Positions 1 to 8,845 of a stretch of 8,845 nucleotides of DNA are shown here, piece by piece. This DNA is from Thecamonas trahens ATCC 50062 (taxonomy: Eukaryota > Protista > Apusomonadida). The translations under genes were made by a program, and so were the position numbers. Below the pieces are notes generated by a model, which worked only from the letters and a program-made list of their open reading frames with translations, searched no databases and was not told where the DNA came from. Where the stretch lies: positions 1-8,845 of the forward strand of contig NW_013657583.1 of NCBI RefSeq assembly GCF_000142905.1, written 5' to 3'. How positions within the stretch are numbered: the first letter of the stretch is position 1; each line of letters opens with the position of its first letter.

Positions 1-93
1 AATTGGCACGGTGATCCACGTGTACAAGAGCGCCGTCCGATAGCCCGCGTACACACGAGATCAAGGTGAGAATTGGGCGCTCAGAGGGCGCCC

Positions 94-111
94 CGTCGTC
101 GTCGTCGTCGT
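94..111 (+). repeat. (CGT)6 microsatellite
   Basis: cgtcgtcgtcgtcgtcgt seen directly. Confidence 0.85.
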
Positions 112-297
112 CGCGCATCGTCGATCGGAGAGCCGACTGTGTCGAGGCCATCAGAGCGAGGTGGCAGCCGCTTTGATTCGCTCCGCGTCGCATGGCTGTT
201 GCCTACGGCCCGTACAACGGTGAGCAGACGAGTCTGGCGGCTACCCTCAGTGAGCTTGCTACTGCGCGATCGTCGCGGGGGCGGCCTCGTCGCCACG

Positions 298-914
298 CGG
301 CGCGAGATGGAGGCAGTGTTGGAGGCTGGCGGGCCGATGGCGCTCAGCGGGTACACGCGGGTGATGGCCAACGTCTTGCTGCCACATGTGATCTACGCGC
401 GCATCGGCTCCGGGCCGCTGGAGGAGCTCCTTGCCGAGGCCTTTCTCGTGGGCGGCCGCACGATCGGTCGTTGCAGCGGGAGCAGAAGCGGGCTGGCCGG
501 GCTCGGACGCCGCTGTTAGCTGAGCTCGGGCTCGGGCCTCGATCACGTGTGGGCGCTGAGCATCAAGCTGGCACTGGCGCGTGCGCTCGCCGAGGTCCAC
601 TCGATCACGGGCGGCGGGCACGACGTGGTGGTGGACCACAAGAGCGAACGGATGGTCATCAAGAGCAACCGGGGGACGATGGCGGTGGTGCCATCGGTGG
701 CGTACATGGCGCCGGAGCAGCTGCGCGGAGCCGATGAGGGTTTGAGGGCGACATGTTCACCTTTGGCACGCTCCTCTACGAGATGCTCATGCGGGCGCCG
801 GCGTTTGATGGCAGCAATGCCATGGGGGTCGGCCGTCAGGTCCTCACCAGCAACGCTGCTAGTGCGATGGCGGGTGATTCATCCGGCGGTGTTGGTCGGT
901 CGATCCGCTGGTGA
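298..914 (+). pseudogene. Degenerate eukaryotic protein kinase (TKL-like) relic or pseudokinase
   Basis: One frame gives REMEAVLE...GSGPLEELL (III-V like), TAG 517-519, WALSIKLALARALAEVHS (VIa like), VAYMAPEQL (VIII). After a frameshift near 738-740: GDMFTFGTLLYEMLMRAPAFDG (IX-X), TGA 912-914. No HRD or DFG motif. 5' limit uncertain. Confidence 0.68.
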
Positions 915-997
915 GGCCCATGGCGCAGGAGGCTGCAGATGTGCTGGCGGCAGCGAGGATGCGGACGCGGTGCTGGGGGGAGTAAAGGCGGTGGGTG

Positions 998-1930
998 TTA
1001 TGGGTGGCGGCGGAGGATGATGGGGGGGCGGTTGGAGAATACGGTGAGGAGGCGGTTGGGGTCGGAGGGGTGGGGGATGGAGAGGCCGGTGTGGTTGGCA
1101 ATGGTGATGCGAGTGGAGTTGTTGCGTGGGTGGGTGGAGGTGGAGCAGAGGGCGTGGAGCGAAAAGGGGAGGGAGTGGCGGGCGTGGAGGGCGTAGCCGG
1201 TGGGGGAGGGGTGCCACTCGAACGTCTCGTCGGAATCTGAGTGGGAGGCCAGGACGGGCAGCTGGCCATCCGCACTCGGCAGCGCAATCACACCCCGCAC
1301 ACTGTAGGTGTGGCCCTCCAGCACCTCACAGGAGGCATTGTCCGCGGTGTACCGCATGGCACCCATCTCGTCGTCCGCAGCATGCCACACCCGGATCGTG
1401 TCTTCCCACGACCACGAGACCAGGACAGGCAGCTGGCCATCCGCACTCGGCAGCGCAATCACACCATGCACATCGTCGGTGTGGCCCTCCAGCACCTCAC
1501 AGGAGGCACTGTCCGCGGTGTACCGCATGGCGCCCATCCCGTCGTCCGCAGCATGCCACACCCGGATCGTCCTGTCCCGCGACCACGAGACCAGGACCGG
1601 CAGCTGGCCATCTGTACTCGGCAGCGCAATCACACCCTCCACACCGCTGGTGTGGCCCTCCAGCACCTCACAGGAGTCCCTGTCCGCGGTGTACCGCATG
1701 GCGCCCGTCCCGTCGTCCGCAGCATGCCACACCCGGATCGTACTGTCCCACGACCACGAGACCAGGACAGGCAGCTGGCCATCCGCACTCGGCAGCGCAA
1801 TCACACCCTCCACATCGTCGGTGTGGCTCTCCAGCACCTCACAGGAGGCACTGTCCGCGGTGTACCGCATGGCGCCCGTCCCGTCGTACGCAGCATGCCA
1901 CACCCGGATCGTGTTGTCTCTCTCGACCAC
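998..1930 (-). other. Out-of-frame C-terminal part of the NLR (WD40 units 13-17 plus unique tail)
   Basis: 310-aa ORF continues the same repeat in a different frame; not an independent gene. Confidence 0.85.
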
Positions 1931-4900
1931 GAGACCAGGACAGGCAGCTGGCCATCCGCACTCGGCAGCGCAATCACACCCTCCACACCGTAGATGTGGC
2001 CCACCAGCACCTCACAGGAGGCCCTGTCCGCGGTGTACCGCATGGCGCCCGTCCCGTCGTCCGCAGCATGCCACACCCGGATCGTCCTGTCCCACGACCA
2101 CGAGACCAGGACAGGCAGCTGGCCATCCGCACTTGGCAGCGCAATCACACCCTTCACATACTCGGTGTGGCCCTCCAGTACCTCACAGGAGGCACTGTCC
2201 GCGGTGTACCGCATGGCGCCCTCTCCGTCGTCGGCAGCATGCCACACCCGGATCGTCCTGTCCCACGACCACGAGACCAGGACAGGCAGCTGGCCATCCG
2301 CACTCGGCAGCGCAATCACACCCCGCACATACTCGGTGTGGCCCTCCAGCACCTCGCAGGAGGCATTGTCCGCGGTGTACCGCATGGCGCCCGTCCCGTC
2401 GTCTGCAGGATGCCACACCCGGATCGTCTTGTCGGCCGACCACGAGACCAGGACAGGCAGCTGGCCATCTGCACTCGGCAGCGCAATCACACCATGCACC
2501 CTGCTGGTGTGGCCCTCCAGCACCTCACAGGAGGCAGTGTCCGCGGTGTACCGCATGGCCTCCGTCCCGTCGTCCGCAGGATGCCACACCCGGATCGTCC
2601 TGTCTTCCGACCACGAGACCAGGACCGGCAGCTGGCTGTCCGCACTCGGCAGCGCAATCACACCCTGCACATCGCTGGTGTGGCCCTCCAGTACCTCACA
2701 GGAGGCACTGTCCGCGGTGTACCGCATGGCGCCCGTCCCGTCGTCCACAGGATGCCACACCCGGATCGTCTCGTCCTCCGACCACGAGACCAGGACAGGC
2801 AGCTGGCCATCCGCACTCGGCAGCACAATCACACCCCGCACCCTGCTGGTGTGGCCCTCCAGCACCTCACAGGAGGCATTGTCCGCGGTGTACCGCATGG
2901 CGCCCGTCCCGTCGTCCGCAGCATGCCACACCCGGATCGTCCTGTCCCACGACCACGAGACCAGGACAGGCAGCTGGCCATCCGCACTCGGCAGCGCAAT
3001 CACACCATGCACCCTGCTGGTGTGGCCCTCCAGCACCTCACAGGAGGCAGTGTCCGCGGTGTACCGCATGGCCTCCGTCCCGTCGTCCGCAGGATGCCAC
3101 ACCCGGATCGTCCTGTCCTCCGACCACGAGACCAGGANNNNNNNNNNNNNNNNNNNNNNNNNNNNNNNNNNNNNNNNNNNNNNNNNNNNNNNNNNNNNNN
3201 NNNNNNNNNNNNNNNNNNNNNNNNNNNNNNNNNNNNNNNNNNNNNNNNNNNNNNNNNNNNNNNNNNNNNNNNNNNNNNNNNNNNNNNNNNNNNNNNNNNN
3301 NNNNNNNNNNNNNNNNNNNNNNNNNNNNNNNNNNNNNNNNNNNNNNNNNNNNNNNNNNNNNNNNNNNNNNNNNNNNNNNNNNNNNNNNNNNNNNNNNNNN
3401 NNNNNNNNNNNNNNNNNNNNNNNNNNNNNNNNNNNNNNNNNNNNNNNNNNNNNNNNNNNNNNNNNNNNNNNNNNNNNNNNNNNNNNNNNNNNNNNNNNNN
3501 NNNNNNNCGCAATCACACCCCGCACACTGTTGGTGTGGCCCTCCAGCACCTCGCAGGAGGCAGTGTCCGCGGTGTACCGCATGGCCTCCGTCCCGTCGTC
3601 CGCAGGATGCCACACCCGAATCGTGTTGTCCCACGACCACGAGACCAGGACAGGCAGCTGGCCATCCGCACTCGGCAGCGCAATCACACCATGCACCCTG
3701 CTGGTGTGGCCCTCCAGCACCTCACAGGAGGCATTGTCCGCGGTGTACCGCATGGCGCCCGTCCCGTCGTCCGCAGCATGCCACACCCGGATCGTCCTGT
3801 CCCACGACCACGAGACCAGGACAGGCAGCTGGCCATCCGCACTCGGCAGCGCAATCACACCCTCCACATCGTCGGTGTGGCCCTCCAGCACCTCGCAGGA
3901 GGCAGTGTCCGCGGTGTACCGCATGGCCTCCGTCCCGTCGTCCGCAGGATGCCACACCCGGATCGTGTTGTCCCCCGACCACGAGACCAGGACAGGCAGC
4001 TGGCCATCCGCACTCGGCAGCGCAATCACACCCCGCACACTGTTGGTGTGGCCCTCCAGCACCTCCACGCGTTCACCAGTTTGCACGTCCAGTACGTCCA
4101 CATTCTTCCAACATCCACCAGCAACCAGCGAGCCACTGATGTTGATGACATTGCCGGACGAGCCATCAAAGCGAAAGCGCTCAGCACCACGATGCGCAAC
4201 AGGGTCCACAGCTCTCGATGGAATGAGAGCCCCAGACGGGACATCTTCGCTCACAGCAGCAACCAGGTCCTTCACCGCTTTGGACGCGTTGTTATAGGCA
4301 AGTCGCGCAACGAGCTCGGTTTCGATTTGCGACTTGCCCTTCTCAATGATGTCGCGTGAGAGCGACAGCGCACGCTCGACCTCGTCAACGTCTTTGGCTC
4401 CTTCACATCCGAGGCGCACAACACAACGCAGATCGTTGAGGAGGCCACTAAGCGAGTCGTTTGCGCGGGCTTTCATCCATGGCCAGGAGAGAGCAACCGC
4501 AACGGCGGCATGGTTCGCTCCGGCTGCAATCATGTGCGAAATACCGTGGGTGACGATCCAGTCGGAGGCAGTATCAGATGTCATGGCCTTCGCAGCGGTA
4601 TGCGGCGTGGCGCCAGACGGAGGCAGCCCGGCGACAACGGCGAGATGACGGGCAGGAAGGGAAGGGATGTCGTCAAAGCATACCTCAAGCTGATGGCGAA
4701 TGTACTCGAGGTGCAGATCGTGCATCTCGATTACGGTTATGGCCCCGCCATCCGTGGCAACGACGCGCAGCAACGACGTGTTGGCGAGGGCATCGAGGGA
4801 CCTAGCAAACTTGATATTGCTTGCGTCGATCGCGGAGCGGAAGTTGGCGACGTCGATGGGCGCGTCTGATGGAAAGACGGCGAGCATGGCGTAAATAGTC

Positions 4901-6606
4901 AGCGCCACCTTGCGGACACGCTTGGGGATGGCACCGCTGAGGGTCCAAGTGATGATGTCAAAGATGCGGGCGTACTTGGCGTCCGATCCGCCGCAATCAT
5001 CGCGGTGCTCATCCATGGCAAGCTCAGTTGCATCTGCAGCGTCCTCAACAGCGTCGTCAAGCGCAGCCTCGCCAGAAATGGACGAGCCAAGGACGGCGAG
5101 GGCGAGGGCATGGCCACGGCAAAAGGTCGCGAGGGAGACGATGCGGGAATCGTTGAGAGCAAGGGTGTTTGCCCACTCAGGTGAGCCCTTGGCGAGGTAG
5201 TTGCGAAGGACAACAGCAGCGTCGTCCGGGCCAAAGGTGCCAAGCTTGATGGAGGAGGTGGTGTTGGTAGCAACAGCGGCGTTGCGCGAGGTGACGAGGA
5301 TGGCATGCGGGGCTGCGATGTGGTTGGTGAAGACGGAGGCCTGGCGGGTGGTCCACGCATCGTCGAGGATGAGCAGGATGCGGGTGCCGGCGGCGGCAAG
5401 GGACCGGGTCTTGGCAGCAAGGATACGTTGGAGGTCGTCGAGGTTGGCCTGAGTATCGACTGTGCAGCTCAGACCCTGCTTGAGAAAGTAAGACATGCGG
5501 CTGGTAAGAGCTGGGTTGGACGTATTGTCCTCACCAAGCGAGAGCCAGAAGACGGAGAAGACCGAAGTAATGGCGGGATGGATGGCGACATCGGCAGCGA
5601 GTGACGACTTGCCGACGCCACCGAGCCCGTTGACACCGACGACTGAGACGTTGTTCGCACCAAGAAGGACATTAATGACCGCATCACGAGTGTCAGGGAG
5701 CGGGTGGTATTCGGGTGGATTGAATGGCGGCGGCATGAGTAAAGGCAAACGCTCAATAGAGCAAGAGTCGCGCAAGACAGCGACGACAGCGTCTGCAACG
5801 CGGGAGACGAGATCGGAAAAGCTGTCGTGGCCGTTACGGTCGCCCTGGACGCACCCCCACTCAGGCAGCGAGTGTATGAGCTTGACTCGTTCACAGCGCG
5901 AGGAGTACCATGCTTTCACGTTCAGGTCCTCAGAGTGTTCAGCCTTGTGGACAGCACCCTTGGCGTGAGCAAGATCACCAAAGGCAGCGATAAGGTCAGG
6001 GCCAATCCAAGCCTTAGCCTGCTCCTCATGCACGGCGCCGGTGACACGCTCAATGACGTCGGCATCAGCGAGCCGGGCATCCCCCCAAACGCTATTGAAC
6101 GGCAAGGCTTCATGCATGAAGACAGGGATGATGACGGGGTTATTGTCGAGGGCAAAGCGCACCTCTTCCATGGCAAAGCCCGAGGCGAGGAGATAGGGCG
6201 AGACTGAAATAACAATGATGCGTGAGCCCTCAAGTAGGGCATGCACGTCGTCCATGCCACTGCACCTGACGCCGAACCAGTCCAGCCTGTCCACAAACGC
6301 CCTGACACCACGTCGTAAGAGCTCCCGCCGAACGTCGATCATGAAAGCCTTGTCGTGCGAGCCATGCGCGAGAAATACGTCATACTTCTTGATGGGGGGC
6401 GGCTTGATCGTAGAAGATGGAGCGGCTGGTGACGATGACGTCGCTTCAATTTGCATGTTCTGAGGGACTGCGGAGGAAGGGGTGGCCGAGCTGGCCGAGC
6501 TGGCGTTGGCGGGGGGGTGCGGGCGGGGGCGCTTGGCAGAACCCTGCTGCACTGGTGCGTGTGCAGGGCGCGGGGGGTCCCCTGTGTCCCCTGGGGCGGG
6601 GTCCAT
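998..6606 (-). CDS. TIR - NB-ARC - WD40-repeat STAND/NLR-like protein (about 1868 aa if frame is restored; as given, frameshifted at 1917-1924 and ending at the 1801 stop, about 1601 aa)
   Basis: ORFs 1801..6963 and 998..1930 join once 2 extra bases are removed. Motifs in order: TIR YDVFLAH...AFVD...IPVF; Walker A GLGGVGKS; Walker B ILLILDDAW; ILVTSR; CRGHALAL; MHD; GH...SxDxTIRVW repeats; TAA at 998-1000. Start chosen at ATG 6606 (MDPAPG) because the upstream in-frame stretch looks non-coding. Confidence 0.9.
1250..4065 (-). repeat. Tandem array of 171-bp units encoding 57-aa WD40 repeats (15 unit starts visible, 17 if gap size is right)
   Basis: Anchor gtggccctcc (EGH) or a one-base variant at 1310, 1481, 1652, 1823, 1996, 2167, 2338, 2509, 2680, 2851, 3022, 3535, 3706, 3877, 4048. 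Spacing is 171 except 173 (frameshift) and 513 across the gap. Confidence 0.97.
3138..3507. other. Assembly gap / undetermined bases (370 N)
   Basis: Run of N inside the repeat array. Confidence 0.99.
4200..4699 (-). other. Apaf-1-like helical domain/linker between NB-ARC and WD40
   Basis: WIVTHGISHMIAAG...VALSWPWMKAR...LLNDL resembles the post-MHD helical region of Apaf-1-type NB-ARC-WD40 proteins; position fits. Confidence 0.55.
4700..5700 (-). other. NB-ARC (AP-ATPase) domain with winged helix
   Basis: VVGVNGLGGVGKS (P-loop 5605-5628), VFWLSLG (RNBS-A-like), ILLILDDAW (5353-5379), ILVTSR (5284-5301), CRGHALAL (GLPL-like, GHAL at 5104-5115), LAVFPSD (RNBS-D-like), MHD (4717-4725). Boundaries approximate. 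Confidence 0.92.
5770..6387 (-). other. TIR domain
   Basis: KYDVFLAHGSHDKAFMIDVRRELLRRGVRAFVD (betaA-alphaA-betaB), IIVISVSPYLLASGFAMEEVRFAL (betaC/alphaC; Glu at 6163-6165 aligns with SxWCxxEL), VIIPVF (betaD), DLVSRVADAVVAVL (alphaE). Boundaries approximate. Confidence 0.88.
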
Positions 6607-7262
6607 GGGCACAGTGAGAGGTGTGCGGAGTGTGCGTTGCGTGTGACGGCGAGGGCGACAGTCGGCATTTGGGCGATTTTTTGGATATCGGGCGAGTGCC
6701 GGGGGAAGGGCCGGGGGAGAAGGTATGATTATTTCAATGAGAGTTAATTGATGGGGATGGGCATGATTAGTTGAACGAGAAATGATTGATGTGGCGATGG
6801 TGGGGCCAGGGGGGGTGCATGCAAGCAAGAAGGGTGTGTAGTTGGGCAAAAAGAAGAAAGAATGCGTTACTCGGTATTCCCGTGTGGTCCCCCACCACAG
6901 TACTAACCAAGCCTCATGCTGCTTGACTTCCGAGAGCGAGACGGGATCGGGTATTTTCAGCATAGGATGAACGCATTCGCTGTAAGAGTGTGCGTGTGGT
7001 AGTCATGTGGTGGAGGGCGAGGGCGCAGAGCGGTCGCAGAATGGGTTCCGACCAGGAGATGGCGATCGGGTGATTGAGGCAAGATGTGGCTGCTTCCGGC
7101 GCGATGCGGCTGTGAGTGGACTCTGATCTGTGAGTGGAATAGAGGTGCTTGCATTGCTGAGTCTCACCTTGTTCGGTTCCTTCTCTGCGATGTGGCGAGA
7201 ACCACAGCTCGCCGACGTCCACGGCCTCCGTACGTACATGCACAACTGCGCTGACAACCATC

Positions 7263-7580
7263 ATGGACTTTGAATCTCAAGGTCACCTCGGCTTTGTTGA
7301 CTCGATCGAGGATGCGCTCGAGACGCTTCCGGAGAGCCCGGCCGTTACCTTCTCCAACAACGTCTACGGCGTTTGGCGCGGTAGCGATCAGACGGCCGAC
7401 GGCGTTGTGGCTGCGGTGGCGTACAAGCGCCGCGACCTTGTGGCGATCAAGGTCGGTGGCTGCCCAAACGACAAGAACATCACTAGCAAGGCGTTGATTG
7501 CCATCGGCGGGTCATGCACCTTGCTCAAGTTGGTGGATGCATCGAGAACCGTGGCTGTGACCGACCAGTGGCCAGGGTGA
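7263..7580 (+). CDS. Hypothetical protein or gene fragment (105 aa)
   Basis: ATG in accATCATGG context, many G/C-ending codons, ordinary globular composition; no family recognised. Confidence 0.3.
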   Translation: MDFESQGHLGFVDSIEDALETLPESPAVTFSNNVYGVWRGSDQTADGVVAAVAYKRRDLVAIKVGGCPNDKNITSKALIAIGGSCTLLKLVDASRTVAVTDQWPG

Positions 7581-8845
7581 GGGAGCGATCGGCCAGTCGT
7601 ATGCAAGTTGAGATGGCGATGGAAGGCAGGCATCAGCTTTGTTGAGTGCACAGTGGGGGTTCATGGCAGCCAGCTCGCCGACGAGGGATCTGCGGTCGTC
7701 CGACTTGGGGGAGGTGAGGCCCATGGGACCGGGGTCGTTTGTGGTTGGCTTTCTAGCGTCGGCCTTGGGGGCGTCGGATGGGTGGCTGAGAAGGCGATTG
7801 GAGGCCGAGGCGAAGGTGAGGTGGTAGATCGAGCTGGAGAGGATGTCCAGCATACGTGTGTGTGTGCGTGGGCCGTGTGCTCGTTTGCTGGGAGCTGGCA
7901 CGGCATGTGTGGCTCGGGTGTGGCGATGGGAGAGGGGATGGCTGGGGTCCGACTGAGGCATGGATGTGGTGAGAGCGTGCGCGATCTGGCGACGACGAGT
8001 CTGTTGAGGGGTGATGGCATGTGCTCGCTGTCGTCGAGCAACCCGATGTCCCATTCGTCTGGGCGGAGCAGGTCAGGGCTTTGTTGCTTCCGCTGTTAGC
8101 TTGATAGCGAGCTGGAACCGCAGCGCGTTTTTGACGAAGGACGACGACGTTGCATCGACCACCAGGGCGGTGGTGTCCAGGCTGCTGTGCGGCTGTGGTG
8201 GACGGGCGTGGTCGGCTTGTTGTTTGCCCAGCCCATGAACGGCGTGGCAGTCGTCATGCCAGCGGTAACGTCGGCGAGGAGGACGATGGGGCTGGTGTCA
8301 GCAGCACTCGGCTGCGAGCGAGGGTGGGGTCGGCATGCGCAACGCCTCGATGGCAGAGATCAGAGATCAGATTGCGGCCGCGGGGCCATGATGCGTGTGC
8401 GGGTGGCGGCGATGAGGACAACGAGCGAGGGACATGGGTGGGGTTGGCAAGGTACGTCGTTGTCAGGCAGAGGTAGCACGACACCCAGCAAAGAAGAGCT
8501 GGCCGGCTGACCTCGCTTGATCGAGGACGATCCGGAGGACTGGCTGAGGCGGTGGGCAACTGTGGGGGAGATCGGGATAAAGGAGGACAGAGTGTTAATG
8601 CGCGATGAGGGGTGATTGGATTGCAAGGGACGGCGCGGGTGGGCATGGTTTGTTGCGCAGCAGCAGGTGATGGGGTTGATGGGATGGATGGTCGGGCGTG
8701 GTGGTTGCAGGAGAGCGATGACGGTTGTGTGGCGGATGTGCGAGGCATAGTTGTGCTCGGCGCATGTGTCTGGGTCTCATCTTCAGCAGCTGGAGGGCGC
8801 AGGCAGCGCCATCTGGCAATGTGTGGATGGCAGGCAGGTTGGGGC

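What the first reader, a model, noticed from the sequence alone, without database searches (positions are those of the whole stretch)
998..6606. Candidate diversifying immune receptor: TIR-NB-ARC fused to a homogenised, hypervariable WD40 array
Seen: TIR, complete NB-ARC motif set, and a WD40 array nearly identical at DNA level. Known: plant TNLs are TIR-NB-ARC-LRR; Apaf-1 is CARD-NB-ARC-WD40 with divergent repeats; Podospora HET-D/HET-E are HET-NACHT-WD40 with highly conserved repeats that reshuffle specificity; TIR-STAND-WD40 architectures occur in some bacteria. Inference: this gene combines a TIR effector and NB-ARC switch with an HNWD-style recombining sensor in what looks like a eukaryotic genome. 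It may be a poorly described non-self-recognition/cell-death system with its own repeat family.
Basis: partly seen in the sequence, partly recalled or inferred. Interest (0 to 1): 0.88.

Follow-up and report, generated by a model that had tools for sequence, protein, structure and literature searches.

The report
Protist TIR–NB-ARC receptor, hypervariable WD40 array
This small scaffold of the flagellate Thecamonas trahens carries one copy of a species-specific family of at least 12 immune-receptor-like genes, and its sensor is built from near-identical repeats that differ only at a few surface positions, as in fungal self/non-self recognition genes.

Summary
On the minus strand, 6606 to 998, lies one intronless gene encoding TIR_2, NB-ARC and an array of 171-bp (57-aa) WD40 units. 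All catalytic and switch motifs are present.

- **Gap:** the N gap (370 bases) is exactly in frame and in repeat register (513 = 3 x 171), so it hides about two units.
- **Break:** a +2-base slip at 1917-1923 shifts the frame. The original frame stops at 1801. Four intact units follow in the new frame.
- **Origin:** the window is a whole scaffold of Thecamonas trahens ATCC 50062 (apusomonad). The database name "ribosome assembly protein 4" is wrong.
- **Family:** at least 12 paralogous loci share the unit, and nothing outside this species does.
- **Variation:** it is concentrated at five codons in the D-A loop and B-C turn (pN/pS about 2.9 against 0.46-0.49 elsewhere). The unit backbone is 94-97% identical within and between loci. 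This is the fungal HNWD pattern.
- **Extra findings:** three TIR cassette classes (31-39% identical) sit on an 84-91% identical chassis. A 5S rRNA gene lies just upstream at five loci. Six of seven loci lie at scaffold ends.

An immune or cell-death function is inferred, not shown. I rate it a new variant of a known kind.

The parts
6859..6978 (-). 5S rRNA gene, 253 bp upstream of the ATG at 6606. The long ORF that starts at 6963 is therefore not coding here.
   Evidence: Rfam RF00001, 104.9 bits, model positions 1-120 of 120. The same arrangement occurs at L001, L002, L006 and L007.
998..6606 (-). Whole coding region as it stands: ATG at 6606 (alternative ATG at 6456), N gap at 3138-3507, frameshift at 1917-1923, stop of the shifted frame at 998.
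6391..6606 (-). Low-complexity N-terminal leader, residues 1-72. The second ATG at 6456 matches the annotated start of paralogs P0004 and P0005.
   Evidence: About 90-95% identical to L001 as far as about 6466, then falling.
6100..6390 (-). TIR domain, class A cassette.
   Evidence: Pfam TIR_2, 37.9 bits. Aligns to plant AtTIR 3jrn. AF2 pLDDT 75-90.
6163..6165 (-). Codon of the putative catalytic glutamate, residue 148.
   Evidence: Aligns with the Glu of the AtTIR motif. Glu in 48 of 61 non-gap rows of alignment A1, including all Thecamonas TIR classes.
5748..6465 (-). Divergent TIR-plus-linker cassette with sharp borders. Identity to paralog L001 falls from about 0.9 to about 0.45-0.65 and returns to 1.00.
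4717..5737 (-). NB-ARC module (NBD, HD1, WHD): P-loop 5605-5637, Walker B 5353-5376, MHD 4717-4725.
   Evidence: Pfam NB-ARC, 60.5 bits. Motif positions. Near-invariant columns in A1. pLDDT above 90.
4207..4716 (-). Helical arm between NB-ARC and the WD40 array, equivalent to HD2 of Apaf-1.
   Evidence: AF2 helices at pLDDT about 90. Foldseek top hits are Apaf-1 1z6t, 3shf and 3sfz over 530-570 columns.
3508..4065 (-). WD40 array, first visible part: 3.3 units of 171 bp.
3138..3507 (.). Assembly gap of 370 N. In frame and in repeat register at its stated length; would hold 28 bases plus two units.
1211..3137 (-). WD40 array, second visible part: 11 units, the last one degenerate.
   Evidence: AF2 of seven units gives pTM 0.79 and matches 7- and 8-bladed propellers.
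1917..1923 (-). AG run that holds two extra bases, the frameshift. Anchor spacing here is 173 instead of 171.
1801..1803 (-). Stop codon reached in the original frame after the frameshift.
   Evidence: ORF 1801..6963.
998..1210 (-). Low-complexity C-terminal tail and stop, read in the shifted frame.
   Evidence: Homology to L001 continues to 672.

Best explanation
The window is a complete small scaffold of the apusomonad Thecamonas trahens. It carries one copy of a lineage-specific multigene family of STAND/NLR-type proteins. The protein has four parts:
- an N-terminal TIR domain with the catalytic glutamate;
- an Apaf-1-like NB-ARC switch (NBD, HD1, WHD, HD2);
- a C-terminal WD40 array of 57-aa blades, 15 visible plus about 2 in the gap.

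Shown here:
- The blades are about 91% identical in DNA.
- Variation is confined mainly to five codons (31, 32, 34, 54, 56) in the D-A loop and B-C turn, the ligand-binding top face of a propeller.
- The rest of the unit is homogenised within and between at least four loci.
- The TIR-plus-linker is an exchangeable cassette with three classes.

Inferred:
- Unit exchange by unequal crossing-over or gene conversion, followed by selection on the top-face residues, generates new binding specificities, as in the fungal HNWD genes.
- Ligand binding releases the closed ADP state. The NB-ARC domain then oligomerises, the TIR domains are brought together and cleave NAD+, and the outcome is cell death or a defence signal.
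- This copy is interrupted by a +2 frameshift, so it is a truncated allele, a young pseudogene or an assembly error.
For: - Organism and family.
- Domains and motifs.
- Fold: TIR, NB-ARC and arm model with pLDDT 80.1 and pTM 0.70. Best structural match is ADP-bound Apaf-1 (E 2e-16, TM 0.65 on the target), followed by plant NRC, RPP1 and ZAR1, then CED-4 and Dark. Best sequence match in the PDB is plant NRC1 and NRC2 (E 2e-9).
- Repeats: period 171 at 91% identity. pN/pS is 2.8-2.9 at the seven or eight most variable codons and 0.46-0.49 at the other 50. This holds for 12 window units and for 32 units from four loci.
- Diversity: 32 distinct five-residue combinations among 35 units.
- Strand map: positions 31, 32 and 34 fall in the D-A loop and the start of strand A; 54 and 56 fall in the B-C turn. 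These are the same two pairs flanking a conserved residue as HNWD codons 7/9 and 25/27.
- Homogenisation: the backbone is 94-97% identical within and between W, L001, L002 and L005, and some backbones are identical in different loci. The terminal units instead pair by position.
- TIR cassettes: 31-39% identical between classes against 84-91% for the NB-ARC and arm region, with sharp borders.
Against: - No functional, expression or population data exist for this family. Immune function, NADase activity and oligomerisation are inferred from homologues.
- The high-pN sites were chosen by amino-acid entropy, which inflates their pN/pS. No likelihood site model was run.
- This is a short-read-era draft assembly with an N gap and a frameshift. 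Unit order and number in this copy are therefore uncertain, and some homogeneity could come from collapsed assembly.
- The original frame ends at 1801, so this copy may not make a full-length protein.
Confidence: 0.7

Rival explanations
1. The frameshift is real. This copy is a young pseudogene or a truncated allele that ends after about 13 blades, while other family members are the working genes.
For: - Anchor spacing of 173 and a stop at 1801.
- The P0002/P0003 locus model also runs into an out-of-frame reading of a unit.
- Fungal HNWD genes are likewise described as genetically fragile, with pseudogenes that keep intact repeats.
- The four units after the shift are still intact, so the event would be recent.
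Against: - The extra bases lie in a dinucleotide run, a typical sequencing or assembly error site.
- L001, L002 and L003 show only in-frame length variants: 168, 174 and 186.
Confidence: 0.35
2. The gap, the frameshift and part of the unit order are assembly artefacts of a collapsed repeat. The true gene is intact and may differ in unit number.
For: - An N gap inside the array.
- An isolated 8.8-kb scaffold.
- Six of seven family loci end a scaffold.
- N runs inside the other loci.
Against: - The gap is in exact register.
- Units on either side carry distinct hypervariable combinations.
- The same unit family recurs on 12 scaffolds, so the family and its pattern are real even if this array is imperfect.
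Confidence: 0.45
3. It is what the databases call it: ribosome assembly protein 4 (Rsa4/Notchless), a conserved housekeeping WD40 protein.
For: - Source names.
- Foldseek of the WD40 model lists Rsa4 propellers among many others.
Against: - TIR and NB-ARC domains occupy the first 630 residues.
- There are at least 12 paralogs with private 57-aa units.
- No close relative exists outside the species.
- The annotated model starts inside the TIR domain and splices over the gap and the frameshift.
Confidence: 0.01
4. The gene is bacterial, either a contaminant or a recent horizontal transfer, because TIR-NB-ARC-WD40 is a common bacterial architecture.
For: Hits P0019, P0021, P0022 and P0024 (TIR_2, NB-ARC, APAF1 WHD/C, WD40) and P0020 (SIR2, NB-ARC, WD40; Pirellulales) at 28-31% identity. 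Named bacterial TIR-WD40 proteins appear.
Against: - Paralogs lie on scaffolds of 100-530 kb next to actin, kinase, cyclin, P450 and filamin genes.
- A 5S rRNA gene is linked at five loci.
- Identity to bacterial proteins is at most 31%.
- In an NB-ARC tree the family groups with P0014, P0016, P0017 and Thecamonas P0018, apart from the large cluster that holds the identifiably bacterial WD40-bearing hits (midpoint root, mostly unnamed taxa).
- An ancient transfer of the core cannot be excluded.
Confidence: 0.05
5. The family is a STAND signalling system with a non-defence role, such as conspecific allorecognition or a stress-triggered, Apaf-1-like death pathway, rather than pathogen sensing.
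For: - The closest fold is Apaf-1.
- The closest evolutionary analogue, HNWD, works in allorecognition.
Against: - An endogenous conserved ligand would not favour hypervariable binding positions and many paralogs.
- No evidence either way on cell fusion in Thecamonas.
Confidence: 0.2

Closest known systems
Podospora anserina HNWD/NWD family (HET-D, HET-E, HET-R) and other fungal NLRs with highly internally conserved repeats
   Same: - WD40 units about 85% identical in protein.
- A multigene family sharing one unit pool.
- A backbone homogenised within and between loci.
- Two pairs of hypervariable residues flanking a conserved residue, in the D-A loop and B-C turn.
- Frameshifted or pseudogene copies that keep intact units.
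   Different: - NB-ARC instead of NACHT.
- A canonical TIR instead of HET, which is only a remote TIR relative.
- A 57-aa unit with an extra hairpin instead of 42 aa.
- An apusomonad, not a fungus.
- No RIP.
- No genetics or isolate data.
Apaf-1 / Dark / CED-4 apoptosome family, including the amphioxus TIR-NB-ARC members
   Same: - Best structural match over NBD, HD1, WHD and HD2 (1z6t, 3shf).
- NB-ARC followed by a helical arm and WD40 propellers.
- TIR replaces CARD in one amphioxus homologue.
   Different: - About 16% identity in the structural alignment, and no Apaf-1 hit by sequence at E of 1 or below.
- Pfam APAF1_C and WHD models not matched.
- Repeats near-identical rather than divergent.
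- At least 12 copies rather than one.
- TIR rather than CARD.
Plant TIR-NLRs (TNLs such as RPP1, ROQ1) and NRC helper NLRs
   Same: - TIR with the catalytic Glu, closest to a plant TIR by sequence (3jrn).
- NB-ARC closest by sequence to NRC1 and NRC2.
- MHD motif present.
   Different: - WD40 sensor instead of LRR plus C-JID.
- An HD2 arm of the Apaf-1 type.
- Unrelated lineage.
Bacterial TIR (or SIR2, DUF4062)-NB-ARC-WD40 STAND proteins
   Same: Same three-part architecture. Some bacterial WD40 arrays are also highly repetitive (2ymu, 5yzv).
   Different: - 28-31% identity.
- The bacterial proteins match the APAF1_C and WHD Pfam models, and this one does not.
- A separate cluster in the NB-ARC tree.
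- Only weak TIR hits to PADLOC and NCBIfam defence models.
Animal TeTIR-NACHT-WD40/TPR proteins (TEP1, NWD1, NWD2)
   Same: A TIR-type NADase effector joined to a STAND ATPase and WD40 repeats in a eukaryote outside plants.
   Different: - NACHT, not NB-ARC.
- An extended TIR-like domain, not a canonical TIR_2.
- Divergent repeats.
- Single-copy conserved genes.

Membership tests
NB-ARC (AP-ATPase) STAND/NLR superfamily | NB-ARC domain above the curated threshold | tested here: met
   PF00931, 60.5 bits against 23.5.
NB-ARC (AP-ATPase) STAND/NLR superfamily | Walker A, Walker B, sensor-1 Arg and MHD His present | tested here: met
   Motifs at residues 324-334, 411-418, 437-442 and 628-630. They fall on near-invariant columns of an 81-sequence alignment.
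NB-ARC (AP-ATPase) STAND/NLR superfamily | Effector, NOD and repeat-sensor tripartite layout, with the NBD-HD1-WHD fold | tested here: met
NB-ARC (AP-ATPase) STAND/NLR superfamily | Nucleotide-dependent oligomerisation on ligand binding | not testable with these tools
   Needs biochemistry or cryo-EM.
Plant TNL | N-terminal TIR with the catalytic Glu | tested here: met
Plant TNL | LRR sensor with C-JID/post-LRR domain | tested here: not met
   The C-terminus is WD40. There are no LRR hits.
Apaf-1 family | N-terminal CARD | tested here: not met
   TIR_2 instead.
Apaf-1 family | NB-ARC followed by an HD2 arm and WD40 propellers | tested here: inconclusive
   The fold matches Apaf-1 best. The Pfam APAF1_C and WHD models are not matched, and there is no sequence hit to Apaf-1 in the PDB.
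HNWD-type NLRs with highly conserved repeats | Internal repeat identity of about 85% or more over at least 100 aa | tested here: met
   Mean amino-acid identity 85.9% and nucleotide identity 90.7% over 12 units. Criterion taken.
HNWD-type NLRs with highly conserved repeats | Excess non-synonymous change at top-face loop positions | tested here: met
   pN/pS 2.8-2.9 against 0.46-0.49. Loop assignment. Counting method only; sites were chosen by entropy.
HNWD-type NLRs with highly conserved repeats | Concerted evolution of units across paralogous loci | tested here: met
   Backbone identity is equal within and between loci, backbones are shared between loci, and edge units pair by position.
HNWD-type NLRs with highly conserved repeats | HET effector, NACHT NOD and a 42-aa unit | tested here: not met
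   TIR_2, NB-ARC and a 57-aa unit.
HNWD-type NLRs with highly conserved repeats | Repeat-number and sequence polymorphism between isolates; a role in incompatibility | not testable with these tools
   Only one strain is in the collections.
Bacterial TIR-NB-ARC-WD40 proteins | Same architecture, in a prokaryotic genome | tested here: not met
   The architecture is shared, but the loci are eukaryotic. Identity is at most 31%.
Rsa4/Notchless (the database name) | Conserved orthologue: a single WD40 propeller with no NTPase or TIR domain | tested here: not met

The most novel reading that the evidence does not exclude
Thecamonas has independently evolved a germline diversification engine for intracellular receptors. 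On this reading, a dozen or more 5S-rDNA-linked, scaffold-terminal (possibly subtelomeric) loci exchange WD40 blades and whole TIR effector cassettes by ectopic recombination. That would give a free-living bacterivorous flagellate, sister to animals and fungi, a combinatorial non-self recognition repertoire convergent with fungal HNWD genes.
Probability: 0.3. Interest if true: 0.8.

Novelty: new variant of a known kind. Interest (0 to 1): 0.62.

Why it matters
NLR-type receptors with self-homogenising, hypervariable repeats have been worked out in fungi, and similar arrays are seen in bacteria. Finding the same evolutionary design in an apusomonad has two consequences:
- It shows the design is a recurrent solution rather than a fungal peculiarity. 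Here it is built from a canonical TIR, an Apaf-1-like NB-ARC and a private 57-aa WD40 blade.
- It places a TIR-STAND receptor repertoire in the sister lineage of animals and fungi.

It also gives a tractable case for asking what a bacterivorous flagellate needs to recognise, for example giant viruses, intracellular bacteria or conspecifics. The swapped TIR cassettes and the linked 5S genes suggest how such families spread and recombine.

On the practical side, the public gene models and names for the family are wrong.

Tried and rejected
- **Paralog loci not retrieved:** exact-sequence look-ups of P0003, P0002 and P0006 found no record, so those loci were not analysed at DNA level.
- **Bacterial genome scan failed:** Named bacterial relatives come only.
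- **Literature:** one search with loose terms returned only generic NLR papers. Searches for Thecamonas with "TIR domain", "NLRs" or NB-ARC found nothing on this family.
- **Defence-system libraries:** PADLOC and NCBIfam gave only weak TIR hits (ThsB, retron TIR) far below cut-offs, so no membership of a known bacterial defence system is claimed.
- **Rest of the window:** Pfam on nine flanking ORFs found nothing, there are no tRNAs, and the bacterial promoter and terminator scan was empty and is not relevant to a eukaryote.
- **Telomeres:** no telomere-type repeats at any scaffold end, so a subtelomeric position is not shown.
- **Annotated introns rejected:** the introns in the annotated model were considered and rejected. 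They only bridge the N gap and the frameshift.
- **L004 origin unresolved:** the neighbours of the nearest foreign relative (L004) gave no informative domains, so whether it is eukaryotic or bacterial is unresolved.
Full report
**1. What is in the window**

The gene lies on the minus strand. A mechanical ORF runs from 6963 to 1801 straight through the N run.

Its first 100 or so codons overlap a full-length 5S rRNA gene at 6978-6859 (Rfam, 104.9 bits). The alternative is the ATG at 6456, whose context matches the annotated start of paralogs P0004 and P0005.

Pfam on window:3508-6606:- gives three domain types:
- TIR_2, residues 77-169, 37.9 bits against a cut-off of 28.
- NB-ARC, residues 307-513, 60.5 bits against a cut-off of 23.5.
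- WD40 repeats, which are also above cut-off in the two downstream pieces.

No other protein domain, tRNA or RNA family was found in the flanks.

**2. The gap, tested first**

The only N run is 3138-3507, 370 bases. I located the conserved start of strand C of every unit. Successive anchors are 171 bases apart, and the two that flank the gap are 513 = 3 x 171 apart.

At its stated length the gap is therefore in frame and in exact repeat register (370 = 28 + 2 x 171). It would hold the rest of one unit plus two whole units. An arbitrary estimate would fall in register once in 171 times. Continuity is therefore likely, although the hidden letters remain unknown.

**3.

One spacing is 173. Two extra bases sit in an AG run at 1917-1923. 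The original frame then reads an out-of-frame version of the unit and stops at 1801. The remaining four units, the degenerate last blade, a low-complexity tail and the stop at 998 are in the other frame.

The downstream units are intact. The event is therefore either recent or a sequencing or assembly error, and I could not decide between these.

**4. The repeat array**

- Tandem Repeats Finder reports period 171 at 91% matches on both sides of the gap.
- Fourteen anchors are visible. With the first unit and the degenerate last one, that makes 15 visible blades, or about 17 with the gap.
- Twelve clean units are on average 90.7% identical in DNA and 85.9% identical in protein.

Variation is concentrated. 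Numbering the unit from the Ile that opens strand C, the high-entropy codons are 6, 11, 20, 31, 32, 34, 54 and 56. At these, pN is about 0.49 and pS about 0.17, a ratio of 2.8-2.9. At the other 50 codons the ratio is 0.46-0.49. The same result holds for 32 units pooled from four loci. Choosing sites by amino-acid entropy biases this contrast upward, so it is a counting result and not a likelihood test.

A single-sequence AlphaFold model of seven units was obtained (pLDDT 75.9, pTM 0.79; only one of five models was good). It matches 7- and 8-bladed WD40 propellers and gives this strand map per unit:

| Element | Unit positions |
|---|---|
| Strand C | 1-5 |
| Extra hairpin | 6-8 and 14-16 |
| Strand D | 22-26 |
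| Strand A | 33-39 |
| Strand B | 48-53 |

Positions 31, 32 and 34 therefore lie in the D-A loop and the start of strand A. Positions 54 and 56 flank the conserved Asp of the B-C turn. This is the same geometry as the positively selected codon pairs 7/9 and 25/27 of the Podospora HNWD repeats, which map to the top face of the propeller (Paoletti et al. 2007, PMC1805685).

**5. Where it comes from**

The N-terminal 741 residues match a 1489-aa protein of Thecamonas trahens ATCC 50062 at 100% identity. That protein's longest contig is 8845 bases, so the window is the whole scaffold. Eleven further Thecamonas proteins on other scaffolds also match.

The public model is faulty in four ways:
- It is named "ribosome assembly protein 4".
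- It starts at a Met inside the TIR domain.
- It splices over the N gap.
- It splices over the frameshift.

These introns are artefacts, and the gene reads as intronless.

An exhaustive HMMER search of 1.84 billion representatives found only six proteins at E of 1e-30 or better. Five are Thecamonas paralogs. The sixth is P0014, a metagenomic protein 36% identical with a TIR_2, NB-ARC and LRR architecture.

Below that, identity is 31% or less. Those hits are:
- NB-ARC-TPR proteins.
- TIR-NB-ARC proteins.
- A second, divergent Thecamonas TIR-NB-ARC protein (P0018).
- Many TIR-, SIR2- or DUF4062-NB-ARC-WD40 proteins, of which the few that carry names are bacterial.

The 57-aa unit at 74% identity or more occurs only in the 12 Thecamonas proteins. 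The next hits are generic WD40 proteins at 45% or less.

Paralog loci lie beside ordinary eukaryotic genes for actin, kinases, cyclin, P450 and filamin. This rules out contamination.

**6. The switch and the effector**

The switch:
- The P-loop, Walker B, sensor-1 Arg, a GLPL-like motif and MHD are all present. They fall on the near-invariant columns of an 81-sequence alignment.
- An AlphaFold model built with that alignment has pLDDT 80.1 and pTM 0.70, with NB-ARC and arm above 90.
- Its best structural match is ADP-bound Apaf-1 (1z6t, E 2e-16, TM 0.65 on the target, 562 columns) and full-length murine Apaf-1. Plant NRC2-4, RPP1 and ZAR1 follow, then CED-4 and Dark.
- By sequence alone the best solved relatives are plant NRC1 and NRC2 (E 2e-9). 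Apaf-1 is not found.

The effector:
- The TIR domain aligns to the plant TIR protein 3jrn. Its second Glu in the motif at residues 144-149 falls on the catalytic Glu position.
- That column is Glu in 48 of 61 rows, including all Thecamonas TIR classes.

**7. Family dynamics**

*Unit backbone.* Outside the hypervariable codons, the backbone is 94-97% identical both within and between the window, L001, L002 and L005. Some backbones are identical in different loci. The terminal unit of the window is instead closest to the terminal unit of L001. Homogenised interior units with position-faithful edge units are the classical signature of unequal exchange. Thirty-two of 35 units carry a distinct five-residue combination, and one combination recurs in three loci. 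L003 is an older branch, at 82-84%.

*TIR cassettes.* The TIR-plus-linker behaves as a cassette. Identity between the window and L001 changes along the gene as follows:

| Window region | Identity to L001 |
|---|---|
| 6945 to about 6466 | about 0.9-0.98 |
| about 6465 to 5748 | 0.42-0.67 |
| 5691 to 5572 | 0.98-1.00 |

Three TIR classes (A: the window and P0002/P0003; B: P0004, P0005, P0008, P0009; C: P0006, P0007) are 31-39% identical to each other. Their NB-ARC and arm regions are 84-91% identical.

**8. Context**

- A 5S rRNA gene lies 250-450 bases upstream, on the same strand, at the window, L001, L002, L006 and L007. It is absent at L003.
- Six of seven loci lie within 0-4 kb of a scaffold end with the 5' end facing outward. 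The seventh is 12.6 kb from an end.
- The 2 kb upstream of the gene is itself duplicated among loci.
- No telomere-type repeat is present.

The scaffold ends may therefore reflect either subtelomeric positions or assembly breaks in repeated DNA.

**9. Mechanism**

Shown by computation: the architecture, intact motifs, the Apaf-1-like closed fold, top-face hypervariability, backbone homogenisation across loci, and the cassette structure of the effector.

Inferred from what is established for Apaf-1, plant TNLs, TIR NADases and HNWD genes:
- A ligand binds the propeller top face.
- The ADP-bound closed state opens.
- The NB-ARC domain oligomerises.
- The TIR domains are brought together and cleave NAD+.
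- The result is cell death or a defence signal.

New specificities would arise by exchange of blades within and between loci, followed by selection. I put 0.7 on this overall reading. The architecture and the evolutionary mode are close to certain. The immune or non-self function is at about 0.6.

**10. Comparison with what is known, and novelty**

- The design is that of the fungal HNWD and NLR genes with highly conserved repeats. The parts differ, however: TIR rather than HET, NB-ARC rather than NACHT, and a 57-aa rather than a 42-aa unit. It is therefore not a member of that family.
- It is an NB-ARC STAND protein. It is Apaf-1-like in fold but fails the CARD criterion, and it is TNL-like in effector but fails the LRR criterion.
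- TIR-NB-ARC-WD40 is common in bacteria.
- TIR-NB-ARC has been noted in an amphioxus Apaf-1 homologue.
- TeTIR-NACHT-WD40 has just been described in animals.

I found no paper that links Thecamonas or apusomonads with TIR, NLR or NB-ARC proteins of this kind. That library lacks most subscription journals, so a survey table elsewhere may list these genes.

Verdict: a new variant of a known kind, interest 0.62.

**11. Limits**

- No spliced model was needed.
- Pieces on either side of the gap and of the frameshift were searched separately, by reference.

Noticed in passing
window 6859-6978 (-); L001 1257-1376; L002 1433-1552; L006 1548-1674; L007 5431-5550: A full-length 5S rRNA gene sits 250-450 bp upstream of the receptor gene, on the same strand, at five paralogous loci. 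The 5S gene and the receptor gene seem to duplicate together.
   Followed up: partly
window (whole scaffold); L001, L002, L003, L005, L006 starts; L007: Six of seven family loci lie within 0-4 kb of a scaffold end with the 5' end facing outward, and the seventh is 12.6 kb from an end. No telomere repeats are present, so this is either a subtelomeric position or an assembly break in duplicated upstream DNA.
   Followed up: partly
window 5748-6465: The TIR-plus-linker is a sharply bounded divergent cassette inside a chassis that is 90-100% identical to paralog L001. Three TIR classes exist in the family, and all keep the catalytic Glu.
   Followed up: yes
window 998-6606 (public models P0001, P0274): The public gene models start inside the TIR domain and place introns over the N gap and the frameshift. 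They are named ribosome assembly protein 4 on WD40 similarity alone.
   Followed up: yes
window 6725-6800: A 38-bp tandem repeat (2 copies, 78% matches) in the AT-richer spacer between the 5S gene and the ATG.
   Followed up: no
L004 2251-5478: The nearest relative outside Thecamonas (P0014, 36% identity) is a TIR_2, NB-ARC, LRR protein on a 7.9-kb metagenomic contig of unknown organism. Close NB-ARC relatives therefore carry LRR or TPR sensors instead of WD40.
   Followed up: partly
P0018 (AMSG_05240, scaffold of 456,871 bp): A second, much more divergent TIR-NB-ARC protein of Thecamonas (29% identity) with no recognised C-terminal repeat domain.
   Followed up: no
P0015 (AMSG_11016, same scaffold as P0006): A 123-aa class A TIR fragment, 98% identical to the window's TIR, is annotated on the scaffold that carries a class C paralog. 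It may be a stray cassette or a fragmented gene model.
   Followed up: no
L001 4197-6264; L002 4404-5607; L003 4787-5486: Arrays of the paralogs contain in-frame unit length variants (168, 174 and 186 bp). Only the window's array, and apparently that of P0002/P0003, has an out-of-frame variant.
   Followed up: partly
window 1-8845: G+C is about 66% in the WD40 array and the downstream flank but 58-60% over the TIR and NB-ARC half. The GC skew changes sign near 1500 and 4500.
   Followed up: no

What the first reader, a model, noticed from the sequence alone, without database searches (positions are those of the whole stretch)
1290..4050. Variation concentrated at five codons predicted on the propeller top face
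Seen, N to C. GHT-xx-V-x: NS/R, DD/E, SR/H, NS/R, (gap), SR/H, SR/R, SD/Q, SR/H, EY/R, EY/K, YG/E, DD/E, SG/E, DD/H, YS/R. SWS-xDx: GDN, WDR, WDN, (gap), EDR, WDR, EDE, EDR, ADK, WDR, WDR, RDN, WDS, RDR, WED. Changes are non-synonymous, often multi-nucleotide and charge-reversing, while the scaffold shows few differences even at silent sites. Known: equivalent positions form the ligand-binding face of WD40 propellers and are positively selected in fungal HNWD repeats. Inference: a modular specificity code under diversifying selection.
Basis: partly seen in the sequence, partly recalled or inferred. Interest (0 to 1): 0.82.

Follow-up and report, generated by a model that had tools for sequence, protein, structure and literature searches.

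The report
Hypervariable WD40 repeats in protist NLR
The window holds one NLR-like gene (TIR, NB-ARC, WD40) of the flagellate Thecamonas trahens. Its roughly 17 near-identical 57-residue WD40 repeats differ mainly at five codons on the predicted ligand-binding loops, as in fungal non-self-recognition genes. This copy also has an unread gap and a 2-base frameshift.

Summary
The gene lies on the minus strand of Thecamonas trahens scaffold GL349529.1, which is not human.

- **Repeats.** The array has 171-nt (57-aa) WD40 units that are 87% identical in protein.
- **Concentration.** 52% of all differences between units fall in codons 5, 6, 8, 28 and 30, which are 8.8% of the unit.
- **Selection.** Replacement divergence at these codons (pN 0.52) far exceeds silent divergence of the scaffold (pS 0.066). 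With a shared silent rate, site omega is 4.9-11 in the window and 2.2-7.4 with separate trees over 42 units from six loci. The scaffold omega is 0.22-0.35.
- **Independent check.** The same codons are the most variable in five paralogous loci.
- **Structure.** In a confident AlphaFold model, codons 5, 6 and 8 lie at the d-a loop and the start of strand a. Codons 28 and 30 lie in the b-c turn. These are the positions reported as selected in Podospora HNWD genes.

The gap is in frame and exactly in register as written. Verdict: a new member of a known kind, a highly-internally-conserved-repeat NLR, in an apusomonad.

The parts
998..6456 (-). Whole gene as I read it, TIR - NB-ARC - WD40 array. 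The probable start ATG is at 6456. The stop at 998-1000 is reached only in the frame that follows the 2-nt insertion. The uninterrupted ORF 6963->1801 stops at 1801-1803.
   Evidence: ORF list and translations. M170 of the long ORF aligns with Met1 of paralog P0005. The annotated model P0001 covers 1288..6255.
6100..6378 (-). TIR domain. The glutamate in 'AMEEV' aligns with the Glu of 'WCLDEL' in the Arabidopsis TIR structure 3JRN.
   Evidence: Pfam TIR_2 38 bits (cut-off 28) and TIR 22.2 bits (cut-off 21.3). PDB alignment to 3jrn_A, E = 6.6e-5.
5741..6409 (-). Divergent N-terminal cassette (TIR plus linker). It has no nucleotide similarity to the paralogs, although both flanks are 86-97% identical to them.
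   Evidence: blastn of the window against L001-L005. At least three TIR types occur in the family.
5068..5688 (-). NB-ARC NTPase domain. It carries a P-loop (GGVGKS), a Walker B motif (LLILDDAW), and further downstream an MHD motif at 4717-4725.
   Evidence: Pfam NB-ARC 60.7 bits (cut-off 23.5). Motifs were read in the translation.
4057..4248 (-). Degenerate first blade that precedes the regular array. It is conserved among the paralogs.
   Evidence: Translations of the six loci.
3508..4056 (-). WD40 array, units 1-3 and the first 12 codons of unit 4. Unit starts are at 4056, 3885, 3714 and 3543. Codon k of a unit runs from start-3(k-1) down to start-3(k-1)-2. Hypervariable codons are k = 5, 6, 8, 28 and 30, plus 51.
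   Evidence: Pfam WD40 65.8 bits.
3138..3507 (.). Assembly gap of 370 N. As written it is in frame and in register (28 + 2 x 171 nt). It hides the rest of unit 4, all of unit 5 and the first 21 codons of unit 6.
1924..3137 (-). WD40 array: the end of unit 6, units 7-12 and the first 27 codons of unit 13. Unit starts are at 3030, 2859, 2688, 2517, 2346, 2175 and 2004. This stretch was folded.
   Evidence: Pfam WD40 104.9 bits. AlphaFold2 pLDDT 86.5. Foldseek matches 7- and 8-bladed WD40 propellers.
1916..1923 (-). Two extra bases at codons 28-29 of unit 13 (AGAGAGAC where other units have TGGGAC). They shift the frame. The premature stop follows at 1801-1803.
   Evidence: The anchor spacing is 173 instead of 171. 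Sequence.
1319..1915 (-). The rest of unit 13 and units 14-16, readable only in the shifted frame. Unit starts are at 1831, 1660 and 1489. They show the same hypervariable codons but an excess of scaffold replacements.
   Evidence: Departures from the unit consensus are 2 silent to 10 replacement here, against 13 to 4 upstream.
998..1318 (-). Terminal partial unit (strands a and b) and a conserved C-terminal tail (ETFEWHPSPTGY...) shared with paralog L004.

Best explanation
The window is a single gene of a Thecamonas trahens family of NLR-like STAND receptors. Each has an N-terminal TIR effector domain, a central NB-ARC switch and a C-terminal sensor made of highly internally conserved WD40 repeats.

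Shown:
- The repeats are 57-residue WD40 blades. They match a canonical blade plus 4 residues in the a-b loop and an 11-residue insert between strands c and d.
- Their scaffolds are kept almost identical within the gene and between paralogous loci.
- Five codons per blade, in the d-a loop and start of strand a and in the b-c turn, carry half of all differences and change faster than silent sites.

Inferred:
- These residues tile the top face of one or two propellers and set what the receptor binds.
- Unit duplication, loss and exchange within and between loci (concerted evolution) keeps the scaffold uniform and reshuffles blades. Diversifying selection retains new residue combinations. All 12 complete units in the window carry a distinct five-residue combination, and 39 combinations occur among the 42 pooled units.
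- Ligand binding would release NB-ARC autoinhibition, drive oligomerisation and bring the TIR domains together. The putative catalytic Glu is present, so the likely output is NAD+ cleavage and a cell-death or defence response to non-self (a virus, a bacterium or a conspecific).

This particular copy is incompletely read because of the gap. It also carries a 2-nt frameshift in unit 13, which is either a recent lesion or a sequencing error.
For: - Architecture: Pfam TIR_2, NB-ARC and WD40 all score above their cut-offs. P-loop, Walker B and MHD motifs are read in the sequence. The TIR Glu aligns with plant TIR 3JRN.
- Source and family: at least 10 Thecamonas paralogs.
- Internal conservation: 87% protein identity among units.
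- Concentration and selection.
- Replication: the same five codons top the entropy ranking in five other loci, and their replacement excess holds there with the sites fixed beforehand.
- Structure.
- Exchange between loci: scaffold nucleotide identity is 96.3% within the window and 94-96% between loci. Some units are 100% identical across scaffolds. The full combination SDQER occurs in three loci, and the triplets SDQ, DDE, EYR, SRR and DDW are each shared between two or three loci.
- GC3 is 0.81-0.83 in the array against 0.66-0.69 in the rest of the gene, as GC-biased conversion would give.
- Positional match with the Podospora HNWD selected codons (PMC1805685).
- The same variable positions appear in HIC WD40 arrays of a pelagophyte and of metagenomic NB-ARC-WD40 proteins.
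Against: - A FEL-type test with site-specific silent rates reaches p < 0.05 for only one of the five codons, and codon 28 gave a degenerate fit. The strong results assume one silent rate for all sites.
- Conversion may reset scaffold dS, so omega here measures diversity held against homogenisation rather than a substitution rate.
- The top-face position rests on strand topology, not on coordinates.
- Only one genome, one strain and no reads are available. No independent fragments of this array were found.
- This copy has a frameshift and relaxed-looking 3' units.
- No ligand, expression or function data exist.
- Codons 51 and 37 also vary and lie off that face.
Confidence: 0.75

Rival explanations
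1. Relaxed constraint only. The five positions are exposed loop residues that tolerate any amino acid and drift neutrally, without selection for diversity.
For: They lie in loops and turns. Per-site FEL is mostly non-significant. Codons 51 and 37 behave like weakly constrained sites (omega about 2, p 0.03-0.08).
Against: Neutral sites cannot exceed the silent rate, yet the replacement rate at the five codons is 3-6x (event lower bound) to 13x (NG86 dN 0.90 against dS 0.069) the scaffold silent rate. Homogenisation of whole units would erase neutral differences along with the scaffold, yet all 12 complete window units are distinct. Silent sites in the adjacent codons 7, 9, 27 and 31 are invariant.
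Confidence: 0.08
2. Assembly artefact. Reads from many paralogous arrays were collapsed or mis-joined, so the variants or their order are not those of a real gene.
For: The scaffold is an 8.8-kb orphan with an internal gap. Paralogs sit at scaffold ends and carry gaps. Units are up to 100% identical between loci. There is a frameshift and a cluster of odd replacements in units 13-16.
Against: Errors would be spread evenly, whereas 52% of differences hit the same 15 of 171 nucleotides in six separately assembled loci. Mis-joining can reorder units but cannot create codon-specific variation. Register and frame are kept over 14 anchors.
Confidence: 0.07
3. Directed diversification. A mutational or micro-conversion mechanism aimed at these codons, rather than selection on random mutations, generates the variation.
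For: Changes are often multi-nucleotide. Variation is confined to single codons with invariant neighbours. A limited set of residue triplets and pairs recurs in new combinations across loci.
Against: No reverse transcriptase or template repeat is present on the scaffold. There is no base-specific signature at the variable codons. No such mechanism is known for eukaryotic nuclear genes (my knowledge). Selection plus unit shuffling explains the same pattern in fungi.
Confidence: 0.05
4. This copy is a pseudogene. The pattern is inherited from functional relatives, and the window's gene itself no longer makes a full receptor.
For: A 2-nt insertion at 1916-1923 leads to a stop at 1801-1803. From unit 13 on, scaffold changes are 10 replacement to 2 silent, against 4 to 13 upstream (p = 0.0025).
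Against: The shifted frame stays open for 306 further codons to the conserved tail. 3'-terminal units of intact-looking paralogs (L003, L004) also carry extra replacements, which suggests an edge effect. AGAGAG is slippage-prone, and a read error cannot be excluded. This rival concerns the state of the copy, not the nature of the feature.
Confidence: 0.35

Closest known systems
Fungal NWD/HNWD genes of Podospora anserina (het-e, het-d, het-r): NACHT-WD40 NLRs with highly internally conserved repeats
   Same: Tandem WD40 units are about 85-90% identical. The scaffold is homogenised within and between paralogs. Variation is confined to pairs of codons that flank a conserved residue, in the d-a loop and the b-c turn, with dN/dS > 1. 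Nearly every unit carries a unique residue combination (PMC1805685; PMC4986451).
   Different: The window's gene has NB-ARC instead of NACHT and TIR instead of HET. Its units are 57 residues rather than 42, with an extra insert between strands c and d. A third variable codon (5) lies beside the first pair. The host is an apusomonad flagellate, not a fungus. RIP is not known there. Allelic variation and function are untested.
Highly repetitive WD40 proteins of bacteria and protists (Hu et al. 2017; Nostoc 2YMU; PkwA 5YZV) and bacterial NB-ARC/NACHT-WD NLR-like proteins
   Same: The blade subtype is the same (GHT..V.G...LPDG..LSWS.D.T.R.W). PkwA is the best solved sequence match and 2YMU is among the fold matches. 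Metagenomic and bacterial NB-ARC-WD40 proteins vary at the same positions.
   Different: Those proteins have 40-46-residue units and mostly no TIR. No selection analysis of the Thecamonas family turned up in the searchable library.
Plant TNL immune receptors (TIR-NB-ARC-LRR)
   Same: Both have a TIR plus NB-ARC with an MHD motif. The TIR is closest in sequence to the Arabidopsis TIR 3JRN, with the Glu conserved. Both have a sensor repeat domain under diversifying selection.
   Different: The sensor is a WD40 propeller, not LRR. No orthology is implied, because NB-ARC identity outside Thecamonas is 26% or less.
Apaf-1 / CED-4 type NB-ARC-WD40 apoptosome proteins
   Same: NB-ARC is followed by WD40 propellers that act as the ligand sensor.
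   Different: Apaf-1 blades are divergent from one another and are not hypervariable. Its effector is CARD, not TIR.

Membership tests
NLR-like STAND receptor (effector - NB-ARC - repeats) | Central NB-ARC/NACHT NTPase with P-loop, Walker B and MHD-type sensor motif | tested here: met
   Pfam NB-ARC 60.7 bits against a cut-off of 23.5. GGVGKS, LLILDDAW and MHD were read in the translation.
NLR-like STAND receptor (effector - NB-ARC - repeats) | N-terminal effector or signalling domain | tested here: met
   TIR_2 38 bits (cut-off 28). The domain aligns to plant TIR 3JRN with the motif Glu conserved. Catalysis was not tested.
NLR-like STAND receptor (effector - NB-ARC - repeats) | C-terminal superstructure-forming repeat domain | tested here: met
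   WD40 scores 65.8 and 104.9 bits. The propeller model has pTM 0.88.
Highly internally conserved (HIC) repeat NLRs | Units at least 85% identical over at least 100 residues (criterion of Dyrka et al. 2014) | tested here: met
   Mean pairwise identity is 87.2% over 12 units of 57 aa. The criterion was read.
Highly internally conserved (HIC) repeat NLRs | Variation restricted to a few codons with dN/dS > 1 on the predicted binding surface | tested here: met
   omega 2.2-11; d-a loop and b-c turn. The surface is inferred from topology. The per-site-alpha FEL result is weak.
Highly internally conserved (HIC) repeat NLRs | Concerted evolution, with units exchanged within and between paralogs | tested here: inconclusive
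   Scaffold identity between loci (94-96%) is about the same as within the gene (96%). Identical scaffolds and shared residue combinations occur across loci. However, NB-ARC dS between paralogs is also low (0.07-0.34), so a young family is not excluded.
Highly internally conserved (HIC) repeat NLRs | Repeat-number and repeat-content polymorphism between individuals | not testable with these tools
   Only one strain's assembly exists here. Paralogs differ in unit number, roughly 4 to 14 per locus against about 17 in the window.
Podospora HNWD family proper | HET effector domain plus NACHT NTPase | tested here: not met
   The gene has TIR and NB-ARC instead. NACHT scores 19.7 bits, below its cut-off of 26.7. 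It works like the HNWD family but is not a member.
Ribosome assembly protein 4 (Rsa4), the name in the public annotation | N-terminal UBL/NLE domain plus a single 8-bladed WD40 with divergent blades | tested here: not met
   No such domain was found. TIR and NB-ARC are present instead. The resemblance is only the propeller fold.

The most novel reading that the evidence does not exclude
The five codons per blade are diversified by a directed mechanism, either codon-scale micro-conversion from the pool of roughly a hundred blades in the family or targeted mutagenesis. A unicellular flagellate would then actively generate receptor diversity rather than merely retain it by selection. The exchangeable TIR cassette would add a second, effector-level layer of modularity.
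Probability: 0.05. Interest if true: 0.9.

Novelty: new member of a known kind. Interest (0 to 1): 0.5.

Why it matters
Highly internally conserved repeats with hypervariable contact residues are the hallmark of fungal allorecognition and immune NLRs, and they have been noted in bacterial NLR-like proteins. This finding shows the same regime, at the same blade positions, in an apusomonad. Apusomonads are usually placed next to animals and fungi (my knowledge). The gene here combines it with a plant-like TIR effector.

Two readings follow. Either this way of building a fast-evolving receptor repertoire is old and widespread, or it is easily re-invented. Either way, a unicellular predator of bacteria appears to invest in diversified intracellular non-self sensing.

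There is also a practical lesson. The public gene model is wrong: it is named 'ribosome assembly protein 4', its TIR is cut off, and invented introns span the gap and the frameshift. Such families break short-read-era assemblies, so surveys of protist immunity will undercount them.

Tried and rejected
- **Plus-strand ORFs.** The plus-strand ORFs over the array (1126-4359 and others) are mirror-image artefacts of the GC-rich repeat.
- **Flanking ORFs.** ORFs in 1-1020 and 6914-8748 have no Pfam match, and there are no tRNAs.
- **FEL with per-site silent rates.** It was underpowered, with only 0.3-0.5 silent sites per variable codon, and gave a degenerate fit at codon 28. I replaced it with a shared-silent-rate test and a tree-free event count.
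- **Independent evidence for this array.** I looked for short protein fragments from other datasets and found none.
- **Missing paralog records.** Look-ups for paralogs P0002 and P0003 found no record.
- **Literature.** Searches for Thecamonas or apusomonads together with NLR, NB-ARC or TIR terms found nothing relevant.
- **3-D mapping.** Mapping by coordinates was not possible because the structure tool returns only secondary structure and confidence.
- **Handling of breaks.** The two codons at the frameshift were masked with N in scripts, and the pieces were searched separately.
- **Rsa4 annotation.** I rejected the annotated 'Rsa4' identity.
- **Diversity-generating retroelement.** Rejected, because there is no reverse transcriptase, no template repeat and no adenine-specific pattern.
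Full report
**Source and gene.** The window is the whole 8,845-bp scaffold GL349529.1 of Thecamonas trahens ATCC 50062 (GCA_000142905.1), an apusomonad flagellate. It is not human. It holds one gene, on the minus strand.

The longest ORF runs from 6963 to 1801. Its translation has three parts:
- a TIR domain (Pfam TIR_2, 38 bits);
- an NB-ARC domain (60.7 bits), with a GGVGKS P-loop, LLILDDAW Walker B and an MHD motif;
- a long array of WD40 repeats.

The probable start is the ATG at 6456, which aligns with Met1 of paralog P0005. The plus-strand ORFs across the array are mirror artefacts. The flanks hold no recognisable gene or tRNA.

**Gap and frame, tested first.**
- The repeat period is 171 nt. 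A 15-nt anchor recurs every 171 nt at 3990, 3819 and 3648, then at 3135 and onward to 1938.
- Across the gap the anchors are 513 = 3 x 171 nt apart. As written, the 370 N therefore keep both the reading frame and the repeat register. They hide codons 13-57 of unit 4, all of unit 5 and codons 1-21 of unit 6.
- The gap length is only an estimate, so the real number of hidden units is unknown. Both flanks do belong to the same array on the same strand.
- One spacing is 173 nt (1938 to 1765). Unit 13 reads AGAGAGAC at 1916-1923 where other units have a 6-nt xDx start. The two extra bases shift the frame, and the ORF ends at 1801-1803. In the shifted frame the array continues without stops through units 14-16, a terminal partial unit and a conserved tail, to a stop at 998-1000.
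- The public protein model P0001 (1,489 aa, named 'ribosome assembly protein 4') has four faults. It begins at an internal Met and loses most of the TIR. It jumps the gap and the frameshift with invented introns. It ends in an out-of-frame stop.
The two codons at the frameshift were masked and the pieces were searched separately.

**The observation.**
- Twelve complete units are on average 87.2% identical in protein and 91.8% in DNA.
- Codons 5, 6, 8, 28 and 30 of the unit (E1-G2-H3-T4-x5-x6-V7-x8 ... S27-x28-D29-x30) hold 52% of all pairwise amino-acid and nucleotide differences, against 8.8% expected.
- They carry 4-6 different residues each, including charge reversals, and unit pairs differ there by 1.3-1.6 nucleotides per codon.

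**Selection.** I pooled 42 intact 171-nt units from the window and five paralogous loci (L001-L005).

| Test | Result at the five codons |
|---|---|
| Nei-Gojobori, window | pN 0.52 (dN 0.90) against scaffold pS 0.066 (dS 0.069); scaffold pN/pS 0.42 |
| Same five codons (plus 51) in the paralogs | Most variable there too; per-codon entropies correlate (Spearman 0.56) |
| Tree-free lower bound on mutation events (minimum spanning tree of codon states per column, valid under free recombination between codons) | Replacement rate 5.6x the scaffold silent rate in the window (p = 4.5e-6, sites chosen post hoc); 3.1x in the paralogs with sites fixed beforehand (p = 2e-7) |
| Site likelihood-ratio tests, MG94-type model, one silent rate | Omega 4.9-11.2 in the window (p 2e-6 to 2.5e-3); 2.2-7.4 with separate trees for codons 1-19, 20-40 and 41-57 over all 42 units; scaffold omega 0.22-0.35 |
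| FEL-type test with per-site silent rates | Underpowered; significant only for codons 6, 37 and 51, and degenerate at codon 28 |

Codon 51 (omega 1.9-3.3, p about 0.03, not significant with its own tree) and codon 37 (omega about 2) are compatible with weak constraint.

One caveat applies to all of these. If conversion keeps resetting the scaffold, omega measures diversity held against homogenisation rather than a substitution rate. That is still diversifying selection. Silent sites in the codons next to the variable ones are invariant, so old linked haplotypes are unlikely.

**Structure.** A seven-unit stretch (1924-3135) was folded with a 25-sequence alignment and gave pLDDT 86.5 and pTM 0.88. 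Per unit the elements are:
- strand a, positions 7-13;
- strand b, positions 22-27;
- a tight turn, positions 28-31;
- strand c, positions 32-35, continued at 37-39;
- an extra short strand, positions 45-47;
- strand d, positions 54-57.

Thus codons 5 and 6 sit in the d-a loop, codon 8 is the second residue of strand a, and codons 28 and 30 flank the conserved Asp of the b-c turn. Foldseek finds 7- and 8-bladed WD40 propellers, including the highly repetitive Nostoc protein 2YMU and Rsa4, which explains the misnomer. The best solved sequence match is bacterial PkwA. That alignment shows the unit is a canonical blade plus 4 residues in the a-b loop and an 11-residue insert between c and d, and the insert contains codon 51.

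Paoletti et al. 2007 place the selected Podospora codons 7/9 and 25/27 in the d-a loop and the b-c turn, each pair around a conserved residue, on the top of the propeller (PMC1805685). The five codons here are their positional equivalents. No coordinates are returned by the tools, so 'top face' is an inference from topology and not a measurement.

**Family behaviour.**
- At least ten Thecamonas proteins share the architecture. Most of the fetched loci lie at scaffold ends or carry gaps.
- Unit scaffolds, with the six variable codons removed, are 96.3% identical within the window and 94-96% between loci (83% for L005). Units W_4961 and W_5816 are 100% identical to a unit of L002.
- The 42 units show 39 different five-residue combinations, and all 12 in the window are distinct. 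Triplets at 5/6/8 and pairs at 28/30 recur in new combinations within and between loci. Indels occur at the b-c turn.
- GC3 is 0.81-0.83 in the array against 0.66-0.69 elsewhere in the gene.
- These points fit unit shuffling with GC-biased conversion. However, NB-ARC dS between paralogs is also low (0.07-0.34), so a young family is not excluded.
- Outside Thecamonas the NB-ARC part has only distant relatives (26% identity or less). HIC WD40 arrays with the same variable positions occur in the pelagophyte Chrysophaeum taylorii (46-residue units) and in metagenomic NB-ARC-WD40 proteins.

**Interpretation.** The best reading is an NLR-like receptor whose propeller top face is a modular, fast-diversifying binding surface, coupled through an NB-ARC switch to a TIR effector. 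The TIR's motif glutamate aligns with that of plant TIR 3JRN. The steps from binding to TIR activation, and any role in defence or allorecognition, are inferred from plant, fungal and bacterial systems and were not tested.

**State of this copy.** From unit 13 on, scaffold departures from the unit consensus are 10 replacement to 2 silent, against 4 to 13 upstream (p = 0.0025). Three explanations fit:
- a real frameshift with decay of the 3' units;
- poorer sequence quality;
- the usual divergence of terminal repeats, which the paralogs L003 and L004 also show.

**Novelty.** HIC repeats under diversifying selection are established for fungal NLRs (PMC1805685; PMC4986451). They have been noted for bacterial NLR-like proteins (bioRxiv 10.1101/2020.01.06.895854). 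Highly repetitive WD40 proteins were catalogued in prokaryotes, protists and fungi (PMC5587647). I found no paper that links Thecamonas or apusomonads with NLR-like genes. The finding is therefore a new member of a known kind, with a distinct architecture (TIR-NB-ARC, 57-residue blades) and host lineage. It is not a member of the HNWD family itself, because HET and NACHT are absent.

Noticed in passing
window 5741-6409 (-), flanked by 6410-8238 and by 5740 downward: The TIR-plus-linker coding segment has no nucleotide similarity to any paralog. The 5' flank with the first 15 codons is 86-94% identical to L001, L003 and L004, and the NB-ARC onward is also close. At least three discrete TIR types sit between the same flanks in the family, so the effector looks like an exchangeable cassette.
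   Followed up: partly
window 1319-2004 (-), units 13-16: Scaffold departures from the unit consensus switch from 13 silent : 4 replacement upstream to 2 silent : 10 replacement from the frameshifted unit onward (Fisher p = 0.0025). This could be decay after a real frameshift, lower sequence quality or a terminal-repeat edge effect.
   Followed up: partly
window 1288-6255 (-), public model P0001: The annotated protein ('ribosome assembly protein 4') starts at an internal Met inside the TIR. It bridges the gap and the frameshift with invented introns and ends at an out-of-frame stop ('...NASLCGV').
   Followed up: yes
window 1319-4056 against 4249-6456: Third-position GC is 0.81-0.83 in the repeat array but 0.66-0.69 in the TIR and NB-ARC parts of the same gene. 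This is a possible footprint of GC-biased gene conversion in the array.
   Followed up: partly
window 998-1318 (-); L004:6954-7193: A conserved C-terminal cap follows the last regular unit in at least two paralogs. It has strands a and b of a blade, then 'ETFEWHPSPTGY.LHA...TRITIANHTG'. It may close the propeller together with the degenerate first blade (4057-4248).
   Followed up: no
L001-L005 (scaffolds GL349491, GL349502, GL349496, GL349471, GL349449): All five fetched paralogs lie within about 20 kb of a scaffold end, and three carry N gaps. The family either breaks the assembly or is clustered near chromosome ends. In L002 a second TIR-like start follows directly after the array, so P0007 (2,359 aa) may be two genes fused by annotation.
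   Followed up: no
window 3138-3507: The 370-N gap preserves the 171-nt register exactly, which has a 1-in-171 chance for an arbitrary estimate. Other gaps in the paralog arrays do not (a 100-N gap in L004 gives a 262-nt anchor spacing). The gap size here may derive from an alignment rather than from a read-pair estimate.
   Followed up: partly
P0015 (Chrysophaeum taylorii), P0016 and P0021 (metagenomes): Unrelated organisms have HIC WD40 arrays of 40-46-residue units in which the residues after GH(T/S) and around the turn Asp are likewise the variable ones. The regime appears widespread beyond fungi.
   Followed up: partly
window 6725-6800: A 38-nt tandem duplication (2 copies, 78% matches) lies upstream of the probable start codon, inside the 5' region that is conserved among the paralogs.
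   Followed up: no
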